In this document: positions 1 through 64,000 of the stretch, one piece after another
Numbering within the stretch: the first letter of the stretch is position 1
Layout of the letters: every line of letters begins with the position of its first letter
Source: Candidatus Metaruminococcus gallistercoris
Lineage (GTDB): Bacteria > Bacillota > Clostridia > Oscillospirales > Ruminococcaceae
Direction: 5' to 3'
Assembly (NCBI GenBank): GCA_904394975.1
Contig: CAJFNQ010000017.1
Coordinates: 91,641 to 155,640, forward strand
DNA: 64,000 nucleotides
The notes under the pieces: generated by a model
What the model saw: only the letters and a program-made list of their open reading frames with translations
What the model was told of the DNA's origin: nothing
Databases searched by the model: none
Program-made: the position numbers and the translations under genes

Positions 1-527
1 TTGCGTCAGCTGAAGCATCTTCCAATCTTGCTCGTTTTGACGGCGTAAAATACGGTTATCGCACTGAGAATTATACCGGTTTAACCGATATGTACGAAAA
101 AACCAGAAGCGAAGGCTTTGGGGACGAAGTAAAACGTCGCATTATGTTGGGTACCTTCGTGCTTAGTTCCGGTTACTATGACGCTTATTATAAACGCGCA
201 AAACTGTTCCAGAAACAGGTTGTGGCTGAGTTTAATCAAGCGTTTGAAGGCTGTGATCTGATTCTTACCCCGACTTCACCGGTTACCGCGTTCAAGATCG
301 GTGAAAACATTGGAGATCCTCTTAAAATGTATATGAGTGACGTTTGTACAGTTACCGTCAACATTGCAGGCCTTCCTGCAATCAGCATCCCGTGCGGAAA
401 GGATGACAAAGGTCTGCCGATCGGTTTACAATTGATTGGACCGAAATTTTCGGAACAGGCTCTGTTTAATATGTCGGAACTGTATGAAATGGAAAGTGGC
501 TTTTCTTATGAAATGCCACTGAAATAA
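1..527 (+). CDS. gatA: Glutamyl-tRNA(Gln) amidotransferase subunit A, C-terminal part (5' end lies outside the window)
   Basis: Frame is open from nt 3 ([20 protein letters not shown]...), a typical GatA/amidase C-terminus. It is directly followed by gatB. Confidence 0.9.
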
Positions 528-540
528 GAGGTGAATGAGC

Positions 541-1974
541 ATGGAATATGAGATGATCGTTGGTTTGGAAGTTCACGCAGAACTTTCTACCCAGTCTAAA
601 ATATTTTGCAGTTGCAAAAACAAGTTCGGATTAGAAGTCAACAGTCAGTGCTGCCCAATTTGTTCTGGTATGCCCGGTACATTACCGACCTTGAATGAAA
701 AAGTGGTTGAATACGCAGTCAAAATGGGACATGCGTTAAATTGCAAAATCAACCGTGTTTGCAAGCAGGACCGTAAAAACTATTTTTATCCGGATCTTCC
801 AAAGGCGTACCAGATTTCTCAGTTTGATATTCCTCTTTGTGAAAACGGTTATCTGGATGTTATGGTAGGGGATGAAACCAAGCGAATTGGCGTTACCCGC
901 ATCCATATTGAAGAAGATGCCGGAAAATTGATCCATGATGATAGCTTTGACGGTTCTCTGGTTGATTTTAACCGTTGCGGCGTTCCGCTTATCGAAATCG
1001 TTTCTGAGCCGGATATCCGCAGTTCCGAAGAGGCAAAAGCATATCTGGACACCATCCGTCAAATTTTGCAGTATTTGGATATTTCCGACTGTAAAATGCA
1101 GGAAGGCTCCATCCGTGCAGATGTAAACGTATCGGTACGCCCCAAAGGTAGCAGTGAGTTCGGAACCCGCTGTGAAATGAAAAACGTAAACTCGTTCAGC
1201 GCTGTTGTTCGTGCCATTGAATACGAAGCGAAGCGGCAGATCGAACTGATTGAAAACGGCGGTGTTGTTGAACAGGAAACAAGACGCTGGGATGATGCTA
1301 AGGGCCAGAATTTCCTTCTGCGCAGCAAGGAAGATGCACACGATTATCGGTACTTCCCGGAGCCGGATCTTCTCACCATTGTGTTGGAACAGGAATATGT
1401 TGACAAACTCAAAGAAGAGATTCCGGAACTGCCGAACGTGAAGTTTGCACGTTATTTAAAAGAGATGGGGCTTCCCAAAGCAGACGCCGCTTTACTCGTC
1501 GATAACGTTGAAAAATCAAAATTATTTGAAGCGACTGCTGCATTGAAACAATGCCAGCCGAAAAATATTGCAAACTGGATTTTGGGCGATATTTCCAAAT
1601 ATTTGAATGAAAGCAATAAGCCGCTTGAAGAAACCGCTCTTACATCTCAAAATCTTGCTGACCTGATTGAGAACGTTGAAAAGGGTGTTATTTCAAATTC
1701 CGCAGGTAAAACAGTGCTGGATGTTATCCTTGAGCAGGACAAAAAGGTTTCTGATGTGATTTCTGAAAAGGGCCTGGCTCAAATTTCGGATTCCTCAGCA
1801 TTGGAAGAAACGGTAAAAGAGGTTCTTGCCGCGAATGAGAAATCGATTCAGGACTATAAGAACGGTAAGACCAATGCGTTTGGATATCTGGTCGGTCAGT
1901 GCATGAAAGCGACAAAAGGGAAGGGTAATCCGAACATTATCAAAGAACTGATTCAAAATTACCTTGCCGAGTAA
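541..1974 (+). CDS. gatB: Aspartyl/glutamyl-tRNA amidotransferase subunit B
   Basis: MEYEMIVGLEVHAEL... is a GatB N-terminus, with a GatB/YqeY C-terminal domain. AGAGGTG lies 7 nt before the ATG at 541. An in-frame ATG at 535 is the alternative start. Confidence 0.93.
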   Translation: MEYEMIVGLEVHAELSTQSKIFCSCKNKFGLEVNSQCCPICSGMPGTLPTLNEKVVEYAVKMGHALNCKINRVCKQDRKNYFYPDLPKAYQISQFDIPLCENGYLDVMVGDETKRIGVTRIHIEEDAGKLIHDDSFDGSLVDFNRCGVPLIEIVSEPDIRSSEEAKAYLDTIRQILQYLDISDCKMQEGSIRADVNVSVRPKGSSEFGTRCEMKNVNSFSAVVRAIEYEAKRQIELIENGGVVEQETRRWDDAKGQNFLLRSKEDAHDYRYFPEPDLLTIVLEQEYVDKLKEEIPELPNVKFARYLKEMGLPKADAALLVDNVEKSKLFEATAALKQCQPKNIANWILGDISKYLNESNKPLEETALTSQNLADLIENVEKGVISNSAGKTVLDVILEQDKKVSDVISEKGLAQISDSSALEETVKEVLAANEKSIQDYKNGKTNAFGYLVGQCMKATKGKGNPNIIKELIQNYLAE

Positions 1975-1977
1975 ATT

Positions 1978-2010
1978 GAAAAAAGCCGCCTTTATGGCGG
2001 CTTTTTTGTT
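1978..2010. terminator. Bidirectional intrinsic terminator between gatB and the AKR gene
   Basis: AGCCGCC-TTTAT-GGCGGCT hairpin with an A-run on one side and a T-run on the other. Confidence 0.8.
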
Positions 2011-2013
2011 TTG

Positions 2014-2937
2014 TTACCAATCAAGTTTCATATCGACCGGGCCGGGGATAATGCCCGCAAAATTCAAGCGGCGTTTTGCCTCTTCGTAAACTTCTTGAGA
2101 CAATTTTCCTTTTTCTCCGATTTTTACATCCTCGATTAAATGCTCTACATTTCTGGTGCCGATGACGACAGAAGATATGGAAGGATGAGAAAGCGCGAAC
2201 CGAATCAGAAAGCTGTTTCGGTCTTCACCTTCATCGAACAATTCGCTGATACGAGAAGCCTCATATTTCGCCTGATAAATTGGATCATACGCTTTTACAG
2301 CGCCTCTGGTCACAATACCTGTTCCGTAACGTTCATGTACCATTTGAATTACATTTTCGCTTAAACGGGTCAATCCGCCATAAACAAGCTGTGCCATTTC
2401 AATTTCATCCCACTGCGCGAAGCGGGGAAGCGAATTGTAGCCAAATCCAGCAGGGTATCCATATTCACTCGGACCGCCATTGCGAATGGTCAAGCCAATA
2501 TGTAACGCTTTACCAGACTTTTTGGCTTCGCGAAGAGCATCCATCGCTTCATCATAACGACCGCCTTTTAAAAACTCCGGAATAACGCCATGCAGCTGTA
2601 AAATATCCACATGATCTGTTTTCATCAAACGAAGACTTTCTTCCAAATTGCTGCGAATGGTTTCTGCATTAAAAACGTAAGTAGGACCCACGCCGGACAT
2701 ATTATCACAGCATTTGGTAGCAAGAACATATTCATCACGACGGTGCTCCAGCGATTTTCCAATGAAATATTCCGCCATAGGGTATTCCGGAGAAGTGTCG
2801 ATGTAATTAATCCCGCAATCTAAAGCTGTGTTCAAAATACGATTTGCGCTGGCTTCATCCAAATAACGCAATTCCATAGTGCCAAAGCTCAGTTGTGTAA
2901 CTGATAATCCAGTCTTTCCCAAAATACGTTGTTCCAT
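2014..2937 (-). CDS. Aldo/keto reductase family oxidoreductase
   Basis: MEQRILGKTGLSVTQLSFGT... is an AKR N-terminus, with INYIDTSPEY and LQLHG motifs. Confidence 0.85.
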   Translation of the reverse strand: MEQRILGKTGLSVTQLSFGTMELRYLDEASANRILNTALDCGINYIDTSPEYPMAEYFIGKSLEHRRDEYVLATKCCDNMSGVGPTYVFNAETIRSNLEESLRLMKTDHVDILQLHGVIPEFLKGGRYDEAMDALREAKKSGKALHIGLTIRNGGPSEYGYPAGFGYNSLPRFAQWDEIEMAQLVYGGLTRLSENVIQMVHERYGTGIVTRGAVKAYDPIYQAKYEASRISELFDEGEDRNSFLIRFALSHPSISSVVIGTRNVEHLIEDVKIGEKGKLSQEVYEEAKRRLNFAGIIPGPVDMKLDW

Positions 2938-2988
2938 TGCTTTGATTCCTTTCTGATGTTGCGATTTGTTTTGTGAAGATAAACTAAA

Positions 2989-3018
2989 TTGACAAGGTAC
3001 ACTAACATTTATTATACT
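2989..3018 (+). promoter_or_regulatory. Candidate sigma-A promoter (TTGACA-18-TATACT)
   Basis: Hexamers read directly from the sequence. It shares the TTGACAARGTACA motif with the promoter at 3076. Confidence 0.35.
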
Positions 3019-3075
3019 CTATTTATTGAATGAATCAAGCAAAATAAGGTATTAAAACAATGATATAAATTCGAC

Positions 3076-3104
3076 TTGACAAAGTACAAAAAGGGAATTA
3101 TCAT
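3076..3104 (+). promoter_or_regulatory. Candidate sigma-A promoter for the recombinase gene (TTGACA-17-TATCAT)
   Basis: Consensus -35 hexamer, 17-nt spacer, about 60 nt upstream of the ATG at 3163. Confidence 0.5.
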
Positions 3105-3162
3105 ATAAGCAAACACATAATTGCGCAAAATAAAAATTTTGTGCAATAAGGAAGAGGAAGTT

Positions 3163-4167
3163 ATGCCTATGAAACAGTTATATGAAGACGCGTTTCCGCA
3201 ATTGCGGGATTATTTATTTTATCTAGAAACCATTAAAGGCCGTTCGCCAAAAACAGTGGAAGAATATTTTCACGATCTTCAAACATTCTTCCGCTTTTTA
3301 TGGGCATTCCGTTCTAAAGATCATATTGCGTTATCCGATCAGGAACAGTTTTCTAAAATATCTATTTCCCACATTGATCTGGATTTTATTCGATCCACCA
3401 CTTTGGCGGATATTTATGAATTTTTACATTACATCACCAGTGAACGTTCAAACAGCGCTACTGCACGTGCAAGAAAAATTTCTGCAATCCGCGGTTTTTT
3501 TAAATATCTAACCAACAATTTAAAGTTGCTTGAAGAAAACCCCACTTTAAATCTTGAAGTTCCATCCACAAGAAAATCTCTTCCGAAATATTTGACACTT
3601 GAACAAAGCCTGGAACTTCTAAATAGTGTCGATGGCTCATTTGAAGAACGTGATTATTGCATACTGGTGCTGTTTTTAAACTGTGGCATGCGTTTATCTG
3701 AATTGGTTGGAATCAACTGTTCTGATATTCGTGACGATACGCTAAGATTGCTTGGAAAAGGAAATAAAGAACGTGTTGTTTATTTAAATGAATCCTGTCA
3801 AAATGCAATCAGCGCTTATTTAAAAGTGCGGAAAGATAGCGCAAAAGAACCACGCGCATTGTTTCTTTCCAGCCGCGGAACACGCATCAGCCGGCGCCGT
3901 GTGCAGCAAATCGTAGAAACATTTCTCCAAAAATCGGGTCTGGGTCATATGGGTTATTCGACTCATAAACTGCGGCACACAGCTGCGACGCTGATGTATC
4001 AGTATGGTGAGATTGATATTCGAGTGTTAAAAGACATTCTGGGACATGCAAATTTAGGAACCACCGAAATTTACACCCACGTTTCCAGCAAGCAGATGAA
4101 ACATGCTGCCGAAAATAATCCGCTTGCCAATATAAACACAACGGATAAAAGTAAAAATGATCAATAA
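3163..4167 (+). CDS. Site-specific tyrosine recombinase, XerC/XerD family
   Basis: SAM-like N-terminal domain (ARKISAIRGFFKYL). Catalytic RLSEL, HKLRHTAAT and LGHANLGTTEIYTHV motifs. GAGGAAG SD before the ATG at 3163. The ORF track begins at a TTG at 3121. Confidence 0.88.
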   Translation: MPMKQLYEDAFPQLRDYLFYLETIKGRSPKTVEEYFHDLQTFFRFLWAFRSKDHIALSDQEQFSKISISHIDLDFIRSTTLADIYEFLHYITSERSNSATARARKISAIRGFFKYLTNNLKLLEENPTLNLEVPSTRKSLPKYLTLEQSLELLNSVDGSFEERDYCILVLFLNCGMRLSELVGINCSDIRDDTLRLLGKGNKERVVYLNESCQNAISAYLKVRKDSAKEPRALFLSSRGTRISRRRVQQIVETFLQKSGLGHMGYSTHKLRHTAATLMYQYGEIDIRVLKDILGHANLGTTEIYTHVSSKQMKHAAENNPLANINTTDKSKNDQ

Positions 4168-4214
4168 ACAATTGCGCAAAATATTTTTCTCTTCTTTTAT
4201 ATTTTATATATAGC

Positions 4215-4246
4215 AAAAAGGCTGATGTCAAACATCAGCCTTTTTG
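4215..4246. terminator. Bidirectional intrinsic terminator (xer gene / clpC)
   Basis: AAAAAGGCTGATG-loop-CATCAGCCTTTTT. Confidence 0.85.
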
Positions 4247-4263
4247 GTTAAGAAGAAAAAACT

Positions 4264-6762
4264 TTATTCATCTGCTTTTTCTTCAGAAGATTCTTCTGTT
4301 TTTTCTTCTTTGTTGTTTGAAAAAACAAACTCATTGTTTTCAAACGAAACGGTTACTTTATCCCCTGCTTTGAACTTCCCTTCCAGAAATTCCTCCGAAA
4401 GTTTATCTTCAATCTGCGAGGTGATGGCACGACGAAGCGGACGTGCGCCGTAAATCGGATCATATCCAACCTCAGCAATATGCTCGATGCAGGAATCCGA
4501 GAAATCAATGCTGATTTCCAATCCTTCAACACGTTTTTTCAAACCATTCAGCATGTTGCCGGCAATCTTTTTAATGTCATCCGACGTCAGCTTATGGAAA
4601 ACAATAATATCATCAATTCGGTTTAAAAATTCAGGTTTAAAGTGCTGCTTCAATTCACCCATAACATCCGCTTTGATGTCTTTATCATCTTTTACCGCGG
4701 CTTCTTCGGAAACAAAACCAAGATTTTTTCGCTCACTGATAAGCCGTGCGCCAATATTGGATGTCATGATGATTACACTGTTTTTAAAGCTTACTCTTCT
4801 TCCCTGACTGTCGGTCAAAATGCCGTCTTCCAGAATCTGAAGCAACATATTGAACACATCAGGATGTGCTTTCTCGACCTCATCAAACAAGATAACCGAA
4901 TATGGTTTCCGACGAATTTTTTCAGTCAGCTGACCGCCATCGTCATAACCAACATACCCCGGAGGCGAACCAACCATTCTAGAGACAGAGTGTTTCTCCA
5001 TGTACTCAGACATATCGAGACGAATCATGGCGTTTTCATCGCCAAACAGTGCTTCGGCCAGTGCTTTACAGAGCTCTGTTTTACCGACACCAGTCGGACC
5101 AAGGAACAAGAAAGAGCCAATTGGACGTTTCGGGTCTTTTAATCCAATCCTGCCGCGGCGAATGGCTTTCGCTACTGAACTTACCGCTTCATCCTGACCA
5201 ATAACACGTTCATGAAGAACCTTTTCAAGGTTAAGCAGTCGTTCGCCTTCCTGTTCATTCAGCTGTTTGACCGGTATGCCAGTCCAGCTGGAAACAATAT
5301 CCGCAATATCCTCCTCGGTTACTACACCGGAGTTATGCTTATTATCTTCCTGCCAATGTTGCTTTTGTTCTTCAAGCTGATTGGTAATCTCTTTTTCTTT
5401 GTCACGAATTTTGGCAGCAGATTCAAAATCCTGCGAATTAATCGCTGCAGCTTTTTCCTCGCCAAGGCGTTTTAATTCGTTTTCCAGCTGCTGCATATCC
5501 GGCGGAGCCGTGAATGCCTGCAAACGAACTTTGGATGCAGCCTCATCAATCAGGTCGATTGCTTTATCCGGCAGATACCGGTCGTTGATATAACGTGCAG
5601 ACAATTTTACTGCCGCTTTGATCGCTTCATCAGAAATTTTCACTTTATGATGGGCTTCATATTTATCACGAAGGCCAAACAGAATGGTAACAGCATCTTC
5701 TTCCGAAGGCTCATCCACCATGACCGGTTGGAAACGACGCTCCAGAGCAGAATCCTTTTCGATGTATTTGCGGTATTCATCAATTGTAGTTGCACCAATG
5801 AGCTGTAATTCACCACGTGCAAGCTGCGGTTTTAAAATATTGGCTGCGTCTACTGCGCCCTCCGCAGCGCCGGCACCGATAATCGTGTGAATTTCATCAA
5901 TAAACAGAATGATGTTGCCGGCTTTGGTGACTTCATCCAATGCACCTTTGATCCGCTCTTCGAAATCGCCGCGGTATTTTGCACCCGCCAACATAGAAGT
6001 AATATCCAAAGAAAACACCCGTTTGTTTTTCAGTGTCTCCGGCACCTCACCGTTGACGATCTTCTGTGCCAATCCTTCAGCGATTGCTGTTTTACCAACG
6101 CCGGGTTCCCCGATCAGGCAAGGATTGTTTTTGGTTCGTCTTGAGAGAATTTGGATGACACGTTTAATCTCTTCCTGACGCCCAACCACTGGATCGATTT
6201 GGTTATCCTTTGCAAGCTGGGTTAAATCACGGCCGAATTTATTTAACTGCGGGGTATCGCCGCCTTTGGCATTTGCGCTATGGGAGCTGCCGTAGCTGTT
6301 CTCCTGCGGCCCGGATACTCCTGCTTCACCAACTTCATTGATACATTCGCTGTAAAGGTCTCTGATGTTTACACCAAATTCCTGCAGAAATGCCACTGCA
6401 TAACTGTCAGACTCCCGCAAAATTGCCATCAGTAAATGCTCGGTACCAACGTAAGTGTGTTTCAAATTACGCGCTTCGTAAATTGACATTTCCAGAATGC
6501 GTTTGCTTCGAGGGGTAAAATCAGCCGGAGACATCCGGGTTGGAATCCCCTTGCCAATCACCGTTTCAAGTTTGTGATAAACATCCTGTTTTGTAATATT
6601 ATGTTTATTTAACAGAGTACCAGCCACACCGGTTTCTTCTCCGCAAAGTGCACATAAAATATGCTCACTGCCAATATAAGTATGGCCAAGTTCTGACGCG
6701 ATCTGCATGGCGTCATTTAAAACCTTGTTGGCTTTCTCAGTAAATCCATTGAATGCATACAT
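4264..6762 (-). CDS. clpC: ATP-dependent Clp protease ATP-binding subunit ClpC
   Basis: Two Clp_N repeats, two AAA+ modules (GEPGVGKT and GPTGVGKT), a UVR linker. It is the last gene of the ctsR operon. Confidence 0.97.
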
Positions 6763-6785
6763 AAAAACTCATCCTTTCCATCCGG

Positions 6786-7799
6786 TCATTTTATCGCTTC
6801 ATGCAATAAATGAGTTCGCAACTCGTTGACCGGTATTTTTTCGGTATTTGGTTTACACTTTAACACCGCATCCCCACCACAGGAAAGCAGGTGATTGATT
6901 GTTTCTTGTGAAAGATCCGTGATGATTCCCAATGAAACGCCCAAACGAACATCAGAAATCAACCGGTAAAATTCCTCCGCACTCATCAAACGAGCATATT
7001 TGAGCAATCCATAACTGCGATAAACTGCGTCTTCTACTTCCACACGATTGTTTTTTAACATTGTTTGGCGTGCTTCGCGTTCACTATGAAGAATCTGGTT
7101 CACTACGCTCTTCAAATTATCAATTGCCTGTTCTTCTGAAATGCCGAGTGTAATTTGATTTGAAATCTGATAGAGAGAGCCATAAGCATTGCTTCCTTCC
7201 CCATAAGTACCACGCACGGTCAGTCCAAGTTTGGAAACAGTATTGATAATGCTGTTTAATGCACCTGCTGATTCCAAAGCTGGAAGATGCAGCATAACAG
7301 ATGCCCGAAGGCCGGTTCCGAGGTTGGTCATGCAGGTTGTTAAATAACCAAGGTCTTCGTCAAACGCATACTCAAACGACTCGTTTAAAAAATCATCGCA
7401 TTGATTTGCAAGACGATATGCCTCTTCCAAATTGAATCCAGGAACCATGACCTGAATTCTCAAATGATCTTCTTCATTCACCATAATGCTGATGGAGCGG
7501 TCAGCAGAAAGGGCTAAAAGGTTATTTCCCTGTTTTACAAAATCAGGACTGACAAGATGCTGTTCCACTAATGCTGATTTTTGATTTGGGGTTATCTGAT
7601 CCGGCCAGATTAATTCAAGTTGATTGTCTCCTAAATTTAACTCTTTCAGCTTATTTTCCACTTCGTGATTTAGTTCCTGTTTTTGGCCATCATCCATTCT
7701 ATCCAAAAAAGGATATTTCGAAAGATTACGCGCCAAACGAATGCGGGAACTGATTACAATATCACCATCATTGCCGGAAGCATCATACCATTTTTTCAT
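6786..7799 (-). CDS. mcsB: Protein arginine kinase McsB
   Basis: ATP:guanido phosphotransferase fold (NEEDHLRIQ, TNLGTGLRASVMLHLP), located between mcsA and clpC. Confidence 0.95.
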   Translation of the reverse strand: MKKWYDASGNDGDIVISSRIRLARNLSKYPFLDRMDDGQKQELNHEVENKLKELNLGDNQLELIWPDQITPNQKSALVEQHLVSPDFVKQGNNLLALSADRSISIMVNEEDHLRIQVMVPGFNLEEAYRLANQCDDFLNESFEYAFDEDLGYLTTCMTNLGTGLRASVMLHLPALESAGALNSIINTVSKLGLTVRGTYGEGSNAYGSLYQISNQITLGISEEQAIDNLKSVVNQILHSEREARQTMLKNNRVEVEDAVYRSYGLLKYARLMSAEEFYRLISDVRLGVSLGIITDLSQETINHLLSCGGDAVLKCKPNTEKIPVNELRTHLLHEAIK

Positions 7800-7800
7800 T

Positions 7801-8298
7801 TTAATCCGCCTCCCCTTTCAGCTGCTTAATCTGATCTCGCAATGCGGCTGCTTCTTCAAACTGTTGTGATTGAACTGCCGAAGATAATTTCTGCTCCAGC
7901 ATCTCAATCTGACGCTTATTTTTCAATTCCACAGGAGCCGATTGTGGTACTTTACCGGTATGTGCTGCGTTGCCATGGATTTTTCGGATGATTGGCAACA
8001 GATCCTGCTTAAAGGTTTGCACACATCCGCTGCATCCCAAATGACCCGTAGAAAGAATCTGTCTTAAGGTTGCTCCGCAATGAGGACAGCATGCTTCCTG
8101 TTGCCGTTTAGTAAATTCTTGTTGATTAAAGAGACCTGAAAACAAGCTGGATGTATTAAAAAACGGATTGGATATCCACCCTGTGTGCAGTTTGGATGCA
8201 CAATCAGAGCAAAGATACATAATGCTTGTTTGACCGTTTATTGTTTGCTTAACAGTTGTTGTTGCATTATTTTTTCCGCAATTGCTGCAAATCATCAC
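7801..8298 (-). CDS. mcsA: McsA (UvrB/UvrC-motif protein, activator of McsB)
   Basis: Repeated CxxC zinc motifs plus a C-terminal UVR motif (FEEAAALRDQIKQLK). Operon position fits. Confidence 0.9.
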   Translation of the reverse strand: MMICSNCGKNNATTTVKQTINGQTSIMYLCSDCASKLHTGWISNPFFNTSSLFSGLFNQQEFTKRQQEACCPHCGATLRQILSTGHLGCSGCVQTFKQDLLPIIRKIHGNAAHTGKVPQSAPVELKNKRQIEMLEQKLSSAVQSQQFEEAAALRDQIKQLKGEAD

Positions 8299-8311
8299 AA
8301 TTCCTCCTATT

Positions 8312-8764
8312 CTACTGAATCAATGCCAGTAACATGGATTTTAAAAGTTCTGCCCGCACCTGGTTGCCAGCTGTATGAGGTAATTTCCTTAAAATATGGT
8401 TGGTAACGGCAGACGATATGATTTTTTCATCCTTTTCTTCAATCCATTTATTATGAAACAGATTTTGCAAAATCATTCTTGCTGAATTTTCGTCAATTTC
8501 ATTTCCAATTGAATTTACCACATGCATAACCATGTTATTTGGCTTAGGGTTGATCTTTATGATTCGAATATAGCCACCGCCGCCGCGCTTGCTTTCTACA
8601 ATGTAACCATGTTCCGGTGTAAAACGGGAGGTGATTACATAATTAATCTGACTCGGTACACAACCAATCTGATTGGCCAGTTCATTGCGTTTGAGTTGCA
8701 CACTTCCACCAGATTGGTTTAAAGTATCCAATATTGCCTGTGTAATAATATCTGATATATTCAT
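8312..8764 (-). CDS. ctsR: Transcriptional repressor CtsR
   Basis: MNISDIITQAILD...ESKRGGGGYIRI is the CtsR signature. It is the first gene of the ctsR-mcsA-mcsB-clpC operon. Confidence 0.95.
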   Translation of the reverse strand: MNISDIITQAILDTLNQSGGSVQLKRNELANQIGCVPSQINYVITSRFTPEHGYIVESKRGGGGYIRIIKINPKPNNMVMHVVNSIGNEIDENSARMILQNLFHNKWIEEKDEKIISSAVTNHILRKLPHTAGNQVRAELLKSMLLALIQ

Positions 8765-8774
8765 CTTCTCACCG

Positions 8775-8849
8775 TTTGACCTTTCTTGACCTTCTGACAG
8801 TAATTATATTCTTAAAGTCAAATAAAGTCAAAGTCAATAAAGGTCAAAA
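8775..8849. promoter_or_regulatory. CtsR operator cluster (tandem GTCAAA heptad repeats)
   Basis: 8775-8791 read on the minus strand is GGTCAAGAAAGGTCAAA. On the plus strand 8816-8832 is AGTCAAATAAAGTCAAA and 8833-8849 is GTCAATAAAGGTCAAAA. All match the CtsR box RGTCAAANANRGTCAAA. Confidence 0.85.
8803..8831 (-). promoter_or_regulatory. Sigma-A promoter of the ctsR operon (TTGACT-17-TATAAT)
   Basis: On the minus strand the -35 is at 8826-8831 and the -10 at 8803-8808. The -35 lies inside one CtsR box. Another box lies just downstream of the predicted TSS. Confidence 0.7.
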
Positions 8850-9017
8850 TAGATTTTGACTAATTCATATTTCCTTGTTATTTTAAAATATCTTTTATTT
8901 TCTAACGAATTCAAAGTTTTTCTATCAATTTCATTTTGTTTTTATATTTTTTGAGTAGCACTTCTGACCGATGCAACATAGTATGTGATGTAAAACAAAA
9001 AAGGAGGTCACTTGATT

Positions 9018-9152
9018 ATGTTTAATGGTGGTTGTTGTGGAGGAAATGGTAGCTGGATTATTATTCTTATCCTGATTCTTTGCTGCTGCGGTTGTGGCGG
9101 TAATGCCTGTGGTAACAGCGGCTGCGGCAATAGCTGTGGATGCTGCGACTAA
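9018..9152 (+). CDS. 44-aa Cys/Gly-rich tiny membrane peptide (possibly a YjcZ-like sporulation peptide)
   Basis: Absent from the ORF track because it is under 60 aa. GGAGG at 9003-9007, then ATG at 9018. The product is MFNGGCCGGNGSWIIILILILCCCGCGGNACGNSGCGNSCGCCD, ending at TAA 9150. A strong terminator follows. Confidence 0.7.
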   Translation: MFNGGCCGGNGSWIIILILILCCCGCGGNACGNSGCGNSCGCCD

Positions 9153-9189
9153 TGGACAGTTCCATGTTCCCTTCACTCAAGTGAACAGG

Positions 9190-9225
9190 AAAATGCCGGG
9201 GACTTTCCCCGGCATTTTCTGTTTT
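9190..9225 (+). terminator. Intrinsic terminator after the small peptide gene
   Basis: 11-bp stem AAATGCCGGGG/CCCCGGCATTT followed by a T-rich tail. Confidence 0.85.
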
Positions 9226-9346
9226 ACTACACATAATAACCGGATGTTTACACCTTTTACATTCTTTTTCCTGCTATTCCTTTTTTATCTTATCAGTTTA
9301 TGTTATAATATTTTGTAAGAAACAGTTGTAACAGGAGGAGAAGATC

Positions 9347-10369
9347 ATGCCAAACGTCACACTTGGAAAAACAGGATTAATCGTCAATAAAAACAGTTTC
9401 GGTGCCTTGCCAATCCAGCGTATTACAAAAGAAGAAGCAGCTGTTATTTTAAAAAAAGCTTACCATAACGGAGTAAACTTTTTTGATACGGCTGTTGGTT
9501 ATTCCGACAGCGAAGAAAAAATAGGCTATGCTCTTTCGGATGTACGTGATCATATTTATATCGCCACCAAAACTCCTTCAAAAAATGCGGAAGATTTTTG
9601 GAAGGACCTTGAGAAAAGTCTTTCTCGATTAAAGACTGACCACATCGATGTATATCAGTTTCACAATCCTCCGTTCTGCCCGAAACCCGGAGACGGCACA
9701 GGATTGTATGAAGCGATGCTGGAAGCAAAAAAACAGGGTAAAATTCGTTTCATCGGCATTACCAATCATCGTTTGCCGGTTGCAATTGAAGCGGTTGAAT
9801 CCGGTCTTTACGATACCTTGCAGTTTCCGTTCAGTTATCTCGCCAGCGAAAAAGATATTGATCTTGTAAAACTTTGCAAAAAGCACAATGTCGGCTTTAT
9901 CGCAATGAAAGGCATGTCTGGCGGAATTATTACAAATAGTGCCGCCGCTTACGCATTTATGAATCAATTTGATAACGTTGTTCCGATTTGGGGAATTCAA
10001 AGAGAATCAGAGCTGGATGAATTTATTTCCTATCAGGACAACCCTCCTGCGATGGACGGTGAAATCGCCGATTTAATTGAAAAAGATAAAAAGGAGCTGT
10101 CGGGCAACTTCTGCCGCGGCTGCGCTTATTGTGAACCCTGCCCCGCCGGAATTCAAATTTCTTTAAGCGCGCGTATGATGTGGATGTTACGCCGCGCTCC
10201 CAGCCAGAATTTCACTACACCTGAATGGCAGGAAAAAATGGAACGCATTGCTAACTGCATCCACTGCAATCATTGTGTTCGTCATTGCCCATATAGTTTA
10301 AACACCCCTGCTCTTCTGGCACAAAACCTAAAGGATTACCGCGCTTATATCAAAGAGCATAATCTGTAA
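9347..10369 (+). CDS. Aldo/keto reductase fused to a C-terminal 4Fe-4S cluster domain
   Basis: AKR N-terminus (LGKTGLIVNKNSFGALP) plus CRGCAYCEPCP and CIHCNHCVRHCP ferredoxin-type motifs. AGGAGGAG SD. Confidence 0.85.
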   Translation: MPNVTLGKTGLIVNKNSFGALPIQRITKEEAAVILKKAYHNGVNFFDTAVGYSDSEEKIGYALSDVRDHIYIATKTPSKNAEDFWKDLEKSLSRLKTDHIDVYQFHNPPFCPKPGDGTGLYEAMLEAKKQGKIRFIGITNHRLPVAIEAVESGLYDTLQFPFSYLASEKDIDLVKLCKKHNVGFIAMKGMSGGIITNSAAAYAFMNQFDNVVPIWGIQRESELDEFISYQDNPPAMDGEIADLIEKDKKELSGNFCRGCAYCEPCPAGIQISLSARMMWMLRRAPSQNFTTPEWQEKMERIANCIHCNHCVRHCPYSLNTPALLAQNLKDYRAYIKEHNL

Positions 10370-10413
10370 ATCGCGTTAAATATTAACGGATATACGATAT
10401 TCTTCAATAGAAC

Positions 10414-10459
10414 AAAAAAAGACGGAAAGCAGTGTATTCTGCTTTCCGTCTTCGTCTTT
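10414..10459. terminator. Bidirectional intrinsic terminator
   Basis: 12-bp stem GACGGAAAGCAG/CTGCTTTCCGTC with an A-run on one side and T-rich sequence on the other. Confidence 0.8.
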
Positions 10460-10469
10460 AAAATGAAAT

Positions 10470-12461
10470 TTAATTTCTCATCAATTTGTCAGGCTCATAC
10501 TTGTTAGTAAACAAAACGGTGATGACCGCGGGAATAGTTACTGATAATACAGAAACAATAAACAGCATGAAAAAAAGCTTCCAGTTCATTAAAATCAATT
10601 GCTGATGAAACAGAATATCATTTGTCAGAATCATTAAAAGTACAGTAAACAAAAGAGAGATCACAAAGATTTTAACTGCTTCCCAGACCGATTCTACTAC
10701 GATTAGCCGGTACACAGCAACTCGTGTCGCTCCATTCGCTTTCAAAATGCAAATTTCATATTTTCTCTGCTGAGTTTCATGGATTCGAACCACCGTTACC
10801 ATAAAGAAAACGATTATAACAATCGCGATTGAAACGATTGTCATCGCAATGCGAGTCTCCTGAATACTTGTTGTCATAGTTTCAAAATCCTGATAACGAT
10901 TATACACCAACCAGTTTGAATCCAGCTCGCGGATTGCCATTTTGGCAGATTCCACCTCATCGTATCTGCCAACAACCGCCCAACAAGCACTTGGTGCCCA
11001 CGCAGATTCATTTTCTTCAAATGTTTCGGTCTCATTTTCTTTCAAAAGTGCTGAGAGCCGCTGATAAGGAACATAAATCACCATGTTTCCTGATTCAGAA
11101 TAACTGTTTTCAAAAGTTCCAGCCAATATTCCACGAACAGAAACATTAATTGTGTCAGATTGGGTAACAGCCAGATCGATTGATATACCACCCTGTTCAA
11201 TGTTTTTCAATTTCGTTGGTACTTTCAGTGATAACGTCAATTTGGTTTTATCCAGATCATCCAATCCCAGTTCCTGTGCAACTAGATAAGAAACATAAAC
11301 GCCATCTTCCTCTGATATTGTTTCATCCAGAACAATTGACTTTTGGTCCATTAACTGATCGCTGTAATATGGTACAACATAGTAACTGATGCGCTTGCCG
11401 TTTATGTCCTGCCCCTGTATTTCATAATACGGGATAACATTGCGAATCCAGGTCAGTTTTCTGATCTTTTGGTATGCATCTTCATCAAACGGAGCATCCC
11501 AAGGATCAAACATTGCCTTTGTACGCTGTTTTTCGCCATTTGTATTGGTCGCGTTGACAACAAAGATTTCCCGGTCTGAAATGCGGTTCATCAGATAATC
11601 CTGATTTGCAACGAAATTTTGGCCAAAGTCTGAACAAAGCGAGACAAACGAAACCGCAAGCGCACAAAATAAAACAATCAGGCAATTGCGCAATCTGTTT
11701 TTCCGACTTTTTGCATTTATATAATGTGCGTAAAATCCGAATGAATAATTCGTCTTATGCTCTTTACTCTCGCTTTTTTCCATCTCCAAATCATTATTTA
11801 AATCGCCGGATAAGACAACACGGCGGTCCGTTATTTGATACAGAACATCCGCACGATGATAAATATCGGGATCATGTGTAGCAATGACTACCATTTTATG
11901 TTGCTCATGCGCAATCTTCCAAAGCAGATCAAAAACCATATCCGCATTTTGTTTATCCAAGGCGGATGTCGGCTCGTCCGCAATAATCAGATCCGGGTTT
12001 TTAATCAGCGCACAGGCAATTGCGGCACGCTGTCGTTCGCCGCCTGAAAGCTGACGCGGATACATATCTGCCTTATCCCTAAGCCCGATTGTTTCCAGAA
12101 GTTCATCAACACGGCTTCGGCTTTTATCTTGTATCTTCTCAACCATCGAGAGTGAAGTCAACAGATTTTCCCGAACGTTCATGGAATCGATCAGACTGTT
12201 CTGCTGGAACACATAACCGATTCGATATCGCCGGTAGAATGCCTTTTCCCGGTCGTTTTCCGAATCTATCTGTGTCCCGTCAAATACATAAGAATGCCCT
12301 GTTTGAGAAGCAATCAGGCCGATGATGTAAAGAAGAGTGGTTTTTCCGCTTCCGGAAGGACCGGTGATTGCTACGACCTGTCCTTTTGGAAGCGTAAGCG
12401 CGGCGTTTTCAATAACCGACTTATCCCCAAAAGAAATGTTGATATGATCAAGCCGGATCAT
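10470..12461 (-). CDS. ABC transporter, fused ATP-binding domain and FtsX-type permease (MacB architecture), paralog 1
   Basis: N-terminal NBD (GPSGSGKT, LSGGERQR, LIIADEPT, ATHD), one TM helix, an extracytoplasmic domain of about 260 aa, then a C-terminal FtsX-like 3-TM bundle. AAAGAGGTG SD before the ATG at 12461. The ORF track starts at GTG 12470. Confidence 0.85.
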   Translation of the reverse strand: MIRLDHINISFGDKSVIENAALTLPKGQVVAITGPSGSGKTTLLYIIGLIASQTGHSYVFDGTQIDSENDREKAFYRRYRIGYVFQQNSLIDSMNVRENLLTSLSMVEKIQDKSRSRVDELLETIGLRDKADMYPRQLSGGERQRAAIACALIKNPDLIIADEPTSALDKQNADMVFDLLWKIAHEQHKMVVIATHDPDIYHRADVLYQITDRRVVLSGDLNNDLEMEKSESKEHKTNYSFGFYAHYINAKSRKNRLRNCLIVLFCALAVSFVSLCSDFGQNFVANQDYLMNRISDREIFVVNATNTNGEKQRTKAMFDPWDAPFDEDAYQKIRKLTWIRNVIPYYEIQGQDINGKRISYYVVPYYSDQLMDQKSIVLDETISEEDGVYVSYLVAQELGLDDLDKTKLTLSLKVPTKLKNIEQGGISIDLAVTQSDTINVSVRGILAGTFENSYSESGNMVIYVPYQRLSALLKENETETFEENESAWAPSACWAVVGRYDEVESAKMAIRELDSNWLVYNRYQDFETMTTSIQETRIAMTIVSIAIVIIVFFMVTVVRIHETQQRKYEICILKANGATRVAVYRLIVVESVWEAVKIFVISLLFTVLLMILTNDILFHQQLILMNWKLFFMLFIVSVLSVTIPAVITVLFTNKYEPDKLMRN

Positions 12462-12489
12462 AGTATTCACCTCTTTCCTTTTTATAAAG

Positions 12490-12525
12490 GAACAAAAAGG
12501 CCGCTTTTATTTTGCGGCCTTTTTC
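12490..12525 (-). terminator. Intrinsic terminator between the two ABC genes
   Basis: On the minus strand: GGCCGC-AAAATAAAA-GCGGCC followed by TTTTTGTT. It lies 10 nt after the ABC2 stop and about 30 nt before the ABC1 start. Confidence 0.7.
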
Positions 12526-12534
12526 CTTACCTGT

Positions 12535-14706
12535 CTAATTTCTCATGATAACATCGGGCTCGTATTTATTGGTCAGCACAAGCGAAATGACAGATGGTAA
12601 AACCACCGAACCAATGGAAATGAGCAGCAGCCACAACAGCGTGTCCGCTCCAAAGAAAAATCCTTCTACGATCCGTGAAGCCACTGCATATGTTCCATAT
12701 GCTAGAATCAGTGAAACCACAAAAGTCGCCACAGCCTGCAGCACCATTTCGGTCATGACCAATTTCCACACTTCTTTCCGGGTCATTCCATTTGCGCGAA
12801 GCATGGCAAATTCGTACTTTCTGCGGTCAATGATGTTGACATAAACGATTGCGGAAAGACAAAGAACAACGACAAGTACTGCCAGTGAAATATACAAAGC
12901 CACATTTTGGGTGTTTTCTGTCGATTCGGTCACAGCATGGTAATCCTGATACTCCTGTACCACGTCGATGTCAGGAGCAATTTTTGCGATTTCCGCTTTT
13001 ACTGCATCAATGTTCGCAACATCGTCTACTCTTAAATAATACGCCCAAGGACGCCAATTAAAGTAATCATGTTCTGACAAATCGGGATATAATTCACGAA
13101 GCATTTCTGGTATTTCCGTTAACGTGTTCTTGTCAATACATTCCTGAAGTATTGCGCAGGGAGCATAAACATATGCACCCATATTAAATGAAGCTGCATT
13201 TGTATATATACCTCTTACAGGCAGCGTAATCGTATCTCTTACACACCAATCCGTTGACATCGTAAAGTCATATTCTTGTCCCTCAGATGTCGTTCCTGAA
13301 GCAGTACTTTCAAATCTTTTAGCGGGTACATAAACATCTAGTGTTATAACAAGTCCCAGCACATCATCTTCAGAAATATCAATTCCAAGCGCCGTTGCTA
13401 ATTCCATGGGAATATATGCACCCTTACCAGCTTCGACTCTGGGATTAATTACTTTGCTTCCCAATTCATAAGTGCCATAACTCAAATAAGAAGATATGAC
13501 ATAATAACCTTGGCTGACTGGATATTCTTGTTGCAAATCATTATATTCAGTTTCGCTGAGCATTTGAGTTGTAAACCCAAATACACCTGTTTTTCCATTT
13601 TCATTTTCATATGAAATATAAAACGGCGGCAAGATACTTTCCGAGAGCTCATCTTCGCCAATCGCCGAAATACCTCCGTTCCCAAAACTGATTAGCGGAG
13701 CCGAAGCTTCAACAAATTCAATGTTTTTAAGCTGTTCAATTTCTTCATCAGTCAAGGAAATCGATCTCGAATCATTGGCACCGTTCCCGTAGATCGGATC
13801 GCCTTGCTTTACAGCCAAAAGTTCTCTGTTAGAAATAGATTGGTAATTCTCCTGCTGTCGCTTGCTGAAATCCTTCACATACCCGGCACTCAGTGCTGTA
13901 ACCGCAATAGACGCCGCGCAAACGATCACAGTAAGGTATTTCAGCAGCTGTCCTTTTCTTGCGCTCTTGCGCAAATACCATAGGTTCAGCCAAAATCCGC
14001 TTGTTTTCCTTTGTGCCTTCTCTTCCTTTTGTTCCGCTTCTTCCGGCTCTTCCGCAACACCCTTTATCAGCACCGCTTTTTTGTCCCGAATCTCATACAC
14101 TACCTCACACTGTTCCAGTACGACCGGGCTGTGTGTGGCTATGATAACTGTCTTCCCCGCTTTTGCCGCCGCTTTTAACAAGCTGAGAATTTCCATGGTA
14201 TTAGCTTCATCCAGTGATGAAGTCGGTTCGTCCGCAAGGATCAGCTCCGGTTCTTTTGCCAGCGCACACGCGAGCGCCGCCCTTTGCTGTTCCCCTCCGG
14301 ACAGGGTGTTCGGCCATTCCTTTCCGCGCCCCTCCAGGCCGACCTGTCTTAGCAATTCCTCCATACGGGCGTCTCCGGTATCCGCCCCCGCAAGGGCGGC
14401 GGACAGCCGGATGTTTTCCTGTACGGTCAGCCTTGTGTTCAGGTTGTTTTCCTGAAACACATAGCCGATCTTTGTTTTCCGGATCTCCCCTTTTTCTTGT
14501 TCCGACCAGAGATCCACATGTTTTCCATTGAGCTCGTACTCATAATCCAAATTGGAGGAGATCAACCCCGCACAGTACAGCAATGTTGTTTTTCCGCTGC
14601 CGGACGGACCAGTTAACGCTGTCAGTTTTCCGGACGGCGCCGTAAGGGTGCCGTCTTCGATGACACGTTCTTGGAACGCAATCTGTATTCCTTTCAGCCT
14701 TAACAT
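12535..14706 (-). CDS. ABC transporter, fused ATP-binding domain and FtsX-type permease (MacB architecture), paralog 2
   Basis: NBD motifs GPSGSGKT, LSGGEQQR, LILADEPT, ATHS. Long extracytoplasmic domain. C-terminal FtsX bundle ending TNKYEPDVIMRN (paralog 1 ends TNKYEPDKLMRN). GGAG SD before the ATG at 14706. The ORF track starts at GTG 14715. Confidence 0.85.
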   Translation of the reverse strand: MLRLKGIQIAFQERVIEDGTLTAPSGKLTALTGPSGSGKTTLLYCAGLISSNLDYEYELNGKHVDLWSEQEKGEIRKTKIGYVFQENNLNTRLTVQENIRLSAALAGADTGDARMEELLRQVGLEGRGKEWPNTLSGGEQQRAALACALAKEPELILADEPTSSLDEANTMEILSLLKAAAKAGKTVIIATHSPVVLEQCEVVYEIRDKKAVLIKGVAEEPEEAEQKEEKAQRKTSGFWLNLWYLRKSARKGQLLKYLTVIVCAASIAVTALSAGYVKDFSKRQQENYQSISNRELLAVKQGDPIYGNGANDSRSISLTDEEIEQLKNIEFVEASAPLISFGNGGISAIGEDELSESILPPFYISYENENGKTGVFGFTTQMLSETEYNDLQQEYPVSQGYYVISSYLSYGTYELGSKVINPRVEAGKGAYIPMELATALGIDISEDDVLGLVITLDVYVPAKRFESTASGTTSEGQEYDFTMSTDWCVRDTITLPVRGIYTNAASFNMGAYVYAPCAILQECIDKNTLTEIPEMLRELYPDLSEHDYFNWRPWAYYLRVDDVANIDAVKAEIAKIAPDIDVVQEYQDYHAVTESTENTQNVALYISLAVLVVVLCLSAIVYVNIIDRRKYEFAMLRANGMTRKEVWKLVMTEMVLQAVATFVVSLILAYGTYAVASRIVEGFFFGADTLLWLLLISIGSVVLPSVISLVLTNKYEPDVIMRN

Positions 14707-14755
14707 CCGCCTCACTCCTTTAGATTATGCTTTATTTTTTGTTTTAAAAGTTTGT

Positions 14756-15166
14756 TCAATTATATGTTGGATGTCCAAAGTTATACGAATTAGAAATAAG
14801 ATTATTTCCTGAATTACTCCATGTATGTCTCATAACAACCAATGGAGCAGTGGAAAGTTTCAGATTGTTTCCATATACTTTTATAGAAACTACATTGCCA
14901 AACGCTTGATTACCTGTTTTAGATGCTGATACCGATACATCCGCTCCCGTACCGTTTGATGCCCGAAACGAAGATGATGTAACAATACTTGAGCTATTCG
15001 GCATAGAAGTTAAATAGCCTGTAAAACCCGTTCCATTCACAGAAAACCAATCATTGGTTGTGACAGGACTTTGTACAACAGCTGTTGCTAAAAACATTGA
15101 GGAAAAAAGCAACATAGTAGTACTAAGAACTGCGACCATTATATGTTTTAACCGTTTTGTACTCAT
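14756..15166 (-). CDS. Small secreted protein of unknown function (Ser/Thr/Asn-rich, signal peptide)
   Basis: AAAGGAG SD before the ATG at 15166. MSTKRLKHIMVAVLSTTMLLFSSMFLATAVV is a signal peptide. No terminator before the ABC gene 49 nt downstream. Confidence 0.7.
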   Translation of the reverse strand: MSTKRLKHIMVAVLSTTMLLFSSMFLATAVVQSPVTTNDWFSVNGTGFTGYLTSMPNSSSIVTSSSFRASNGTGADVSVSASKTGNQAFGNVVSIKVYGNNLKLSTAPLVVMRHTWSNSGNNLISNSYNFGHPTYN

Positions 15167-15196
15167 TTTTATACTCCTTTCATTTTTGATATTCAC

Positions 15197-15214
15197 TTAA
15201 AAATAAACGCCCAT
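15197..15214 (-). promoter_or_regulatory. Leader mini-ORF MGVYF* with its own SD (GAAGGTG)
   Basis: Minus strand reads GAAGGTGATTCCA-ATG-GGC-GTT-TAT-TTT-TAA, ending 30 nt upstream of the main ATG. It is homologous to the element at 15815-15835. Confidence 0.4.
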
Positions 15215-15246
15215 TGGAATCACCTTCAGTATTATTTGTTAGCAAT

Positions 15247-15275
15247 ATAATAACATATTTTTTCATATTTATAAA
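15247..15275 (-). promoter_or_regulatory. Candidate sigma-A promoter (TTTATA-17-TGtTATTAT, extended -10)
   Basis: Read on the minus strand. A positional homolog of the promoter at 15880-15908. Confidence 0.5.
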
Positions 15276-15343
15276 TAAATTTTATATAAAATTACAATAT
15301 TTATTTAACAAAATATTTCAAGAAGATTTATGTAATATCGTCT

Positions 15344-15778
15344 TTATTCAGAAACATCCAATATTTCTGTGTAAAGCTCCTCTCCGGTGGAATAGGAATA
15401 CCAGGTTACTTTACACCGGGTATCCGACAACCATTCCTGTTCGACGATCTTGGCAGGCCAAGGCCGCATCCTTACGGGTTCGTCGTATAAGTACGCGGTA
15501 AGAAGGAATCCGCGTACTTTGTTGTCAAATTGAAATTTGTCAATCGTTGTAGAGAGGCCGGTCATGGATGAAACCGTAAAAGTTGACCATTCTACCTTGT
15601 CGTTTTCTCCTATCGAAGAAGAGATGACAGCACGGAAGGAACTGCTTCCAACTGCATAATCACGTACACTTACCACTTCGTTTGGTTCTTCTGCCACTGC
15701 CGGAACCGTCATAACAATCCCCAGCAGGAAAATAAGCAAAAGCGGTAATAATCTTTTTTTCAGTCTTGAGGCACACAT
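15344..15778 (-). CDS. Small secreted protein of unknown function (signal peptide, AVA-EEP cleavage-like site)
   Basis: GGAGG SD 7 nt before the ATG. The N-terminus MCASRLKKRLLPLLLIFLLGIVMTVPAVA resembles that of the neighbouring small protein (MxxxRLK). Both share the hexapeptide SSSFRA. Confidence 0.7.
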   Translation of the reverse strand: MCASRLKKRLLPLLLIFLLGIVMTVPAVAEEPNEVVSVRDYAVGSSSFRAVISSSIGENDKVEWSTFTVSSMTGLSTTIDKFQFDNKVRGFLLTAYLYDEPVRMRPWPAKIVEQEWLSDTRCKVTWYSYSTGEELYTEILDVSE

Positions 15779-15814
15779 CGTAATACCTCCTTCGCTTTCA
15801 TCATGTCAATCAAC

Positions 15815-15835
15815 CTATAAACGCATCACGCCCAT
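15815..15835 (-). promoter_or_regulatory. Leader mini-ORF MGVMRL* with its own SD (GGAGG)
   Basis: Minus strand reads GGAGGTTGATTCCA-ATG-GGC-GTG-ATG-CGT-TTA-TAG, ending 36 nt upstream of the main ATG. Confidence 0.4.
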
Positions 15836-15879
15836 TGGAATCAACCTCCAAGTTTTATTTTAGATATTTCTACACATAT

Positions 15880-15908
15880 AAAATAACATAAATTATTAAA
15901 ATTGTAAA
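15880..15908 (-). promoter_or_regulatory. Candidate sigma-A promoter (TTTACA-17-TGtTATTTT)
   Basis: Read on the minus strand. Homologous to the promoter at 15247-15275. Confidence 0.5.
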
Positions 15909-15965
15909 TAAATTTTATGCAAAATGTTAACATTGATGCACGGTCAAATTTTTATATATATAATA

Positions 15966-16018
15966 AAAAACACTCTCTTGCCCGGCAAATACTACCAAAG
16001 CAAAAGAGTGTTTTTTTT
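15966..16018 (-). terminator. Intrinsic terminator after yunB
   Basis: On the minus strand a 10-bp stem CACTCTTTTG/CAAGAGAGTG (one G-U pair) with a 20-nt loop, followed by TTTTTTATTA. Confidence 0.6.
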
Positions 16019-16042
16019 AAATCATTCAGATAACAACATTTT

Positions 16043-16744
16043 TTATTCGCTTTCCATCAGATACGGCAATGCCGTTTCGCTCTGCCCTAAAATTTGTGCA
16101 TATGTATCCGGTACCTTTCCAACAACCATGGTTTCAGCCAAAATATACTCCGTATTGATTACAACATCAGCAGAATAACCCGGAAGGATGGCTTTCGCTT
16201 CGATTTCTGCTTTTAACACAATTTGATGAAGCGTTTGATTGATACCAGCCGATGAAAACCGGCTTTCTGTCACAACACGAACACTGCCAGCCGGAATAAT
16301 TTTAATTTCAACATTCGGACCACGTCCGCTAAGCAATCCATTGCCAAAAAGAGTTCCAAGTGGAATGTAAACCGACTGGTTTTCACCTTTTGAAAGAACA
16401 TCTACAATTTGCTGTGTTACCTGTGTTTGCACACGATTAATAGAAACTGTATTGGATTCAATCGATGTAATCTCTCCGTTTTGGTCGGTTGAAAGAGTTA
16501 CATAACTTTCATAATTTCCTGCTGTCTCCAACACATCGGTAACAGCCTGGTTGATTATACCCGTCATTGCCGTTTTTACTTGATATCCAGCCATGGATGT
16601 AATGACAGGGCGAATGGAGTGATCCAGCCAAATACACAGCAACAGAAGAAAAACGCCAAACCATAATATTTTATATGACTTTTTGGCCGGAGATATAATC
16701 CTTCGCCGATGGATAAACCGCAATCTTCTTCTGTGCCACGCCAT
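16043..16744 (-). CDS. yunB: Sporulation protein YunB
   Basis: Arg-rich N-terminus, a single TM helix, and YunB-like core (IRPVITSMAGYQVKTAMTGIINQAV..., IKIIPAGSV). GGTGGTGAG SD before the ATG at 16744. Confidence 0.85.
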   Translation of the reverse strand: MAWHRRRLRFIHRRRIISPAKKSYKILWFGVFLLLLCIWLDHSIRPVITSMAGYQVKTAMTGIINQAVTDVLETAGNYESYVTLSTDQNGEITSIESNTVSINRVQTQVTQQIVDVLSKGENQSVYIPLGTLFGNGLLSGRGPNVEIKIIPAGSVRVVTESRFSSAGINQTLHQIVLKAEIEAKAILPGYSADVVINTEYILAETMVVGKVPDTYAQILGQSETALPYLMESE

Positions 16745-16796
16745 TTTCTCACCACCACGTTGCAATATATGCCGGATGGTAAAAAAACGTGAATAA

Positions 16797-19163
16797 TTAT
16801 TTCAATTCGGCGATGGTCACACCACTTTCTCCTTCACCATAAACACCCAACCGATAGGTACGAACACTCGGATGATTTTTTAGCCGCTGCTGAACCGCTT
16901 TCCGCAACGCTCCAGTTCCTTTTCCATGAATGATATTGATTTGGTGGATACCACTCATAACCGCATTATCAATAAACATATCCAAATCCATGAGCGCTTC
17001 TTCAACCGTTTCGCCCCGTAAATCTACTTCAGTTGTCACCTTGCGTTCCGCGTTAGAACGAACGTTTCGGGTAGTTTTCCCCTGAAACTGTACGGCTTTT
17101 TCCTTTAACAAACGCAAGTTAGAAATTGGCACACGGGTTTTTATAATTCCTGCCTGCACCAACACATTTCCGGAAGCGTCCGGCTCCTGCAAAACAGTGC
17201 CTTTTTTATCAATATCAAAAATCAGCACGACGTCACCTTTTTTTAAAGGTCTTGGCAGAACATAATCGGTATTTTTACGCTCGGTAACGGGATTCGCCAT
17301 ATCATAAAGTTTATCCATACGCCCTTTCAAGCCGGATTTTGCCTGAAAGGTGCGAATCGAAAACTCTTCCCGTTCCTTCTGCTTCCGGAGCTGATCCAAT
17401 TCGTCCATCAATTGCTGTGAAGCAGCGCGAACATCATCCACAATTTTTTTGGCAGTTTCTCTCGCGCGCTGAATTTCCTGCTCGGCCTGTTTTTCAGCAT
17501 TTTTACGCTGACGTTCCAATTCCTCGCGCATACGCTTGACTTCTACACTTTTTTCGGAAAGTTCGGTTTCAGCATGTTCATAGCGTTGGCGAGAGGCCTC
17601 CAGTGAATCCACAACTTCCTCAAAGCGCTTGTTTTCGGTGGAAACTAACTGACCGGCTTCTTCAATGATATCCGGCGCAAGGCCAAGTCGTCTGGAAATG
17701 GCAAACGCATTCGAACGACCCGGAACACCAATCAATAAACGATAAGTAGGCATGAGGGTTTGGATATCAAATTCACAGCAAGCATTTTCTACCCTGGATG
17801 TTTGCAACGCATACATTTTCAATTCTGCATAATGAGTCGTAGCGGCAAGTTTGCATCCAATGGTACGAAACTGTTCCAAAATAGCAGTTGCCAGTGCTGC
17901 ACCTTCTACCGGATCGGTACCGGAGCCGAGTTCATCCAACAAAACCAATGAATGTTCCGTAACATGCCGCAAAATAAATACAATATTTTTCATATGAGCA
18001 GAAAAAGTAGAAAGACTTTGCTCAATGCTCTGCTCATCACCAATGTCTACGAGAACACGGTCAAACACCGAAATGCGGCTTCCCTCTCCGGCGGGGATCA
18101 ATAAACCGCACATGGTCATAATGGTTAATAACCCAATCGTTTTTAGGGTTACTGTTTTTCCACCGGTGTTCGGGCCAGTAATAACGAGTTGTTCAAACTC
18201 TTCTCCTAATTCCAAATCAATCGGCACTACTTTATCCGATGGAATCAAAGGATGTCTTGCCTTTTTTAACAGAATACGCCCGTCATCCGCTACAACGGGT
18301 GTTGTTGCTTTTATATCCAGCGCATATTCTGACTTGGCAAAAATCACATTTAAAACAACCGAGTAATCAAAATCCGCCTGAATTTCTTCTGCGACATCTG
18401 CGCACAAAGCAGAAAGTTCAGCAAGAATGCGCTCAATTTCTTCATTTTCCTGCGCTTGAAGAACACGAACTTCGTTGTTTACTTCAACAACCGAAACCGG
18501 TTCAATAAACATGGTGGCGCCACTGGCAGATGTATCGTGTACAAGACCTGGTACTTCATTGCGATATTCCGCTTTTACCGGAACAACAAAACGCCCGTCA
18601 CGAATGGTGACAATTGCATCCTGCAAATATTTCTGATACGAAGGCGAGCGAATCATTTTATCAAGGTGATCCCGGGCTTTTGTATGAAGATTGCGAATTT
18701 TTCTGCGTATGGAGAATAATGCGTCACTCGCGGAATCATCGATTTCATCCTCAGAAAGAATCGAATCAAAAATGCGTTCTTCCAATTGTTTTCGCTGAGC
18801 CAACGCTTCAAAAAACGGTTTTAAAGACCCAACAGTATCTGTTTGCCCTTTCCACTCCAACAATAACCGCGCCTGACGCAAAACAGCTGCTACGGAAAGC
18901 AAATCTAAATTCGACAAAACGCCGCCTGCTGAACATCGTTTCAAAAACGATTCAGGATTTTTTAAATTTTGAAAACGCGGAAGGCCAAAACGCAAGGAAA
19001 GAGATAGCGCATCCGAAGTTTGTTCAACCAATCGAGAAACTTCCTCAAATTTATAGCTTGGTTCGAGCGATTCAATCCGATCTTTCGCTTCGTCAATTAC
19101 CGCTTTTTCTGAAACTTTATGTAATATTTTGTCAAGTTCAAGCGCTTTACAGTGCTTTTTCAT
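16797..19163 (-). CDS. mutS2: Endonuclease MutS2
   Basis: MutS ATPase domain (ITGPNTGGKT, LLDELGSGTDP), a coiled-coil region, and a C-terminal Smr domain (IIHGKGTGALR). Confidence 0.96.
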   Translation of the reverse strand: MKKHCKALELDKILHKVSEKAVIDEAKDRIESLEPSYKFEEVSRLVEQTSDALSLSLRFGLPRFQNLKNPESFLKRCSAGGVLSNLDLLSVAAVLRQARLLLEWKGQTDTVGSLKPFFEALAQRKQLEERIFDSILSEDEIDDSASDALFSIRRKIRNLHTKARDHLDKMIRSPSYQKYLQDAIVTIRDGRFVVPVKAEYRNEVPGLVHDTSASGATMFIEPVSVVEVNNEVRVLQAQENEEIERILAELSALCADVAEEIQADFDYSVVLNVIFAKSEYALDIKATTPVVADDGRILLKKARHPLIPSDKVVPIDLELGEEFEQLVITGPNTGGKTVTLKTIGLLTIMTMCGLLIPAGEGSRISVFDRVLVDIGDEQSIEQSLSTFSAHMKNIVFILRHVTEHSLVLLDELGSGTDPVEGAALATAILEQFRTIGCKLAATTHYAELKMYALQTSRVENACCEFDIQTLMPTYRLLIGVPGRSNAFAISRRLGLAPDIIEEAGQLVSTENKRFEEVVDSLEASRQRYEHAETELSEKSVEVKRMREELERQRKNAEKQAEQEIQRARETAKKIVDDVRAASQQLMDELDQLRKQKEREEFSIRTFQAKSGLKGRMDKLYDMANPVTERKNTDYVLPRPLKKGDVVLIFDIDKKGTVLQEPDASGNVLVQAGIIKTRVPISNLRLLKEKAVQFQGKTTRNVRSNAERKVTTEVDLRGETVEEALMDLDMFIDNAVMSGIHQINIIHGKGTGALRKAVQQRLKNHPSVRTYRLGVYGEGESGVTIAELK

Positions 19164-19921
19164 TCTTTTATTTCCTCCATTAATGAATGATAAATCTCCA
19201 AGGATTTAAAGCTTCGTTCAGTATGATACAACACATATTTTTCTGTTATCGCAGACAAAAGGCAAGCAGAATCCTTTGATACCGTAAAGCTAAACAGCTT
19301 GTCATCAGAAGAATAAATAATATGCCTTAATGCTGCCAAAACAGAGGGTGTTAATTGACAAAAGTATGCGCTGATTGCGTCCTTTTTACAGGCATCACAC
19401 AACAAGCAGCCTCGTGATAAATCAAAATAAAATATGCTCTTTTCATAAGCGTGGCATTCTTTGCAGCATACCAAATCAGGCATAAATCCAGCCATAGAAA
19501 TCAATCGAAATTCATTCACTGCTTTCAGAAAACGAGTGCTTTTCTTATCCTCTTTTAAAAGATAAAAGCTGTTGAGTAAAAGCCGTTTGATTGGGAGAAG
19601 GTGTTCTTGTGAAGGCGTTAAAAAACAAACCAGTTCACACAAATAATCCGCCAATGCCACTTTTGTGACATCCAGGCGGAGATTATAAAATGTTTCAATT
19701 GCTGTGGCTTTTGTAACGGAATAACGATCTTTATTATGAAAAAGTGTCAATTCGCTGTAACAAAACGGCTGAAGCGCACCGTTTAATTTGCTTTTTGGCC
19801 GCTTTACTCCGCGTGCAGCTGCTTCAATAATTCCAAGTTCTTCTGTCAACAGCGTTACGATTGCATCGTTTTCGCCGATGCTCCGCTTTTTTAATACCAC
19901 TCCGTTGATGGTTGTAACCAT
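19160..19921 (-). CDS. recO: DNA repair protein RecO
   Basis: MVTTINGVVLKKRSIGENDAIVTLLTEELG... is a RecO N-terminus, with a CxxC...CxxC zinc motif. GAGGAGGG SD before the ATG at 19921. The 3' end overlaps the mutS2 start by 4 nt. Confidence 0.9.
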   Translation of the reverse strand: MVTTINGVVLKKRSIGENDAIVTLLTEELGIIEAAARGVKRPKSKLNGALQPFCYSELTLFHNKDRYSVTKATAIETFYNLRLDVTKVALADYLCELVCFLTPSQEHLLPIKRLLLNSFYLLKEDKKSTRFLKAVNEFRLISMAGFMPDLVCCKECHAYEKSIFYFDLSRGCLLCDACKKDAISAYFCQLTPSVLAALRHIIYSSDDKLFSFTVSKDSACLLSAITEKYVLYHTERSFKSLEIYHSLMEEIKE

Positions 19922-20027
19922 CCGGATAGCCCTCCTCGCGGTGTACTGCAACAGCATTACAGTAATTTAAATAATCTTCTACTTTTCCTGTTTGTTCAAA
20001 TTTGCACCAAGCTTCAAATTCATTCAT
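19824..20027 (-). CDS. yqzL: YqzL-family small protein (C-terminally extended, overlaps recO)
   Basis: MNEFEAWCKFEQTGKVEDYLNY matches the YqzL W-x-F-x-x-TG-x-x-x-YL motif. It sits at the conserved era-yqzL-recO position. Confidence 0.65.
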   Translation of the reverse strand: MNEFEAWCKFEQTGKVEDYLNYCNAVAVHREEGYPDGYNHQRSGIKKAEHRRKRCNRNAVDRRTWNY

Positions 20028-20133
20028 AATTTAATCCCTCACTGAAAACAAAAAGTCTTCATTAAAATTTTTGCCTTTGAAAGATAAATTATAAATGGGA
20101 ATCTTTCCATATTAAGCTGGTAAGTTTTTGCAT

Positions 20134-21045
20134 TTACAAACCGAAGTTTTTCATGAAACGTTCATTATTTCTCCAGTCATTTCTAACCTTCACCCAACAC
20201 TGCAGGTTAACATGCACGCCCAAAAAGTTTTCAATTTCTTTTCTTGATTCGGATGCAATTTTTTTAAGCATAGAACCGCCTTTGCCGATGATGATGCCTT
20301 TGTGGCTGTCTTTTTCGCAAAAAATCTCAGCTTCAATATCAAGAATATCAGCATTTTCGCGCTCTCTCATTTTTTCAATCACAACAGCTGTACCGTGCGG
20401 TATCTCCTGTTGAAGATTGTTAAGCAATTTTTCCCGTATGATTTCTGCAGCAATTACTTTTTCCGGCTGATCGGTAAGTGTATCATCAGGAAAAAAATGA
20501 ACCCCTTCAACTGCGTACTTCCGTACTTCTGCCATCAAACGGTCTAATCCGTCGTGCTCCGATACGCTGACCGGAATCACCGCAGAAAACGGAAACAACG
20601 CGGAAAATTGCTCAATACGTTTCATCAGGCTTGCTTTATCGGAAAGAAGATCAATCTTGTTTAAAACAAGGATCGCCGGCGCACCATCCTGACGTACGTT
20701 TTCCAGAAGCTGTTTTTCGGCTGTTGTAACCTCTTCGCCTTGTGCCTCCGCCATAAAAAGAATAACATCGACATCCGACATTGATTCTTTCACCGTGTCG
20801 ATCATGTGCTCGGAAAGCTTTGTGCGCGGTTTATGGAAACCAGGCGTATCCAGAAAAACATACTGATACGCGTCTTCTGTTAAAACACCCGTGATTCTAG
20901 TGCGAGTTGTTTGAGGTTTATCCGAAACAATAGCGATTTTTTCACCCATGACAGCATTCATCAAAGATGATTTACCAACATTGGGTTTCCCTACGATCGC
21001 AATAAATTCATGATATGATTCTTGCAAAATACGCTCCTTTTTCAA
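20134..21045 (-). CDS. era: GTPase Era
   Basis: G1 motif GKPNVGKSS, DTPG, NKID, and a C-terminal KH domain. Confidence 0.96.
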   Translation of the reverse strand: MKKERILQESYHEFIAIVGKPNVGKSSLMNAVMGEKIAIVSDKPQTTRTRITGVLTEDAYQYVFLDTPGFHKPRTKLSEHMIDTVKESMSDVDVILFMAEAQGEEVTTAEKQLLENVRQDGAPAILVLNKIDLLSDKASLMKRIEQFSALFPFSAVIPVSVSEHDGLDRLMAEVRKYAVEGVHFFPDDTLTDQPEKVIAAEIIREKLLNNLQQEIPHGTAVVIEKMRERENADILDIEAEIFCEKDSHKGIIIGKGGSMLKKIASESRKEIENFLGVHVNLQCWVKVRNDWRNNERFMKNFGL

Positions 21046-21055
21046 TGAACAAACA

Positions 21056-21547
21056 TTAACGCTTGCGTTTTAATTTTGAACCAAATATAATAAACCAAAT
21101 GCCCAAAACCAGCAATAAAAGAAATGGAAGAATTAAAACAGGATACTCTAAAATCCGCTCCAAACATTTTATTAATCTTTCGGGCTGAATGAACAATATC
21201 ACTCCAACGATCACCGAAGCAACTGCTGTAAGAAAAACTGCTCCGGCTGCAACATCTTTTGCGATACGCGCAATGTTGTGATAGGAAGTGGTTTCTAAAT
21301 TAACCAGAGCTTCAATCGCTGTGTTAATCATTTCACATACGAGAACCATAGCCGAAGTGAGAATTAACACGATCCATTCTTGACGTTCCAACCCATAAAT
21401 CACAGAAAAATAAAAAACAAGCGCCAAAACTGTTAAATGGATACGCATATTTCGCTCATTCGTAATGCAAAACCGAATTCCGCGAAACGCATAAACGAAG
21501 CTTCTGGCAAGCCCTTTTACTTCATCTTTAACGTATTTCATCGTCAA
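21056..21547 (-). CDS. dgkA: Diacylglycerol/undecaprenol kinase DgkA family, with an extra C-terminal TM segment
   Basis: FRGIRFCITNERNMRIH and EMINTAIEALVNL motifs. Lies in the ybeY-dgkA-era context. Confidence 0.88.
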   Translation of the reverse strand: MTMKYVKDEVKGLARSFVYAFRGIRFCITNERNMRIHLTVLALVFYFSVIYGLERQEWIVLILTSAMVLVCEMINTAIEALVNLETTSYHNIARIAKDVAAGAVFLTAVASVIVGVILFIQPERLIKCLERILEYPVLILPFLLLLVLGIWFIIFGSKLKRKR

Positions 21548-22037
21548 TTGTATAACTTACATTACGCGGGATTCCCAAATTGGTAAGGATTTTTTCTTCT
21601 TTTTCTCTCATCTTTAAAGCTTCAATCCCATTGATTTCATGGTCGTACCCTAACAGGTGTAACATTGAGTGTACTGTTAAAAACCCAACTTCTCTTTGAA
21701 GGGGATGCCCGTAAATTTCTGCCTGTTTAACCGCAGTCTCCATTGAAATTACAATATCTCCCAAGCAGCATGCGCCGGTTTCCGGATCAACGTCATATTT
21801 TCCGTTTTCACACAGCGGGAAAGATAAAACATCGGTCGATATATCTTTATTACGGTAAAACGAATTCAACCGCTTAATTTCTTCATTGTTTACAAAGCTA
21901 ACGCTGATTTCCGCATCATTTTCAAAATTTTCTTCGCGAAGCACTGCATTACAGCAGCGACGAATCAACAACCGAATTCCGGACGGAATTTTTATTTCAC
22001 GCTGTTTATTGCTGATGGAAACCTTCACTTTTTCCAT
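21528..22037 (-). CDS. ybeY: rRNA maturation endoribonuclease YbeY
   Basis: HSMLHLLGYDH zinc-binding motif. The 3' end overlaps dgkA by 20 nt. Confidence 0.93.
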   Translation of the reverse strand: MEKVKVSISNKQREIKIPSGIRLLIRRCCNAVLREENFENDAEISVSFVNNEEIKRLNSFYRNKDISTDVLSFPLCENGKYDVDPETGACCLGDIVISMETAVKQAEIYGHPLQREVGFLTVHSMLHLLGYDHEINGIEALKMREKEEKILTNLGIPRNVSYTIDDEIR

Positions 22038-22242
22038 TTTGATGCCCCTTTTCTTTTACAAAACCTACAACATTCAGCAGTAAAAATTTGTATGTTATCT
22101 TTTTAACAGCCAAACCTATTATATACTAAACAAGCTGTTTTTGTACAGAGTATTTTTTTAAAAAAGGTGGCTTTTTAAATAAATATTTACAATATTATTG
22201 AATTTATAAATAAAAAAACGTCTTAATTGTACAAAAAATGCA

Positions 22243-22272
22243 AAAAAAGAAAGCCATTAATGGCTTTCTTTT
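22243..22272 (-). terminator. Intrinsic terminator after phoH
   Basis: AGAAAGCCA-TTAA-TGGCTTTCT followed by a T-run, directly after the stop codon. Confidence 0.8.
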
Positions 22273-23271
22273 TTAATTCTTTTTAAACGAAGCTTTTCCG
22301 CGTTTTTCCTCTTCGCGTTTTTCTTCCCGTTCGAACGCTTTTACAATATCTCGGACGAGCTTATGACGCACAACATCACGATTTGATAAACGAATCACCG
22401 CAATGGATTCAATTCCGTTCAAAATACTGGCACATCGTTCCAAACCGGAGTCTGATACTTTAGGCAGGTCGATCTGGGTGACATCACCCGTTAAAATCAT
22501 TCTGGAACCTTCTCCAAGTCTGGTTAATGCCATCTTGAGTGTGGGAAGTGAGGCGTTCTGGCTTTCATCAATCAAAACCATGGCACGGTTTAATGTTCTG
22601 CCTCGCATATATGCAAGCGGAGCAATTTCAATTACACCGCGTTCCTGGTATTTTTTTACCTGCTCCACCCCTAAAATGTCATCCAGCGCATCGTACAACG
22701 GACGAAGGTAAGGGTCCACTTTCTGAGACAGATCTCCGGGCAAAAAACCAAGCCGTTCCTCACCTGCCTCAATAGCTGGGCGGCTCATAACAATACGATC
22801 GATCGTGCCTTTTTTCAGTTCTGTTACCGCAGCCGCAACGGCCAAAAACGTTTTTCCTGTACCAGCCGGACCAATACAGATGGTTACCGTATTATCGTTT
22901 AATGCTTTTACATAGTTTTTCTGTCCAATTGTCTTGCACTTGATCGGCTGTCCGCGATGGGTAATTGCCACAACGTTGGTCATCGCACGAAACGCGTCTT
23001 CCATCTCACCGTTTCGAACCAACTCAATCGTTCTGCCTACCACATCGTCATTTATGATCTCTCCGCTGTTATAGATCCTTTTCAGCGCATTCATAACTGC
23101 AACGGCAACATCAATATTTCCTTCTTCTTCGCCACGCACTTCAACTTTTGAATCACGCAGGCTCACCTGAACAGACAAAGTCTTTTCAATTTGTTTAATA
23201 TTGCTGTCCTGTAACCCAAATACACCTATTTGCTGATCAATTGTTTCAAAATCAACTTGCCCTGTTTGCAA
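22273..23271 (-). CDS. phoH: PhoH-family ATPase
   Basis: GPAGTGKT Walker A, the PhoH core (LGFLPGDL, DESQN), and an N-terminal KH-like region. TTG start. Confidence 0.93.
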   Translation of the reverse strand: MQTGQVDFETIDQQIGVFGLQDSNIKQIEKTLSVQVSLRDSKVEVRGEEEGNIDVAVAVMNALKRIYNSGEIINDDVVGRTIELVRNGEMEDAFRAMTNVVAITHRGQPIKCKTIGQKNYVKALNDNTVTICIGPAGTGKTFLAVAAAVTELKKGTIDRIVMSRPAIEAGEERLGFLPGDLSQKVDPYLRPLYDALDDILGVEQVKKYQERGVIEIAPLAYMRGRTLNRAMVLIDESQNASLPTLKMALTRLGEGSRMILTGDVTQIDLPKVSDSGLERCASILNGIESIAVIRLSNRDVVRHKLVRDIVKAFEREEKREEEKRGKASFKKN

Positions 23272-23384
23272 AAGTTTCCCTCGCTTTATTCAACGCATTA
23301 AATGCAATTTGTATATACTAATCGTATTCATTATAGTTTACTTTTTACCATTTTTCAAGATGAATACCCGTTTCAAATAATTTC

Positions 23385-24563
23385 TCAAGAGGAAAACATC
23401 ATCTCTTCCAACGCAATATCCTCATAACAAACAAAACTTACTTTAAGCTGAAACCGGTCTTCCAGTTCAATCAACTCAGGTGTCACCTGTCTTATTTCAA
23501 CTCCAACAAGTTGTGCATCTTGATAACTCTGTAAAATCTCATTCAGCCTCTGTTCAGCGGTTTCCTTTGTATAAGTTACACTTTCAGATTCATATCCAAC
23601 ATAGCATAACTTTTCAATTCCCATAGGAAGTTCGACACCAAAAACACTCCAAGGTGAATATTGTGAAGAGATTTGATATTCTTCATTGACGGGTAGTGCA
23701 ATAAACAATGGCAATTTCAATCCAAATAAGTTCAAATAGTTCCGTTCAAAATATTTACCGTTTTCCGTTCGTATCGTTTCCTGTTTCATTACTTCAAACG
23801 TTTCATCAAAATAAGTTTCAGCATAAATTTTCCCACGGGCATGAATGAACCTTAGTGAATCGGAAGAATGGTCCATAACACCGCTGACTAATAAATCACC
23901 TTTTGCCACAACACTGCCAACTTCAACAACCGGCTGTCCGGAATATATTTCGGTGTACTTGATCACGCCTGCCTTTGATGCAACGACGTTGCAAGGTGTT
24001 TCCTCATCCAAAATTTCAGGAGGTTCCTCCGCTTCTTTCATTTCAACGACAATTCTGCTTCCGTAATTATTGATCGCAAACCACGAAATATCATCCAATT
24101 CCAAAACAACCTCATTTTGTATTTCTCGTAAATTCAATGACGGTAAAAACGCGCCGGGACGCAACCCGTGCTCCTCTAGAACGTGCAGCACGCGCTCTGT
24201 GCTGTTTTTTTCATTCCCAACAACATCAAGTGTCCATACAAAGTTTTGCATGAACAGAATCAAGATTGCAAACAAAAACAGACCAATTATCATTCCTAAC
24301 CTTTTTTTATACTTTTTTGCTAAAAACGGCAGTCCGAACCGTTTTTTCACCCGAATGCGAACACCACATTTTTTTGCCTGAACAGCCAGCTTTTTGTAAT
24401 CTCCCGCAAACGCAAAAGCCCGAACTTCTTCTGGAGTACTTTCCATACCCCATAAATTAATATTTTGACTCGATATCAAGTTTAAGAAACGCTCAAAGTA
24501 GCCTCCGGAAGCATGAAAAAAGACATAGCCTTTTATCAGACGGAATAATTTTAAAATAATCAC
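23385..24563 (-). CDS. yqfD: Sporulation protein YqfD
   Basis: Size, a single central TM helix and the yqfC-yqfD-phoH synteny all match Bacillus. Confidence 0.85.
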   Translation of the reverse strand: MIILKLFRLIKGYVFFHASGGYFERFLNLISSQNINLWGMESTPEEVRAFAFAGDYKKLAVQAKKCGVRIRVKKRFGLPFLAKKYKKRLGMIIGLFLFAILILFMQNFVWTLDVVGNEKNSTERVLHVLEEHGLRPGAFLPSLNLREIQNEVVLELDDISWFAINNYGSRIVVEMKEAEEPPEILDEETPCNVVASKAGVIKYTEIYSGQPVVEVGSVVAKGDLLVSGVMDHSSDSLRFIHARGKIYAETYFDETFEVMKQETIRTENGKYFERNYLNLFGLKLPLFIALPVNEEYQISSQYSPWSVFGVELPMGIEKLCYVGYESESVTYTKETAEQRLNEILQSYQDAQLVGVEIRQVTPELIELEDRFQLKVSFVCYEDIALEEMMFSS

Positions 24564-24575
24564 TTTATCCTCCTG

Positions 24576-24863
24576 CTAGTCCAAATATTCTACCATTCTG
24601 ATCTTGCCTTGAATAATGATGTTCTCACTGTTCAAGCACTTTATGGAAAGGTCTGTCCCGGTAAATTTCACCTGCATTTTATGAATTGCCACCCGAATCA
24701 TAATGTCGTTATACTCCAGAATTCCTTGGCAACCTTCAATGACCGCTTCGCTGTTTCCGAGCAGTTCGATTTGAGAAATACCATTGCTCAACGAATCAAA
24801 CGGCAGCTGCAATGCGTCGGATACCAGCTGTTTCCCCGCTTGTCTTTTTCCCCGTTTCCACAT
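24576..24863 (-). CDS. yqfC: Sporulation protein YqfC (YabP family)
   Basis: 95-aa YabP-like protein (LLGNSEAVIEGCQGILEYND) immediately upstream of yqfD. Confidence 0.85.
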   Translation of the reverse strand: MWKRGKRQAGKQLVSDALQLPFDSLSNGISQIELLGNSEAVIEGCQGILEYNDIMIRVAIHKMQVKFTGTDLSIKCLNSENIIIQGKIRMVEYLD

Positions 24864-24900
24864 ATCATCACTTCCATTTTAAAACTAAAGCTTTACAAAT

Positions 24901-24928
24901 ATATTAGCTGGCAGACAAACATATACAT
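24901..24928 (+). promoter_or_regulatory. Candidate sigma-E-type promoter for ylbJ (ATATT-14-CATATACAT)
   Basis: Resembles the mother-cell consensus kmATATT-14-CATACAmT. It lies 30 nt upstream of the ylbJ start. Confidence 0.35.
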
Positions 24929-24957
24929 TGTTTAAAGGGATTGCAAGGAGGAATTTT

Positions 24958-26079
24958 ATGACCCGTCAGTTTACCCCCAAAAAGGCACAGATCAGCATAG
25001 CGGCTTTTGTTATGTTGTTAATTTGCGCGCTTCTATTCCGTTCGGCAGAAATATCAAGCGGGATATCGCATGCGATTGATCTTTGCCTTTATACCGTATT
25101 TCCTTCCCTTTTCGGGATGATGATTCTGTCCAACCTGATTCTGGATTCGCAGATTTTTCATTGGCTCCTTCGCCCTTTTTCCGGCATTGCAAGATACATT
25201 TTCCGTGTATCCGATCATTTAACAGTTGTTTTGCTTCTCAGTTTTATTGGAGGATATCCAGTCGGCGCCAAATTACTCAATGAACTATGTAAAAGTGGAA
25301 AACTTTCCACCGATGAAGCGGAGCGGCTTCTTTGCTTCTGTGTCAACGCAGGACCGGCTTTTATTGTATCCGCTGTATCCGTTCCGGTTTTTCACAACAC
25401 AATGGTAGGATTTCTGGTTTTAGCATCTCACCTACTGTCCAACCTGGTACTTGGCTTTATCAGCGGCATCAAAAAACCAATTCCCCCAAAACTCGTTGCA
25501 CCAAATTCATCATCGGGAAAACCTTTTTCGGTTCGAATGGTCAATTCCGTCAACTCCGCAGTACGGGCAATGTGTGTGGTATGCGCATTTATCATCACAT
25601 TTTCTGTTTTACTTACTCTCATTCAATTGTCCGGCGTGAAAGAAACGATGATACACATTCTTTCATCATTTATACCGCCTCAGGATGCCTCCGCACTCGT
25701 GACCGGTATATTCGAGGTAACACAAGGTTGTATGTTCATCAGCGGGAATACCGAATTTTCCGTTTTGTTGTTTACCGGCATTACCGCATGGGGCGGGCTT
25801 TGTGTGCATCTGCAACTGTCTGCTCTGTTAACGGAAAGTGGAATCAAAATGAAGCGATTCTTTCTTTGGAGAATTCCTCACATCCTATTAAGCGTTATTT
25901 TTTGTAAGCTTTTACTCGCTTGTTTTTCACCCGTTCTTGCCACGTTTGCGGCCGGAGATTCCATACAGTATGAAGTAGGTTCCAAATCCCCGTTTGTAAG
26001 CCTTTTTCTAATTTTACTTTGCGTAATTCTGTTGTTTACCGCAAGAAAATCTGGTACAATAAATAAAAAGCATGTATGA
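24958..26079 (+). CDS. ylbJ: Sporulation integral membrane protein YlbJ (nucleoside-recognition/Gate domains)
   Basis: Polytopic membrane protein with SFIGGYPVGAKLL. AAGGAGG SD before the ATG at 24958. The ORF track starts at TTG 24928. Confidence 0.8.
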   Translation: MTRQFTPKKAQISIAAFVMLLICALLFRSAEISSGISHAIDLCLYTVFPSLFGMMILSNLILDSQIFHWLLRPFSGIARYIFRVSDHLTVVLLLSFIGGYPVGAKLLNELCKSGKLSTDEAERLLCFCVNAGPAFIVSAVSVPVFHNTMVGFLVLASHLLSNLVLGFISGIKKPIPPKLVAPNSSSGKPFSVRMVNSVNSAVRAMCVVCAFIITFSVLLTLIQLSGVKETMIHILSSFIPPQDASALVTGIFEVTQGCMFISGNTEFSVLLFTGITAWGGLCVHLQLSALLTESGIKMKRFFLWRIPHILLSVIFCKLLLACFSPVLATFAAGDSIQYEVGSKSPFVSLFLILLCVILLFTARKSGTINKKHV

Positions 26080-26303
26080 AAAGAGGCTGCAAAGTGAAAT
26101 TATTTGGTGATCATATCGACCCCGCATGTGAATATTGCGAACACGGAACCCGCACCAAAGACGGGCAAATGATCCTTTGCATGAAAAACGGTGTTGTTTC
26201 TCCTTTTTATCACTGCAAAAAATACGTTTATTCTCCTTTGCTGCGTATCCCTAAGAAGAATATAACAATACCAAAGTACAGCAAAAAAGATTTTATGTAT
26301 TAA
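26076..26303 (+). CDS. Small Cys-motif protein of unknown function
   Basis: The ATGA start overlaps the ylbJ stop. A CEYCEH motif plus more distant Cys residues suggest a possible zinc ribbon. GTG at 26094 with an AGAGG SD is the alternative start. Confidence 0.55.
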   Translation: MKRGCKVKLFGDHIDPACEYCEHGTRTKDGQMILCMKNGVVSPFYHCKKYVYSPLLRIPKKNITIPKYSKKDFMY

Positions 26304-26312
26304 TGTAAAGGT

Positions 26313-26729
26313 GTGATTTTTATTAGCTGCTTTGACGTAAAATATGAACAGCCTAAACAGTTAAGCCCTTTGGTTATGGCGTTTATCGGCGACGCCGTAT
26401 ATGGGTTGCTGGTACGCCAAAGGCTGGTTCTCAAAGCAAATCAGCCCGTTTCAGCTCTTCATAAAAAATCGGTTCATTATGTCAACGCAAGTGCTCAAGC
26501 ACGCGGTGCAGGCGCTATTTTTCCCTTATTGACTGAAGAAGAACAGACAATTTATAAACGTGGCCGTAACGCAGAGGTCAATTCTGTTCCCAAAAACGCA
26601 AATGTTGCTGATTACCATAAAGCAACCGGATTAGAAGCACTGTTTGGATTTTTATATTTCAGTAACAATCATGAACGAATCGCGTATTTATTTGACCTGA
26701 TTTGGGATACAATAGAAGCAGAAGATTAA
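26313..26729 (+). CDS. mrnC: Mini-ribonuclease 3
   Basis: LSPLVMAFIGDAVYGLLVRQRL and YHKATGLEALFGFLY are RNase III-like motifs. The protein has the Mini-III size. The start codon (GTG at 26313) is uncertain. Confidence 0.88.
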   Translation: MIFISCFDVKYEQPKQLSPLVMAFIGDAVYGLLVRQRLVLKANQPVSALHKKSVHYVNASAQARGAGAIFPLLTEEEQTIYKRGRNAEVNSVPKNANVADYHKATGLEALFGFLYFSNNHERIAYLFDLIWDTIEAED

Positions 26730-26738
26730 TGCTGCGAG

Positions 26739-27608
26739 GTGTCCGTTTTGAAAGATCGGTGGCTGTCATCCTACCCAGTCGATGTGCTGTTTATTTTTTT
26801 AGGAACGGCAATCTATGCGTTTGGAATCTATGCTTTCACGGTTCCGAATCAGATTGCGCCGGGTGGCGTTACCGGTCTTGCTACGGTCATCAATGCTTTT
26901 ACAGGTATAAAAATCGGCACCATTGTTACTGTTTTTAATGTTCCCCTTTTAATTTTCGGTTTTACAAAGCTGGGAAAGCGTTTTTTGTTAAACACTTTGC
27001 TTTCTACGGTGTTTTTCAATCTTTTATATGATTACATCTATCCTTTTCTGCCAAATTATCGCGGCAATACATTGCTGGCGGCAATTTTCGGCGGTCTGTT
27101 TATCGGACTTGGGATTGCGATCGTCTTTATGCGAGGCGGCTCTACCGGCGGAATGGATATTGTTAATAAAGCTGTTCAGGTAAAGAAACCGCACATTAGT
27201 TTGGGCAAAATTTCCTTTATCACCGATTTGATTGTTATTTCGATTGCGGCGGTTTCGTTTAGAAGCCTTGAATCTGCTTTATATGCGGTTATTGCCATGT
27301 TTGTTTCTTCTAAAACCATTGACGCTTTGATTTACGGCACCAATGTCGGGAAAATGGTTCTGATCGTTTCGTCTAAAAGCGAAGAAATCGCGAAACTCAT
27401 TGTAAGTGATCTTTTTCGCGGATGTACAATTGTTGATGCTCACGGCGCATACAGCGGCCAATCGAAAAAAGTTTTACTTTGCGCCTGCAAAAATGTCGAA
27501 TTCTATAATTTGAAGCACATTGTAAAAAGACTGGACCCACGTGCATTTATGATTGTTTCAGAAGCAGGAGAAGTATTTGGAGAAGGATTTTCTTCCATTC
27601 ACCGTTAA
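26739..27608 (+). CDS. YitT-family membrane protein (with DUF2179 C-terminal domain)
   Basis: APGGVTGLATVIN motif, 5-6 TM helices plus a soluble C-terminal domain. The start (GTG 26739 or TTG 26748) is uncertain. Confidence 0.85.
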   Translation: MSVLKDRWLSSYPVDVLFIFLGTAIYAFGIYAFTVPNQIAPGGVTGLATVINAFTGIKIGTIVTVFNVPLLIFGFTKLGKRFLLNTLLSTVFFNLLYDYIYPFLPNYRGNTLLAAIFGGLFIGLGIAIVFMRGGSTGGMDIVNKAVQVKKPHISLGKISFITDLIVISIAAVSFRSLESALYAVIAMFVSSKTIDALIYGTNVGKMVLIVSSKSEEIAKLIVSDLFRGCTIVDAHGAYSGQSKKVLLCACKNVEFYNLKHIVKRLDPRAFMIVSEAGEVFGEGFSSIHR

Positions 27609-27633
27609 TGCATCAAAAGACATAGTTTAAATA

Positions 27634-27660
27634 AAAAGGCGGCCAATATGGCCGCCTTTT
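27634..27660. terminator. Bidirectional intrinsic terminator
   Basis: AAAAGGCGGCC-AATAT-GGCCGCCTTTT. Confidence 0.85.
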
Positions 27661-27671
27661 GTAAAACTATT

Positions 27672-27869
27672 TTATCCCTCAAAGTGATCGTGATCAACCG
27701 CATGCCCTCTTTTGGAGGAACGTTTATCCGCTTTTTTTCCGGCGCGGTGAGTATCGTTTTTACCTATCGGATCCGCGATGGAATTATCAGAGGAATAACT
27801 GGAAATATCTTCAAAACCGTTGTTATGAGAAACACGGAATTTTTCGCTTGAAGTTTTTTTGTTTTTCAT
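27672..27869 (-). CDS. Small hydrophilic 65-aa protein of unknown function
   Basis: Strong SD (GGAGGTGAAAA-ATG). A terminator lies just downstream. Composition is charged and Ser-rich, with no TM helix. Confidence 0.6.
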   Translation of the reverse strand: MKNKKTSSEKFRVSHNNGFEDISSYSSDNSIADPIGKNDTHRAGKKADKRSSKRGHAVDHDHFEG

Positions 27870-27950
27870 TTTTTCACCTCCATTCTTCTGTAATTAGTAT
27901 ATGGAAACACATTGTACTTATACAAAAACATTTCCCTGCAATTATTTCAT

Positions 27951-27979
27951 TTGTTCTAATCCATAAAACGTGATATAAT
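27951..27979 (+). promoter_or_regulatory. Sigma-A promoter for the dnaD-like/dnaI operon (TTGTTC-17-TGaTATAAT)
   Basis: Perfect -10 with an extended TG, 50 nt upstream of the ATG at 28029. Confidence 0.6.
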
Positions 27980-28028
27980 ATTTGTTCCAGAGAGTTTTTA
28001 GCAAACGTACATAACGGAGAATGGCAAT

Positions 28029-28997
28029 ATGAAAGACCAAATCAATTTTAAATGTTATAAAAGTGTTTTTGCACTGCCTTCAATATTGATTGAACGATAC
28101 CTTCCCACGGTATGCGGTTACTATTTAAAGGTAATACTTTATCTGTTCTACTGCAATACCGATCCGCTGCCTCAGGAAGAAGAAATTTGCAAAGCACTGT
28201 CTTTATCTAAAAATGATGTGCACGAAGCGTTGGAATTTTGGCGGAAGGAAAGTATTCTCATATCTGCTGATCAAATGAATGAAGCTATTTTACAACCTCA
28301 AACTTCAATCAAGCCAGAAAATGAATCCAACAAAGCTGTTAAAATAATCAGCGATCGCGCTCCTGTTCTTTCGGCGGGAGAGATTGCTCAGCGCATTGAT
28401 TCCAGCCAGCCGCTGAAATTCGTTTTTGAAGAAGCGGAACGCCTGTTTGGAAGGCCGTTGACTACAATGGAACAACGCGTTATTTTATCGATGCACGATT
28501 GGATGAACCTTCCAACCGATGTTATTTTAATGATTTTTGAGTACTGTCGCTCAATTGATAAAATCAGCATTCGGCAAATTGAAAAAGAAGCGGCAAAATG
28601 GTCTGACCTAGGAATTACAACCCATGAGCTCGCAGAAGAGCATCTCTCACGTTTAAATCTGTTCAACGAACAGCAAAGGATTGTGCGGGAATGCTGCGGC
28701 ATTACATCACGCAACCTGACGGCAAATGAAAAAAAATTCATTGAAATTTGGTTTAATGAATATGGGTTCGATATTTCCATGATTAAAATCGCTTTTGAAA
28801 AAACCTGTGATAATATTGGAAAAATTAGTTTTGCGTACATGAATAAGATTTTAAAACAATGGCATGAGGCCGGAATTACAACTCCGGAAGGAGCTTACTC
28901 AGAAAGAAAGCCGTCTCCCGAAAAAGGTAAAAGAAGTAAAGCATCTTATGATTTGGATGCACTTGACCGAATCGGTCTGGAAATTCCTGAAATATAA
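28029..28997 (+). CDS. DnaD-domain replication initiation/helicase-loading protein (B. subtilis DnaB/DnaD-like)
   Basis: Two DnaD C-terminal-type repeats (ILSMHDWMNLPTDVILMIFEYC...KWSDLGITT and FIEIWFNEYGFDISMIKIAFEKT...QWHEAGITT). Immediately upstream of the dnaI-like gene. Confidence 0.8.
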   Translation: MKDQINFKCYKSVFALPSILIERYLPTVCGYYLKVILYLFYCNTDPLPQEEEICKALSLSKNDVHEALEFWRKESILISADQMNEAILQPQTSIKPENESNKAVKIISDRAPVLSAGEIAQRIDSSQPLKFVFEEAERLFGRPLTTMEQRVILSMHDWMNLPTDVILMIFEYCRSIDKISIRQIEKEAAKWSDLGITTHELAEEHLSRLNLFNEQQRIVRECCGITSRNLTANEKKFIEIWFNEYGFDISMIKIAFEKTCDNIGKISFAYMNKILKQWHEAGITTPEGAYSERKPSPEKGKRSKASYDLDALDRIGLEIPEI

Positions 28998-29026
28998 AAA
29001 TTTTTGTGTTCAAAAGAGGTGAAACC

Positions 29027-30022
29027 ATGGCGGTTGACCATAAAATTTATTCGCAGGCAGTCAATATTTTATCTGCCCGCCGGGAGGAAGCGTTTTCGCG
29101 ATGGAATCAAAATATGCAGGAAATCTCACAGAAAGCACCTGAAATTTCCGCACTGCAAAATGAGCTGATGAGCACCAATGTGAAATTATCTAAAATCATC
29201 ATTGAACATCCACAAAACGCAAAAGAGCTTATCGAGCAGCTTCGAACACAAAATTTACAAGCGCAGGAAATGCTGAAAAAGCTCTTAAAAGAACATGGTT
29301 ATTCTCCCGATTTTCTTACGGTTCATTTTAGCTGCCCCGCTTGTCAGGATACGGGCTTTGTCAATGGGGTGCGCTGCAATTGTTTAAATGACATCATAAA
29401 ATTTCTTTCAATTCAGGCTCTCAACGACGTGTCCCCCCTGCAGCTCAGCGATTTTTCAACCTTTGATTTGTATTATTTTTCTGATCGGCCGGATGCGGTT
29501 CTCGGGGTTATTCCTCGGGAAACTATGGGAAAAATTTTGCAGTACTGTCAAAAATACTCCGAAAACTTTTCCTTGTCCTCTCCTAGCATTATGATGCTCG
29601 GAGCTACGGGCTTAGGAAAAACGCACCTGTCTTTGGCCATAGCCAAAGAGGTGATCAACAAGGGCTTTCGCGTTCTTTACTGTACGGCACAGGATATTCT
29701 CCGCAAGATTGAGCGGGAACATTTTTCCAGAACCATGGAGGAAGATGAAACACTGCAAGCTGTTCTGGACGCCGATTTATTGATTTTAGATGATCTGGGC
29801 GCAGAATATAATACACAATTTAACGTTGCAACTGTTTATAACATCATCAACTCAAGAATTAATTACGGCCGCCCAACGATCATCAGTTCGAATCTGAGCA
29901 GTCAGGAACTTGAAGAACGCTATTCGCAGCGGGTAGTTTCGCGGTTACTGACCCAATACACCTACCTTCGTTTTATTGGCGAAGATGTGCGGCAGAAAAA
30001 ACTCAAAGAGAAAAAACGATAA
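29027..30022 (+). CDS. dnaI: Helicase loader DnaI/DnaC-family AAA+ ATPase
   Basis: N-terminal zinc motif CPACQDTGFVNGVRCNC. Walker A GATGLGKTHL and Walker B LLILDDLG. AGAGGTGA SD before the ATG at 29027. Confidence 0.85.
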   Translation: MAVDHKIYSQAVNILSARREEAFSRWNQNMQEISQKAPEISALQNELMSTNVKLSKIIIEHPQNAKELIEQLRTQNLQAQEMLKKLLKEHGYSPDFLTVHFSCPACQDTGFVNGVRCNCLNDIIKFLSIQALNDVSPLQLSDFSTFDLYYFSDRPDAVLGVIPRETMGKILQYCQKYSENFSLSSPSIMMLGATGLGKTHLSLAIAKEVINKGFRVLYCTAQDILRKIEREHFSRTMEEDETLQAVLDADLLILDDLGAEYNTQFNVATVYNIINSRINYGRPTIISSNLSSQELEERYSQRVVSRLLTQYTYLRFIGEDVRQKKLKEKKR

Positions 30023-30062
30023 AAAAAGAGAGCGGGTAAATTTATCCGCTCTCTTTTCTTTT
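30021..30062. terminator. Bidirectional intrinsic terminator (dnaI / obg)
   Basis: 12-bp stem AGAGAGCGGGTA/TATCCGCTCTCT, flanked by an A-run and a T-run. Confidence 0.85.
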
Positions 30063-30074
30063 TAAATTTGTGGG

Positions 30075-31349
30075 TTAGAATACAAAATCAAATTGGAAAC
30101 CGTAAATATCAACCGTGTCTCCTTCTTGAATCCCCATTTCTTCCAGCTTGTCTATGATTCCGCTTCCGCGCAGTACCCTTTGGAAATAATGGAGCGACTC
30201 ATAATCGTCCATATCAATCGTAGATAAAATCGGCATGAGCCAAGGAGCGTCCACTTCATATACTCCGTCTTCATCCACTGTAATCTGAAAATCACGGTTA
30301 TGCTGTTCAAGCATATATTCAACCGGAATCGGTTCCGGCTCATACTGCTTCACAGGCGGCAATTTGGAAAGCTCCGCCGCAACCGCGCGCATCAATTCCT
30401 TAGTGCCTGCCGTCGTAGCTGCAGAAATTTCGTAAAACGGATAACCTTTTTCAGCTATAAACGCTTTAAAGGAAGCAATCTGTTCAGGTGTTGCCATATC
30501 ACACTTATTCGCCGCAACAATCTGCGGAAGATGAGCCAGATCCTCACTAAAACACTCTAATTCACGGTTGATGATTTCAAAATCATCTTTTGGGTCTCTT
30601 CCCTCAATACCAGATACATCCACCACATGAACAATCAGGCGGCAGCGTTCCACATGACGCAAAAATTCATGTCCCAGCCCAACACCATCACTGGCGCCCT
30701 CGATCAAACCGGGAATATCTGCCATAACAAACGAAGTATCGTCGTCCATTTTAACAACTCCGAGAACCGGAGAAAGCGTTGTAAAATGATAATTGGCAAT
30801 CTGCGGTTTAGCTGCACTGACTACCGAAATCAGAGATGATTTTCCAACGTTCGGGAAACCAACCAACCCCACATCCGCCAATAATTTTAGTTCTAAAGTC
30901 ACTTCAAAAGACTCTCCCGGAAATCCAGGCTTTGCAAAACGCGGAATCTGACGAGTCGAAGATTTAAAACTTGCGTTTCCTCTTCCCCCTTTGCCGCCAT
31001 GAGCCAGAATGACCGGCTCATCGGTTGAAAGATCAGCCATGATTCGCCCGGTTTCCGCGTCTCTTACAACCGTTCCCCGCGGCACACGAACAATTAAATC
31101 GTCCGCACTTTTTCCTGTACAAAGCTTAGAACGGCCCGGTTCCCCGTTCGGCGCAACATATTTTCTTTTATACCGAAAATCCACCAAATTGGACAGATTG
31201 TTATCTACCTGAAAAACAACGTTTCCGCCTTTTCCTCCGTCACCGCCGTCCGGTCCACCGGCGTTTACGTATTTTTCACGATGGAATGAAACCGCACCGT
31301 TTCCGCCGTTACCGGCTTTGATAATTATTTTAGCTCGATCAACAAACAT
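30075..31349 (-). CDS. obg: GTPase Obg/CgtA
   Basis: MFVDRAKIIIKAGNGGNGAVSF is the Obg fold. GFPNVGKSS G-domain and an OCT C-terminal domain. Confidence 0.97.
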   Translation of the reverse strand: MFVDRAKIIIKAGNGGNGAVSFHREKYVNAGGPDGGDGGKGGNVVFQVDNNLSNLVDFRYKRKYVAPNGEPGRSKLCTGKSADDLIVRVPRGTVVRDAETGRIMADLSTDEPVILAHGGKGGRGNASFKSSTRQIPRFAKPGFPGESFEVTLELKLLADVGLVGFPNVGKSSLISVVSAAKPQIANYHFTTLSPVLGVVKMDDDTSFVMADIPGLIEGASDGVGLGHEFLRHVERCRLIVHVVDVSGIEGRDPKDDFEIINRELECFSEDLAHLPQIVAANKCDMATPEQIASFKAFIAEKGYPFYEISAATTAGTKELMRAVAAELSKLPPVKQYEPEPIPVEYMLEQHNRDFQITVDEDGVYEVDAPWLMPILSTIDMDDYESLHYFQRVLRGSGIIDKLEEMGIQEGDTVDIYGFQFDFVF

Positions 31350-31467
31350 AGTTGCCCTCCTTTCTCGTCAGTCAAACAATCTACCTAAAAATACACTTGT
31401 TTCTATTTTAGCACAATAGTACACAAAGACTCATTAATTAATCAACAATCCATCAAATTGTCAAAAG

Positions 31468-31502
31468 TGAAAAATAGCTCCCGCCTTTTTGAGGCGAGAG
31501 CC
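31468..31502 (-). terminator. Intrinsic terminator after rpmA
   Basis: Minus strand reads GGCTCTCGCC-TCAAAAA-GGCGGGAGCT (one G-U pair) followed by ATTTTTCACTTTT. Confidence 0.7.
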
Positions 31503-31523
31503 ACTTAACCGTTTACAAAAAAC

Positions 31524-31805
31524 TTACTGAGCGCTGTAAACGCTGACCTTTTTACGGTCACGGCCAACACGCTCAAACTTAACCTTACCGTCTACAAGAG
31601 CAAACAGTGTGTCGTCCGAACCACGGCCAACATTTTCACCCGCATGGATATGAGTTCCACGCTGACGAACCAAAATATTGCCAGCCAAAACAAACTGACC
31701 ATCGCCGCGTTTTACGCCCAAACGTTTAGACTCAGAATCACGTCCGTTCTTAGTAGAACCTACACCTTTTTTATGAGCAAAAAACTGAATATCTAATTTA
31801 ATCAT
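31524..31805 (-). CDS. rpmA: 50S ribosomal protein L27 (with an N-terminal propeptide MIKLDIQFF)
   Basis: [25 protein letters not shown] is the L27 signature. Confidence 0.98.
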
Positions 31806-31807
31806 TT

Positions 31808-32128
31808 TTACACCTCCGAATATACCAATTCAATGTACATTCCATAATCTGATGAAAGCAGTTTTAATTGCAGCTCAAATGCCTCCAGCATTTTAAGCGC
31901 AACCACATCGCTGCAATTCTGCGGAAGTTCAAGACGTACTTCATTTTCTTTTACTTCCACATTCGCCGGAACACGTGCGCATTCAGTAATCCCGTTTGCT
32001 GTTAGTTGAACGGCAGTTGTAACCCCCGCACAGACTACATCAGAACCGCTTTCTGAATACCCTGCGTGCCCACGCACACAAAACCCCGTCACTTGACTGT
32101 TATGACAAAACAGCTCTGCATGAATCAT
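31808..32128 (-). CDS. prp: Ribosomal-processing cysteine protease Prp
   Basis: 106-aa YsxB/Prp family protein (GHAGY...DVVCAGV) located between rplU and rpmA. Confidence 0.9.
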
Positions 32129-32136
32129 GACGAAAT

Positions 32137-32451
32137 TTAAGCGTTGATTGCTTCAATGCGAACCTGAGTATACGGCTGACGATGACCTTTTTTGCGTTTG
32201 GAATCCTTTTTCGGTTTGTAGGTAAATACCGTAACCTTTTTGGATTTTCCGTTTTTCAGAACTTTCGCTGTAACAGAAGCACCATCAACAGTAGGAACTC
32301 CAACTTTCAATGCTCCCTCATCGTTCGAAACAGCAAAAACCTTGTCAAAGGTAACGGTTTCATCTGCGTTGACATTCAGTTTTTCAATAAAAACAACGTC
32401 GCCTTCGCTGACACGGTACTGTTTACCGCCAGTTTCAATAATTGCGTACAT
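32137..32451 (-). CDS. rplU: 50S ribosomal protein L21
   Basis: [18 protein letters not shown] is the L21 N-terminus. The longer ORF in the track (to 32517) would run through the leader. Confidence 0.97.
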
Positions 32452-32526
32452 AAAGGCACCTGCCTCTTTCTTAAAACTCGCTATTAGCAGGTGCGGAAAA
32501 CCGACTTTGACCTGCAATATGCGGCA
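32452..32526 (-). promoter_or_regulatory. Structured 5' leader of rplU-prp-rpmA (L21-leader-like cis-regulatory RNA)
   Basis: Transcript-sense GCAGGU...ACCUGC and GCACCUGC...GCAGGUGC helices share the ACCUGC segment. The second helix ends between the SD and the AUG. Confidence 0.5.
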
Positions 32527-32532
32527 CGATAT

Positions 32533-32561
32533 AGTTTAGCATAAAGCAGGTCAAAAGTCAA
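32533..32561 (-). promoter_or_regulatory. Sigma-A promoter for rplU (TTGACT-17-TGcTAAACT)
   Basis: On the minus strand the -35 is at 32556-32561 and the -10 at 32533-32538. Confidence 0.65.
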
Positions 32562-32622
32562 TCATTATTCACTTTTATTTTTTTGATTTCAAGCCAAGCA
32601 GTTTCGTTATATTATAACACAT

Positions 32623-33186
32623 TTAAGCTACTTCAACAATGGAAACATTTTCACTTGGGATATCGCTCTCTCCCACTACTATATCCATAATCTGTGCCGC
32701 TCCCGCTTCATCCAATCCGTCGCTTTTTACTACGACCTTAGCCGACTGATCGGAAAGATAAACCACGCAGTCTTCAAATCCCTTGGATTTGATCAGCGTT
32801 TCCATTTTGCTTTCATTTTCAATCATTTGTGCGGTAGCCACTGCCTTTTCAGTAGCGTCTTTCACCTGTTCACTGCTGGCGGAAGAATCCCCGAACATTT
32901 TGGCGAGTGTTGCAACCGCTTCGTCTCTTGAGGTTTCCTTTTCGAGTCTTGCTTTTGCAAAAAAGTCGTCTGCATCATCCACAGAATTGCTGACAAGCTG
33001 TGCGTCCCCGTAATTTTTCTCTGCGTCTGTATCACTTGTTGAGGCACCCGAATCCACACTTCCGCTTGTTGCAAGGGATGTGTCATTGTTTGCTACATTC
33101 CAATTAATATAAACGGCCACTCCCAGAATTAATATCAAAGACGCTAAAACGATTTGCTTTTTTCCAAGAATCATATTGAGTTTCAT
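32623..33186 (-). CDS. spoIIIAH: Stage III sporulation protein AH
   Basis: N-terminal TM helix, an acidic linker, and a C-terminal YscJ/FliF-like domain. Last gene of the spoIIIA operon. Confidence 0.85.
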   Translation of the reverse strand: MKLNMILGKKQIVLASLILILGVAVYINWNVANNDTSLATSGSVDSGASTSDTDAEKNYGDAQLVSNSVDDADDFFAKARLEKETSRDEAVATLAKMFGDSSASSEQVKDATEKAVATAQMIENESKMETLIKSKGFEDCVVYLSDQSAKVVVKSDGLDEAGAAQIMDIVVGESDIPSENVSIVEVA

Positions 33187-33223
33187 ACCGTTTCCTCCTA
33201 AACAAGAATCAATATACTAATGT

Positions 33224-33793
33224 TTATGTTTGCCCGCTTGATTTTATCACACAAACCTGATCATAACCGATCCCGCAAGCGGTGGTTACCAAATTACAGA
33301 CAGTTTCAACCGTAGAAGCGCGTCCACCCCCTTCACAAATCACGACAACTCCCTGAATTTTGGGTTCCAGTTTTTTTCGGACCAATGCGGTTTTTCTTCC
33401 GTTCACGTCTTCAACTAGAATAACTGTTTCCCTGCTGTCAGAACTTTGCTGAAGTTTTGAGCCACTGTCTTTTGTGCTATCTTCTCCTAAAGACGAAGAC
33501 AATTCCTGTTCTTTTTCATATATGTATTCCACCCCACTTTCTAAAGTGACCATAACCTGTGTTTTCCCCACTCCATCCGCTGAGGAAAGAAGCGTTGTGA
33601 TTTTTTCTTCTAAACTGCGTTTATATTCTTCTGTTTCCTCTTCGCAGCGGATGGTTTCTTCCATTTCATTTGAAGAAGACGAAGGCCACATTTGTGAAAT
33701 TCCGATCAGAATAATTCCCAGAAGCCCGAACACAAAGAAAATGCGCAGACGTTTATCTTTTTTAGAAAACAAATTCTTAATTTTTTCCATCAC
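33224..33793 (-). CDS. spoIIIAG: Stage III sporulation protein AG
   Basis: TM helix plus the conserved C-terminal domain (IQGVVVICEGG). The start is probably GTG 33793 or ATG 33790, downstream of a GGAGG. The ORF track extends to 33817. Confidence 0.85.
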   Translation of the reverse strand: MMEKIKNLFSKKDKRLRIFFVFGLLGIILIGISQMWPSSSSNEMEETIRCEEETEEYKRSLEEKITTLLSSADGVGKTQVMVTLESGVEYIYEKEQELSSSLGEDSTKDSGSKLQQSSDSRETVILVEDVNGRKTALVRKKLEPKIQGVVVICEGGGRASTVETVCNLVTTACGIGYDQVCVIKSSGQT

Positions 33794-33797
33794 CGGT

Positions 33798-34304
33798 TCA
33801 TTCCTCCTTTGTTTCATAATCCGCTTTTTTAGCGTTTACCGTGATTACGGTTTCTTCTCCGTCCGTCATCCGTTCAGAAAGCTTTTTTGCCGCCTCAAAA
33901 TCCTCCTCGGAAACCGTTAGAATAATTTCATTTATTTCTATGCTGTTTTCCTCATTGACATTCGTTATCGTCTGGATTTGCTGTAAATCAATTCCTTCCT
34001 GTTTGAAAAGTGAACTCATGGTTTCTTCCACCGCTTGTTTTGAAAGTTCTTCCAGGTTTCGATTTACCGTACTTTGAAAGCTCTCTTCTCCAACCGGGTC
34101 ATCTGTAGTCTGATATGCCATCATACTTTCAAAATCCGAAAAATCCGCATTTGTAAATGGTAAAATCAAACAGCAGATAAAAAACACACTTAAAACAAAC
34201 CGAATGGTGCGTTCGATTCCGGAATGAGGAACTAAGCCGTAAAAAATTGCGGTTGCTACCGCAGTGACGCAAACAGATATCCCAATTTCACGAATGGTAT
34301 TCAT
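33798..34304 (-). CDS. spoIIIAF: Stage III sporulation protein AF
   Basis: Two N-terminal TM helices. Operon position fits. Confidence 0.85.
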   Translation of the reverse strand: MNTIREIGISVCVTAVATAIFYGLVPHSGIERTIRFVLSVFFICCLILPFTNADFSDFESMMAYQTTDDPVGEESFQSTVNRNLEELSKQAVEETMSSLFKQEGIDLQQIQTITNVNEENSIEINEIILTVSEEDFEAAKKLSERMTDGEETVITVNAKKADYETKEE

Positions 34305-34308
34305 TTAC

Positions 34309-35445
34309 TCACATCCCCATAGATAAAACCATGATAATTGTTGTTGAAACAATGACCATCACGGCAAAACATAAAATCAACCCCAGCAAAAGGGACAGCA
34401 TAGAGGAAACCGATCTAAGCAGTTTGCACATTCTTGTCACTCCCATGACATCACCGACAACGGCACCCAAATTAACAGCCAGCATAATGAATAAAACGTC
34501 AATGACAATGGGAAGAAATGTACAGATGACCACAATGATACTAAACGAACCCGTAACCTGTTTCATAAACCCCAAACATCCCTGAACGGAAGAATATACG
34601 TCACTGAGTGCGCTTCCAAATACCGGGATCAAGCTTCCGATAAAGAATTTGGTCGTTTTAGTTGCAATCGTATCGCTTGCTCCGGATACCAAAGACTGTA
34701 TGGAAAGCAGCGCCACGAATATCGTCAAAAGAAGCCCAATGGTCCATATCACCACCTTTTTAACGGATGCGGCAGCTGAATCCAGATGAAGTTGTGGATT
34801 TAATGCACCGCATATGCAAAGTGCTAAGTAAATGCACAACAAAGGCGTTAAAACAGAGGAGGCAATTTGAGAGATCACTTGAACCGTACCGAATAAAAAA
34901 GAGCTGTAGGTCAAAGAAGATACCGGTTTTCCGGCGGCAGCGACAACACCTGTAAAAACAGGAATAAATCCCAACAAAAACTGACTGCATTCAACGATTG
35001 TATTTACCGCGCGCTGAACACATTCAATTACAGGCGATGAAATAACTACAAGCAGTGCGGTCAGCCCCACAAAATTCTGTACAGTTACCATCTGTTCGGA
35101 CGTATGAAGCGAGTCAACCAGAGCCATGAGCATAAAAACTCCGACCAATAAAATAAACAAACGAAACGGTGTGCCGATTGTTTGGACAATATATTGAAAA
35201 ATAGACTGAAACAGATCGGTAAACTGAAAGTCTGTGATAGCTTGTGTGTCAAATTCAGAAAGGCTGTTTTCTTCTAACATCTGTTCCGCGCTCTCCGGAA
35301 CCGTACCTCTTAATTCTTCTGACACACTTTGTTGCATTTCATCAAGCAGCTCGTCCGTATCGCTCTCATCAACTGCCAAAACGCTCATTGTTCCTAAGAC
35401 CAAAAAGACTAGAATAAATACAACCAAACATCTTATTGTTTTCAT
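34309..35445 (-). CDS. spoIIIAE: Stage III sporulation protein AE
   Basis: Signal peptide plus a polytopic membrane core. Operon position fits. Confidence 0.9.
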   Translation of the reverse strand: MKTIRCLVVFILVFLVLGTMSVLAVDESDTDELLDEMQQSVSEELRGTVPESAEQMLEENSLSEFDTQAITDFQFTDLFQSIFQYIVQTIGTPFRLFILLVGVFMLMALVDSLHTSEQMVTVQNFVGLTALLVVISSPVIECVQRAVNTIVECSQFLLGFIPVFTGVVAAAGKPVSSLTYSSFLFGTVQVISQIASSVLTPLLCIYLALCICGALNPQLHLDSAAASVKKVVIWTIGLLLTIFVALLSIQSLVSGASDTIATKTTKFFIGSLIPVFGSALSDVYSSVQGCLGFMKQVTGSFSIIVVICTFLPIVIDVLFIMLAVNLGAVVGDVMGVTRMCKLLRSVSSMLSLLLGLILCFAVMVIVSTTIIMVLSMGM

Positions 35446-35460
35446 AATTCCTCCGGCATT

Positions 35461-35853
35461 TTATCCGATCAAATCCAAAGCGATTTCCAAAACCTGTGTA
35501 AACATCGGCATTGCCAGAATCAAAACAGCAATTCGCCCGGCCAGATTGATCTTTCCGGACATCGCCTTTTCTCCCGCATCCTGACAGGCATCCGAAGCCA
35601 GCTGAGTAATATAGCAAATGCCCAAAGATTTAATGATTACAGCTGTATACTCATTTCCGTAATCAATGCGCTCCAAAATATCCTGAACTGTATCAAACAA
35701 CGGTGTCATCTGCGCAATCACGGATAATAACAGCACAATACCACAAACAAGACTTGCTGTAATGGCATACTCTGGACGATATTGTTTTAGCAATAAGCAG
35801 ATTATGGCCGAAACGATACCAAGTCCGATGATTGAAAAAATACTAATTTCCAT
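35461..35853 (-). CDS. spoIIIAD: Stage III sporulation protein AD
   Basis: Small 4-TM protein. The ATG at 35853 lies directly after the spoIIIAC stop. Confidence 0.88.
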   Translation of the reverse strand: MEISIFSIIGLGIVSAIICLLLKQYRPEYAITASLVCGIVLLLSVIAQMTPLFDTVQDILERIDYGNEYTAVIIKSLGICYITQLASDACQDAGEKAMSGKINLAGRIAVLILAMPMFTQVLEIALDLIG

Positions 35854-35854
35854 C

Positions 35855-36052
35855 TTACCAAAGCCCAAATACATTTTTTACGGTATCAAACAAACTGCTA
35901 ATCTCATTAATAATCATCAATAAAACAACAATCAACCCCGCGAGCGTCGTCATCATTGCCTGTTCTTCTCTGCCAGAACGAATTAAAAGCTGATTCAGCA
36001 CCGCAACAATAATCCCGATGGCGGCAATTTTAAAAATAAGATCAACGTTCAT
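35855..36052 (-). CDS. spoIIIAC: Stage III sporulation protein AC
   Basis: 65 aa, 2 TM helices, MNVDLIFKIAAIGIIVAVLNQLL. Confidence 0.9.
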   Translation of the reverse strand: MNVDLIFKIAAIGIIVAVLNQLLIRSGREEQAMMTTLAGLIVVLLMIINEISSLFDTVKNVFGLW

Positions 36053-36088
36053 TTCATACTCCCCCGTTTTGTTTTACTTCGTTTCTCA

Positions 36089-36598
36089 TCAGATCAGCAC
36101 AATTGCCAGACCAATGCCCGTCAAAGCACCCAATGAACGAAACAGTTTCCCCTTTTTTTCATGTGCCAGACGCGCCTGGTCTAACTGATGCCGAAATTGG
36201 CTTTCTGTCATTTCCAGTGCGTTTATTTGGCCTTCTAAATCACTTGTCCCAACGATTTCGGCAAGCGAAGCCAATATTTCAAGATCTTCTTTTATCATCG
36301 TGCTGTCCTTAGAAAATGACTGGACCGCTTTTTTCCATGCTAGCGGAAAAGACATACCGGATTTTAGTAAATCGGAAGCAGTCGCAATACAAGACAAGCA
36401 GGAAAGCGTTTCAGTCTCGGCAGACGATCGAATTAAGTCATTCGTAGACATCACGCGATAACGCAAGCTTGTCTTCAATTTATCAATAAAAATCAGACAT
36501 GTTTCTAACTCTTTCGTTCTTTTTTTGAGCCTGTCCGAAAGATACAGTCCAATCATCGCTGATACCAGAAAAACCAGAGTGATCCCTAAAAACTTCAT
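36089..36598 (-). CDS. spoIIIAB: Stage III sporulation protein AB
   Basis: N-terminal TM helix and a GspF-like soluble domain. Operon position fits. Confidence 0.88.
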   Translation of the reverse strand: MKFLGITLVFLVSAMIGLYLSDRLKKRTKELETCLIFIDKLKTSLRYRVMSTNDLIRSSAETETLSCLSCIATASDLLKSGMSFPLAWKKAVQSFSKDSTMIKEDLEILASLAEIVGTSDLEGQINALEMTESQFRHQLDQARLAHEKKGKLFRSLGALTGIGLAIVLI

Positions 36599-37526
36599 CC
36601 CAATTTACAACCTCCCGTATAGTTCCCGGTCTGTCAGCACCATTTAAAAATACCAAACAATCAAATGCACCGGAACGTATTATATTGCGCACGGATGTTC
36701 GCTTTAACAGCTCATCGGTATTTGAGGCGTGCGCCGTAGCAATTACCGAAACACCGGCATTCGCACAATCGTTTAAAACACCGGAATCGCTCGATCCTCC
36801 GATTTCATCGCAGATGATAATATCCGGCGACATACACCGAAGCGCAATTCGGGTTCCGGTTAACTTTGTGTATCCGTCAAACACATCGGTATTCCATCCA
36901 ACGTCATACTGTGGAATGCCTTCATAACACGCCGCGATCTCCCCTCTTTCATCGATCAGTGAAACCTTACGGCTTTTATTAACATCTCCTGAAGACAGTG
37001 CGCGGCAGAGATCCCTGAGAACGGTTGTTTTTCCGGATGCAGGTGGTCCAACAATCAGTGTGTTTCCCACTCCATGAACGCGGTAATGCCTCAAAACGGG
37101 ATCAGCACTGCCTTTTATACAACGAGCAATGCGAAGATTGATATGATCGATTCTTCTCAAATGGGTAATTTTCTCTTTTTCCCAGGCAATATTTCCACAA
37201 AAACCCGCCCTATGTCCGCCTTTTAACGTAATAAATCCACTAAGCAATTCATTCTGTACGCTGTGCAGTGAATAATCACACATGTTTAAAATACAGCGTT
37301 CCAGAAGGTCACGTGAAACTTGAAAACAACTCTCTTTCAAGAAAGGAAAAGTTTGTCCCGTTTCATCAAAAAAAGCAGTTTGTCCATCATTTAAAATTAA
37401 TACCGCAGGGCGTCCCACGTGAATTCGCAGTTCCGTAATCCGCTCTCTCAGTGACAAGTCCAATTTTAAAAGAATCTTGGAAAATTCATCCGGCAATGAT
37501 GATACCGCCTGATCAAATGCAGTCAT
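36483..37526 (-). CDS. spoIIIAA: Stage III sporulation protein AA (secretion-type AAA+ ATPase)
   Basis: Walker A GPPASGKTT and Walker B IIICDEIG. AGAAGGA SD before the ATG at 37526. GTG at 37535 is the alternative start. The 3' tail overlaps spoIIIAB by 116 nt. Confidence 0.9.
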   Translation of the reverse strand: MTAFDQAVSSLPDEFSKILLKLDLSLRERITELRIHVGRPAVLILNDGQTAFFDETGQTFPFLKESCFQVSRDLLERCILNMCDYSLHSVQNELLSGFITLKGGHRAGFCGNIAWEKEKITHLRRIDHINLRIARCIKGSADPVLRHYRVHGVGNTLIVGPPASGKTTVLRDLCRALSSGDVNKSRKVSLIDERGEIAACYEGIPQYDVGWNTDVFDGYTKLTGTRIALRCMSPDIIICDEIGGSSDSGVLNDCANAGVSVIATAHASNTDELLKRTSVRNIIRSGAFDCLVFLNGADRPGTIREVVNWDEVFRDHSGFSGISDDWTVSFGQAQKKNERVRNMSDFY

Positions 37527-37555
37527 GTGTTTCACATCCTTCTAGTGATTGGTAC

Positions 37556-37584
37556 AGTGTATGTTGTGAAACAAAAAAATAGAA
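37556..37584 (-). promoter_or_regulatory. Candidate sigma-E promoter of spoIIIA (TTCTATT-14-CATACACT)
   Basis: The -10 matches CATACAmT at 8/8 positions and the -35 matches at 5/7, with correct spacing and distance to the SD. spoIIIA is sigma-E dependent in Bacillus. Confidence 0.45.
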
Positions 37585-37641
37585 CCATTGGTTTGAAAGC
37601 CAAATGTTTTTGAAAGATTTTTATCTTTTTCCTGCAAATAC

Positions 37642-37670
37642 TTGACAACATAATTGTTATATGTTTAAAT
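37642..37670 (+). promoter_or_regulatory. Sigma-A promoter of the aro leader/operon (TTGACA-17-TTAAAT)
   Basis: Consensus -35, 17-nt spacer, about 28 nt upstream of the leader ATG. Confidence 0.6.
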
Positions 37671-37697
37671 AAAAGAAACTGAAACGGAGGCTCATTC

Positions 37698-37811
37698 ATG
37701 GCAAACGTTAAATTTTTCGTAGCATATTTCTTTTTCTTTTTCCGTGGCTTTTACTTTAGCAACGGCTTTTTTGCTATGAAAAAATTTAATATGCTTCCGA
37801 GTTGTAGGTAA
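37698..37811 (+). CDS. Phe-rich leader peptide (37 aa) of the aro operon
   Basis: GGAGG lies 7 nt upstream of the ATG. The product is MANVKFFVAYFFFFFRGFYFSNGFFAMKKFNMLPSCR, with 12 Phe and 2 Tyr. A terminator hairpin follows. Not in the ORF track because it is under 60 aa. Confidence 0.7.
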   Translation: MANVKFFVAYFFFFFRGFYFSNGFFAMKKFNMLPSCR

Positions 37812-37854
37812 ATTGAACAGTCAGAAATAAAGCAGGCTATGACGCGGAAGTCAT
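37791..37854 (+). promoter_or_regulatory. Candidate antiterminator pairing
   Basis: AUGCUUCCG (37791-37799) is complementary to CGGAAG(U)CAU (37845-37854), which overlaps the terminator loop and the start of its 3' arm. Found by eye, no energy calculation. Confidence 0.35.
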
Positions 37855-37870
37855 GGCCTGCTTTTTTATT
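37830..37870 (+). terminator. Intrinsic terminator (attenuator) between the leader ORF and aroF
   Basis: 14-bp stem AAGCAGGCTATGAC/GTCATGGCCTGCTT (one G-U pair), loop GCGGAA, then TTTTTTATTT. It ends directly before the aroF SD. Confidence 0.8.
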
Positions 37871-37884
37871 TAGGAGGAATCAAA

Positions 37885-38895
37885 ATGGTAGTAATTTTAA
37901 AACAAAACGCCCCCAAACAACAGGTTGATGAGCTGTTAAAGCAGTTTCAGGATTTTGGTTTAAAAACCAACGTAGTTGTCGGCGAGCATACAACAATCGT
38001 AGGTTTAATTGGTGATACATCGGCAGTTGATATTGACAATGTTGCCGCAAACGAGATTGTAGAAAATGTAAAACGTGTGCAGGAACCTTATAAAAATGTA
38101 AACCGAAAATTCCACCCGGATGACAGCGTTATTGATGTAGCCGGTGAAAAAATCGGCCATAACTATTTTAAAGTTATGGCTGGTCCCTGCTCAGTCGAAA
38201 GCGAAGAACAGATCATTGAAGTAGCGAAACGCGTAAAAGCAGCCGGCGCCAAATTCCTTCGAGGAGGCGCGTTCAAACCCCGTACCTCTCCCTATTCTTT
38301 CCAAGGCTTGCGCGGAGACGGAATCGAGTTGCTTCTTGAGGCCAAAAAAGCCACTGGACTGCCAATTGTTACCGAAATCATGTCTCTTCAGCATCTCGAC
38401 TTGTTTAACGACGTAGATGTAATTCAGGTCGGCGCCCGCAACATGCAAAACTTTGAATTATTAAAAGAACTTGGTCACTCGAAAAAAACCATTCTTTTAA
38501 AACGCGGACTTGCCAACACCATTGAAGAATTTTTAATGAGCGCAGAGTACATTTATGCGGGAGGAAATTCCAACATTATCCTTTGCGAACGCGGAATTCG
38601 AACTTTTGAAACCATGACCCGCAACACATTGGATCTTTCCGCAGTTGCGCTAATCAAACGCATTTCTCACCTTCCGGTTATTGTGGACCCATCTCACGCA
38701 ACCGGCATTGTCACTTTGGTTGAACCAATGGCACTGGCCGGAGTAGCTGCCGGAGCAGACGGTTTGATGATCGAGGTTCACAACAATCCCCGGAAAGCGC
38801 TTTCTGACGGCGCACAGTCCATGACACCGGAAGCATTTGATGAAACCATGCAAAAGGTAAAGAAATTAGCTGAATTCTTCGGAAAAACACTGTAA
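37885..38895 (+). CDS. aroF: 3-deoxy-7-phosphoheptulonate (DAHP) synthase, type I-beta with an N-terminal ferredoxin-like regulatory domain
   Basis: The KDSA-like barrel starts at AGPCSVES. The N-terminal ~65 aa (MVVILKQNAPKQQVDELL...) resemble the Thermotoga-type regulatory domain. Confidence 0.93.
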   Translation: MVVILKQNAPKQQVDELLKQFQDFGLKTNVVVGEHTTIVGLIGDTSAVDIDNVAANEIVENVKRVQEPYKNVNRKFHPDDSVIDVAGEKIGHNYFKVMAGPCSVESEEQIIEVAKRVKAAGAKFLRGGAFKPRTSPYSFQGLRGDGIELLLEAKKATGLPIVTEIMSLQHLDLFNDVDVIQVGARNMQNFELLKELGHSKKTILLKRGLANTIEEFLMSAEYIYAGGNSNIILCERGIRTFETMTRNTLDLSAVALIKRISHLPVIVDPSHATGIVTLVEPMALAGVAAGADGLMIEVHNNPRKALSDGAQSMTPEAFDETMQKVKKLAEFFGKTL

Positions 38896-38905
38896 TAATA
38901 GCAGG

Positions 38906-39976
38906 ATGGCCAATATGAATAAAATTACTGTCAACGCCGGAAATGTATATGATGTTATAACCGGAACCCATATTTTAGATTCAGTCAGCGAACAAACGAA
39001 AAAAGTTTCCGCCGCAAAACGAATAGCCGTCATCACCGATGATCATGTGGCTCCGTTATATGCGCAAACGGTTTTAAATTCACTGAATCAGCACGGATAT
39101 CAGTCAGCACTGTGCATAATACCGCATGGAGAAGCGTCGAAATCGATGCAGCAGCTGCAACAGCTTTACGACTTTTTATGTGAACATAAAATTACCCGAA
39201 ACGATGCTCTGATTGCACTTGGCGGCGGAGTTGTAGGTGATCTTACCGGGTTTTGCGCTGCTACTTATATGCGCGGAATTGATTATATTCAAATTCCAAC
39301 GACCTTTTTAGCTCAGATTGATTCTTCGGTCGGCGGAAAAACCGCAATTAATATTCCGGGCGGAAAAAATCTGGTCGGCGCATTTAAACAACCGAAAGTT
39401 GTTCTGTGTGATATGAGCACGCTTTCTACCCTTTCGGCTGAACATTTTGCCGAAGGTACGGCAGAGGCGATCAAATATGGAATGATTCGTGATAAATGGA
39501 TTTTTGAAGTCATCGAATCTGGGCAATTAAATGAACGGCTCGAGGATGTAATCCGGCGCTGTATTGAAATCAAAGCACTCATTGTCGAAAAAGATGAGTT
39601 TGATACCGGAGAACGAATGCTATTAAACTTCGGCCATACATTCGGGCACGCCATTGAAAAGCATTATAACTTTACAACTTATTCACACGGTATGGCGGTA
39701 GCCGTCGGAATGGCAAAGATTACGGCATTATCAGAACAGTACGGCATCACACATAGTGGAACAACCAAACGTCTGATTCATTGCTTAAAAAAGAATCATC
39801 TCCCGATTGAAGCGGAAATTGACAACGAGCACCTAATCGAATATAGTCTGATGGACAAAAAAGCTGGAGCCGATAATATTCACATTGTACTTGTAAAGGA
39901 TATCGGCGAAAGTTTTATTCAACTCTTGTCGCGGGATGAGTACATTTCATTTGTTGAGGGAGATTACAAAGCATGA
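38906..39976 (+). CDS. aroB: 3-dehydroquinate synthase
   Basis: GGGVVGDLTGFCAATYMRGI, SSVGGKTAIN and NFGHTFGHAIE motifs. Confidence 0.95.
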   Translation: MANMNKITVNAGNVYDVITGTHILDSVSEQTKKVSAAKRIAVITDDHVAPLYAQTVLNSLNQHGYQSALCIIPHGEASKSMQQLQQLYDFLCEHKITRNDALIALGGGVVGDLTGFCAATYMRGIDYIQIPTTFLAQIDSSVGGKTAINIPGGKNLVGAFKQPKVVLCDMSTLSTLSAEHFAEGTAEAIKYGMIRDKWIFEVIESGQLNERLEDVIRRCIEIKALIVEKDEFDTGERMLLNFGHTFGHAIEKHYNFTTYSHGMAVAVGMAKITALSEQYGITHSGTTKRLIHCLKKNHLPIEAEIDNEHLIEYSLMDKKAGADNIHIVLVKDIGESFIQLLSRDEYISFVEGDYKA

Positions 39977-41256
39977 ATTTGTTGTTTTCGCCTTCTCATT
40001 TACATGGAACCATACAGGCTGTCCCCTCCAAAAGCGCCTCACACCGCGCAATCATTTGTGCGGCATTGGCCAATGGAACCAGCCGTATTGATAATATAAT
40101 TTTTTCGAAAGATATTTATGCAACGATTGAATGCTTAAAAGCGCTGGGAGCTCAAGTAATTTGCGAAGAAAATGCTGTTGTTGTTACCGGAGTGAGCCAG
40201 CCTTCTTCCAGCCCAACATTACCATGCTGTGAATCAGGTTCAACCCTTCGCTTTTTGATCCCCGTAGCCGCAGTGCTTGGGTGTAACGCCCAATTTACCG
40301 GTGAAGGACGGCTTCCAAGCCGTCCGATCACACCGTATCTTGACTCGTTGCCCGCGCAAGGTATTGCGTTTGACTATCATAACACCATGCCTTTTTCCAT
40401 AAGCGGGCAGTTAAAAAGCGGTATTTTTACCATTCCCGGAAACATCAGCTCACAATTTATCACTGGTTTGATGTTTGCCCTGCCCCTTTGTTCCGGTGAC
40501 AGCGAAATCATAGTGACCGGAGAATTTGAATCCCGTCCATACGTTCAAATGACCGCGGATATGCTTGAAAAATTTGGGATTTACATTGATGTCAACGATA
40601 ATCATATCAACATTAAAGGAAGCCAAACCTATTCGCCCGCTAATATTACTGTTGAAGGCGATTTTTCACAAGCTGCCTTTTTTCTGGTTGCAGGCGCTAT
40701 TGGAACCAGTCCGATTACAGTGAATGGGTTAGACTATAACCATACCTCACAGGGTGACCGCATGATCATAGATCTGCTGAAACAATGCGGCGCTGATGTT
40801 TTGGTAACACCTTCATCCGTTACGGTTTCCCCTGCCGCAAAAAAACTCATGCCTTTTTCCGCAGATGTGCGGGATATACCGGATTTGGTTCCAATCATGG
40901 CCATACTCGCCGCTCGCTGTGACGGCACATCAAATATTCATCACGCACAGCGGCTGAAATTAAAAGAAAGCGACCGTCTGCAAGCGGTTGCTGATCTGCT
41001 TCATGCAATCGGCGGACAAGCCGACGCACGAGAGGATGGGCTGACAATTCAGGGAACTGCTTTCCGTTCCGGAACAGTATCCAGCATGAACGATCACAGG
41101 ATCGCAATGGCCGCAGCCGTTGCCTCTACCGTGTCCTCAGGCGATACCACGTTGCTGCAAGCGGAAGCAGTTGAAAAATCATACCCCGGATTTTACCGGG
41201 ATTATCAAACTTTGGGAGGAATCTGTCGTGTCATCGACGTGGAACAGAACACTTAA
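39973..41256 (+). CDS. aroA: 3-phosphoshikimate 1-carboxyvinyltransferase (EPSP synthase)
   Basis: PSKSASHRA, LKESDR and DHRIAMAAAV motifs. The start overlaps the aroB stop by 4 nt. Confidence 0.95.
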   Translation: MNLLFSPSHLHGTIQAVPSKSASHRAIICAALANGTSRIDNIIFSKDIYATIECLKALGAQVICEENAVVVTGVSQPSSSPTLPCCESGSTLRFLIPVAAVLGCNAQFTGEGRLPSRPITPYLDSLPAQGIAFDYHNTMPFSISGQLKSGIFTIPGNISSQFITGLMFALPLCSGDSEIIVTGEFESRPYVQMTADMLEKFGIYIDVNDNHINIKGSQTYSPANITVEGDFSQAAFFLVAGAIGTSPITVNGLDYNHTSQGDRMIIDLLKQCGADVLVTPSSVTVSPAAKKLMPFSADVRDIPDLVPIMAILAARCDGTSNIHHAQRLKLKESDRLQAVADLLHAIGGQADAREDGLTIQGTAFRSGTVSSMNDHRIAMAAAVASTVSSGDTTLLQAEAVEKSYPGFYRDYQTLGGICRVIDVEQNT

Positions 41257-42325
41257 ACTATCCATTTTCGGCGAATCACACGGAAAAGCAATCGGAATGG
41301 TTTTGGATAACCTTCCCGCCGGTGAAGCGATTGACCTGGACGAACTTCACGCATTCACCCGTCGCCGTATTGCCAAAAAAGGAGATACCACCACGACGGC
41401 TCGCGCGGAAGCTGACTTGGCCGAACTGGTTTCAGGTTATTATAACGGTGTAACAACCGGCACGCCGCTCACCGGAATCATTCAAAATACCGATACACGC
41501 TCCAAGGACTATGGCGAAATGCAACATCTTGCTCGACCCGGACACGCGGATTACACAGGATATTTGCGTTATCATGGTTTTAACGATATTCGCGGAGGAG
41601 GACATTTCTCCGGGCGGCTGACCGCTCCTTTGGTTCTAGCAGGTGGTATATGCAAACAAATTTTGGAACGCCGCGGAGTGTATGTCGCTTCTCACATATT
41701 GTCCATCCGAGACACATCGGATCAAACATTTTGTCCAACAAATATTTCCTTAGAACTGGTGAAATCGTTGCAAACAAGCGCATTTCCGGTAATTGATCCA
41801 AATTGCGAACAGGAAATGCGCCGTGTCATTGACGAAGCTCGTCTTGCACAGGATTCTGTGGGCGGTGTCATCGAGTGCTGTGTCATTGGACTTCCTGCGG
41901 GTGTCGGCTCCCCTATATTTGACGGAATTGAAAATGTAATTTCGTCTATTGTTTTCGGAATCCCGGCAGTAAAAGGGATCGAATTCGGCGACGGCTTCGC
42001 GAGCACACATCGTTTTGGCAGCGAAAACAACGATTCCTTCTATACTGAAGATGATATTGTAAAAACTAAAAGCAACCACAACGGAGGAATTTTAGGAGGA
42101 ATATCCTCCGGCATGCCTATTATTTTCCGAACGGCAATCAAACCAACATCTTCTATTTCACAGCCGCAGCAAACAATCGATTACAAAACATTGGAAAACA
42201 CAACAATCGAAGTACGCGGAAGGCACGACCCATGCATCGCCGTTCGTGCTGCTGTTGTGGTTGAAGCAGCTACAAATCTTGCAATTCTTGATTTGATGAT
42301 CGAACACGGAATAATCAAGCTGTAA
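41228..42325 (+). CDS. aroC: Chorismate synthase
   Basis: LKLSIFGESHG, GRLTAP and RHDPC motifs. GGGAGGA SD before the GTG at 41228. The ORF track's earlier start at 41120 lies inside aroA. Confidence 0.92.
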   Translation: MSSTWNRTLKLSIFGESHGKAIGMVLDNLPAGEAIDLDELHAFTRRRIAKKGDTTTTARAEADLAELVSGYYNGVTTGTPLTGIIQNTDTRSKDYGEMQHLARPGHADYTGYLRYHGFNDIRGGGHFSGRLTAPLVLAGGICKQILERRGVYVASHILSIRDTSDQTFCPTNISLELVKSLQTSAFPVIDPNCEQEMRRVIDEARLAQDSVGGVIECCVIGLPAGVGSPIFDGIENVISSIVFGIPAVKGIEFGDGFASTHRFGSENNDSFYTEDDIVKTKSNHNGGILGGISSGMPIIFRTAIKPTSSISQPQQTIDYKTLENTTIEVRGRHDPCIAVRAAVVVEAATNLAILDLMIEHGIIKL

Positions 42326-42383
42326 CAGGAATTTGTTTCTTTTCATTCTTAAATTTATAAGTAAATTTTATTTAAGCCAAAAG

Positions 42384-42416
42384 AAAAGCAGTCCGTTAAA
42401 AACGGACTGCTTTTTT
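42384..42416. terminator. Bidirectional intrinsic terminator (aroC / yebC)
   Basis: AAAAGCAGTCCGTT-AAA-AACGGACTGCTTTT. Confidence 0.88.
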
Positions 42417-42434
42417 AAAACATAATTCTTAAAA

Positions 42435-43175
42435 TTATTCTTCCTCTTCTTCCGGCATATCCCAGTTGTGATACACGTTCTGAACATCATCGTTATCTTC
42501 CAGATGTTCCAGAAGCAAGTTCATTTTCAGAATATGATCCGGATCCGTTAAAGTAACATAGGTAGATGGAACCATTTCAATATCAGCAGAAACAAATTCA
42601 TAACCCATCTGTTCCAAGCTATCGCGAACTTCGCGAAAGTTCGCCGGGTCAACCGTAATCTCTACTTCATCCTCATCAATGTTATAGTCATCAGCGCCTG
42701 ATTCCATGATATCTTCCATCAGCTTTTCTTCATCTGTAAAGGTATTATCCATAAGAATAATGCCTTTTTCGGAAAACATAAAGGAAACACAACCGGAAGT
42801 ACCAAGATTTCCACCGAATTTATCAAAATAATGACGAACATCAGAAGCGGTACGGTTACGGTTATCGGTTAACGCTTCCACAATAACCGCTACGCCGTTA
42901 GGGCCGTAGCCCTCATAAACAATGCTTTCGTACTCATTTTTATCGCCGCTTCCAGCAGCTTTTTTAATAATACGGTCAATATTATCATTCGGAACATTGT
43001 TGGATTTTGCTTTGGAAATCAAATCGCGAAGCTTGCCGTTTGAATTCGGATCAGCTCCACCTTCTTTTACAGCAACAGCGATTTCACGCCCGATTTTAGT
43101 AAAAACCTTTGCTTTCTGCGCATCTGTTTTTTCTTTTTTACGCTTAATATTGTTCCATTTCGAATGCCCAGACAT
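42435..43175 (-). CDS. yebC: YebC/PmpR-family DNA-binding transcriptional regulator
   Basis: MSGHSKWNNIKRKKEKTDAQKAK is the family signature. Confidence 0.95.
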   Translation of the reverse strand: MSGHSKWNNIKRKKEKTDAQKAKVFTKIGREIAVAVKEGGADPNSNGKLRDLISKAKSNNVPNDNIDRIIKKAAGSGDKNEYESIVYEGYGPNGVAVIVEALTDNRNRTASDVRHYFDKFGGNLGTSGCVSFMFSEKGIILMDNTFTDEEKLMEDIMESGADDYNIDEDEVEITVDPANFREVRDSLEQMGYEFVSADIEMVPSTYVTLTDPDHILKMNLLLEHLEDNDDVQNVYHNWDMPEEEEE

Positions 43176-43230
43176 AAATTACTTCCTTCCTATCTCAATC
43201 ATACTTTTCTATTTTACACCAAAAAGTTAT

Positions 43231-43890
43231 TTAATTCAAGATGTCTAAAATAGCAAGCAGATCAGTTGGATGATTGATAATATAATCTGCCCCGGCATGC
43301 TCCAGCTCATCAATTCCGCGGAATCCCCACGCGGCACCCGCAATAGGAATTTCTGCATTATGCGCAAACAATACGTCAACATCAGAATCGCCGCAATAGA
43401 AGCAATTCTCCGGTTTCATATGCAATGCTTCCATACAGTGTACCAAGGCATCCGGCGCCGGCTTTTTGGGAACGTCATCCGTTGCTCCTGAAATATAATC
43501 GAAATCAATCTCAGGAAAAAGCGTTTCTACAATGGTATGCACAAAAGAATCCGGCTTATTGCTGATAACCGCCAGTTTAAAGTGCTCATCCTGTAAACGC
43601 TCAAGGACTTCCGAAATCATTTCGTACGGCTTTGTTTGATTACAATAGCACTGGTTGTAGTACTTTTCAAATATGCGGCATCCTTCCGCAATATTTTTTT
43701 CGGTTCTCTGTTCCGGCGGAAGCGCGCGTTCAAACAATACTTTTACACCGCTTCCAACAAAATGACGATATTCATTTACATCATGCTGCGGAAAACCTAA
43801 TTCACTCAGTGCATGATTGGATGCATCCGCCAAATCGGCGAGAGAATTTACCAATGTGCCATCCAAATCAAACGCAATGCATTTTATCAT
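43231..43890 (-). CDS. HAD-superfamily hydrolase (phosphoglycolate phosphatase-like)
   Basis: FDLDGTLVNS motif I, SNK motif II, GDSDVD motif IV. Confidence 0.85.
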   Translation of the reverse strand: MIKCIAFDLDGTLVNSLADLADASNHALSELGFPQHDVNEYRHFVGSGVKVLFERALPPEQRTEKNIAEGCRIFEKYYNQCYCNQTKPYEMISEVLERLQDEHFKLAVISNKPDSFVHTIVETLFPEIDFDYISGATDDVPKKPAPDALVHCMEALHMKPENCFYCGDSDVDVLFAHNAEIPIAGAAWGFRGIDELEHAGADYIINHPTDLLAILDILN

Positions 43891-43905
43891 GTCAATTACC
43901 TTATC

Positions 43906-45111
43906 TTATCCAAGAAAAGCATCGTGAACCACGCGCAACGCTTTTTCACTTTCTTCTTTGTCGATCAATACCGAGATTTTAATTTCACTGGTCGAAATCA
44001 TGTTAATATTGATTCCGGCTTCAAAGAGAGCCTCAAACATTGTCGTTGCAACCCCTGCGTTGGTCTGCATACCCGCGCCAACAATAGAAAGTTTACAAAC
44101 ATTATCATTCAGCTCAATTGCCTGTGCCTCAAGTGCCTGTTTATTTTCTTCCAATACCTTTACGGCAAGATCTTTATGATCAGAAGAAACAGTAAAGCTG
44201 ATATCTTTTGTACCATCACGACCAATCGACTGAAGAATAATGTCAACATTGATATTATTCTTGCTCATAAGAGAAAATACTTTAAACGCAATGCCCGGCT
44301 TATCCGGAAGACCGATTACAGCAATTCTTGCAACATTATTGTCACGTGTAACGCCTCGAATCAACATTTTTTCCACAGGAATGACCTCCTTAACCTTTGT
44401 ACCCGGTTTTTTCTCCAGACTGGACAATACTTCAAGATTCACGTTATACTTTTTGGCCATTTCAACCGAACGATTGTGAAGAACCTGTGCACCAAGTGTG
44501 GCCAACTCAAGCATTTCGTCAAATGAAATTTCATCAAGTTTCTTCGCTGTTTTAACGATTCGCGGATCAGCTGTATAAACGCCGTCTACATCCGTATAGA
44601 TCTGGCAAAGATCTGCTTTTAACGCCGCCGCAAGAGCAACAGCACTCGTATCGGAACCGCCACGGCCAAGCGTAGTGATATCACCATAGCGCGAAAGCCC
44701 CTGGAAGCCGGCAACAATTACAATGTTGTTTTTATCCAGTTCTTTATGCAGCCTTTCACCTTCGATTCTGCGAATTCTCGCAGAGGAATGAGCGGATGTC
44801 GTTTCAAATCCAGCCTGCCACCCTGTAAGCGAAACAACCGGATAACCAAGCTTTTCAATTGCCATGGCCAGCAAAGAAATGGAAATTTGTTCCCCTGTTG
44901 CCAGAAGCATATCCATTTCACGCTTGGATGGATTTTCGTTGATCTCTTTTGCTTTTTCAATCAGATCATCCGTCGTGTCACCCTGTGCAGAAACAACAAC
45001 CACAACCTGATTACCAGCTTTGTAGGTATCTGTTACAATATGGGCTACGTTCATGACACGCTCAGCATCCCTAACAGATGTACCTCCAAATTTTTGTACA
45101 ATTAGCGCCAT
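43906..45111 (-). CDS. lysC: Aspartate kinase
   Basis: MALIVQKFGGTSV N-terminus and two C-terminal ACT domains. GGAGGG SD before the ATG at 45111. Confidence 0.94.
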   Translation of the reverse strand: MALIVQKFGGTSVRDAERVMNVAHIVTDTYKAGNQVVVVVSAQGDTTDDLIEKAKEINENPSKREMDMLLATGEQISISLLAMAIEKLGYPVVSLTGWQAGFETTSAHSSARIRRIEGERLHKELDKNNIVIVAGFQGLSRYGDITTLGRGGSDTSAVALAAALKADLCQIYTDVDGVYTADPRIVKTAKKLDEISFDEMLELATLGAQVLHNRSVEMAKKYNVNLEVLSSLEKKPGTKVKEVIPVEKMLIRGVTRDNNVARIAVIGLPDKPGIAFKVFSLMSKNNINVDIILQSIGRDGTKDISFTVSSDHKDLAVKVLEENKQALEAQAIELNDNVCKLSIVGAGMQTNAGVATTMFEALFEAGININMISTSEIKISVLIDKEESEKALRVVHDAFLG

Positions 45112-45135
45112 TGGCTTGTACCCTCCTCTTAACAT

Positions 45136-46023
45136 TTACATAATTTGAGTTCCCGTGTTATCTATGGTAAGGCCTTTGATCTCCCAATGAAGATCTTCTG
45201 ATTCCAGATAGCGTTTCATAACCGGTACAAAACTCTTATCCAGACCATTTACAACAGCCATGATTGTTGGACCAGCGCCGCTGACATACACAGCATATGC
45301 CCCATAATCATAACACTTTTTCATCACGTTTTCAGCATGTGAAATAAGCGGTAAACGATATGGTTGATGAAGCACATCTTCCACCGAAACGCGAAGATTT
45401 TCATATTTACCGGTCAATAAAGACGAAGAAAACAGCGCAGCGCGCGACAGATTGTGTACAGCATCTTTAAACGGTATCGTCTTCGGAAGGCATTGCCGTG
45501 CTACCGATGTTTTCAATTCAAAATCCGGAATAATCGCTACAAAATGCAGACGACTGTCAACTTCCTGCCGAACATAATGCACTTTACCGCCATCAAACAC
45601 AGAAGTAACAATACCGCCCAGAAGCGCAGGCGTTGTATTATCCGGGTGTCCTTCCAGCCTTGCAGCCAGGTCCACCAGATCATCCACTCCAAGCGGCTTC
45701 CCTAAAAGAATATTACCGGCAAGCAAACCTGCTACAATACAGGATGAACTGCTTCCCAGCCCTCTTGTCATCGGAATTCGATTCACCTGTTCTATCTTAA
45801 GTCCTTTTAACTGCTTGCCGCACTCTTCGTAAAGAGTACGAACCGTTGAATAGACCAAGTTCGTCTCATCCGTTGGGATATCCGTATCATCCAACGAACG
45901 AATACAGACATCATCAGACTCATCAATATAGAAATCATTGTATAAGCTTACCGCAAGGCCAAGAGCATCAAAACCGGCGCCGAGATTTGCACTGGTTGCT
46001 GGAACTTTAACCGTAATCATCAA
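45136..46023 (-). CDS. thrB: Homoserine kinase
   Basis: PATSANLGAGFD and the GHMP motif PMTRGLGSSSS. Confidence 0.94.
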   Translation of the reverse strand: MMITVKVPATSANLGAGFDALGLAVSLYNDFYIDESDDVCIRSLDDTDIPTDETNLVYSTVRTLYEECGKQLKGLKIEQVNRIPMTRGLGSSSSCIVAGLLAGNILLGKPLGVDDLVDLAARLEGHPDNTTPALLGGIVTSVFDGGKVHYVRQEVDSRLHFVAIIPDFELKTSVARQCLPKTIPFKDAVHNLSRAALFSSSLLTGKYENLRVSVEDVLHQPYRLPLISHAENVMKKCYDYGAYAVYVSGAGPTIMAVVNGLDKSFVPVMKRYLESEDLHWEIKGLTIDNTGTQIM

Positions 46024-47258
46024 TAATCAAACACCCTGATCTTCGAAAGCACCTGTACGTGCTCACAACTGTCTAAAACCTGTTCCAATTCTTTCTCACA
46101 AATTGGTTCTGTGATAAACGCACATTCTCCATCCGGCATATCCGCACGCATTAAGAACTCTTTAACGTTTATTTTCGATTGAAGTTTTTCTTTTAAACCA
46201 GCCTGTTCAGAACGGCAGCGTACAAAGAAAGAAAGAGGAACGCCCTTGTAATCCACCACATAATCCGCATCATCCGAGTCGGACCAATGGAGAGAAGCAT
46301 TCGTACCCGGTGCCTTCACCGCATCAATAACATCGGCAACTACCGCACTGGCAGTCGGCAGTTTTCCTGCTCCCTTTCCATAAAAAACAACGTCACCGGT
46401 TGCGTCTCCCCGTACAAGAATGCCGTTGAACACATCCTCAATACTGGAAAGCTGACTTCCGCATTTAATAAATGCGGGAGAAACCATAACGAACAATTTC
46501 CCGTCATCCAACAATTTAGCACAGCCGATTAATTTAATAACGCTGTCAAAGCTCTCCGCATAAGCCACGTCGTCCAGCGTAATTTGCGTAATTCCTTCGG
46601 TATAAACAAATTGAGGATACACATGCTTACCAAAAGCCAGCGCCGACAGAATACAAATTTTACGGCACGCATCCAAACCTTCCACATCCGCAGCCGGATT
46701 GCGCTCTGCATATCCCAGTTGCTGAGCAAGCTTCAACGCTTCGTCAAACTGCATGTGTTCACGAATCATTTTTGTTAAGATGAAATTGGTCGTACCGTTT
46801 AAAATACCCGCGATTTCCGTAATCTTATTTGCGGCAAGGCACATATGCATGGGGCGAATAATCGGAATTCCTCCGCCAACACTCGCTTCAAAAAAGAAAT
46901 TCACATTATTGTTTTTCGCAACTTCCAGCAACTCAGCCCCTTTTTCCGCAACAAGCTCTTTGTTGGAAGTAACAACCGACTTCTTAGCGTTCAGTGAAGC
47001 CTTTACATAATCATACGCCGGACGCAGACCGCCCATAACTTCTACGACTACGGAAATTTCCGGATCGTTTAAAATATCATCAAAATTCTTGGTGAATTTA
47101 TGTGAGTAAGGAAGATCATTAAAATCCCGCAAATCGAGAATTTTTTTGATTTCAATGACCTCGCCGGCTTTATCTGAAATGGATGAATGATTCATTTCAA
47201 GCAGTTCCGCAACACCAGAGCCGACTACCCCGTGCCCGAGTACCGCAATTTTAGCCAT
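46020..47258 (-). CDS. hom: Homoserine dehydrogenase
   Basis: AVLGHGVVGSGV Rossmann motif, the catalytic domain, and a C-terminal ACT-like domain. The start (ATG 47258 or TTG 47267) is uncertain. Confidence 0.92.
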   Translation of the reverse strand: MAKIAVLGHGVVGSGVAELLEMNHSSISDKAGEVIEIKKILDLRDFNDLPYSHKFTKNFDDILNDPEISVVVEVMGGLRPAYDYVKASLNAKKSVVTSNKELVAEKGAELLEVAKNNNVNFFFEASVGGGIPIIRPMHMCLAANKITEIAGILNGTTNFILTKMIREHMQFDEALKLAQQLGYAERNPAADVEGLDACRKICILSALAFGKHVYPQFVYTEGITQITLDDVAYAESFDSVIKLIGCAKLLDDGKLFVMVSPAFIKCGSQLSSIEDVFNGILVRGDATGDVVFYGKGAGKLPTASAVVADVIDAVKAPGTNASLHWSDSDDADYVVDYKGVPLSFFVRCRSEQAGLKEKLQSKINVKEFLMRADMPDGECAFITEPICEKELEQVLDSCEHVQVLSKIRVFDY

Positions 47259-47276
47259 AATGGACAACGCCCCTTT

Positions 47277-47708
47277 TTAAATTATTTTTACATCGATCAC
47301 ACCGTTGATCCGTTTCAGCGATTCTGTCATTTCAACTCGATTGGTTTCATCGCTTGACGGACGAATGGAAATCGTAACGACTGCCACTTTATCATTGGGT
47401 ATATTCTGGTTTACCGTCAACACATTTGCGCGTACCGCATATAAGCAGGTCAATACTTGAGAAAGTATTCCCGGTTCATCCTCCAGCAACAACTGAAATG
47501 TAATGATTTCGTTGCTCATCCGTTCGTCATAAATAAATATTCGGTCGCGGTATTTATAAAATGCCCCACGGGAAATATCCACCATTTTACACGCTTCGCT
47601 TGACGATTTCGCTGTTCCCTTGGCCAGTAAATTTTTTGCCTGCAAAACTTTATGAAAAACCTCAGGCAACACTTCGGAATCAACGAGAATATACTGATTT
47701 GTCTCCAT
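47277..47708 (-). CDS. ACT-domain protein, UPF0735/PheB-like
   Basis: 143 aa. The C-terminal ACT domain contains LLLEDEPGILSQVL. The N-terminal ~60 aa carry an HTH-like stretch (SSSEACKMVDISRGAFYKYRD). Confidence 0.8.
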   Translation of the reverse strand: METNQYILVDSEVLPEVFHKVLQAKNLLAKGTAKSSSEACKMVDISRGAFYKYRDRIFIYDERMSNEIITFQLLLEDEPGILSQVLTCLYAVRANVLTVNQNIPNDKVAVVTISIRPSSDETNRVEMTESLKRINGVIDVKII

Positions 47709-47901
47709 GAAAGTCCACCACCAATATACATCTGTCTACCAAACGTATACAAGTGTAACATTTCTTTCCAGAAGTTACAAAACTGTTTATTTATCAAATT
47801 CTTCTATTTATAAGGATTATTCAATATAAAGACAAAATAAGTCTCAAATACTAATATAATCGCTTAATTTCTATATGTTACATCAATATCAGCTAATAAA
47901 A

Positions 47902-47947
47902 TAGTGAAAAAGCGATGCTTTTTGTGCAATATCACAGCATCGCTTTT
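47902..47947 (-). terminator. Intrinsic terminator after hisE
   Basis: 12-bp stem AAAAGCGATGCT/AGCATCGCTTTT with a T-run on the minus strand. Confidence 0.75.
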
Positions 47948-47953
47948 CTGGCC

Positions 47954-48277
47954 TTAGCTATTACGGTCAACCTGATGAAATTTTTTCAGATTGCCGATTT
48001 TCTGACGGCGCGTTTCCAGAATTCCAGCGACGTCATCTACCGAAATTCCCTTTTGATTCATCAACACCAAAACATGATAAACCAAATCGCAAATTTCATT
48101 TTTCAATTCTTCCGGATCATCGTTTTTAGACGCGATAATCATTTCGGAGCACTCTTCCCCGCATTTTTTCAGGATTTTATCCAAACCCTGATTAAATAAA
48201 TAACAGGTATATGAACCTTCTTCCGGGTTATTTTTTCTGCCTTCAATTACCTCATAAAGACCTTTAATTACATCCAT
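47954..48277 (-). CDS. hisE: Phosphoribosyl-ATP pyrophosphatase
   Basis: [19 protein letters not shown] and [17 protein letters not shown] motifs. Confidence 0.93.
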
Positions 48278-48295
48278 CTTAACAAATTCCTTTCT

Positions 48296-48622
48296 TTACT
48301 TTTCAGCGTGATAAATTTCCTTGAAAAAGCAACTGTAATTACCGGTATGACAAGCAACGCCGGTTTGATGAACTTTAACCAGAAGCGTGTCATCATCACA
48401 ATCAGCGGTAATGCTTACTACTTTTTGAAGATGGCCGCTCGTAGCGCCCTTATTCCAAAGCTCCTGTCTGGAACGGCTGTAAAACCAGGTATACCCTGTT
48501 TCAAACGTTTTCTGCAAGCTTTCGCGGTTCATGTATGCCAGCATCAGCACTTCACCGTTGGATTCCTCCACAACAATAGCGGGAATCAAATCGCCTTTTT
48601 GAAAATATTTTTCAAAATCCAT
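48296..48622 (-). CDS. hisI: Phosphoribosyl-AMP cyclohydrolase
   Basis: [25 protein letters not shown] and CDDDTLL motifs. Confidence 0.94.
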
Positions 48623-48634
48623 TAAAATCCTCCA

Positions 48635-49399
48635 TTACCAGTTACGCCGCACCGGTATGCCGCACCGATCCAGATATTTTTTTACCTCAGAAACAGTAGA
48701 TTCTTTATAATGAAATATGGAAGCAGCCAAAGCGGCATCCGCATCGGTTTTCGTAAATACTTCTGAAAAATCTTCCAGTTTGCCGCATCCGCCTGAAGCA
48801 ATAACCGGGACATTGACTTCACCTGTAATTGCATTGAGCAGCTCCAGGTCAAAACCGTTTTTCGTTCCATCGGTGTCCATGGAAGTAAGAAGTATCTCAC
48901 CCGCGCCTAACTGACAGGCCTTTTTTGCCCATTCGACCGCATCCAAACCGGTGTCAATCCGCCCGCCGTTAATGACTACATGAAAACGGCCATCTTCTGC
49001 ACGACGGGCGTCAATTGCAATCACTACACACTGACTGCCGAATATATCTGCCGCTTCCGCAAGAAGTTCCGGACGATTGACCGCAGATGAATTGACCGAT
49101 ACTTTATCTGCCCCCGCACGAAGAATCTCACGGAAGTCATCAACCGTTCGAATACCACCGCCAACGGTCAATGGCACAAACACCTTTTGCGCTGTTTTTG
49201 AAACAACATCCACAATCGTCTTCCGTTTCTCATGGGTTGCTGTAATATCCAAAAACACAATTTCATCGGCACCCTGTTTGTTGTACATTTCTGCACATTC
49301 AACCGGATCGCCGACTTCTTTGATTCCTTCAAAGTTGATTCCTTTTACAACGCGCCCATCCCGCACATCCAAACAAGGGATAATTCGTTTTGCAAGCAT
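48635..49399 (-). CDS. hisF: Imidazole glycerol phosphate synthase, cyclase subunit
   Basis: [20 protein letters not shown] and VPVIASGG motifs. Confidence 0.97.
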
Positions 49400-49416
49400 C
49401 GGTTTCCTCCCTCTGT

Positions 49417-50130
49417 TTATTGTGCAGCCCGAATGGCTTCCGTTACGGTAAATGCTCCGCTGTAAAGTGATTTACCGCATATTGTTCCATAAAGCTCCAA
49501 CTCTCTGAGCTTTTTAATGTCATCCAACGAACTGATTCCGCCGCTCGCTATAATATCACAGGACACTGCTTTATTAATGGCGGAAAGCTGTTCCACATTT
49601 GGACCGGAAAGGGTGCCGTCTTTTGAAATATCTGTATAAACGATGGTCTGTACACCCACCGACTCCATTTTTTTCGCCAAGTCTATATAATTCACGTCGC
49701 TTGTATCCAGCCAGCCTTCGCAGGCAACAAAGCCATTTTTGGCATCAATGCCAACAACAATTCGTTCTCCGTACTGCTTTACCGCCTCAGTGACAAACGC
49801 AGGATTTTTTACAGCCGCAGAACCCAAAATCACCCTCGCCACTCCGCGTGATAAATAATACTCACAGGTTTGCAGATCACGAATCCCGCCGCCTACCTGC
49901 AAACTCAAGCCGGTCTTTTGCGCGATCTCTGTAAAAATGTTCGTATTGATCCGCTTGCCGTCCTTTGCGCCGTTCAGGTCCACCATATGTAAAAATTGCG
50001 CGCCTTCTCTTTGGAATTTCAAAGCAGTCTCTAGAGGATCTGCCGCTACTTTGGTCGCGGTAGCATAGTCACCTTGATACAATCTTACACACTGACCGTC
50101 GTAAATATCAATCGCAGGGAAAATGATCAT
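49417..50130 (-). CDS. hisA: 1-(5-phosphoribosyl)-5-[(5-phosphoribosylamino)methylideneamino]imidazole-4-carboxamide isomerase
   Basis: [18 protein letters not shown]-terminus. The ATG overlaps the hisH stop (ATGA). The ORF track's longer 5' extension lies inside hisH. Confidence 0.94.
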
Positions 50131-50738
50131 TTGACCAATCCTCCAAAATTCTTTAAAATTTCCAAGCCAACTTCTCCGCTTTTTTCCGGATGAAACTGTG
50201 CACCATAAACGTTTCCATTTTGGACAAACGCGGTTATTTGTGTTCCGTATTCGCATTCCGCCGCAATATACTGAGGATCTGTATACGCCATATAACTGTG
50301 AACGAAGTAAACGCAATCTCCGTCACGCAGTCCTTTGAGCAACTCGGACGGCTGGCGAATCTCAAGCTGATTCCAGCCGATATGCGGCAATTTTTTTGTC
50401 TGTCCCTGAGGAAAACGGATCAGATCCACTGTTCCCGGAATCAGACCAAGGCCCTGCGTTTTGGAAAATTCCATTCCCGTTTCAAACAACGCCTGCATTC
50501 CAAGACAGATGCCGAGAAGCGGTTTTTTCTCTACCGCCTGTTTGATTGCAGAAACAATTCCACAGTCATGTAGTTTTTTCATTGCATCAGGGAACGCGCC
50601 AACCCCGGGCAAAATCAGAGCGTCTGCTCGTTCAATTTCTTTCACATCTGATGTGATTATACTGGATTCACCTATGTAATTCAACGCGTTTTTAACGCTG
50701 AATAAATTACCCGCGCCATAATCTAGGATTGCAATCAC
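50127..50738 (-). CDS. hisH: Imidazole glycerol phosphate synthase, glutaminase subunit
   Basis: MIAILDYGAGN, LPGVGAF, GICLGMQ and QFHPEKS motifs. Confidence 0.97.
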   Translation of the reverse strand: MIAILDYGAGNLFSVKNALNYIGESSIITSDVKEIERADALILPGVGAFPDAMKKLHDCGIVSAIKQAVEKKPLLGICLGMQALFETGMEFSKTQGLGLIPGTVDLIRFPQGQTKKLPHIGWNQLEIRQPSELLKGLRDGDCVYFVHSYMAYTDPQYIAAECEYGTQITAFVQNGNVYGAQFHPEKSGEVGLEILKNFGGLVK

Positions 50739-50751
50739 GAATAAAACTCCT

Positions 50752-51333
50752 TTACAGTACGCCCTTTGTTGAAAGAAGCATACCGTTTTTATTTGCGGAA
50801 ACAGCCTGTTTTAACGCCTGACCAAGCGCTTTAAACAGCGCTTCTGCCTTATGATGATCGTTTTCGCCGTACATAACACGCGCATGAAGCGTGATAAGAG
50901 CGTGGAACGCGAAAGAACGGAAAAATTCGCCGATCATCTGGGTATCAAAACTGCCGATTTGGTCCGCTTTAAATGATGCATCGAACACAAGATATGGTCT
51001 GGAACTAATGTCCAAACTCACAAATCCCAATGATTCATCCATCGGAACAAAAGCGCTCCCGTAACGGTTAATGCCTTTTTTTTCCCCAATACAGGCGGCA
51101 AAAACATCTCCCAATACAATCGCAGTATCTTCAATTGTATGATGACAATCCACTTCCAAATCGCCTTTTACCTTTACTGTCAGGTCAAAACCGCCGTGCA
51201 TTGCCAATGCCGTAAGCATGTGATCAAAAAAGCCGATTCCGGTCGAAATATCACTGGTTCCGTTTCCGTCAAGGTTCAAAGATACAAATACATCAGTTTC
51301 CTTTGTTGTACGGGTCAATTCAGCTTTTCTCAT
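50752..51333 (-). CDS. hisB: Imidazoleglycerol-phosphate dehydratase
   Basis: RTTKETDV, GIGFFDHML, DCHHTIED and GENDHHKAEA motifs. Confidence 0.97.
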   Translation of the reverse strand: MRKAELTRTTKETDVFVSLNLDGNGTSDISTGIGFFDHMLTALAMHGGFDLTVKVKGDLEVDCHHTIEDTAIVLGDVFAACIGEKKGINRYGSAFVPMDESLGFVSLDISSRPYLVFDASFKADQIGSFDTQMIGEFFRSFAFHALITLHARVMYGENDHHKAEALFKALGQALKQAVSANKNGMLLSTKGVL

Positions 51334-52393
51334 GTTGAACCTCCTGCAAAACCTCTTCCAGATTTTGTATTACGCATTGATTCTCTTCCGGGCTTCCGGT
51401 CGAAATCCGAAGATGCCCTTTAAAACAACGTATTGCAATGGAACGCTCCAGCATACGGGAAAAAATTGTATGGGCAAGTTCGGTTTTTACATACACAAAA
51501 TTCGTCGCACTCGGATAGACAGTTTCCAGCACCGGATATTTTTCCGCTAACAAGCAAATTTCCCGATATAAAGTGTCTTTCCCTTCAATAATTTTTCTGG
51601 TACAGTCCAACAAATACGGCTTTTCTTTTAAGATCATCGTACCAATCATCTGGGTAATGCTGTTAACATTGTACGGGGATTTAACAGCCCGCAGTGCGTT
51701 GGTAATGGTTTTATTGGACACCGCAAATCCCAAACGGATTGCCGCCATGCCGATTGCCTTAGAACAGGTTTTTAAAATAATAAGGTTATCGTAATGTTCT
51801 ACCTCATCCAACATGCTTTCGTTCCAGAAATCCATATAAGCTTCGTCTAAAACGACAAGGCAATTTACTGAGCTTACCAGTTTTTTAACCTGCTCTTTCG
51901 TTAAACCTCGAGACGTTGGATTACAAGGGTTCGAAAACAGCAAAATACCCGCTTTTTCACGATTGAGCGTTTCGATTGTGTGATCCACATCAATCGTCAA
52001 ATCATCGCGAAGCGGCAGCGTATGCAGTTCACATTCCGCAAGCATTCCATAAAAACGGTACATGGAAAAATCCTGCGCAAAAGTAAAGCATTTTTCGCCT
52101 CTCATAGCAAGCGTATTGGCAATGATGCTAATCAGCTCATCCGAACCGTTTCCGGCCGTTACAAGCTCCGGAGACAGCCCGTAAAAATCCGCAAACGCTT
52201 CACAAAGCTCTTTGCCTAACGGATCCGGATAACGGTTAAAAGCAACCTGCTTCAAAGCCGCTGCAATCCTTTGTTCCAAGTCCTCCGATAAACCAAAATA
52301 GGATTCATTTGCATCCAGCCGAACCTTAAAATCCCCGGCGATTGGTTCATAAGGCTCTAAGTTAATTACTTTGTCATTCAAACGATACGCCAT
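51320..52393 (-). CDS. hisC: Histidinol-phosphate aminotransferase
   Basis: Class-II aminotransferase (LDANES, NPCNPT, TCSKA). The ATG at 52393 follows the hisD stop. Confidence 0.92.
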   Translation of the reverse strand: MAYRLNDKVINLEPYEPIAGDFKVRLDANESYFGLSEDLEQRIAAALKQVAFNRYPDPLGKELCEAFADFYGLSPELVTAGNGSDELISIIANTLAMRGEKCFTFAQDFSMYRFYGMLAECELHTLPLRDDLTIDVDHTIETLNREKAGILLFSNPCNPTSRGLTKEQVKKLVSSVNCLVVLDEAYMDFWNESMLDEVEHYDNLIILKTCSKAIGMAAIRLGFAVSNKTITNALRAVKSPYNVNSITQMIGTMILKEKPYLLDCTRKIIEGKDTLYREICLLAEKYPVLETVYPSATNFVYVKTELAHTIFSRMLERSIAIRCFKGHLRISTGSPEENQCVIQNLEEVLQEVQHEKS

Positions 52394-52394
52394 C

Positions 52395-53696
52395 TTATTC
52401 CCCGCTTTCCTCGTCAAACCGGACGGTAATGGAATTTGCATGCGCTGTTAGTCCTTCGCGTTTTGCAATACAGACAATATCATCTTTTGCCTGACGAAGC
52501 GCATCTTCCGTATAATAAATGAAACTAGAGCGTTTTACAAAATCCTCTACCGAAAGCGGCGAGAAGAACCGTGCTGTTCCACTGGTAGGAAGAACATGGT
52601 TAGGGCCTGCATAATAGTCACCAAGCGGTTCCGGCGCATATTTTCCAAGAAAAACAGAACCAGCATTATCCAGCCTTCCAATATAGCTGAGCGGGTTTTT
52701 CACCATCATTTCCAAATGCTCCGGCGCAATCAGATTGGCAAGATCAACCGCCTCATCGATACTGCGGCAGATCAATACGGCACCGTAATTTTTAAGGGAT
52801 TCTTCGATAATATCCTTCCGGGAAAGCTTCGCTGCCTGTCTTTTAATTTCTTCAACTGTTTTTTGTGCAACTGTTTCACTCGTTGTAAGCAGTATAGCGG
52901 ACGCCAAACGATCATGTTCTGCTTGTGACATCAGGTCCGCTGCCAGATATTTGGGTTCCGCTGTTTCGTCTGCCACGACCAGTATTTCACTCGGTCCGGC
53001 GATCATGTCAATGTCCACCGTACCATACAGCAACTTTTTGGCGGTGGCAACGTAAATATTTCCGGGGCCGACAATTTTATCTACCTTCGGAATGGTCTGG
53101 GTGCCGAACGCCAAAGCAGCTACCGCTTGCGCTCCCCCTAAAAGGAACACGCGGTCCACTCCCGCAATCGCGGCCGCGACTAAAATGTCCGGATTGGGCT
53201 TACCGTCTTTAGAAGGTGGAGTGACCATAACAATCTCTTTTACTCCGGCAATTTTGGCCGGTACCGCATTCATCAGCACCGATGACGGATAAGCAGCTGT
53301 TCCTCCCGGAACATACAAACCAACACGTTCCAGACCACGTACCCGCTGCCCCAAGATCACACCGTTCTCAAGCGGATTAATAAACCCCTGTTGTTTCTGG
53401 CGATTGTGAAAATCCGAAATATTTTCCATTGCGTTAAGCAAAGCGTCCACAAATTCCGGATCTGCGTTTGTAAGCGCGTCGTTAATTTCATCGCGCGGAA
53501 CTTCAATCGTTTCCGGAACCTTGCCGTCAAACTTTAATGTATACTCCAAAACCGCCTGGTCGCCGTTCTGTTTCACGTCCTCAATGATTTTCGATACCGC
53601 TTCGGTTACCTCACGCCCAACCTCACTGTTTCTTGCTTTTAATTGAGATAAAAACTCAAATTCCGTTTTTCCATCTGTTTTCAGCACAGGAATCAT
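52395..53696 (-). CDS. hisD: Histidinol dehydrogenase
   Basis: GLYVPGGTAAYPSSVLM, AGPSE, SQAEHD and HLE motifs. Confidence 0.97.
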   Translation of the reverse strand: MIPVLKTDGKTEFEFLSQLKARNSEVGREVTEAVSKIIEDVKQNGDQAVLEYTLKFDGKVPETIEVPRDEINDALTNADPEFVDALLNAMENISDFHNRQKQQGFINPLENGVILGQRVRGLERVGLYVPGGTAAYPSSVLMNAVPAKIAGVKEIVMVTPPSKDGKPNPDILVAAAIAGVDRVFLLGGAQAVAALAFGTQTIPKVDKIVGPGNIYVATAKKLLYGTVDIDMIAGPSEILVVADETAEPKYLAADLMSQAEHDRLASAILLTTSETVAQKTVEEIKRQAAKLSRKDIIEESLKNYGAVLICRSIDEAVDLANLIAPEHLEMMVKNPLSYIGRLDNAGSVFLGKYAPEPLGDYYAGPNHVLPTSGTARFFSPLSVEDFVKRSSFIYYTEDALRQAKDDIVCIAKREGLTAHANSITVRFDEESGE

Positions 53697-53700
53697 ATCG

Positions 53701-54330
53701 TCACATCCTTACCTGTTCAATATCACTTAACAACGCTTCAATTTCTTTTTTTCGGAGTTTGATGCTCGCCGAGTTAACAATCACTCTTGCAGAAATACTT
53801 GCAACATCTTCAATAACCTGCAACCCATTTTCTTTTAAAGTGGTTCCGGTTTCTACAATATCGACAATCGCATCAGCCAGACCGATTAACGGCGCAAGTT
53901 CGACTGAACCTTCAATTTTTACAATGTTTACGTCCATTCCCTTTGCTTCAAAGAAACGCCGGGATACATTCGGGTATTTGGTGGCGATTGTTTTTACACG
54001 GTGTCCGGAATAAAGGGCTTCTCGGTTTTTAGCTGCAACTGCAAATTTACACTTTCCAAAGCCCAAATCGGTCAGTTCAAAAAAAGAACCGCCATGTTCC
54101 ATGATGGTATCTTTTCCGACCACACCCATATCACAAACACCATGTTCTACGTATGTAATTACATCAGCTGCTTTCGCAAGAACAATTTCCAAATTGGCAT
54201 CCGGAATATGTAAAATCAATTTACGTCCTTTATTATGCAGTTCTTCACAGTCAAAGCCCATCTTTTCAAATAAGGCAACCGTATCTTTTTCCAAACGCCC
54301 TTTGGTGAGCGCAATTCGTATTGGATTCAT
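53701..54330 (-). CDS. hisG: ATP phosphoribosyltransferase, short form (catalytic subunit)
   Basis: MNPIRIALTKGRL N-terminus and DIVETGTTLKENGL. About 209 aa with no C-terminal regulatory domain, consistent with the adjacent hisZ. Confidence 0.94.
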   Translation of the reverse strand: MNPIRIALTKGRLEKDTVALFEKMGFDCEELHNKGRKLILHIPDANLEIVLAKAADVITYVEHGVCDMGVVGKDTIMEHGGSFFELTDLGFGKCKFAVAAKNREALYSGHRVKTIATKYPNVSRRFFEAKGMDVNIVKIEGSVELAPLIGLADAIVDIVETGTTLKENGLQVIEDVASISARVIVNSASIKLRKKEIEALLSDIEQVRM

Positions 54331-54343
54331 ATTCTCTTCTCCC

Positions 54344-55540
54344 TCACAACTGTATCGTCTGTACCGTTTCGCCAACGATCACAATTTCCGGAATTCCTTT
54401 TTTCAACGCATACTGCTTTGATTCTTCCAAAGTTTCAAACACACTGTGTTCTACCCTTTTGTTTTGAGCGATTAAATCTCTTGCATAAAGCAATCCATTC
54501 ATTTCATAGCTGTTTTCCGAATAAACCAAAATATCTGCCGGAAGCTCTCTTTTTATCGAGTGAACCGCAAACAGAGAAGCGAGAATTGCATCCAGATTGA
54601 TTCCAAAACCGGTCGCGGGAGATGGTGTTCCAAAAGCCGTCAGAAGGTTATCATACCGCCCGCCGGAAAGAACAGCCTGCCCAAAACCAGAAATATAACC
54701 ACGAAATAAAACGCCTGTATAATAACTTGCGCGGTTTACCATGCCAAGATCAACTGAAATTTTGTTCTGCAAACCCAGCATAGTCAAATCATTATAAATA
54801 CCACGCAAATACTCAACGGTTTTGGTAATTTCCTCATCATGGAACAGCTTGATTGCTTCGTCAAACACTTCATCCGAACCAAAAAGCCGCGGCAGACGTT
54901 TGATCATTCCTGCGGCAGTTTCATCCAATCGACTATCGACCAAATCATTTAAAGCAGGATAATTTTTGGTTTCGATTAACTCACGAATCGACTCACCAAG
55001 TTCATCATCAATCCAAAGTTTTTCCATGAGACGGTTGAATATGGCAATATGGCCAATCTCCAAACGGTAATCAGAAATTCCCAAATTACCCAGCGCCTCT
55101 ACTGCTGTTGCAATCACTTCAAGATCAGCACGTTTACCTTTTGCGCCGATGATCTCAATACCGCTTTGCAGAATTTCATCGCTATGCCCGGCAAGACTGG
55201 GCGTAGAACGGTATACTTTTTGATTATAAAAAAGGCGCATGGGAAGAAGCTCGTCTTTTAAACGTGTGGAAAACACACGAGCAATCGGCATAGTAGAATC
55301 CGCGCGAAGCGCAATCAAACGCCCTTTCCGGTCCGAAAGCTTATACATATCTTCCACCGGAATCGGATGGTTCTTTACAGTAAAAACATCGAGAAACTCA
55401 ATTTCAGGAGTCGTGACTTCCGTAAATCCGCGCGCCTGAAACAAACCGGACATCTTCTGTTCTAACTCACGCCGCATGGCACACTCTTCAAACACAAAAT
55501 CTCTGGTACCTTCCGGCGTAATACGATAATTTAAACTCAT
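54344..55540 (-). CDS. hisZ: ATP phosphoribosyltransferase regulatory subunit
   Basis: HisRS-like catalytic-core paralog (GTRDF, FRGYISG, GGRYDNL) with no anticodon-binding domain. First gene of the his operon. Confidence 0.9.
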   Translation of the reverse strand: MSLNYRITPEGTRDFVFEECAMRRELEQKMSGLFQARGFTEVTTPEIEFLDVFTVKNHPIPVEDMYKLSDRKGRLIALRADSTMPIARVFSTRLKDELLPMRLFYNQKVYRSTPSLAGHSDEILQSGIEIIGAKGKRADLEVIATAVEALGNLGISDYRLEIGHIAIFNRLMEKLWIDDELGESIRELIETKNYPALNDLVDSRLDETAAGMIKRLPRLFGSDEVFDEAIKLFHDEEITKTVEYLRGIYNDLTMLGLQNKISVDLGMVNRASYYTGVLFRGYISGFGQAVLSGGRYDNLLTAFGTPSPATGFGINLDAILASLFAVHSIKRELPADILVYSENSYEMNGLLYARDLIAQNKRVEHSVFETLEESKQYALKKGIPEIVIVGETVQTIQL

Positions 55541-55572
55541 GATAAAAACCTCACACGCTTTAGTACGCTAAC

Positions 55573-55601
55573 ATAATAGCACGCTATCTCAAAAATGTCA
55601 A
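55573..55601 (-). promoter_or_regulatory. Sigma-A promoter of the his operon (TTGACA-17-TATTAT)
   Basis: On the minus strand the -35 is at 55596-55601 and the -10 at 55573-55578. The leader is only about 30 nt. Confidence 0.6.
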
Positions 55602-55607
55602 CATATA

Positions 55608-58600
55608 TCATCCAAAAAATGACATCTGACTGGATTTTGGAATGCCTTCCAACGCACCTGCCTGCTCTAACATTTCAATAACCGATTTAGAAGCACCGGA
55701 CCGATTTTGGATTTCGTCAACTGATATATACGTTCCGCCCTTGCCAGCTTCTTCCAAGGCTGCTGCTGCGGATGCACCAACGCCTTTTAAAGCGGAAAAC
55801 GGCAAACGAATCTTCCCATCCTCTACCGCATAGAGGTTTGCTTTTGACTTATAAATGTCCACAGGCAGAAATTCGTAACCACGGCACAACATTTCATTAA
55901 TGATCAGCAGAATATTATACATATCTTCCTCTTTGACCGAACGTTCGTTTCCTTTCGCCTTTAAAGAGTCAAGATGCATTCTTGTTAAGCCCTTCCCCTT
56001 TACAGCTGCTTCAGCATCAAAATCACCGTTACGCACTGTAAAATAGGTTGCATAAAATTCAAGCGGATGATAAACCTTATACCACCCGAGCTTAATTGCC
56101 GCTGTAACATATGCCGCAGCATGCGCTTTTGGGAACATGTACTTTATCTTCATACAACTGTCAATGTACCATTGAGGAACACCATGCTCCTTCATTGCAT
56201 TGATGTGCTCTTCCGTCAGAAGTTTGGTTGCTTTTCCCTTACGGGTGATCTCCATGATTTTAAATGCCATATCCGGCTCTAGGCCCTTGTGCATCAAATA
56301 AACCATAATATTGTCACGTGTACCTATTACTTCACTGATGTCACAGGTGCCGTTTTTAATGAGATCCTGTGCATTGCCGAGCCATACATCCGTTCCGTGA
56401 GACAAACCGGAAATCTGCAGTAAATCAGAAAAACACTTTGGCTGTGAATCAAGAAGCATTTGACGAACAAACGGCGTGCCCATTTCCGGCAGTGCAAAAG
56501 TTCCTGTCTGGCTGTCAATTTCTTCCGGAGTAACGCCCAACGCTTCGGTTGATGTAAAAAGGCTAATGACTTTTTCATCGCTCATGGTTACATCCGCAAT
56601 TTTTATTCCAGTCATGTCTTCCAGATATTTATACATGGTCGGAACATCGTGCCCAAGATTATCCAGCTTCAAAATGGTATCATGGAGCGAATGGAAATCG
56701 AAATGGGTGGTTGTAATATCGCTTTCAAAATCGTCTGCCGGATGCTGAACCGGGGTAAAGTCATACACATCATAATCCGCCGGAACAACAACCATGCCGC
56801 CCGGATGCTGACCGGTCGTACGTTTTACGCCGGTACAGCCAGCTGCCAGTCTGGCTTCTTCCGCTTTATGTACGACCCTTCCATGCTCTTCCAAATATTT
56901 CAGAACAAAACCGTATGCAGTTTTTTCCGCCACCGTAGAAATCGTGCCGGCTTTGAATACATGGTCGGAACCAAAGAGTTCCTCCGTATATTTATGCGCT
57001 CGTGCCTGATATTCACCGGAGAAGTTCAAGTCAATATCCGGCGACTTGTCCCCTTTAAAGCCAAGAAATGTTTCAAATGGTATATCATGCCCTTCACGAA
57101 CCATAAACGTGCCGCATTGTGGACAATCTTTCGGAGGCAGGTCATACCCGGAACCCACTGAACCGTCGGTTATAAACTCACTGTACTGACACTTCGGGCA
57201 ATAATAGTGCGGCGGCAACGGATTTACTTCTGAAATTCCCGCCATGGTCGCCGCAAACGAGGAACCAACCGAACCACGCGAACCAACCAAATAACCATCC
57301 TCAACCGATTTCCAGACCAGCTTTTGCGCAATGATATACAAAACTGCAAATCCGTTACGGATAATGGAATCTAGTTCTTTTTTCAAACGCTCCTCAACCA
57401 GCGCCGGGAGCTGTTCGCCATAAATTTCGTGCGCTTTGCTCCAGCAAATCTGCTGAAGCTGCTCTTCAGACCCCTCAATGCTCGGCGGATAAGTCCCTTT
57501 GGGGAATGCACGCAATTCCGGGTCACACATATCCGCAATCAAGTTGGAATTGGTAATAACCACCTCACGCGCTTTTTCCTCGCCGAGGTAAGCGAATTCT
57601 TTGAGCATTTCGTCGGTCGTCCGCAGATAAAGCTGCGGCTGGTTTTCGTCCTTAAACTTAATACTGGTCAGAATCTCGCGGTAAATCGCGTCTCCCTCAT
57701 CCTGAAAATGAACGTCACAAGTCGCCACCACAGGTTTGTGAAGATAATCCCCTAACCGAACGACCGTACGGTTAAAGTCACGGAGCTGTTCTTCGTCAGC
57801 AGCTTTTCCGTTTTGAATCAAGAACAGGTTGTTCTGAATCGGCTGGATTTCAAGATAATCATAAAAATCCGCAATTTTGCAGAGCTCTTCCCAGGGGCGA
57901 CCATCAACGATTGCTGTAAACAATTCGCCGGCCTCGCACGCGCTCCCCAGAATCAGGCCATCACGCCATTTGACCAGTTCACTTTTGGGAATTCTGGGCT
58001 GGCGATAATAATACTTGATATGTCCCAGCGAAACAAGACGGTAAAGATTCTTTAGTCCCGTTTTGTTCCGCACCAGAATGATCTGATGATAAGAGCGCAG
58101 GTTGCGGAAATTCACTTCACCCGTGGATTTCGTCGCAATTTCAGAAATATTCTGAATTCCGCGTTCGTTCTGCAAACGGTTTGCGATATCGAAAAAGATT
58201 TTCGCCAGCATTTCAGCATCATCACAAGCGCGATGGTGATTAAATTCACCGAGCTTTAAATGCGCCGCTACCGTGTTGAGCTTATGGTTCTTAATTTTGT
58301 AGAGACTTTTACAGAGCGGAACAGTATCGATATAAGTATAATTGCAAGGGAACCCGCTTCGTTTAGCGGCCGCCTGAATAAAACTCATGTCGAATTTAGC
58401 GTTATGCGCGATCAACACATCATCGCCGCAAAATTCATAAAACTGTTTGAGCGCCTCTTTTTCATCCGGCGCATCGCTCACCATAGCATCCGTAATGCCT
58501 GTAAGATCTGTAATTTTACCCGGTATGGGTTTTCCGGGATTGACAAAGGTATTAAAACGGTCCAATACCTTACCGTCTTTAATTTTAACTGCGCCGATTT

Positions 58601-59987
58601 CTGTTAGGCGTTCAGACTGCACATTTAGTCCTGTTGTTTCAACGTCAAAGGAGATAAATTCATCGGTCAGCGCACAGTCTTTTTCTCCGAAAACAGCCGA
58701 TTTTGTGTCATTTCCCACTGTATCATCGACAAAATACCCTTCTACGCCATAAATTACCTTGAACTCGCCGCCTTTCGAACGAATCGAGTCAACCGTATTC
58801 ATTGCTTCCGGAAAAGCCTGTACAATACCATGATCGGTAATAGCAATCGCTTTATGTCCCCATTCGTACGCTGTTGTGATCAATTTTTCAGCACTGGTCA
58901 CCGCATCCATAGACGACATATTGGTATGTAAATGCAGTTCAACCCTTTTTTCTTCCGAACGATCTTCCCTCTTGGCCTTTTCAACCAGCATAACATCATT
59001 CGGCCGTACCACAATATCACGGTCATACTTGTCGTACATGACTTCGCCGCGAAGCAGCAAAGTAGAACCCTTTTTAATCTTTTCAAAGCTTTCCGCGCTT
59101 TTTTTATCGGTAATTACTTTTAAAGCGATTGAACTTGTATAATCAGTGATAGAATAACTCAAAATCGCTGTCTTTCCATCACGCGAAAGACGACTGTCGC
59201 TTGAAAAAACATCGCCCCAAATAATCACACGGCCGCTTTCCTGAGAAAGATCAGCAATGCGGACCGGCGTTCCCTGAAATTTGCGGCCGGTAATCAAAGT
59301 AGCATGATTCGTTTTAATGGGAAGATTTTGAAATGAAACCTTTAAGTCAACCGTCTGCTCCGAATGGCTGGTTTTGGACGAATTTCCTTCACTATATCCA
59401 ACAGGAACTGTCTGATTAATCGGTTCGGGCGGAACATCCGCATCCATCGGAAAGGGCGGATTCTCTTCAGGAGGAAGATCTTCCAAAAGCTTTTGATGTT
59501 CTTCCAGTGTTTTGGTTACAATCCCGGTAAATTCTACCTCGATTGGAAAGCTAAATTCTTCCAAAATGATTTTTTTAATTTCCAAATCGGTCTTCGCATT
59601 CTGTAAAAGCTGAAGGCCGCCGTTTTTTAGCTCAATTTTTAAGGTGTTTCCGTTATATTCAGCGGTAGAATTGTCAAAATATCCATTTACAACACTAACA
59701 CGCTTCTTAAGCAATGCAACAATTTCCGAAAAATAGTCCGCAGAAAAAAGGTCAGGCGTATATTTCGGATGGATAGAAAAACTGGAAAGGCCCAATTTTT
59801 TTACGATTATCTGTTCATTTTCAAAGATGTCACTTCGTTTGATCAGCGCAGGAAAAATGACTTCACAAGACATTGCCGACTGTTTGCGATCAAAGTCAAT
59901 GCTTAAAACCCTTGCATTTGCAAACGAATCCTTTAATTCTTCCTGTGAAAAACATGTGCCAAACAGTTCGTTAAATTCCTGCGCCAT
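55608..59987 (-). CDS. polC: DNA polymerase III, PolC type
   Basis: 1459 aa, with the PHP domain split by a DEDDh 3'-5' exonuclease (FDVETTGL), a zinc motif (CPKCQYSEF...CPQCG), and the polymerase core. Confidence 0.98.
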
Positions 59988-60045
59988 AACAATCTCCTTT
60001 TATAACTCAAACAAAGCAGGCCTCCAAAGAAGCCCGCTTGTAGTT

Positions 60046-61104
60046 TTACATTTGTTCAATTTCATCCAGCAAAGTTTGTTCAATATCGCGCTCGTCTATT
60101 TTTTTTATGATTTCCCCTTTTTTAAACAAAACCGCGCAACCATCGCCACCAGCAATGCCGATATCCGCATCCCGCGCTTCGCCGGGACCATTTACCACGC
60201 ACCCCATAATAGCTACTTTTAACGGCTTTTTACATCCGGCTAATGCTGTTTCCACTCGGTTTGCCAAATGAATCAAATCAATTTTCGTTCTTCCGCAGGT
60301 TGGGCAAGAAACAAAATTGATTCCTTCGTTGTGTTTTCCAATACTACGTAAAATATCCTGCGCAGCATATACCTCATGAACCGGGTCGGCCGTTAACGAT
60401 ACGCGAATGGTATCACCAATGCCATCCAGCAAAAGAGAACCAATACCAATTGCCGATTTGATCGCGCCCATCCGTTCGGTCCCCGCTTCCGTCACACCAA
60501 GATGAAGCGGATACGGACAGCGCTCTGCCAATTTCCGGTACGCAGCAACCGTTGTTGCAACATCAGAACATTTGACCGAAATCACAATTTGATCGAAGTC
60601 ATATCGGTTCAACAACGAGACATGATAAAGCGCACTATCAACCAATGCGTCCGGAGTCGGCGCACCATACTTTGCAAGAATCTCTTTTTCAAGTGACCCC
60701 GCGTTCACGCCAATACGAATCGGCACATTAGCATTTGCGCATGCGGTAGCAACCGCCTTTACCCGATCGTCACTCCCGATATTGCCGGGATTGATCCGCA
60801 CTTTATCCACACCGGCTTTCACGCACTCTAATGCTAGTTTATAATCAAAATGAATATCAGCTACCAACGGAATGGATATTTTCGACTTAATTGCATCCAC
60901 TAAACGCACGGCTTCCATATCCGGAACCGCAACGCGTACAATTTCACAACCCGCCTGTTCCAGTGCTATTGCCTGGCTCACATTTCTTTCTACATCATTC
61001 GCAGGCACATTAAGCATAGACTGAATATAAATATGCCCATTTCCAAAAGTCAGATCATTCAGTTTTACCGGAAGGACTTGCCTTTTACCATCCATACAAC
61101 TCAC
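60046..61104 (-). CDS. ispG: 4-hydroxy-3-methylbut-2-en-1-yl diphosphate synthase
   Basis: VRINPGNIG, SCPTCGRT and MGCVVNGPGE motifs. Confidence 0.96.
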   Translation of the reverse strand: MSCMDGKRQVLPVKLNDLTFGNGHIYIQSMLNVPANDVERNVSQAIALEQAGCEIVRVAVPDMEAVRLVDAIKSKISIPLVADIHFDYKLALECVKAGVDKVRINPGNIGSDDRVKAVATACANANVPIRIGVNAGSLEKEILAKYGAPTPDALVDSALYHVSLLNRYDFDQIVISVKCSDVATTVAAYRKLAERCPYPLHLGVTEAGTERMGAIKSAIGIGSLLLDGIGDTIRVSLTADPVHEVYAAQDILRSIGKHNEGINFVSCPTCGRTKIDLIHLANRVETALAGCKKPLKVAIMGCVVNGPGEARDADIGIAGGDGCAVLFKKGEIIKKIDERDIEQTLLDEIEQM

Positions 61105-62132
61105 CCGTTAAACAATTTAAACACATCATTAAATGATACAAACAGCATTAAAGCCATTAACAAACCTAATCCAACCAGATTAATCACAGCTTCATATTTA
61201 CGATTAAACGGTTTTTTACGAATTCCTTCAAAAATCAGCACAAAAAAGCGCCAGCCATCCAACGCTGGGAAAGGAATCAGATTAAATATACCAACATTGA
61301 TTGAAATAAAAGCTGCAATATTAAGCACAGAAGCAAGCCCCAGACTGATTGTTTGGCCAATCACCTGTCCTGCCCCAATGGGTCCTGACAGCTCGTTAAT
61401 TCCTACGTTTCCTGTCAGCATATCAATAAAGGTAACCCAGATGGAACGCCCATAAGACAGCGTTTTATTAAACGCCATTTTGATTACAGAGAAAAAATCT
61501 TTTTCGATAGCCTGCACCTTAAAGTCAATGTCAATTTGAGGTGTTCCGTCTACCTCTGTCACATTAAACCGGACATCCTCCAGATGAACTTTTTCTCCAT
61601 CCCTCAAAACATCAAAATCCGCTATGCCATCCTCGGCACGAAGCAAGGCATAAATAATATCGTTATCAACTAAAATACTGGTTCCATTGATGGACAGTAT
61701 TTCATCGCCTACCTGTAATCCACTTTGATTGCTCACAGCATTGTCATTAAAACGGGCAATCACATTCGAACCGTTTAACGGAGTCATGCAGACAACAACA
61801 ACCAAAACAAGAAAACCGAGCAGCAGATTCATAAGAGGGCCGGTAATAATAACCAACATTCTCTGCCAAACCGGCTTATTGCAAAAAGCATTTTTTTCTC
61901 CGGAAGCCTCATCTTCCCCTTCCATGCTGACAAAACCGCCGATCGGCAAGGCACGCAACGCGTATTTGGTTTCTTTCCCCTGCCATTTTATGAGCGTAGG
62001 CCCCATTCCCATTGCGAATTCATTGACCTTCACTTTACAGGCTTTTGCCACCAAAAAATGCCCAAGCTCATGAATAAAAATTAAAACGCCAAAAATAAGA
62101 ATGGTTACTAAAATGGTCACAACAATATTCAA
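61101..62132 (-). CDS. rseP: RIP metalloprotease RseP (site-2 protease)
   Basis: HELGHF zinc motif, a single PDZ domain, and a NLIPFPALDG motif. Confidence 0.94.
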   Translation of the reverse strand: MNIVVTILVTILIFGVLIFIHELGHFLVAKACKVKVNEFAMGMGPTLIKWQGKETKYALRALPIGGFVSMEGEDEASGEKNAFCNKPVWQRMLVIITGPLMNLLLGFLVLVVVVCMTPLNGSNVIARFNDNAVSNQSGLQVGDEILSINGTSILVDNDIIYALLRAEDGIADFDVLRDGEKVHLEDVRFNVTEVDGTPQIDIDFKVQAIEKDFFSVIKMAFNKTLSYGRSIWVTFIDMLTGNVGINELSGPIGAGQVIGQTISLGLASVLNIAAFISINVGIFNLIPFPALDGWRFFVLIFEGIRKKPFNRKYEAVINLVGLGLLMALMLFVSFNDVFKLFNG

Positions 62133-62136
62133 ACGC

Positions 62137-63294
62137 TTAATTCAACTCCTTATAATGTGACAGAACATACTGTCTTGCGAGATGATCCGCCATATCAATC
62201 AGATCAGGCGTAATATTATTATGCTCCAGTTTCAGTTGTAATACGTTACGAACCAGTTTCCCAATTGTTAAAAAAGATATTTTCCGTTTCAAAAACAATT
62301 GAACCGCCTGTTCATTTGCTCCATTTACCAATGTAGGATACAGACCACCTTTTTCCAAAGCTTCATAGCAAGCCTTTAAACAGACGAAAGTATCCATATC
62401 AGGTTTCGCAAAACTCAATGTTCCATAGTCCGTCAACGAAAGAGGCTTTACAGAACAAGGGACCCGTTTAGGATACGTTAAAGCATATTGTATCGGCAGC
62501 TTCATGTTCGGAGTACCAAGCTGCGCAATCACAGAATGGTCACAAAACTCCACTGCCGAATGGACAACACTTTCACGGTGAACAACAATCTCCACATCGC
62601 TTGCCTGGCACCCAAACAGCCAAACCGCTTCAATCAATTCCAAGCCTTTATTCATTAATGTAGCGGAATCAACAGTAATTTTGGCACCCATATTCCAATT
62701 AGGATGCTTTAGTGTATCCTCCACAGTAACCGAAGCAAGCTCAGGGACGGTTTTTCCATAAAAAGGTCCGCCGGACGCCGTAAGAATGATTTTTTGAAGT
62801 GCTCCCTTGGGAGCCCCCTGCAAACATTGGAAAATTGCGGAATGTTCACTGTCAACCGGCAAAATGGAAACACCATGTTTTTTAGCTTCACTCAATACAA
62901 TTTGCCCACCGGTAACCAGAGTTTCCTTATTGGCAAGCGCAATTTCCTTCCCCGCGGCAATTGCCGCCAAGGTCGGACGCAGACCAACCATTCCAACAAC
63001 AGCGTTTAAAACAATCTCGGCGGAAGATAATTCCGCTGTCTGGCACAAGCCTTCCAAACCGGTTACAACACGAATTCCCGTTCCAAACAATCTATTTTTT
63101 AATTCATCATAATAATCGGCATTAAAAACGCAGACAAGTTCAGGTTTTAACTGTCTTGCCTGCGCTTCCAGCAAATTAATATTTGAATGAGCTGCCAGAC
63201 CAGTTACCCGGAACTTATTTTCCTGCGCTACTTCAATGGCTTGGGTGCCAATTGAACCGGTAGACCCCAAAATACTAATTGATTTCATACTCAT
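62137..63294 (-). CDS. dxr: 1-deoxy-D-xylulose 5-phosphate reductoisomerase
   Basis: ILGSTGSIG, LANKE, PVDSEH and NAANE-like (GANEQAV) motifs. Confidence 0.97.
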   Translation of the reverse strand: MSMKSISILGSTGSIGTQAIEVAQENKFRVTGLAAHSNINLLEAQARQLKPELVCVFNADYYDELKNRLFGTGIRVVTGLEGLCQTAELSSAEIVLNAVVGMVGLRPTLAAIAAGKEIALANKETLVTGGQIVLSEAKKHGVSILPVDSEHSAIFQCLQGAPKGALQKIILTASGGPFYGKTVPELASVTVEDTLKHPNWNMGAKITVDSATLMNKGLELIEAVWLFGCQASDVEIVVHRESVVHSAVEFCDHSVIAQLGTPNMKLPIQYALTYPKRVPCSVKPLSLTDYGTLSFAKPDMDTFVCLKACYEALEKGGLYPTLVNGANEQAVQLFLKRKISFLTIGKLVRNVLQLKLEHNNITPDLIDMADHLARQYVLSHYKELN

Positions 63295-63297
63295 CCC

Positions 63298-64000
63298 TTA
63301 CGATATCAATGTAACGATCGGATAAATGTTAAACACCAGATAAAACAACGGAGCAACCAGTAAAATACTGTCAAAGCGGTCTAATACACCGCCGTGTCCT
63401 GGTAAAATCGTACCAAAATCCTTAATCATAAACTGCCGTTTCATCAAGGATGCGGTCAAATCGCCAAAAATGCTAACCACAGCGCCTACCAGCGCCAAAA
63501 CCGAAAGCCAAATATAATCCACAGCAACCGGTGTGCCGCTGTTTGCCTGAACCGCACTATAAATTAACGCCACCAATAGACAACCAACCGGTGCAAAAAT
63601 AAGCGCGCCAATGCATCCTTCTACAGTTTTTTTAGGACTAATTGTTGGCGCAAAACGGTGTTTGCCCAAAAAGCGTCCAACAAAATATCCGCCACAATCA
63701 GCAAGCCAAGCTGCGGCAAAAACGATCAATATATAGAACAAGCTATGATCCGGATGTCTGTCACGAATTAAGACTAACGTACTTAATCCAAGCGGAATCA
63801 AAAAAGACACCATAAAAGTAAGCCCTAATTGATCCGGCTTAATGTTTTTTCGCAACGCCATATAGACAATGAGCAAAAGAAGAATGTAACCAAAAAAGCC
63901 GTAGCCGATATAGGGTTTAACAACATCCATATTAAAAAATGGAATAGCTGCAGAAAAAATCATAGCAAGCAGCATCAATATCTTACTTTTGATCTGTTTT
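63298..64000 (-). CDS. cdsA: Phosphatidate cytidylyltransferase (5' end probably outside the window)
   Basis: KRQFMIKDFGTILPGHGGVLDRFDS is the CdsA signature. The frame remains open to the window edge. Confidence 0.9.
   Translation of the reverse strand, partial: KQIKSKILMLLAMIFSAAIPFFNMDVVKPYIGYGFFGYILLLLIVYMALRKNIKPDQLGLTFMVSFLIPLGLSTLVLIRDRHPDHSLFYILIVFAAAWLADCGGYFVGRFLGKHRFAPTISPKKTVEGCIGALIFAPVGCLLVALIYSAVQANSGTPVAVDYIWLSVLALVGAVVSIFGDLTASLMKRQFMIKDFGTILPGHGGVLDRFDSILLVAPLFYLVFNIYPIVTLIS

Follow-up and report, generated by a model that had tools for sequence, protein, structure and literature searches.

A strain-variable locus of gut and rumen Oscillospiraceae with small secreted proteins and paired type VII ABC proteins: a possible competition module

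Introduction

Oscillospiraceae are abundant in the gut and the rumen and difficult to culture, and to our knowledge little is known about competition among them. Here we describe a locus of these bacteria in which genes for small secreted proteins are followed by genes for two ABC proteins. Several described systems resemble parts of it. MacB, an exporter of macrolides and enterotoxin, has an N-terminal fused nucleotide-binding domain (NBD) and four transmembrane (TM) helices, the first two of which are separated by a large domain, acts as a homodimer and has MacA and TolC as partners. FtsEX is a type VII ABC system without a transport substrate that works with a secreted peptidoglycan hydrolase; its partners are PcsB, CwlO, RipC and EnvC. 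The LolCDE system of Gram-negative bacteria handles substrates that Sec has exported, and does so at the outer face of the membrane; its two distinct permease units, both 4-TM and FtsX-type, are always encoded together. In general, type VII ABC proteins work by mechanotransmission, and their site of action is the outer face of the membrane (PMC5985334). BceAB, which also contains an FtsX-family permease and has a cognate two-component system, is proposed to work by target protection instead of transport (PMC7038271). BceB has 10 TM helices in one chain, and the poorly conserved outer domain between TM7 and TM8 determines peptide specificity (PMC7038271).

The lactococcin 972 loci (lcn972; pneumococcal scbABC) are a further comparison. 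In these loci, membrane and ABC genes presumed to give immunity lie downstream of a gene for a small, beta-rich protein that is secreted by Sec, the ATPase and the permease being separate proteins. Natural variants keep the ABC genes after losing the secreted-protein gene, and 27.5% of pneumococci retain scbBC without the bacteriocin gene (PMC11796350).

Results and discussion

Layout of the locus

The window that we analysed is a stretch of 64,000 nucleotides. Four co-oriented genes lie on its minus strand between positions 10470 and 15778: B (15344-15778; 144 aa), A (14756-15166; ORF of 136 aa from ATG, ribosome-binding site AAAGGAG), ABC2 (12535-14706; 723 aa from ATG) and ABC1 (10470-12461; 663 aa from ATG). 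These positions and the common orientation agree with an initial annotation of the sequence, as does the gap of 49 nt between A and ABC2, which holds no terminator-like hairpin. The module is flanked by yunB and mutS2 on one side and by an aldo-keto reductase gene and ctsR on the other. The annotation had also remarked on the lack of a two-component system and of a membrane-fusion gene, and neither was found nearby in the flanks. BceAB differs in this respect, as we detected no histidine kinase or response regulator gene in the flanks, and MacB differs in that neither the window flanks nor any related locus contains a MacA or TolC partner. Regulator or quorum-sensing genes were absent within the module itself. 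Its upstream boundary is the intrinsic terminator of yunB (15965..16010, minus strand), a hairpin CACTCTTTTGC...GCAAGAGAGTG followed by TTTTTT, and the module is closed by an intrinsic terminator with a 15-bp stem and a T-run (10418..10453, minus strand). An Rfam match to mir-3660 at 15954-16026 is spurious, because the yunB terminator hairpin accounts for it.

The small secreted proteins form one new family

Proteins A and B both start with an N-terminal hydrophobic segment with an AxA site (VPAVA before EEP in B), which supports the Sec signal peptides assigned to them earlier. No lipobox was found in the cargo sequences, as we call the secreted proteins encoded upstream of the ABC genes; they carry signal-peptidase I AxA sites instead. 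The initial annotation had placed A and B in no recognisable family. Indeed neither matches Pfam or NCBIfam (E up to 0.1), but the two are distant paralogs (22% identity, E 2e-4), which had been overlooked, and they form one new family of secreted proteins. This family is very small, with 10 clusters found when 1.84 billion representative proteins were searched exhaustively, and close homologs of B (95-98% identical) were found only within the same species.

Mature A has about 105 aa and is predicted to adopt an eight-strand all-beta fold, an antiparallel beta meander. Mature B, also predicted to be all-beta, is strongly acidic on direct reading of its sequence, and strong acidity is unusual in membrane-active bacteriocins. 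Two AlphaFold models of the small protein (pLDDT 62 and 77) gave nothing significant in Foldseek searches of PDB and BFVD (E at least 0.06, TM at most 0.37), and a fold assignment was dropped. The non-significant structural neighbours were open barrels and lipocalin-like folds.

Membership of the lactococcin 972 family (TIGR01653), to which the small proteins show no detectable relation, was rejected by Pfam, NCBIfam, hhalign and Foldseek. When the family profile was aligned to a presumed sequence of Lcn972, hhalign gave a probability of 1.1%, and the best PDB matches listed included no lactococcin 972 structure. These four comparisons likewise revealed no likeness of the cargo to known bacteriocins or toxins. 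The earlier view that the locus encodes no obvious bacteriocin may nevertheless be wrong, since the best candidates for effectors are the small proteins.

ABC1 and ABC2 are paired and probably form a heterodimer

Both ABC proteins are fused half-transporters composed of an NBD and a 4-TM FtsX-type permease. The MacB/FtsX (type VII) layout proposed for them was borne out by Pfam matches above the curated cut-offs to ABC_tran (110.7 and 97.1 bits) and to a C-terminal FtsX domain (PF02687; 35.3 and 47.9 bits, cut-off 25.5), the latter being present in 14 of 14 family members. Hydropathy placed TM1 at about 253-281, followed by an outer domain of about 250 aa in ABC1 and 320 aa in ABC2 and by three TM helices, and the C-terminal tails are nearly identical (TNKYEPDKLMRN and TNKYEPDVIMRN), both as described before. 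Walker A, Q-loop, signature LSGGE, Walker B-Glu and H-loop are canonical in both proteins. The MacB_PCD domain, in contrast to ABC_tran and FtsX, was not recovered above threshold: it scored 24-26 bits in ABC2 (cut-off 27), gave no match in ABC1 and was matched by one of the 14 family members at E <= 0.01. The layout resembles that of MacB, while MacB_PCD is sub-threshold or absent, a point that the initial annotation had missed. A profile search against PDB returned no match for the outer domain. For the permease half, the only PDB sequence relative was YbbP, which was set aside as marginal (E 0.037).

The best NCBIfam family of both NBDs was TIGR03608, the ABC ATPase family of the lactococcin 972 type, with 191 and 170 bits, below the cut-off of 254.85. 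The LolD model scored 172 and 135 bits (cut-off 307.75) and lolCE at most 17 bits. FtsE (TIGR02673) scored 167 and 150 bits (cut-off 264.85), and FtsX_Gpos reached 24 bits (cut-off 225) only in the L018 relative. The 7-TM family TIGR01654 had no match in the permease halves (E up to 1). A further difference from the lactococcin 972 loci is that here the ATPase and permease are fused, in two paralogs. The chains also differ from BceB in having four TM helices each.

Every complete locus contains ABC2 together with ABC1. The outer domain is conserved in ABC1 and hypervariable in ABC2, so that we refer to them as the constant and the variable subunit, and in an unfused relative a single ATPase gene is accompanied by two different permease genes, an arrangement like that of lolCDE. 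These observations strengthen the earlier idea of a heterodimer, and to judge from the sequences ABC1 and ABC2 probably associate with each other rather than forming homodimers as MacB does. Among fused type VII ABC half-transporters they represent a divergent clade, and the constant and the variable subunit seem to be obligate partners. Copies of ABC2 also occur outside such pairs, as an orphan ABC2 in locus L009b and a lone ABC2 beside a CPBP/Rce1-like protein in L017.

By analogy with LolCDE and LolA, the ABC pair might take a molecule that is lipid-like or hydrophobic out of the outer leaflet, and the abundant secreted beta-protein would receive it as a soluble acceptor. Resemblance to lolCDE is seen in the paired paralogous permeases and in the variant with one ATPase, and a predicted antiparallel beta meander with open barrels and lipocalin-like folds as weak neighbours would suit an acceptor. 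We consider this very improbable, as every structural match was non-significant and the small proteins are hypervariable and replaceable by an amidase, whereas carriers are normally conserved. In contrast to LolCDE with its Gram-negative users, the hosts here are Firmicutes (Oscillospiraceae/Ruminococcaceae), the cargo lacks a lipobox, the NBDs are fused and one of the outer domains is hypervariable.

Distribution, cargo variation and mobile context

The ABC proteins are rare, with 12 clusters among 5.8 billion proteins. Searching one genome per species (185,579 species) yielded eight loci, all in Oscillospiraceae or Ruminococcaceae, and three loci were found in a metagenome contig collection. 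The hosts are gut and rumen members of these families. The order promoter-leader-cargo, ABC2, ABC1 recurred at all loci whose sequence upstream of ABC2 could be inspected. In the gene-neighbourhood survey that the initial annotation had put forward as its own test, homologs of the small proteins immediately preceded such ABC genes at all loci where the contig was long enough on that side, and the annotation was not refuted by it. The annotation had called the locus accessory, and gene content does differ between strains of one species.

Depending on the strain, the cargo consists of A, of a different protein A', of nothing, or of a peptidoglycan amidase and a small membrane protein. A' takes the place of A in L005 and L021, while L008 has lost A with ABC2 intact. 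Within one species, A, A' and the deletion of A all occur, and this deletion mirrors the pneumococci that carry scbBC without the bacteriocin gene (PMC11796350). In a second species, a single chromosomal site is occupied either by the amidase and TM111 or by two different small proteins. This alternative cargo comprises an Amidase_6 protein with a signal peptide and, after it, a protein of about 100 aa anchored in the membrane, and from its sequence looks like a pair of effector and immunity protein.

The loci often adjoin integrases or conjugation genes. Mobile neighbours at some of them are integrases, ParAB with a SpaA pilin, or SSB, DnaN and DpnD-PcfM. Carriage on plasmids was rejected, as tblastn of ABC2 and A against PLSDB gave no match. 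A role in anti-phage defence was also discarded, since PADLOC returned only generic matches to the ATPase region (mad3, AriA, PtuA and others) and none for the small proteins.

The amidase cargo raises the alternative that, by analogy with FtsEX, ABC1-ABC2 is a mechanotransducer that binds secreted cargo at the surface and activates or positions it for remodelling of the cell's own envelope. The type VII architecture without a membrane-fusion partner and the position of the cargo gene, always immediately upstream of the ABC genes, would fit such control, as would the long non-catalytic N-terminal region of the amidases in L012 and L014, and the conserved outer domain of ABC1 could dock a conserved feature of the cargo. 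However, housekeeping remodelling does not predict association with mobile elements, presence and absence between strains or replacement by unrelated cargo, and most cargo proteins are not hydrolases. In addition, the FtsE and FtsX equivalog models scored far below their cut-offs, and the variable outer domain does not follow the cargo (see below). We therefore regard control of the FtsEX kind as unlikely.

The ABC2 outer domain is a cassette that varies independently of the cargo

The hypervariable part of ABC2 is its extracytoplasmic domain (aa 288-550; 13057..13845, minus strand), which is bracketed by the motifs SxREL and WxPWAYY, both invariant alignment columns. The outer domains are 34-50% identical between loci whose ATPase and membrane domains are 98-100% identical. 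When the window was compared to strain L005, the cassette showed no DNA match, whereas its flanks were 95-99% identical; at the protein level the cassette was about 40% identical and the NBD and TM domain 100%. Within the species, dN was 0.69 with saturated dS in the outer domain, compared to 0.00-0.002 in the NBD and the C-terminal region. This outright replacement of the ABC2 outer domain within one species is a natural experiment, and it offers ready material on what the outer domains of type VII ABC proteins recognise.

The comparison of the window with L005 suggested a cognate pairing of cargo and outer domain, but comparison of further loci led us to reject it. An outer domain that is 99% identical between L012 and L022 occurs with amidase cargo in the former and with small-protein cargo in the latter, and near-identical small proteins occur with outer domains that are only 34% identical. 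Overall, cargo and ABC2 outer domain did not covary (Mantel r -0.06, p = 0.57). An allele-specific relation to the ABC2 outer domain, the form in which we tested the earlier suggestion that the small proteins are substrates or partners of the ABC proteins, was thus not found. Allele-specific self-immunity via the outer domain is therefore unsupported. The cargo and the outer domain of ABC2 each form a cassette of their own, and the two recombine independently of each other via the conserved leader, the NBD and the TM flanks.

These results also bear on the possibility that the ABC pair is a resistance pump or sensor for foreign antimicrobial peptides, or a surface receptor of phages or bacteriocins, in which the ABC2 outer domain diversifies for specificity or escape and the identity of the cargo, though encoded in one operon with it, is irrelevant to it. 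Hypervariability within a species that is confined to the outer domain, and its assortment independently of the cargo, would be expected in that case, and precedents are the specificity-setting outer domains of the BceB type (PMC7038271) and PIP_EF of Enterococcus, in which a strain-variable outer region sets phage tropism (PMC4999554). It leaves unexplained, however, why a secreted-protein gene and a conserved leader precede the ABC genes at almost every locus. As the module also lacks the two-component system typical of Bce modules and we found no evidence of phage involvement, an exposed target or resistance determinant seems still less likely than control of the FtsEX kind.

Another form of recognition is conceivable. 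The abundant beta-proteins might act on neighbouring cells via particular alleles of the exposed ABC2 outer domain, a non-matching allele protecting the strain, so that all combinations could reassort except forbidden ones; the leader would then be a hallmark of secreted-effector genes more widely in Oscillospiraceae. We give this only a slight chance. If true, kin would be discriminated through polymorphism of a receptor that belongs to a type VII ABC machine, and this would be a new kind of recognition system.

A possible competition module

Our preferred reading, to which we assign a probability of about 40%, is that Oscillospiraceae use the locus as a module for competition, one that is horizontally mobile and polymorphic between strains. 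It would combine secreted effectors with an asymmetric ABC machine similar to LolCDE whose role is to protect the envelope. The putative effectors would here be the two paralogous all-beta proteins of about 105 aa, and in other strains the peptidoglycan amidase with the membrane-anchored small protein. ABC1, the constant subunit, and ABC2, with its exchangeable outer domain, may constitute a single machine of the LolC/LolE type. This machine does not move the cargo across the membrane, because Sec does so. By analogy with other type VII systems, ATP-driven mechanotransmission at the outer face could keep the putative antibacterial proteins off the envelope of the producer, and immunity would result from expulsion or from target protection, in line with the proposal for BceAB and the assumption made for the lactococcin 972 loci.

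In favour of competition we count the fixed gene order, the rarity and taxonomic range of the module, its mobile neighbours, its presence or absence and allele replacement within a species, the amidase cargo, the extra ABC2 copies, the affinity to TIGR03608, the constant and variable subunits and the precedent for action at the outer face. Counted against it are the lack of likeness to bacteriocins, the lack of covariation between cargo and outer domain, the acidity of B and the absence of regulator and quorum-sensing genes. If the cargo is antibacterial, it would represent a new class of Sec-dependent bacteriocin-like proteins. The initial annotation is supported as to an accessory locus, the type VII layout and a heterodimer, and is unsupported or needs amendment as to family status, the absence of a bacteriocin, the partner relation and co-transcription.

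Promoters, leader element and intercistronic hairpin

Upstream of B we identified sigma-70-type promoter candidates (15880..15930, minus strand), TTTACA-17-TATTTT with a TG and TTAACA-18-TACAAT, and a conserved leader (15815..15845, minus strand) with a purine-rich Shine-Dalgarno sequence (SD), GATTCCAATG and a mini-ORF encoding MGVMRL and a stop codon. Promoter and leader of B are duplicated upstream of A, the copies being 74% identical, which the initial annotation had missed. The promoter candidate of A (15247..15275, minus strand) reads TTTATA-17-TATTAT with a TG, and its leader (15197..15224, minus strand) contains GAAGGTGATTCCAATG and a mini-ORF encoding MGVYF and a stop codon. The leader, with the consensus G(A/G)TTCCRATG, precedes the first cargo gene in most related loci for which the upstream region is available and is absent at L017 and L018. 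It also precedes the genes of a secreted papain-like protein and a lipoprotein, and is thus a conserved 5' element common to several genes of putative secreted effectors.

A functional leader peptide was rejected. The mini-ORF peptides vary in sequence and in length (2-21 codons), and conservation is therefore limited to the initiation region. An Rfam search of the leader found no known RNA family, and no common stem was apparent on reading the leaders. In the proposed competition module, the leader may be viewed as an SD, G(A/G)TTCCRATG and a mini-ORF of arbitrary sequence that loads ribosomes, and together with the strong sigma-70-type promoter it would ensure high expression of the Sec-secreted cargo.

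The region of homology to the L005 allele stops at the leader of A. This stop at the motif, and the integrases that adjoin some loci, would suit an integron-like recombination site. We rejected this reading, since the aligned leaders have a purine run resembling an SD before the motif and integrases are missing from most loci, and hold it to be only remotely possible.

The initial annotation had taken the four genes to be co-transcribed. For A and ABC2 the lack of an intervening terminator agrees with this, but co-transcription of all four genes is uncertain, because A has a promoter of its own and a terminator-like hairpin precedes ABC1. This GC hairpin between ABC2 and ABC1 (12494-12524, minus strand), which had been overlooked, consists of AAAAAGGCCGC-N9-GCGGCCTTTTT followed by GTT. 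Similar GC hairpins fill the spacers between the ABC genes of L009, L010, L014 and L016.

Organization and distribution of the module

The initial annotation had described a locus of four co-oriented genes, and all four were found as minus-strand ORFs at the positions given there: those of the secreted proteins B (15344-15778) and A (14756-15166, with an ATG start and an AAAGGAG ribosome-binding site), followed by those of the ABC proteins ABC2 (12535-14706, 723 aa) and ABC1 (10470-12461, 663 aa). On one side the yunB terminator (about 15965-16010) delimits the module, and on the other a strong terminator (10418-10453). An Rfam 'mir-3660' match at 15954-16026 (29 bits vs a gathering score of 70) corresponds to the yunB terminator hairpin. 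Between ABC2 and ABC1, a GC-rich terminator-like hairpin followed by a T-run (12494-12524, minus strand) may set the ABC2:ABC1 expression ratio. Similar hairpins were observed in the ABC-ABC spacers of four related loci (L009, L010, L014 and L016), and a TGnTATACT-like extended -10 sequence often follows the spacer hairpins.

When one genome per species was scanned (185,579 species), 8 loci were found, all in MAGs of Oscillospiraceae or Ruminococcaceae. A metagenome contig collection contained 3 loci and a plasmid collection none. No genome in the species-representative scan had a locus above 67% identity, whereas the same-species metagenome contigs L005 and L021 do carry it; either the window's species is missing from the representatives, or the genome that represents it does not carry the locus. 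The anatomy, rarity and taxonomic range of the module are direct observations. The order promoter, leader, secreted cargo, ABC2, ABC1 is present at every locus whose contig reaches upstream of ABC2. Small-protein homologues do co-occur with such ABC genes in other genomes; their never doing so was a refuting condition of the initial annotation.

Variants of this order exist. L009 has two ABC2 copies followed by ABC1, in L017 a single ABC2 precedes a CPBP/Rce1-like protein, and L018-L020 are unfused versions in which one ATPase gene is accompanied by two different permease genes. Gene order at L018:49-5542 runs from a divergent small protein through a 486-aa permease and an unknown 237-aa protein to the single ATPase gene and a second permease of 431 aa. 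The CPBP/Rce1-like membrane protease of L017 (4511-5584) follows a lone small-protein and ABC2 pair with no adjacent ABC1, and the MAG carrying L017 also has a complete ABC2 and ABC1 locus, L014. Members of the CPBP/Rce1 family are frequently annotated as conferring bacteriocin self-immunity. Several loci neighbour a tyrosine recombinase, ParAB and pilin genes, or SSB, DnaN and DpnD-PcfM genes, which indicates that the module is associated with mobile elements.

ABC1 and ABC2 are fused, paired ABC proteins

The fusion of ATPase and FtsX domains described earlier was confirmed. Both proteins have ABC_tran and C-terminal FtsX domains over the Pfam cut-offs. Their Walker A, Q-loop, signature, Walker B-Glu and H-loop motifs are canonical, and in each a single TM helix is followed by a large outer domain and three further TM helices. 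Full-length identity between the two is 31%, and, as first noted, they share the tail TNKYEPDxxMRN. MacB_PCD was sub-threshold in ABC2 and gave no Pfam match in ABC1. The permease-half profile found no relative in the PDB apart from a marginal match to the YbbP membrane domain, and the matches to MacB, LolD, FtsE and BceA run through the ATPase domain (NBD) only. The ABC permease profile recovered 12 clusters, of which 11 are fused proteins of full length (663-735 aa) and one is a 382-aa fragment. The proteins belong to a known superfamily, yet to a new divergent clade that is fused and paired.

ABC1 and ABC2 would form a LolCE-like heterodimer, and the gene content of the unfused relative L018 resembles lolCDE. 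We consider a LolA-like carrier model of the module very improbable, and FtsEX-like control of a partner unlikely.

The secreted proteins and their leader

Signal peptides are present in both A and B, and no Pfam or NCBIfam family was found for either. The earlier description of two secreted proteins outside recognisable families holds to this extent; however, A and B are distant paralogues (22% identity, E 2e-4) that belong to one new family. Among 5.8 billion clustered proteins, A had homologues in two clusters and B only within the same species, and when 1.84 billion representatives were searched exhaustively with a HMMER profile, the family came to 10 members. All are 116-146 aa long; their signal peptide is well conserved, and their mature part is divergent and rich in Ser/Thr. 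An AlphaFold model built with a 13-sequence alignment (pLDDT 77; mature part about 80-94) predicts an eight-strand antiparallel all-beta fold. Foldseek searches of the PDB and BFVD libraries with this model gave nothing significant (best E 0.06-0.1, TM at most 0.37), and the comparison of the family profile with lactococcin 972 was negative.

Promoter and leader are duplicated before A and before B (74% identity). The leader element (minus strand, 15197-15224 and 15815-15845) comprises a purine-rich SD, the motif G(A/G)TTCCRATG and a mini-ORF; both copies contain GGT(T)GATTCCAATGGGCGT. In most related loci with upstream sequence (L001:1727, L009:9498, L010:9485, L012:8491, L014:5968, L022:5812 and L024:1663), it lies before the first secreted-protein gene; it is absent at L017 and L018. 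In the window, the motif with its upstream SD is confined to the cargo leaders, and the only other exact match among the related loci scanned lies before a papain-like gene of L009. Around the motif, information content is limited to about -6 to +12, and the mini-ORFs that start at the motif ATG are 2-21 codons long and unrelated in sequence. Conservation thus lies in the initiation region and not in a peptide. No Rfam family matched the leader. It may be a ribosome-loading element through which the mRNA is stabilised or boosted. STAB-SD is a comparable mRNA-stabilising element. The protection from RNase J1 by a strong SD offers a further comparison (PMC5737220). In P0001, a homologue 92% identical to A, the mini-ORF stop codon is lost (MGIYFE... 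vs MGVYF* in the window), so that the motif ATG reads in frame into A, which was called as a gene of 152 aa. The mini-ORF of the window is also in frame with A.

Cargo and outer domain reassort independently

In all strains of the window's species, the locus lies between yunB and an aldo-keto reductase. L005 (another strain) and L021 carry A', an alternative allele 31% identical to A. Their ABC2 is about 100% identical to that of the window in the NBD and the C-terminal membrane domain, whereas the outer domain (aa 288-550) shows about 40% protein identity and no DNA match. The dS/dN values of ABC2 are 0.13/0.002 for the NBD, 0.04/0 for the C-terminal part and saturated/0.69 for the outer domain. 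In a second species (VanW...PurL...VTT_dom...locus...CBAH), the ABC2 alleles P0017, P0018 and P0019 likewise combine 98-99% identity across the NBD and membrane domains with 36-49% in the outer domain. The outer domain of ABC1 evolves at the pace of the rest of ABC1, and L009 and L010 share 97% identity in ABC1 vs 56% in ABC2. ABC1 is the constant and ABC2 the variable subunit.

The window/L005 pair suggested a cognate pairing of cargo and ABC2 outer domain, which was refuted as a rule by further loci. The outer domain is 99% identical in L012, with an amidase cargo, and L022, with a small-protein cargo, and L028 has a 97% identical small protein (39 residues compared) beside an outer domain only 34% identical. 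Across 10 loci, small-protein and outer-domain identity were not correlated (Mantel -0.06, p = 0.57). Cargo and outer domain thus vary independently, as two reassorting cassettes. Alternative alleles are homologous exactly up to the leader motif, and recombination is anchored by conserved leader, NBD and TM segments. The ATPase-coding part of ABC2 (14200-14499) has 57.7% GC and a strong AT skew, compared with a genome average of about 42% and 37-43% in the adjoining outer-domain cassette, a contrast indicative of mosaic or foreign origin. At L008, A and its leader were lost by a deletion between TAAAG microhomology repeats (L008:3380-3440 vs window 14722-15342), and an intact A-type ABC2 is kept despite this loss.

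Such variation could also mark an exposed target or resistance specificity domain diversifying under phage or bacteriocin pressure, for which PIP_EF is a precedent (PMC4999554); we consider this rather improbable.

A possible role in competition

The small beta-protein family accounts for most of the cargo. The cargo of L012 and L014 is an Amidase_6 protein with a signal peptide, together with a membrane-anchored protein of about 100 aa (TM111). At L009:17440-19798, a second leader-motif copy, with the mini-ORF MIA*, lies before the genes of a secreted papain-like protein of 297 aa (YYCGPAT motif, weak Peptidase_C39_2 match) and a 409-aa lipoprotein; the two have the look of another effector/immunity pair within this island.

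We tentatively favour, with a probability of about 0.4, a role in competition, in which the cargo proteins would act as effectors and the ABC machine would shield the producer's envelope through mechanotransmission. The protective mode proposed for BceAB is the model for this (PMC7038271), and the same protection is assumed for lactococcin 972 loci, where the roles of the B and C genes are unverified (PMC11796350). The resemblance of the amidase/TM111 and papain-like/lipoprotein pairs to effector-plus-immunity pairs, the retention of the ABC genes in a variant without cargo, the orphan ABC2 copies and the mobile context argue for competition. On the other hand, the cargo has no similarity to any known toxin, mature B is acidic, and cargo and outer domain do not co-vary. 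The logic of the module is similar to that of known bacteriocin-plus-ABC loci, but by their membership tests it belongs to none of them.

Follow-up and report, generated by a model that had tools for sequence, protein, structure and literature searches.

What is the role of a short core that is identical in the leaders of two genes for weakly similar secreted proteins and that recurs before their relatives in other species, although the sequence around it drifts? The question arises from a 64,000-nt stretch of DNA from Candidatus Metaruminococcus gallistercoris (hereafter the window, by which we mean the whole of that stretch), in which the two genes, A and B, lie on the minus strand. Upstream of gene A is yunB, named by Pfam Spore_YunB, and its intrinsic terminator, with a hairpin of -28.4 kcal/mol (z-score -6.0, equalled by 0 of 200 shuffles), isolates the gene A transcription unit. 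The cassettes are followed by a pair of MacB-type ABC genes, an arrangement found at every related locus. In the direction of transcription, the features are as follows.

15965-16016, minus strand: intrinsic terminator hairpin of yunB, the gene upstream of gene A, followed by a U-run
15880-15918, minus strand: cassette A promoter, predicted by alignment and consensus scan, with the shared block ATAAAATTTATTTA at 15918-15905
15908-15903 and 15888-15880, minus strand: cassette A -35 TTTACA and extended -10 TGtTATTTT (TTTACA-17-TATTTT with TG)
15845-15849, minus strand: Shine-Dalgarno (SD) GGAGG of mini-ORF A
15832-15843, minus strand: invariant core TGATTCCAATGG of cassette A, comprising spacer, start codon and +4 G
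15815-15835, minus strand: mini-ORF A, ATG GGC GTG ATG CGT TTA TAG (MGVMRL*), its stop 36 nt upstream of the start of gene A
15793-15786, minus strand: gene A's own ribosome-binding site (RBS), GAAGGAGG
15344-15778, minus strand: gene A, read from sequence as encoding a secreted protein of 144 aa, with signal peptide and no Pfam family
15247-15285, minus strand: cassette B promoter, predicted by alignment and consensus scan, with the shared block ATAAAATTTATTTA at 15285-15272
15275-15270 and 15255-15247, minus strand: cassette B -35 TTTATA and extended -10 TGtTATTAT (TTTATA-17-TATTAT with TG)
15223-15227, minus strand: SD GAAGG of mini-ORF B, weak alone and contiguous with UGAUUC
15211-15222, minus strand: invariant core TGATTCCAATGG of cassette B
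15197-15214, minus strand: mini-ORF B, ATG GGC GTT TAT TTT TAA (MGVYF*), its stop 30 nt upstream of the start of gene B
15180-15174, minus strand: gene B's own RBS, AAAGGAG
14756-15166, minus strand: gene B, encoding a secreted protein of 136 aa that belongs with A in one family
10470-14715, minus strand: tandem pair of MacB-type ABC proteins, 726 and 666 aa, each an ATPase-FtsX permease fusion

An initial annotation, made from the letters of the DNA, had proposed that the two upstream regions are duplicated modules with sigma-A-type extended -10 promoters. Pairwise alignment bears out the duplication (74% mean column identity), a consensus scan recovers both promoters, and both upstream regions hold ATAAAATTTATTTA, ATGTTATT and a 17-nt identical core; the identical core described earlier, GTGATTCCAATGGGCGT, is likewise common to the A and B upstream regions. 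An alternative cassette A promoter, TTAACA-18-TACAAT at 15930-15901, also lies upstream of the core, as do the promoters predicted at other loci, namely TTGACT-16-TATAAT at L014 (11/12 matches) and TTGATT-17-TAAAAT at L010. Across the window, L014 and L010, the motif falls at about +17 to +42 from the predicted transcription starts. A promoter hidden inside the motif itself (SigA, SigH or leaderless) was also considered and set aside, the spacings being unsuitable on reading the sequence.

The small gene downstream of each leader is predicted to encode a secreted beta-sandwich protein: the structure model of gene B has an all-beta fold (mean pLDDT 79), and a PDB structure search with the secreted protein model returned no significant match (best, lmo2686, 4k15, E 0.03). 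The MxxxRLK and SSSFRA motifs ascribed to the A and B proteins are present in both. Their direct similarity is weak (19% identity, E 0.002), and their homology is established by a third paralog, A2 (P0017), because both match it: A and A2 are 44% identical (6e-42), B and A2 33% (7e-12), and A2 is also recovered by the B-family profile search. The family is rare, fast-evolving and otherwise nearly undetectable; a search of a plasmid collection yielded no relatives, and the family-wide alignment was too divergent as a locus-search query, so that a closer subset was used.

The distribution of the core is strikingly tight. Within the 64-kb window, TGATTCCAATGGGCG is present exactly twice, at 15208-15222 and 15829-15843, with no further site at up to two mismatches, and the 10-mer GATTCCRATG picks out the same two sites only; none of the window's other RBSs contains the motif. 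Of 24 fetched loci, 23 have the 10-mer once per family gene, upstream of it and on the coding strand, and nowhere else, the exception to tGATTCCrATGg being the degenerate locus L012. Across 19 leader haplotypes, drawn from five lineages or more, that string never changes, while the flanks on either side are unalignable; the carriers are strains of the window's species and members of four or more further Oscillospiraceae or Ruminococcaceae lineages from gut and rumen. Four other-species loci keep the core although their flanks cannot otherwise be aligned, and the core always lies upstream of the main start, by 48-70 nt. Thus, the motif is retained at related loci in one copy per family gene across species, as had been anticipated, and conservation between species while the flanks drift indicates that the core is under selection. 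It is single and asymmetric, with no recurrence of a second copy or half-site within 200 nt on either strand at up to four mismatches, and antisense or complementary copies in the window and fetched loci stand at chance level. A literature search for the literal motif returned unrelated primers only. Rfam 15 gave no relevant match at E up to 10 for window positions 14000-17000, and in L001, L009, L010, L011 and L014 only tRNA reached the gathering score. A guanidine-II (mini-ykkC)-like ACGR hairpin was rejected as a candidate: GGGGACGAUUCC occurs in L001 only, the loops elsewhere are UGA, and Rfam is without a match.

The core opens a short reading frame, and the MGVMRL* and MGVYF* mini-ORFs were reproduced at the coordinates and at the 36- and 30-nt distances first assigned to them; mini-ORF B shares the reading frame of gene B, with a GTG immediately after the mini-ORF stop. 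Across leaders, these frames have 2, 5, 6, 7, 10 or 21 codons or are fused to the gene, and the stop lies 4 to 52 nt before the main start. Their peptides are MGVMRL, MGVYF, MDMMFL, MDVMFL, MGHKNLN, MGHKNSN, MV, MCQKTT, MGRELRWTKT and a 21-mer, with MDMMFL* and MDVMFL* being mini-ORF A alleles in other strains and the mini-ORF of the L006 A2 leader consisting of AUG GUU UAA only. Between gene A alleles, no stretch of the leader varies more than the mini-ORF, which differs at 5 of 15 nt as against 4 of 36 in the remainder, and 3 of 5 mini-ORF residues can change from one allele of a gene to another. Since the core is kept while the peptide and its length vary, selection acts on the translation start site and not on the peptide. 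On this comparison, the element reads as a start site of 11-13 bases, made up of a Shine-Dalgarno, GAUUCC, R, AUG and G.

The purine-rich SD of this site is present throughout but takes many forms (GGAGGtt, GAAGGt, GGGAGAt, GGGGGAt, GGGGAc, AAGGAGAt, GGAAGt, AAGGGAAt and AGGGt), and with the core masked the upstream sequence still ranks as an SD among the best 0.6-6% when set against random ATG contexts in 10 of 11 haplotypes. An SD varying in both sequence and register is predicted by ribosome binding and not by a DNA operator. For duplex predictions, we used an assumed 16S 3′ tail rather than that of this organism, in which the partner of UGAUUC is presumably positions 1529-1534 (GGAUCA). 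With this full tail, all 11 haplotypes computed have predicted duplexes of -12.9 to -17.8 kcal/mol; the weakest of these, -12.9, is attained by only 1% of random window ATGs, and the long-ORF median is -10.3. The predicted duplex is stronger for the mini-ORF RBS than for the gene's own RBS in each of nine leaders computed, e.g., -15.8 kcal/mol for mini-ORF A against -14.1 for gene A. Cassette B, at -12.9 kcal/mol with the full tail, has -5.3 against the core anti-SD without the GGAUCA part, and the variable flank alone gives -4.2 kcal/mol. It speaks against the docking model set out below that in Clostridia only ACCUCCUUU normally serves as anti-SD (PMC10783764).

The motif is transcribed. In RNA data consisting of assembler contigs rather than reads, whose ends are not true 5′ ends, two contigs, from two metatranscriptomes, contain the motif with 19 and 28 nt upstream of it, and other starts lie at the motif, never further upstream; the contig ends near the motif are probably due to strain branching. 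Hence, in the one lineage with RNA, transcripts include sequence upstream of the mini-ORF, and the start downstream of the mini-ORFs that would have told against a role for them in the message is not seen. The L011-type small gene is covered at a word depth of 3-29 in 12 bovine or anaerobic-digester metatranscriptomes, the 250 nt upstream being uncovered. The small gene is covered more deeply than the ABC gene, and cover falls soon after the small gene, where a terminator is absent. RNA contigs of the window's species read straight across the yunB terminator and are therefore uninformative on transcription start in that species; digester runs searched against L010 gave generic ABC matches only, and no RNA run was found to hold L014.

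Our preferred explanation, which we hold tentatively and at somewhat less than even confidence, is that the element is a 5′-proximal ribosome-docking site related to mRNA stabilizers of the STAB-SD type. Its parts would be those of an upstream initiation site, with a variable purine-rich SD, an invariant (U)GAUUCC spacer, R, AUG and G, and the mini-ORF opened there would be immaterial in length and peptide. Acting in cis on the RNA, the site would capture a ribosome near the 5′ end, with UGAUUC potentially extending the SD duplex into the 16S tail and so making a very strong docking site. The docked or initiating ribosome may then shield the transcript from 5′-to-3′ decay and could also leave the short leader open, and so the main RBS accessible, with the outcome that secreted-protein mRNA would exceed ABC mRNA. 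We infer the ribosome binding, the UGAUUC-16S pairing and the effect on mRNA stability alike. In Bacillus subtilis, a ribosome on a strong SD-like sequence in the 5′-UTR stabilizes kilobases downstream by blocking RNase J1 (PMC5737220), and the STAB-SD of cry3Aa is described as acting likewise (PMC12970973, citing Agaisse and Lereclus 1996).

What marks out a STAB-SD, an SD-like 5′-UTR sequence complementary to 16S and separate from the RBS of the gene, is predicted here with the assumed tail. This 16S-complementary leader sequence apart from the RBS is a likeness to the STAB-SD of B. thuringiensis cry3Aa, the B. subtilis polypurine stabilizer, the ermC leader and the hbs SD; an abundantly expressed Firmicute gene is shared as well, and the position near the (mature) transcript 5′ end, predicted here from promoters, would be too. 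The blocking of RNase J1 by the bound ribosome (PMC5737220; PMC12970973) is a feature of those systems. Unlike them, the present element keeps its start codon, +4 G and 6-nt spacer invariant, none of which known stabilizers need; it also opens a real if meaningless mini-ORF, is private to one family and moves with each cassette. Other relatives are minimal ORFs, start-stops and minigenes, such as the lambda bar minigenes and the start-stops of enterobacterial ribosome profiling, which have been described from Gram-negative bacteria or phage and are not known to carry a conserved spacer. They resemble the AUG GUU UAA variant of the L006 A2 leader, in that function, if any, would lie in occupancy of the start site and not in the product; they differ in that the ORF here may be anything from 2 to 21 codons long and the spacer is conserved.

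Against docking, the invariance of GAUUCC, the AUG and the +4 G exceeds what the model needs, and the second U is constant, although UGAUCC ought to do no worse if 16S pairing were the sole constraint. The same excess speaks for an explanation that we regard as unlikely but worth weighing, akin to the protein/RNA binding site that the initial annotation named as its alternative, in which invariant GAUUCCRAUGG is recognized in trans by a dedicated factor (an RNA-binding protein or the seed of a small RNA) that opens or closes the upstream start and sets the stability or translation of the cassette mRNAs, which would then form a small post-transcriptional regulon. The privacy of the motif to the gene family and its absence from other RBSs of the window are in keeping with such a factor, and the conserved single-stranded stretch, some 11-13 nt, matches an sRNA seed or a protein site in size. 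The operon is without a linked regulator and its neighbors differ between lineages (yunB, a Prok-JAB protein or an integrase fragment), which makes a distant factor plausible. Conversely, a candidate was not found, with complementary sequence in the window and fetched loci no more frequent than by chance, and the kept SD and AUG show that ribosome access is itself selected; therefore, a trans-acting factor would add to docking rather than replace it. In a broader and rather unlikely form of this explanation, GAUUCCRAUGG would label transcripts for a hitherto undescribed post-transcriptional control system in Oscillospiraceae: a dedicated RNA-binding protein or sRNA would recognize the start of a decoy mini-ORF and thereby govern how stable, or how well translated, the mRNAs of all strain-variable secreted-protein cassettes before the MacB-type pair are.

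Strains of the window's species carry A alone, A with B, A with A2, or B′ alone, and the L022 leader is a mosaic of an L009-type upstream flank and an A-type downstream part with the breakpoint within the motif, inside GATTCCAATGGGC. The varied strain repertoires and this mosaic point to a cassette array under reshuffling. The old tandem duplication of the initial annotation accordingly stands insofar as A and B are paralogs with homologous modules, but not as a frozen event. In a quite improbable alternative, the motif works at the level of DNA, as the operator of a roadblock repressor just after the promoter or as a crossover site for cassette exchange. Its placement shortly downstream of the predicted starts, the reshuffling of the array and the L022 breakpoint would suit these roles, as would the integrase-family fragment and tRNA gene that adjoin the L011 operon. 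The motif is, however, non-dyad and without a nearby second copy or half-site, and the CCGATGG variant destroys its sole small palindrome, CCAATGG; a variable SD at ribosomal distance from an invariant ATG is left unexplained. As for crossover, the loss of cassette B in L005 is bordered by TAAAG microhomology and not by the motif, no regulator or recombinase gene is conserved beside the operon at the loci compared, and ordinary homologous exchange also predicts a breakpoint at the sole island of identity.

A further reading, which we consider very improbable, is that the upstream AUG is an alternative or relic start of an ancestral, longer pre-protein with recent intervening stops. Six of nine leaders have the mini-ORF in the frame of the gene, where three are expected (binomial p about 0.04, although the leaders are not independent), and in L009 the mini-ORF stop is replaced by GAA, so that the frame is open into the gene; the gene finder calls a 152-aa product there, and the internal RBS is weakened to AAAGGAA. 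Yet in most leaders the two starts are separated by one or two stops, and three leaders are out of frame, the extension is without conserved residues, and a relic would be expected to decay like the flanks, whereas the site is invariant across species.

Short ORFs with their own SD in an operon leader also occur in ermC/ErmCL, catA86, cmlA, ErmDL and BmrB-bmrCD, the last sharing with the present locus an ABC transporter operon; leaders of the ermC/catA86 type carry conserved arrest sequences and either SD-hiding alternative hairpins or a terminator, all of which are absent here. Scans of the window and the other leaders detected no terminator between promoter and gene. The window leaders fold no better than shuffles (z-scores -0.66 and +0.59), and nine leaders, compared without a shuffle control, have no shared fold or common long-range partner of the motif; CCAAUG pairs with a downstream CAUUGG in L001 and L002 and not in other leaders. 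A local SD::UUCC hairpin was discarded as the main constraint, forming in most leaders at -0.7 to -4.7 kcal/mol and being absent in cassette B. An erm/cat-type leader peptide, by which a drug or metabolite would stall the ribosome, remodel the leader and switch on the downstream gene, is thus scarcely credible and by the comparative data largely refuted, as is with it the earlier suggestion of a translated regulatory leader peptide: the conserved SD and start codon, the mini-ORF within the leader and, in leader A only, the potential pairing of codons GUGAUGC with GUAUUACG beside the main start would fit, but that pairing is missing from other leaders, the peptide is unconserved down to a Met-Val-stop and a gene-fused variant, the stop-to-start distance is unconstrained, no SD-sequestering fold is reproducible, and the downstream genes encode a secreted protein and MacB-type pumps, not ribosome-protection, rRNA-modifying or other ribosome-drug resistance functions.

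The locus therefore offers a clean natural case in which a start site (SD, spacer, AUG and +4 nucleotide) is selected and its product is not, in uncultured gut and rumen Firmicutes, where post-transcriptional control is almost unstudied. The motif is also a practical tag for members of the secreted-protein family and for swappable cassettes beside MacB-type transporters. Were a dedicated factor to read the spacer, the element would mark a new small regulon. If instead the site is a docking stabilizer, the STAB-SD principle would reach from Bacillus to Clostridia, and the element would be a compact part of 13-30 nt for raising expression in anaerobes.

Genes A and B, which encode the two small secreted proteins of the window, form part of a minus-strand array between yunB and a pair of paralogous MacB-type ABC proteins (31% identical to each other).

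Features of the locus
minus strand, first in transcription order: mutS2, then the sporulation gene yunB
15965-16016, minus strand: strong intrinsic terminator (-28 kcal/mol, z -6), after yunB and before gene A
15778-15344, minus strand: gene A, 144 aa, signal peptide, without a Pfam family
15166-14756, minus strand: gene B, 136 aa, signal peptide, without a Pfam family
14715-12535, minus strand: MacB-type ABC protein 1, ATPase fused to FtsX permease
12470-10470, minus strand: MacB-type ABC protein 2, ATPase fused to FtsX permease

The initial annotation described a duplicated promoter and leader module ahead of A and B, and all of its sequence statements are correct. The two upstream regions are homologous (74% column identity; common ATAAAATTTATTTA, ATGTTATT and a 17-nt identical core), and the 15-mer TGATTCCAATGGGCG at 15829-15843 and 15208-15222 has no other match in the 64 kb, even with two mismatches. 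A consensus scan recovers both extended -10 promoters, and the mini-ORFs MGVMRL (A) and MGVYF (B) stop 36 and 30 nt, respectively, ahead of the main start codons. The stop of mini-ORF B is directly followed by an in-frame GTG (TAA GTG, 15194-15199) that begins a 146-aa version of gene B (ORF 14756-15196), a possible candidate for stop-start coupling; this arrangement is not kept in other leaders.

Proteins A and B are homologous despite being only 19% identical, because the third paralog A2 (P0017) links them (44% identical to A, 6e-42; 33% identical to B, 7e-12), and the B-family profile also retrieves A2. The family is rare: word-based searches of 5.8 billion proteins returned only near-identical copies and one 51%-identical relative of B, and 1.84 billion representatives scanned in full with HMMER gave 12 matches, nine of them secreted proteins of 116-146 aa and three of them large proteins with the domain repeated 8-16 times. 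This domain of about 100 aa occurs 16 times in P0010 (2247 aa; no Pfam family), 10 times in P0013 (1229 aa) and 8 times in P0018 (1130 aa), all from other metagenomes. The AlphaFold model of a family protein is an all-beta sandwich (mean pLDDT 79), with no significant neighbour in the PDB.

Wherever the locus sequence suffices, the layout is constant: promoter, leader, small secreted protein and two ABC/FtsX fusions, one of 709-740 aa followed by one of 655-663 aa. The operon neighbours vary by lineage (yunB in the window, a Prok-JAB protein in L001 and L010), and no linked regulator gene is found among the fetched loci. In L011, from a Ruminococcaceae rumen MAG, the operon is immediately preceded by a tRNA gene (5201-5274; 66 bits) and a fragment of the phage-integrase family (5122-5736), and may thus sit on an integrated element in that lineage. 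The array between yunB and the ABC genes also varies by strain (window 14717-15342; L005 3400-3435; L006 6928-7600; L009), with A alone in L005 and in a joint in chicken-gut RNA contigs, A+B in this window, A+A2 as the commonest form in the window species (at least 23 contigs), and only the gene B relative B' in L009 and in a joint in RNA contigs. In L005, TAAAG microhomology flanks the site from which cassette B was lost, and L022 has a mosaic leader in which an L009-type upstream flank switches to an A-type mini-ORF and gene inside GATTCCAATGGGC, within the motif. Hence, of the 'old tandem duplication' proposed initially, the paralogy of A and B stands, and the arrangement is better described as swappable cassettes, each with its own promoter and leader. 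A premature stop shortens gene A to 106 aa in four loci (2374-2694 in L015, L016 and L018; 2207-2527 in L024), with A2 and the ABC genes intact.

In 23 of the 24 loci each family gene has a single GATTCCRATG, located on its coding strand, and these loci contain no other copy. The exception, L012, has one ABC gene only and keeps TTCC-TT-AATGGGC without the Shine-Dalgarno (SD) sequence; its degenerate leader (1330-1460) retains TTCCTTAATGGGC, followed by a 13-codon ORF. When nine leaders (window species, L001/L002, the Oscillospiraceae MAG L010/L013, L011 and L014) are anchored on the motif, conservation is confined to tGATTCCrATGg and a G-rich tract upstream of it, and the remainder is unalignable. 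The mini-ORFs opened by the core read MGHKNLN (L001), MGHKNSN (L002), MV (A2 of L006), MCQKTT (L010) and MGRELRWTKT (L014), each closed by a stop codon; that of L011 runs for 21 codons to a stop 4 nt ahead of the main GTG, and that of L009 reads into the gene without a stop. In L009 (264-722; P0008) the stop has changed from TAA to GAA, so that the upstream AUG runs into B' as a predicted 152-aa pre-protein starting MGIYFEVNIKNERNIE-MSTKRLK, and the internal RBS is weakened to AAAGGAA. Other leader A alleles of the window species encode MDMMFL and MDVMFL, also stop-terminated, and divergence within this leader peaks in the mini-ORF (5/15 nt differ versus 4/36 downstream). Across leaders, 4 to 52 nt separate the mini-ORF stop from the main start, and the upstream AUG stays 48-70 nt from the main AUG.

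Ahead of the core lies a tract that varies in both sequence and register (GGAGGtt, GAAGGt, GGGAGAt, GGGGGAt, GGGGAc, AAGGAGAt, GGAAGt, AAGGGAAt, AGGGt). Its SD character was assessed with the invariant core masked and with ACCUCCUUU, the anti-SD normally used by Clostridia (PMC10783764), as the only pairing partner. By this measure the variable flank alone outranks all but 0.6-6% of random window ATG contexts in 10 of 11 haplotypes. When the anti-SD is extended by six further bases of the 16S tail, assumed to be GGAUCA as in bacterial 16S rRNA generally, all 11 haplotypes form predicted duplexes of -12.9 to -17.8 kcal/mol, and just 1% of random ATGs attain even the weakest of these values. The gain comes from UGAUUC, which complements GGAUCA (with one G-U pair) in the same register as the SD core. 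With its weak SD GAAGG, cassette B depends on this extension, and in 9/9 leaders the upstream site is predicted to form a stronger 16S duplex than the gene's own RBS. Selection thus appears to act on ribosome binding, since the spacing between a degenerate SD and the invariant ATG remains that of a ribosome-binding site.

The motif is preceded by sigma-A-type promoters in the window, in L014 (TTGACT-16-TATAAT, 11/12 matches, ending 24 nt ahead of the motif) and in L010 (TTGATT-17-TAAAAT), which place it at about +17 to +42. In three lineages (L001 1600-1660; L010 5795-5850; L014 4800-4850) another conserved block, GTAGCTAT..TTTGGATATATT, sits 40-80 nt before the -35; it is absent from the window and L011 and may be a regulator site, and L001 has a TTTGGATAT / TTTTGATAT direct repeat with a spacing of 21 nt.

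We tentatively posit that the element is a 5'-proximal ribosome-docking site, a function to which we give a little less than an even chance. In Bacillus, kilobases of downstream mRNA are shielded from RNase J1 by a ribosome sitting on a strong SD-like sequence in the 5' UTR, with no need for a start codon (PMC5737220), and the STAB-SD of cry3Aa is the classic case (PMC12970973). The present element shares with these stabilisers a separate SD that is predicted to be very strong and its association with a well-expressed transcript, near whose 5' end it probably lies, and differs from them in its invariant spacer, AUG and +4 G. As simple docking leaves these extra constraints unexplained, a dedicated trans-acting reader of GAUUCCRAUGG is a serious rival, albeit one we consider unlikely. 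A role at the DNA level, as operator or crossover site, is improbable, as an operator would not hold such an SD at that distance from the ATG. Slightly less probable still is that the upstream AUG is an alternative or ancestral start codon, for which the L009 fusion and the six of nine mini-ORFs in frame with their gene would speak. The erm/cat-type leader-peptide switch suggested by the initial annotation is very improbable and largely excluded, since the peptide is unconstrained and our searches found no terminator between promoter and gene, no Rfam family in the window region or related loci, no folding of the window's two leaders better than shuffles, no long-range pairing partner common to the leaders' motifs, no second half-site and no antisense copies above chance; a local SD-UUCC hairpin in most leaders is weak (-0.7 to -4.7 kcal/mol) and missing from cassette B.

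RNA evidence comes from contigs assembled from RNA runs. Those of the window species, from chicken-gut metatranscriptomes, show gene A at low depth and, as they continue across the yunB terminator, are uninformative on the transcription start. The L011 small gene is covered at a word depth of 3-29 in 12 bovine or anaerobic-digester metatranscriptomes, in which the 250 nt upstream of it have no cover, and two contigs of this lineage contain the motif together with the 19 and 28 nt ahead of it in the leader. Over 5900-6710 the cover stops or falls several-fold 50-150 nt past the small gene, in the ABC gene; no terminator is predicted there, and the drop suggests differential stability or processing. 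Hence, in this lineage the motif is transcribed, the promoter probably lies close by, and RNA is more abundant over the small-gene segment than over the ABC segment. Several contigs end at 5918-5942, at the motif or shortly past it; we read these ends as branch points between strains with differing flanks, not as RNA ends. If the element is indeed a ribosome-docking site, a ribosome docked at the leader SD would protect the downstream mRNA, as for the Bacillus stabilisers.

Follow-up and report, generated by a model that had tools for sequence, protein, structure and literature searches.

How does the cell set the supply of enzymes for the common pathway to the aromatic amino acids, and in particular does a short upstream open reading frame (ORF) rich in phenylalanine codons take part in that control? 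This question is raised by the window analyzed here, a 64-kb stretch of DNA (64,000 nucleotides) that carries the operon aroF-aroB-aroA-aroC. The first gene, aroF (37885..38895, + strand; NCBIfam NF006421, 499 bits), encodes a class I-beta DAHP synthase with an N-terminal ferredoxin-like regulatory domain (Pfam PF18152 and PF00793 on homologs), and its ATG at 37885 follows a Shine-Dalgarno sequence (SD), AGGAGG, at 37872-77. It is followed on the same strand by aroB, 3-dehydroquinate synthase (38906..39976; TIGR01357, 372 bits), aroA, EPSP synthase (39973..41256; TIGR01356, 381 bits), and aroC, chorismate synthase (41228..42325; NF003793, 388 bits). The aroC match begins at residue 47 of the ORF at 41120; although the frame is open from 41120, the start is likely the GTG at 41228, which has GGGAGG upstream. 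In many gut and rumen Clostridia no regulator is annotated at this entry point to aromatic amino acids, and the element described below would supply a regulatory annotation for it.

Reading the sequence upstream of aroF, we found a sigma-A-type promoter (37642..37670, +) with a perfect -35 box (TTGACA, 37642-47), a 17-nt spacer, the TG of an extended -10 at 37662-63, and the -10 box TTAAAT at 37665-70. The original prediction had called this a sigma-A-like promoter, which holds to the extent of 11/13 in a consensus scan, with TGn, but position 2 of its -10 box is T where the consensus has A, and for this reason an automated promoter scan did not list 37642-70. Transcription would start near 37677, which places the leader ATG about 20 nt downstream. 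In 88% of orthologous leaders, but in 4.7% of shuffles, the 90 nt before the leader ATG contain a promoter match of at least 10/13.

The leader ORF itself (37698..37811, +) has the SD GGAGG (37686..37690, +) 7 nt upstream of its ATG at 37698, comprises 37 codons, ends at TAA (37809-11), and encodes the peptide MANVKFFVAYFFFFFRGFYFSNGFFAMKKFNMLPSCR; promoter, SD, start, stop and Phe-rich peptide all lie where they had originally been placed. Twelve of the codons specify Phe, including one run of five, and two specify Tyr. Eleven of these Phe codons and both Tyr codons fall within 37713..37772 (+), which we propose as the sites of ribosome stalling; the main run, Tyr followed by five Phe, spans 37725-37742, and the twelfth Phe codon lies at 37785-87. 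No other leader-like ORF was found in the 64-kb window, so the aroF leader is the only one of its kind there. An exact look-up of the peptide returned three short contigs. From these features we infer that the ORF is translated and that ribosomes can stall within it.

Between the leader ORF and aroF lies an intrinsic terminator (37829..37871, +), with arms at 37829-43 and 37850-64, the loop GCGGAA at 37844-49, and a T-run (37862-67 and 37869-71) that adjoins the aroF SD. A terminator scan and folding gave it 15 pairs and -26.0 kcal/mol. Both the hairpin and its adjacency to the aroF SD had been recognized before; the stem, however, has 15 pairs rather than the 14 first counted, and the earlier count of the T-run overlapped the last two stem pairs. 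A competing structure draws on the end of the ORF: the strand AUGCUUCCG-A-GUUGUAG (37791..37807, +) can pair with 37837-37854, inside the terminator, forming an antiterminator of 17 bp (-17.7 kcal/mol). The pairing of AUGCUUCCG with CGGAAG-U-CAU in the original prediction is real, but it is only the outer half of this helix. The 5' strand ends 2 nt short of the stop codon, and it overlaps a candidate anti-SD, GCUUCC (37793-98), with which the leader SD at 37686-90 is also able to pair; the GGAG:CUCC/UUCC core of that pairing is retained in 8-10 of 10 aligned sequences, the window included.

Two further structures, stem 1:2 and a covarying hairpin with a U-tract inside the ORF, are absent from the original prediction. 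In the minimum free energy (MFE) fold, segment 1 (37707..37724, +) and segment 2 (37772..37790, +) form the 5' and 3' halves of stem 1:2 (-21.8 kcal/mol). In close relatives it is 90.6% paired, whereas slid controls reach about 40%, and one pair is compensatory, indicating that stem 1:2 covaries modestly. Part of segment 2, UUUGCUAUGA (37770-79), can pair instead with the start-codon region, UCAUGGCAAA (37695-704), resembling by eye pairings in loci L047 and L025. The hairpin within the ORF (37742..37765, +) pairs CCGU 37742-45 with ACGG 37762-65 and GCU 37747-49 with AGC 37758-60 (-8.1 kcal/mol); Phe/Tyr codons form its loop, and a U6 tract follows at 37767-72. It is 96.4% paired, against 25-42% when slid, with compensatory changes at 4 of 7 pairs and 0/500 shuffles scoring as high. 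The covariance model R1 has a single match in the window, located at this hairpin (58 bits).

The original prediction depended on whether the ORF and its Phe clustering are conserved, and we found that they are: an SD-preceded ORF with clustered aromatic codons, together with a terminator, is retained over a range of AroF identity that extends from 89% to about 62%. Scoring as leader-like any ORF with an SD, an ATG and at least 5 Phe/Tyr/Trp within 10 residues, we found such ORFs upstream of aroF at 44 of 81 genome loci, but in only 9 of 1620 dinucleotide shuffles (0.6%) and at 0 of 81 genome loci on the reverse strand. A metagenome set gave 40 of 74 loci. About 45% of related aroF loci in the genome and metagenome sets have no such leader. 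The contig scans for AroF in genomes and metagenomes yielded top relatives of at most 73% identity; the close relatives were drawn from protein-database and contig look-ups only. Their AroF identity is 78-89% and the synteny is shared, and all 9 whose upstream sequence could be used kept a homologous leader; the differences include 6-nt in-frame indels in the Phe run and, in one case, a TTG start. The carriers are gut and rumen Oscillospiraceae, Ruminococcaceae, Lachnospiraceae and Acutalibacteraceae, and include the cultured Blautia hominis KB1 (locus L071), Angelakisella massiliensis (L028), Marasmitruncus massiliensis (L042) and Ruminococcus sp. zg-924 (L072).

In the set of 80 distinct leaders, the median counts are 5 Phe and 3 Tyr over a length of about 33 codons. 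Tyr (UAY) codons number 293 in frame, whereas the two alternative frames hold 35 and 96; as judged from these counts, the aromatic signal is at the level of codons and goes beyond mere U-richness. Phe and Tyr are both present in 76 of the 80 leaders, and Tyr outnumbers Phe in 22. The clustering of Phe codons thus stands as originally described, but the in-frame enrichment of UAY indicates that Tyr is read too: by its codon content the putative sensor is one of Phe and Tyr, not of Phe alone. A terminator follows 78 of the 80 leaders, at a median of 30 nt past the stop codon. Judged by these comparisons, the leader ORF, its aromatic clustering and the terminator are real features, beyond chance.

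We also found that the pairings of the proposed switch have been maintained, to different degrees. The terminator covaries: it is 95.3% paired, 5 of its pairs show compensation, and 0/500 shuffles score as high. The antiterminator is the MFE structure of the nascent RNA in 9/9 close relatives. Its inner helix is 92.9% paired, compared with 21-54% when slid, and in its outer helix the relatives show G-C/A-U/G-U and U-A/C-G exchanges, including compensatory changes in the CUUCCG:CGGAAG core of the original prediction. These exchanges were taken from per-sequence folds rather than column counts, because MAFFT misregisters the region owing to loop-length indels. With few compensatory pairs, the outer helix appears to covary modestly; in the FFWRVKK subfamily, antiterminator complementarity is conserved and a covariation signal is absent. 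The stop codon is fixed in close relatives at 1-2 nt past the antiterminator strand.

These findings suggest how the leader might work. A ribosome would start on the 37 leader codons before RNA polymerase has left the leader. With ample Phe and Tyr, this ribosome would reach the stop codon at 37809-11 and cover approximately 37794-37823, including the antiterminator 5' strand; the terminator hairpin (37829-64) would then form and transcription would end at the T-run before aroF. If Phe-tRNA or Tyr-tRNA were scarce, the ribosome would instead stall within 37713-37772 and leave 37791-37807 free to pair with 37837-54 once that segment is made. Since the antiterminator engages the terminator's loop together with the upper part of both its arms, polymerase would read through into aroF. 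The leader therefore most likely switches on the aroF operon upon Phe/Tyr shortage, according to this model.

We assessed the model by folding with ribosomes placed at different positions. In equilibrium folds with ribosome masks, the terminator (-26 kcal/mol) beat the antiterminator (-17.7 kcal/mol) at every modelled ribosome position. Thermodynamics by itself thus reveals no switch, which must be kinetic, with the ribosome close behind the polymerase; on this modelling we infer kinetic operation. In folds of the nascent transcript, by contrast, the antiterminator formed except when a ribosome was placed on the stop codon. The ribosome-free nascent fold also gives the antiterminator, so that an untranslated leader is predicted to read through. 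Across 78 leaders, sequestration of the terminator 5' arm was 0.63 with a stalled ribosome versus 0.43 with a ribosome on the stop codon (Wilcoxon p = 2e-5); the window's own stall-state fold was no better than shuffles (z = -0.15). In silico, the locus combines a promoter-proximal ORF with an SD, cognate codons, a terminator, and an antiterminator that depends on ribosome position. The conserved ORF, aromatic codons and terminator of the relatives likewise support the ribosome-mediated attenuator originally proposed for aroF-aroB-aroA-aroC. We consider it highly probable, on these data and modelling, that a leader-peptide transcription attenuator of this kind ties the operon to charged tRNA-Phe and tRNA-Tyr.

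Could the region be a structured RNA in which the terminator is controlled by a bound protein, small ligand or tRNA, in the manner of a riboswitch, a T-box or a TRAP target, with the ORF a U-rich accident? Such a reading would account for covarying structure within the putative ORF (the inner hairpin and stem 1:2), for the fold energy of the leader (z = -3.8 versus shuffles), and for an ORF that is 44% U. It is nonetheless very improbable. Searches of the whole window with Rfam at gathering thresholds gave no relevant match, Phe_leader and the other leader models, T-box and riboswitch models included, and of 21 matches to 37500-38000 at E <= 10 none was to a leader family or otherwise meaningful. 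The T-box model (RF00230) matched nothing in the window and nothing upstream of aroF at 20 related loci without the leader; because it does find a T-box at L017 4759-5003, the search works on these sequences. A TRAP-type array, taken as approximately 9-11 (G/U)AG triplets spaced by 2-3 nt, is absent from the leader, where the longest chain is 2 triplets, within the range of the shuffles (mean 1.4, maximum 4). Moreover, the SD, ATG, open frame and in-frame Phe/Tyr codons persist across very divergent sequences, well above controls, the indels in the Phe run keep the frame, and the stop codon is held just past the antiterminator strand; an untranslated element would be expected to show none of these. 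If the ORF is translated, its product might instead be a functional hydrophobic micro-protein, such as a membrane peptide, and the hairpin a plain terminator or leaky insulator that senses nothing. The peptide is indeed hydrophobic, automatic pipelines call it as a gene, and close relatives share recognizable sequence. Family-wide, however, aromatic richness alone is conserved, in leaders of 15 to 47 aa whose sequence is highly variable across the Clostridia aroF family, and the enriched residues are end products of the downstream pathway. The residues encoded on the RNA stems vary freely (R/Q/P/L, N/A/V/P) with base pairing preserved, so that residue changes track RNA pairing and not peptide chemistry, which argues against selection for the peptide sequence itself. 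The element always directly precedes aroF, separated from it by a strong terminator, and no NCBIfam family matches the peptide. This alternative appears extremely unlikely.

A third possibility retains a translated Phe/Tyr sensor and dispenses with the terminator/antiterminator switch, regulation falling instead to control of aroF translation, to Rho-dependent termination on an exposed leader rich in pyrimidines, or to nascent-peptide arrest. That the terminator is thermodynamically always favoured and that antiterminator covariation is limited fit this reading. So does pyrimidine content, which is 59% in the leader ORF versus 47% in aroF: according to one report, pyrimidine-rich nascent RNA attracts Rho in species with runaway transcription (PMC13323073). 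Against it, the canonical intrinsic terminator and T-run behind 78 of 80 leaders make Rho unnecessary, and the 3' arm of the terminator leaves the aroF SD uncovered. The antiterminator geometry, too, is found again, with compensatory changes, in every close relative, and modelled ribosome position moves sequestration in the expected direction family-wide. We judge control without the switch to be improbable.

The preferred reading, transcription attenuation by a translated Phe/Tyr leader, requires a ribosome near the polymerase, and a conserved case in Bacillota offers a natural test of coupling there. Bacillota are classed at the level of the phylum as having runaway, uncoupled transcription, a poor setting for attenuation unless a pause restores coupling. 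We suggest that the hairpin at 37742-65 and its U6 tract may act as an RNA polymerase pause that lets the lead ribosome catch up. A stronger proposal, that the dual Phe/Tyr attenuator works only through this hairpin and U-tract (37742-72), which would hold the polymerase until the ribosome arrives, is offered tentatively, as somewhat less probable than its negation. If true, it would imply local transcription-translation coupling within a phylum classed as runaway, would make these leaders the first reporter of ribosome-polymerase coupling in Clostridia to be both widespread and naturally selected, and would account for leaders much longer than enterobacterial ones.

The enterobacterial pheL (Rfam Phe_leader), trp and his leaders follow the logic seen in the leader of the window: cognate codons clustered in a short ORF, competing pairings (1:2, antiterminator and terminator), and a stop codon at which a ribosome that finishes translation blocks the antiterminator. 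pheL has 15 codons, whereas the window leader, with 37, is more than twice as long and reads two amino acids. Where the enterobacterial pheA leader acts on a terminal branch, the attenuator here would govern the common shikimate pathway, and its regulatory codons are enclosed in the loop of stem 1:2, not placed within segment 1. Unlike classical trp, the modelled window leader is predicted to show no super-attenuation in the absence of translation. T-box leaders, the usual Firmicutes route, are equivalent in outcome, as tRNA charging sets the choice between terminator and antiterminator, but they bind uncharged tRNA directly and are untranslated.

Closer still is aroR-aroF of Corynebacterium glutamicum, a leader-peptide attenuator with experimental support (Neshat et al. 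2014, via PMC11802643). As described there, aroR also places Phe and Tyr leader codons directly upstream of an aroF-led operon in a Gram-positive host, and read-through increases when ribosomes stall at Phe limitation (PMC11802643). Of the two amino acids, Phe alone had an effect in C. glutamicum. Compared by description, this actinobacterial leader has a short Phe-Tyr-Phe motif where the Clostridia family has its median of 5 Phe and 3 Tyr, and its support is experimental where the Clostridia element is predicted from sequence. A predicted uORF, uORFC-13-1, occurs exclusively upstream of aroF, and Phe-dependent attenuation has been proposed for it (Brewer et al. 2021, PMC8632094). Its reported features are -35 and -10 boxes, a ribosome-binding site (RBS), a start codon, a Phe-coding U-run, an additional paired substructure and an adjacent intrinsic terminator; compared by description, the window leader shares its aroF position, promoter, RBS, start codon, Phe U-run and terminator. 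uORFC-13-1 was reported from Acholeplasma and unassigned environmental sequences only, with 24 representatives and "at least one" Phe codon (PMC8632094). The motif is not among the Rfam matches to 37500-38000 at E <= 10.

The original prediction therefore overstated its novelty: aroF leader peptides are known in C. glutamicum and predicted in Acholeplasma, and some Firmicutes had earlier been predicted to carry leader-peptide attenuators at his and leu genes. By these comparisons, the type of mechanism is already known and the Clostridia aroF family adds to it. That family is not in Rfam, and we found no description of it in the literature searched; as a widespread group it appears previously undescribed. 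With no fewer than 80 distinct sequences, which could be converted into an Rfam or annotation model, it enlarges the small set of leader-peptide attenuators so far proposed in Firmicutes. At the far end of the operon, a palindromic hairpin of 14 pairs lies between an A-run and a T-run (42384..42414, no strand assigned; listed on the - strand by the terminator scan) and is probably a bidirectional terminator shared by the aro operon and a convergent yebC-family gene.

We found that all of the elements in the original prediction are present upstream of aroF. The only caveat on these observed elements is the promoter: its -35 TTGACA (37642-47, + strand) and -10 TTAAAT (37665-70, +) flank a 17-nt spacer that carries an extended -10 TG, and position 2 of the -10 is not the consensus A, so that the promoter scan used skipped it; with the TG counted, the promoter scores 11/13. 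On the same strand, an SD (GGAGG, 37686-90) placed 7 nt before an ATG precedes a 37-codon leader ORF (ATG 37698 to TAA 37809-11) whose product, MANVKFFVAYFFFFFRGFYFSNGFFAMKKFNMLPSCR, contains 12 Phe and 2 Tyr. The terminator hairpin (37829-64, +; 15 pairs, loop GCGGAA, -26.0 kcal/mol) is followed by a T-run, the aroF SD (37872-77, +) and the aroF ATG (37885, +). The genes 3' of the leader are, in order, aroF, aroB, aroA and aroC; the spoIIIA operon lies upstream and is divergent. The aroF leader is the sole ORF of its type within the 64-kb window, and covariance model R1, which matches the hairpin inside the leader ORF, has its single match site in the window there.

To survey the family, we scored as a leader any SD-preceded ATG ORF, 12-70 codons long and no more than 350 nt upstream of aroF, in which some 10-residue window contains five or more Phe, Tyr or Trp. 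The genome sample drew on species-representative genomes, chiefly MAGs of Oscillospiraceae, Ruminococcaceae and Lachnospiraceae with some isolates; its 80 aroF loci encode AroF of 61-73% identity. Metagenomes supplied 80 further loci. Leaders were found at 44/81 genome loci (window counted in), compared with 9/1620 dinucleotide-preserving shuffles and 0/81 reverse-strand controls, and at 40/74 usable metagenome loci. Removal of duplicates gave 80 distinct leaders (median length 33 codons, with medians of 5 Phe and 3 Tyr): both amino acids are present in 76, Tyr outnumbers Phe in 22, and Trp occurs in 16. Tyr codons number 293 in frame versus 35 and 96 for the two alternative frames, a contrast partly due to ORF selection; because this selection inflates it, the shuffle control of the ORF test is the fair test. 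A terminator lies 3' of the leader in 78/80, at a median of 30 nt past the stop codon, and a near-consensus sigma-A promoter lies just 5' of 88% of leaders versus 4.7% of shuffles. One MAG (ERR1190762-bin.8) carries two aroF paralogs: locus L012 has a Phe-rich leader and terminator, and locus L017, which has no such leader, has a T-box (4759-5003) 3' of aroF that presumably controls the next gene.

The genome and metagenome contig collections contained no AroF more than 73% identical to that of the window. A large protein database yielded orthologs at 85-89% and 77-78% identity; ten of their contigs were fetched, nine with sufficient upstream DNA. The order spoIIIAA-leader-aroF-aroB is kept in 8/9 of these close relatives; in L170 the upstream gene instead encodes ribosomal protein L21. 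The conservation expected by the original prediction, an SD-preceded, Phe-clustered ORF with a terminator, was borne out: leaders are clearly homologous in 9/9 close relatives (for example, MNAVKFFVAYFFFFFRGFFFSDGFFAMKKFDSVRGCR in L168 and MNGIQSYTANFNFFFFRGFYFSDGFFAVEKFNTAPSCR in L164), and terminators accompany 78/80 family leaders. The Phe run varies by 6-nt in-frame indels (FFF versus FFFFF), one relative has a TTG start after GGAGG, and automatic gene callers had already annotated the leader ORF in two. We conclude that the aroF leader is a real feature with a large, conserved family. In L166, L167, L169 and L173, ~60-90 nt separate the terminator from aroF; this spacer, far longer than that of the window with its T-run adjoining the SD, contains extra sequence (e.g., GCTGGTCTGATGCATCCCTTAAAGGGATTT in L166).

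Covariation is seen for the terminator in two sets: the close set has 95% of cells paired, with 5 compensatory pairs and 0/500 shuffles as high, and the FFWRVKK subfamily of leaders has 96%, with 8/12 pairs compensatory. The antiterminator originally proposed, AUGCUUCCG with CGGAAG-U-CAU (37791-99 with 37845-54, +), does pair in folds, but a longer nested helix contains it as the outer half, with GUUGUAG (37801-07, +) joined to CUAUGAC (37837-43, +) as the inner half. The complete antiterminator (16 bp over a 17-nt strand, 1 mismatch, 1 bulge, -17.7 kcal/mol) takes up the upper 5' arm, loop and upper 3' arm of the terminator. Among close relatives, pairing of its inner helix reaches 93%, versus 21-54% in slid controls. 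Because of loop-length indels, MAFFT left the outer helix unregistered, and it was compared through one-by-one folds: nascent RNAs of all nine close relatives form the same two-part helix. The junction-proximal pair reads G-C in the window and L168, A-U in L164, L165, L169, L170 and L173, and G-U in L166 and L167; one farther from the junction reads U-A in the window and L166-L168 and C-G in L169 and L173. In all cases the stop codon lies no more than 1-2 nt past the antiterminator 5' strand.

The aromatic codons lie inside stem 1:2 (37707-24 with 37772-90, +; -21.8 kcal/mol), which is 91% paired in close relatives versus ~40% when slid, with one compensatory pair. Within the ORF, an inner hairpin (37742-45 with 37762-65 and 37747-49 with 37758-60, +), looped by Phe/Tyr codons and followed by U6, is 96% paired across 12 diverse leaders versus 25-42% when slid; 4/7 pairs are compensatory, and 0/500 shuffles score as high. 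Because the residues coded at its stem vary (R/Q/P/L, N/A/V/P) yet pairing stays, these changes point to selection on the RNA, not on the peptide. Terminator, antiterminator, stem 1:2 and inner hairpin are the four supported elements. Segment 2, the 3' half of stem 1:2, can alternatively pair with the start-codon region (37770-79 with 37695-704), and the leader SD with 37793-98, so that the finished leader RNA would hide its own ribosome-binding site. Three segments here are related: the SD GGAGGC (37686-91), the anti-SD GCUUCC (37793-98) and CGGAAG (37845-50), an SD-like stretch of the terminator loop. Both of the others are possible pairing partners of the anti-SD, which would link sequestration of the ribosome-binding site to antiterminator choice; close relatives keep the pattern as GGAG, CUCC and GGAG.

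How might ribosome position set the outcome? A ribosome stalled at the Phe codons would leave the antiterminator strand free and allow read-through into aroF, whereas one at the stop codon would mask it and let the terminator form. Equilibrium folds contain the terminator at every modelled ribosome position, and the choice must therefore be kinetic. Nascent folds do switch: for RNA made to 37849 or 37856, folding without a ribosome, or with one stalled in the Phe run, gives the antiterminator as the MFE structure, and a ribosome on the stop codon (footprint ~37794-37823) masks the antiterminator 5' strand, so that the terminator stem nucleates. Unlike in the classical model, the ribosome-free nascent fold is still the antiterminator, and an untranslated leader is thus predicted to read through rather than super-attenuate. 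Across 78 leaders, sequestration of the terminator 5' arm is 0.63 with a stalled versus 0.43 with a terminating ribosome (46 loci higher, 17 lower; Wilcoxon p = 2e-5), and stalled-state sequestration is 75% versus 50% in shuffled controls (mean z = -1.9). These MFE-based effects are modest and in the predicted direction. The inner hairpin and its U-tract may pause RNA polymerase, allowing the lead ribosome to catch up, in the way that the 1:2 pause hairpin of the E. coli trp leader acts.

Could the leader act otherwise? The leader is unlikely to be a non-translated RNA such as a riboswitch, a T-box or a protein-binding element: Rfam gave no match to it, it has no TRAP triplet array, and its coding features are conserved in frame. 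A functional micro-protein is unlikely, as aromatic richness alone is conserved and residue changes track RNA pairing. A translated sensor may have another output (Rho, translation control or nascent-peptide arrest), but nearly all leaders (78/80) carry a canonical intrinsic terminator. Conservation, covariation and nascent folds suggest that the attenuation mechanism first proposed is most likely right, and we consider it highly probable that the leader is a ribosome-mediated attenuator of the aroF operon.

The aroF leader belongs to a known kind of system, not a new kind: enterobacterial trp, his, pheA and pheST are textbook cases of leader-peptide attenuation. The leader's description as uncharacterised stands for Clostridia as far as our literature search reached, but Gram-positive aroF peptide attenuators have precedent. 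In Corynebacterium glutamicum, aroF is preceded by the aroR leader (Phe-Tyr-Phe), and this leader responds to Phe limitation (Neshat 2014, summarised in PMC11802643). Upstream of aroF, and exclusively there, Brewer et al. (2021; PMC8632094) predicted uORFC-13-1, a uORF motif of Acholeplasma and unassigned environmental sequences that has a promoter, RBS, Phe-coding U-run and terminator. Other predicted leader-peptide attenuators belong to his operons (B. cereus group, Peptostreptococcaceae, Erysipelotrichales; PMC9413887) and to Streptococcus leuA (PMC5314783). A full-text search found the aroF element undescribed for Oscillospirales or Lachnospirales, and Rfam 15 has no family for it. Its main added interest is ribosome-polymerase proximity in Bacillota: these are at present classed as runaway-transcription organisms (PMC13323073 and PMC7858274), yet the mechanism proposed here needs the ribosome to follow polymerase closely, which makes the conserved leader a useful natural test case, with carriers in culture.

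Other features were observed in the window and among AroF proteins. A 46-codon ORF (9012-9152, +) with an SD and TTG start lies between larger ORFs, just 5' of a 340-aa ORF (9347-10369); its Cys/Gly-rich product, MIMFNGGCCGGNGSWIIILILILCCCGCGGNACGNSGCGNSCGCCD, has no NCBIfam match and could be a small Cys-rich protein of sporulation type, or the ORF might be no gene. Inside aroB, a promoter-like TTGACA-17-TATAGT (39819-39847, +; 11/12 matches), ~125 nt 5' of the aroA start, may be a promoter freeing aroA-aroC from the attenuator or a chance match. AroF is a DAHP synthase of class I-beta whose N-terminal regulatory domain is ferredoxin-like. It has a ~70-residue N-terminal extension (residues 1-70, window 37885-38095); PF18152, the DAHP synthase ferredoxin-like domain, was matched on homologs. 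This domain mediates feedback inhibition in related enzymes, so that together with the leader it would place pathway entry under both allosteric and attenuation control. Two AroF database entries, P0002 (485 aa) and P0028 (427 aa), exceed the others by 90-150 residues, which may reflect gene calling through the leader region or a true fusion.
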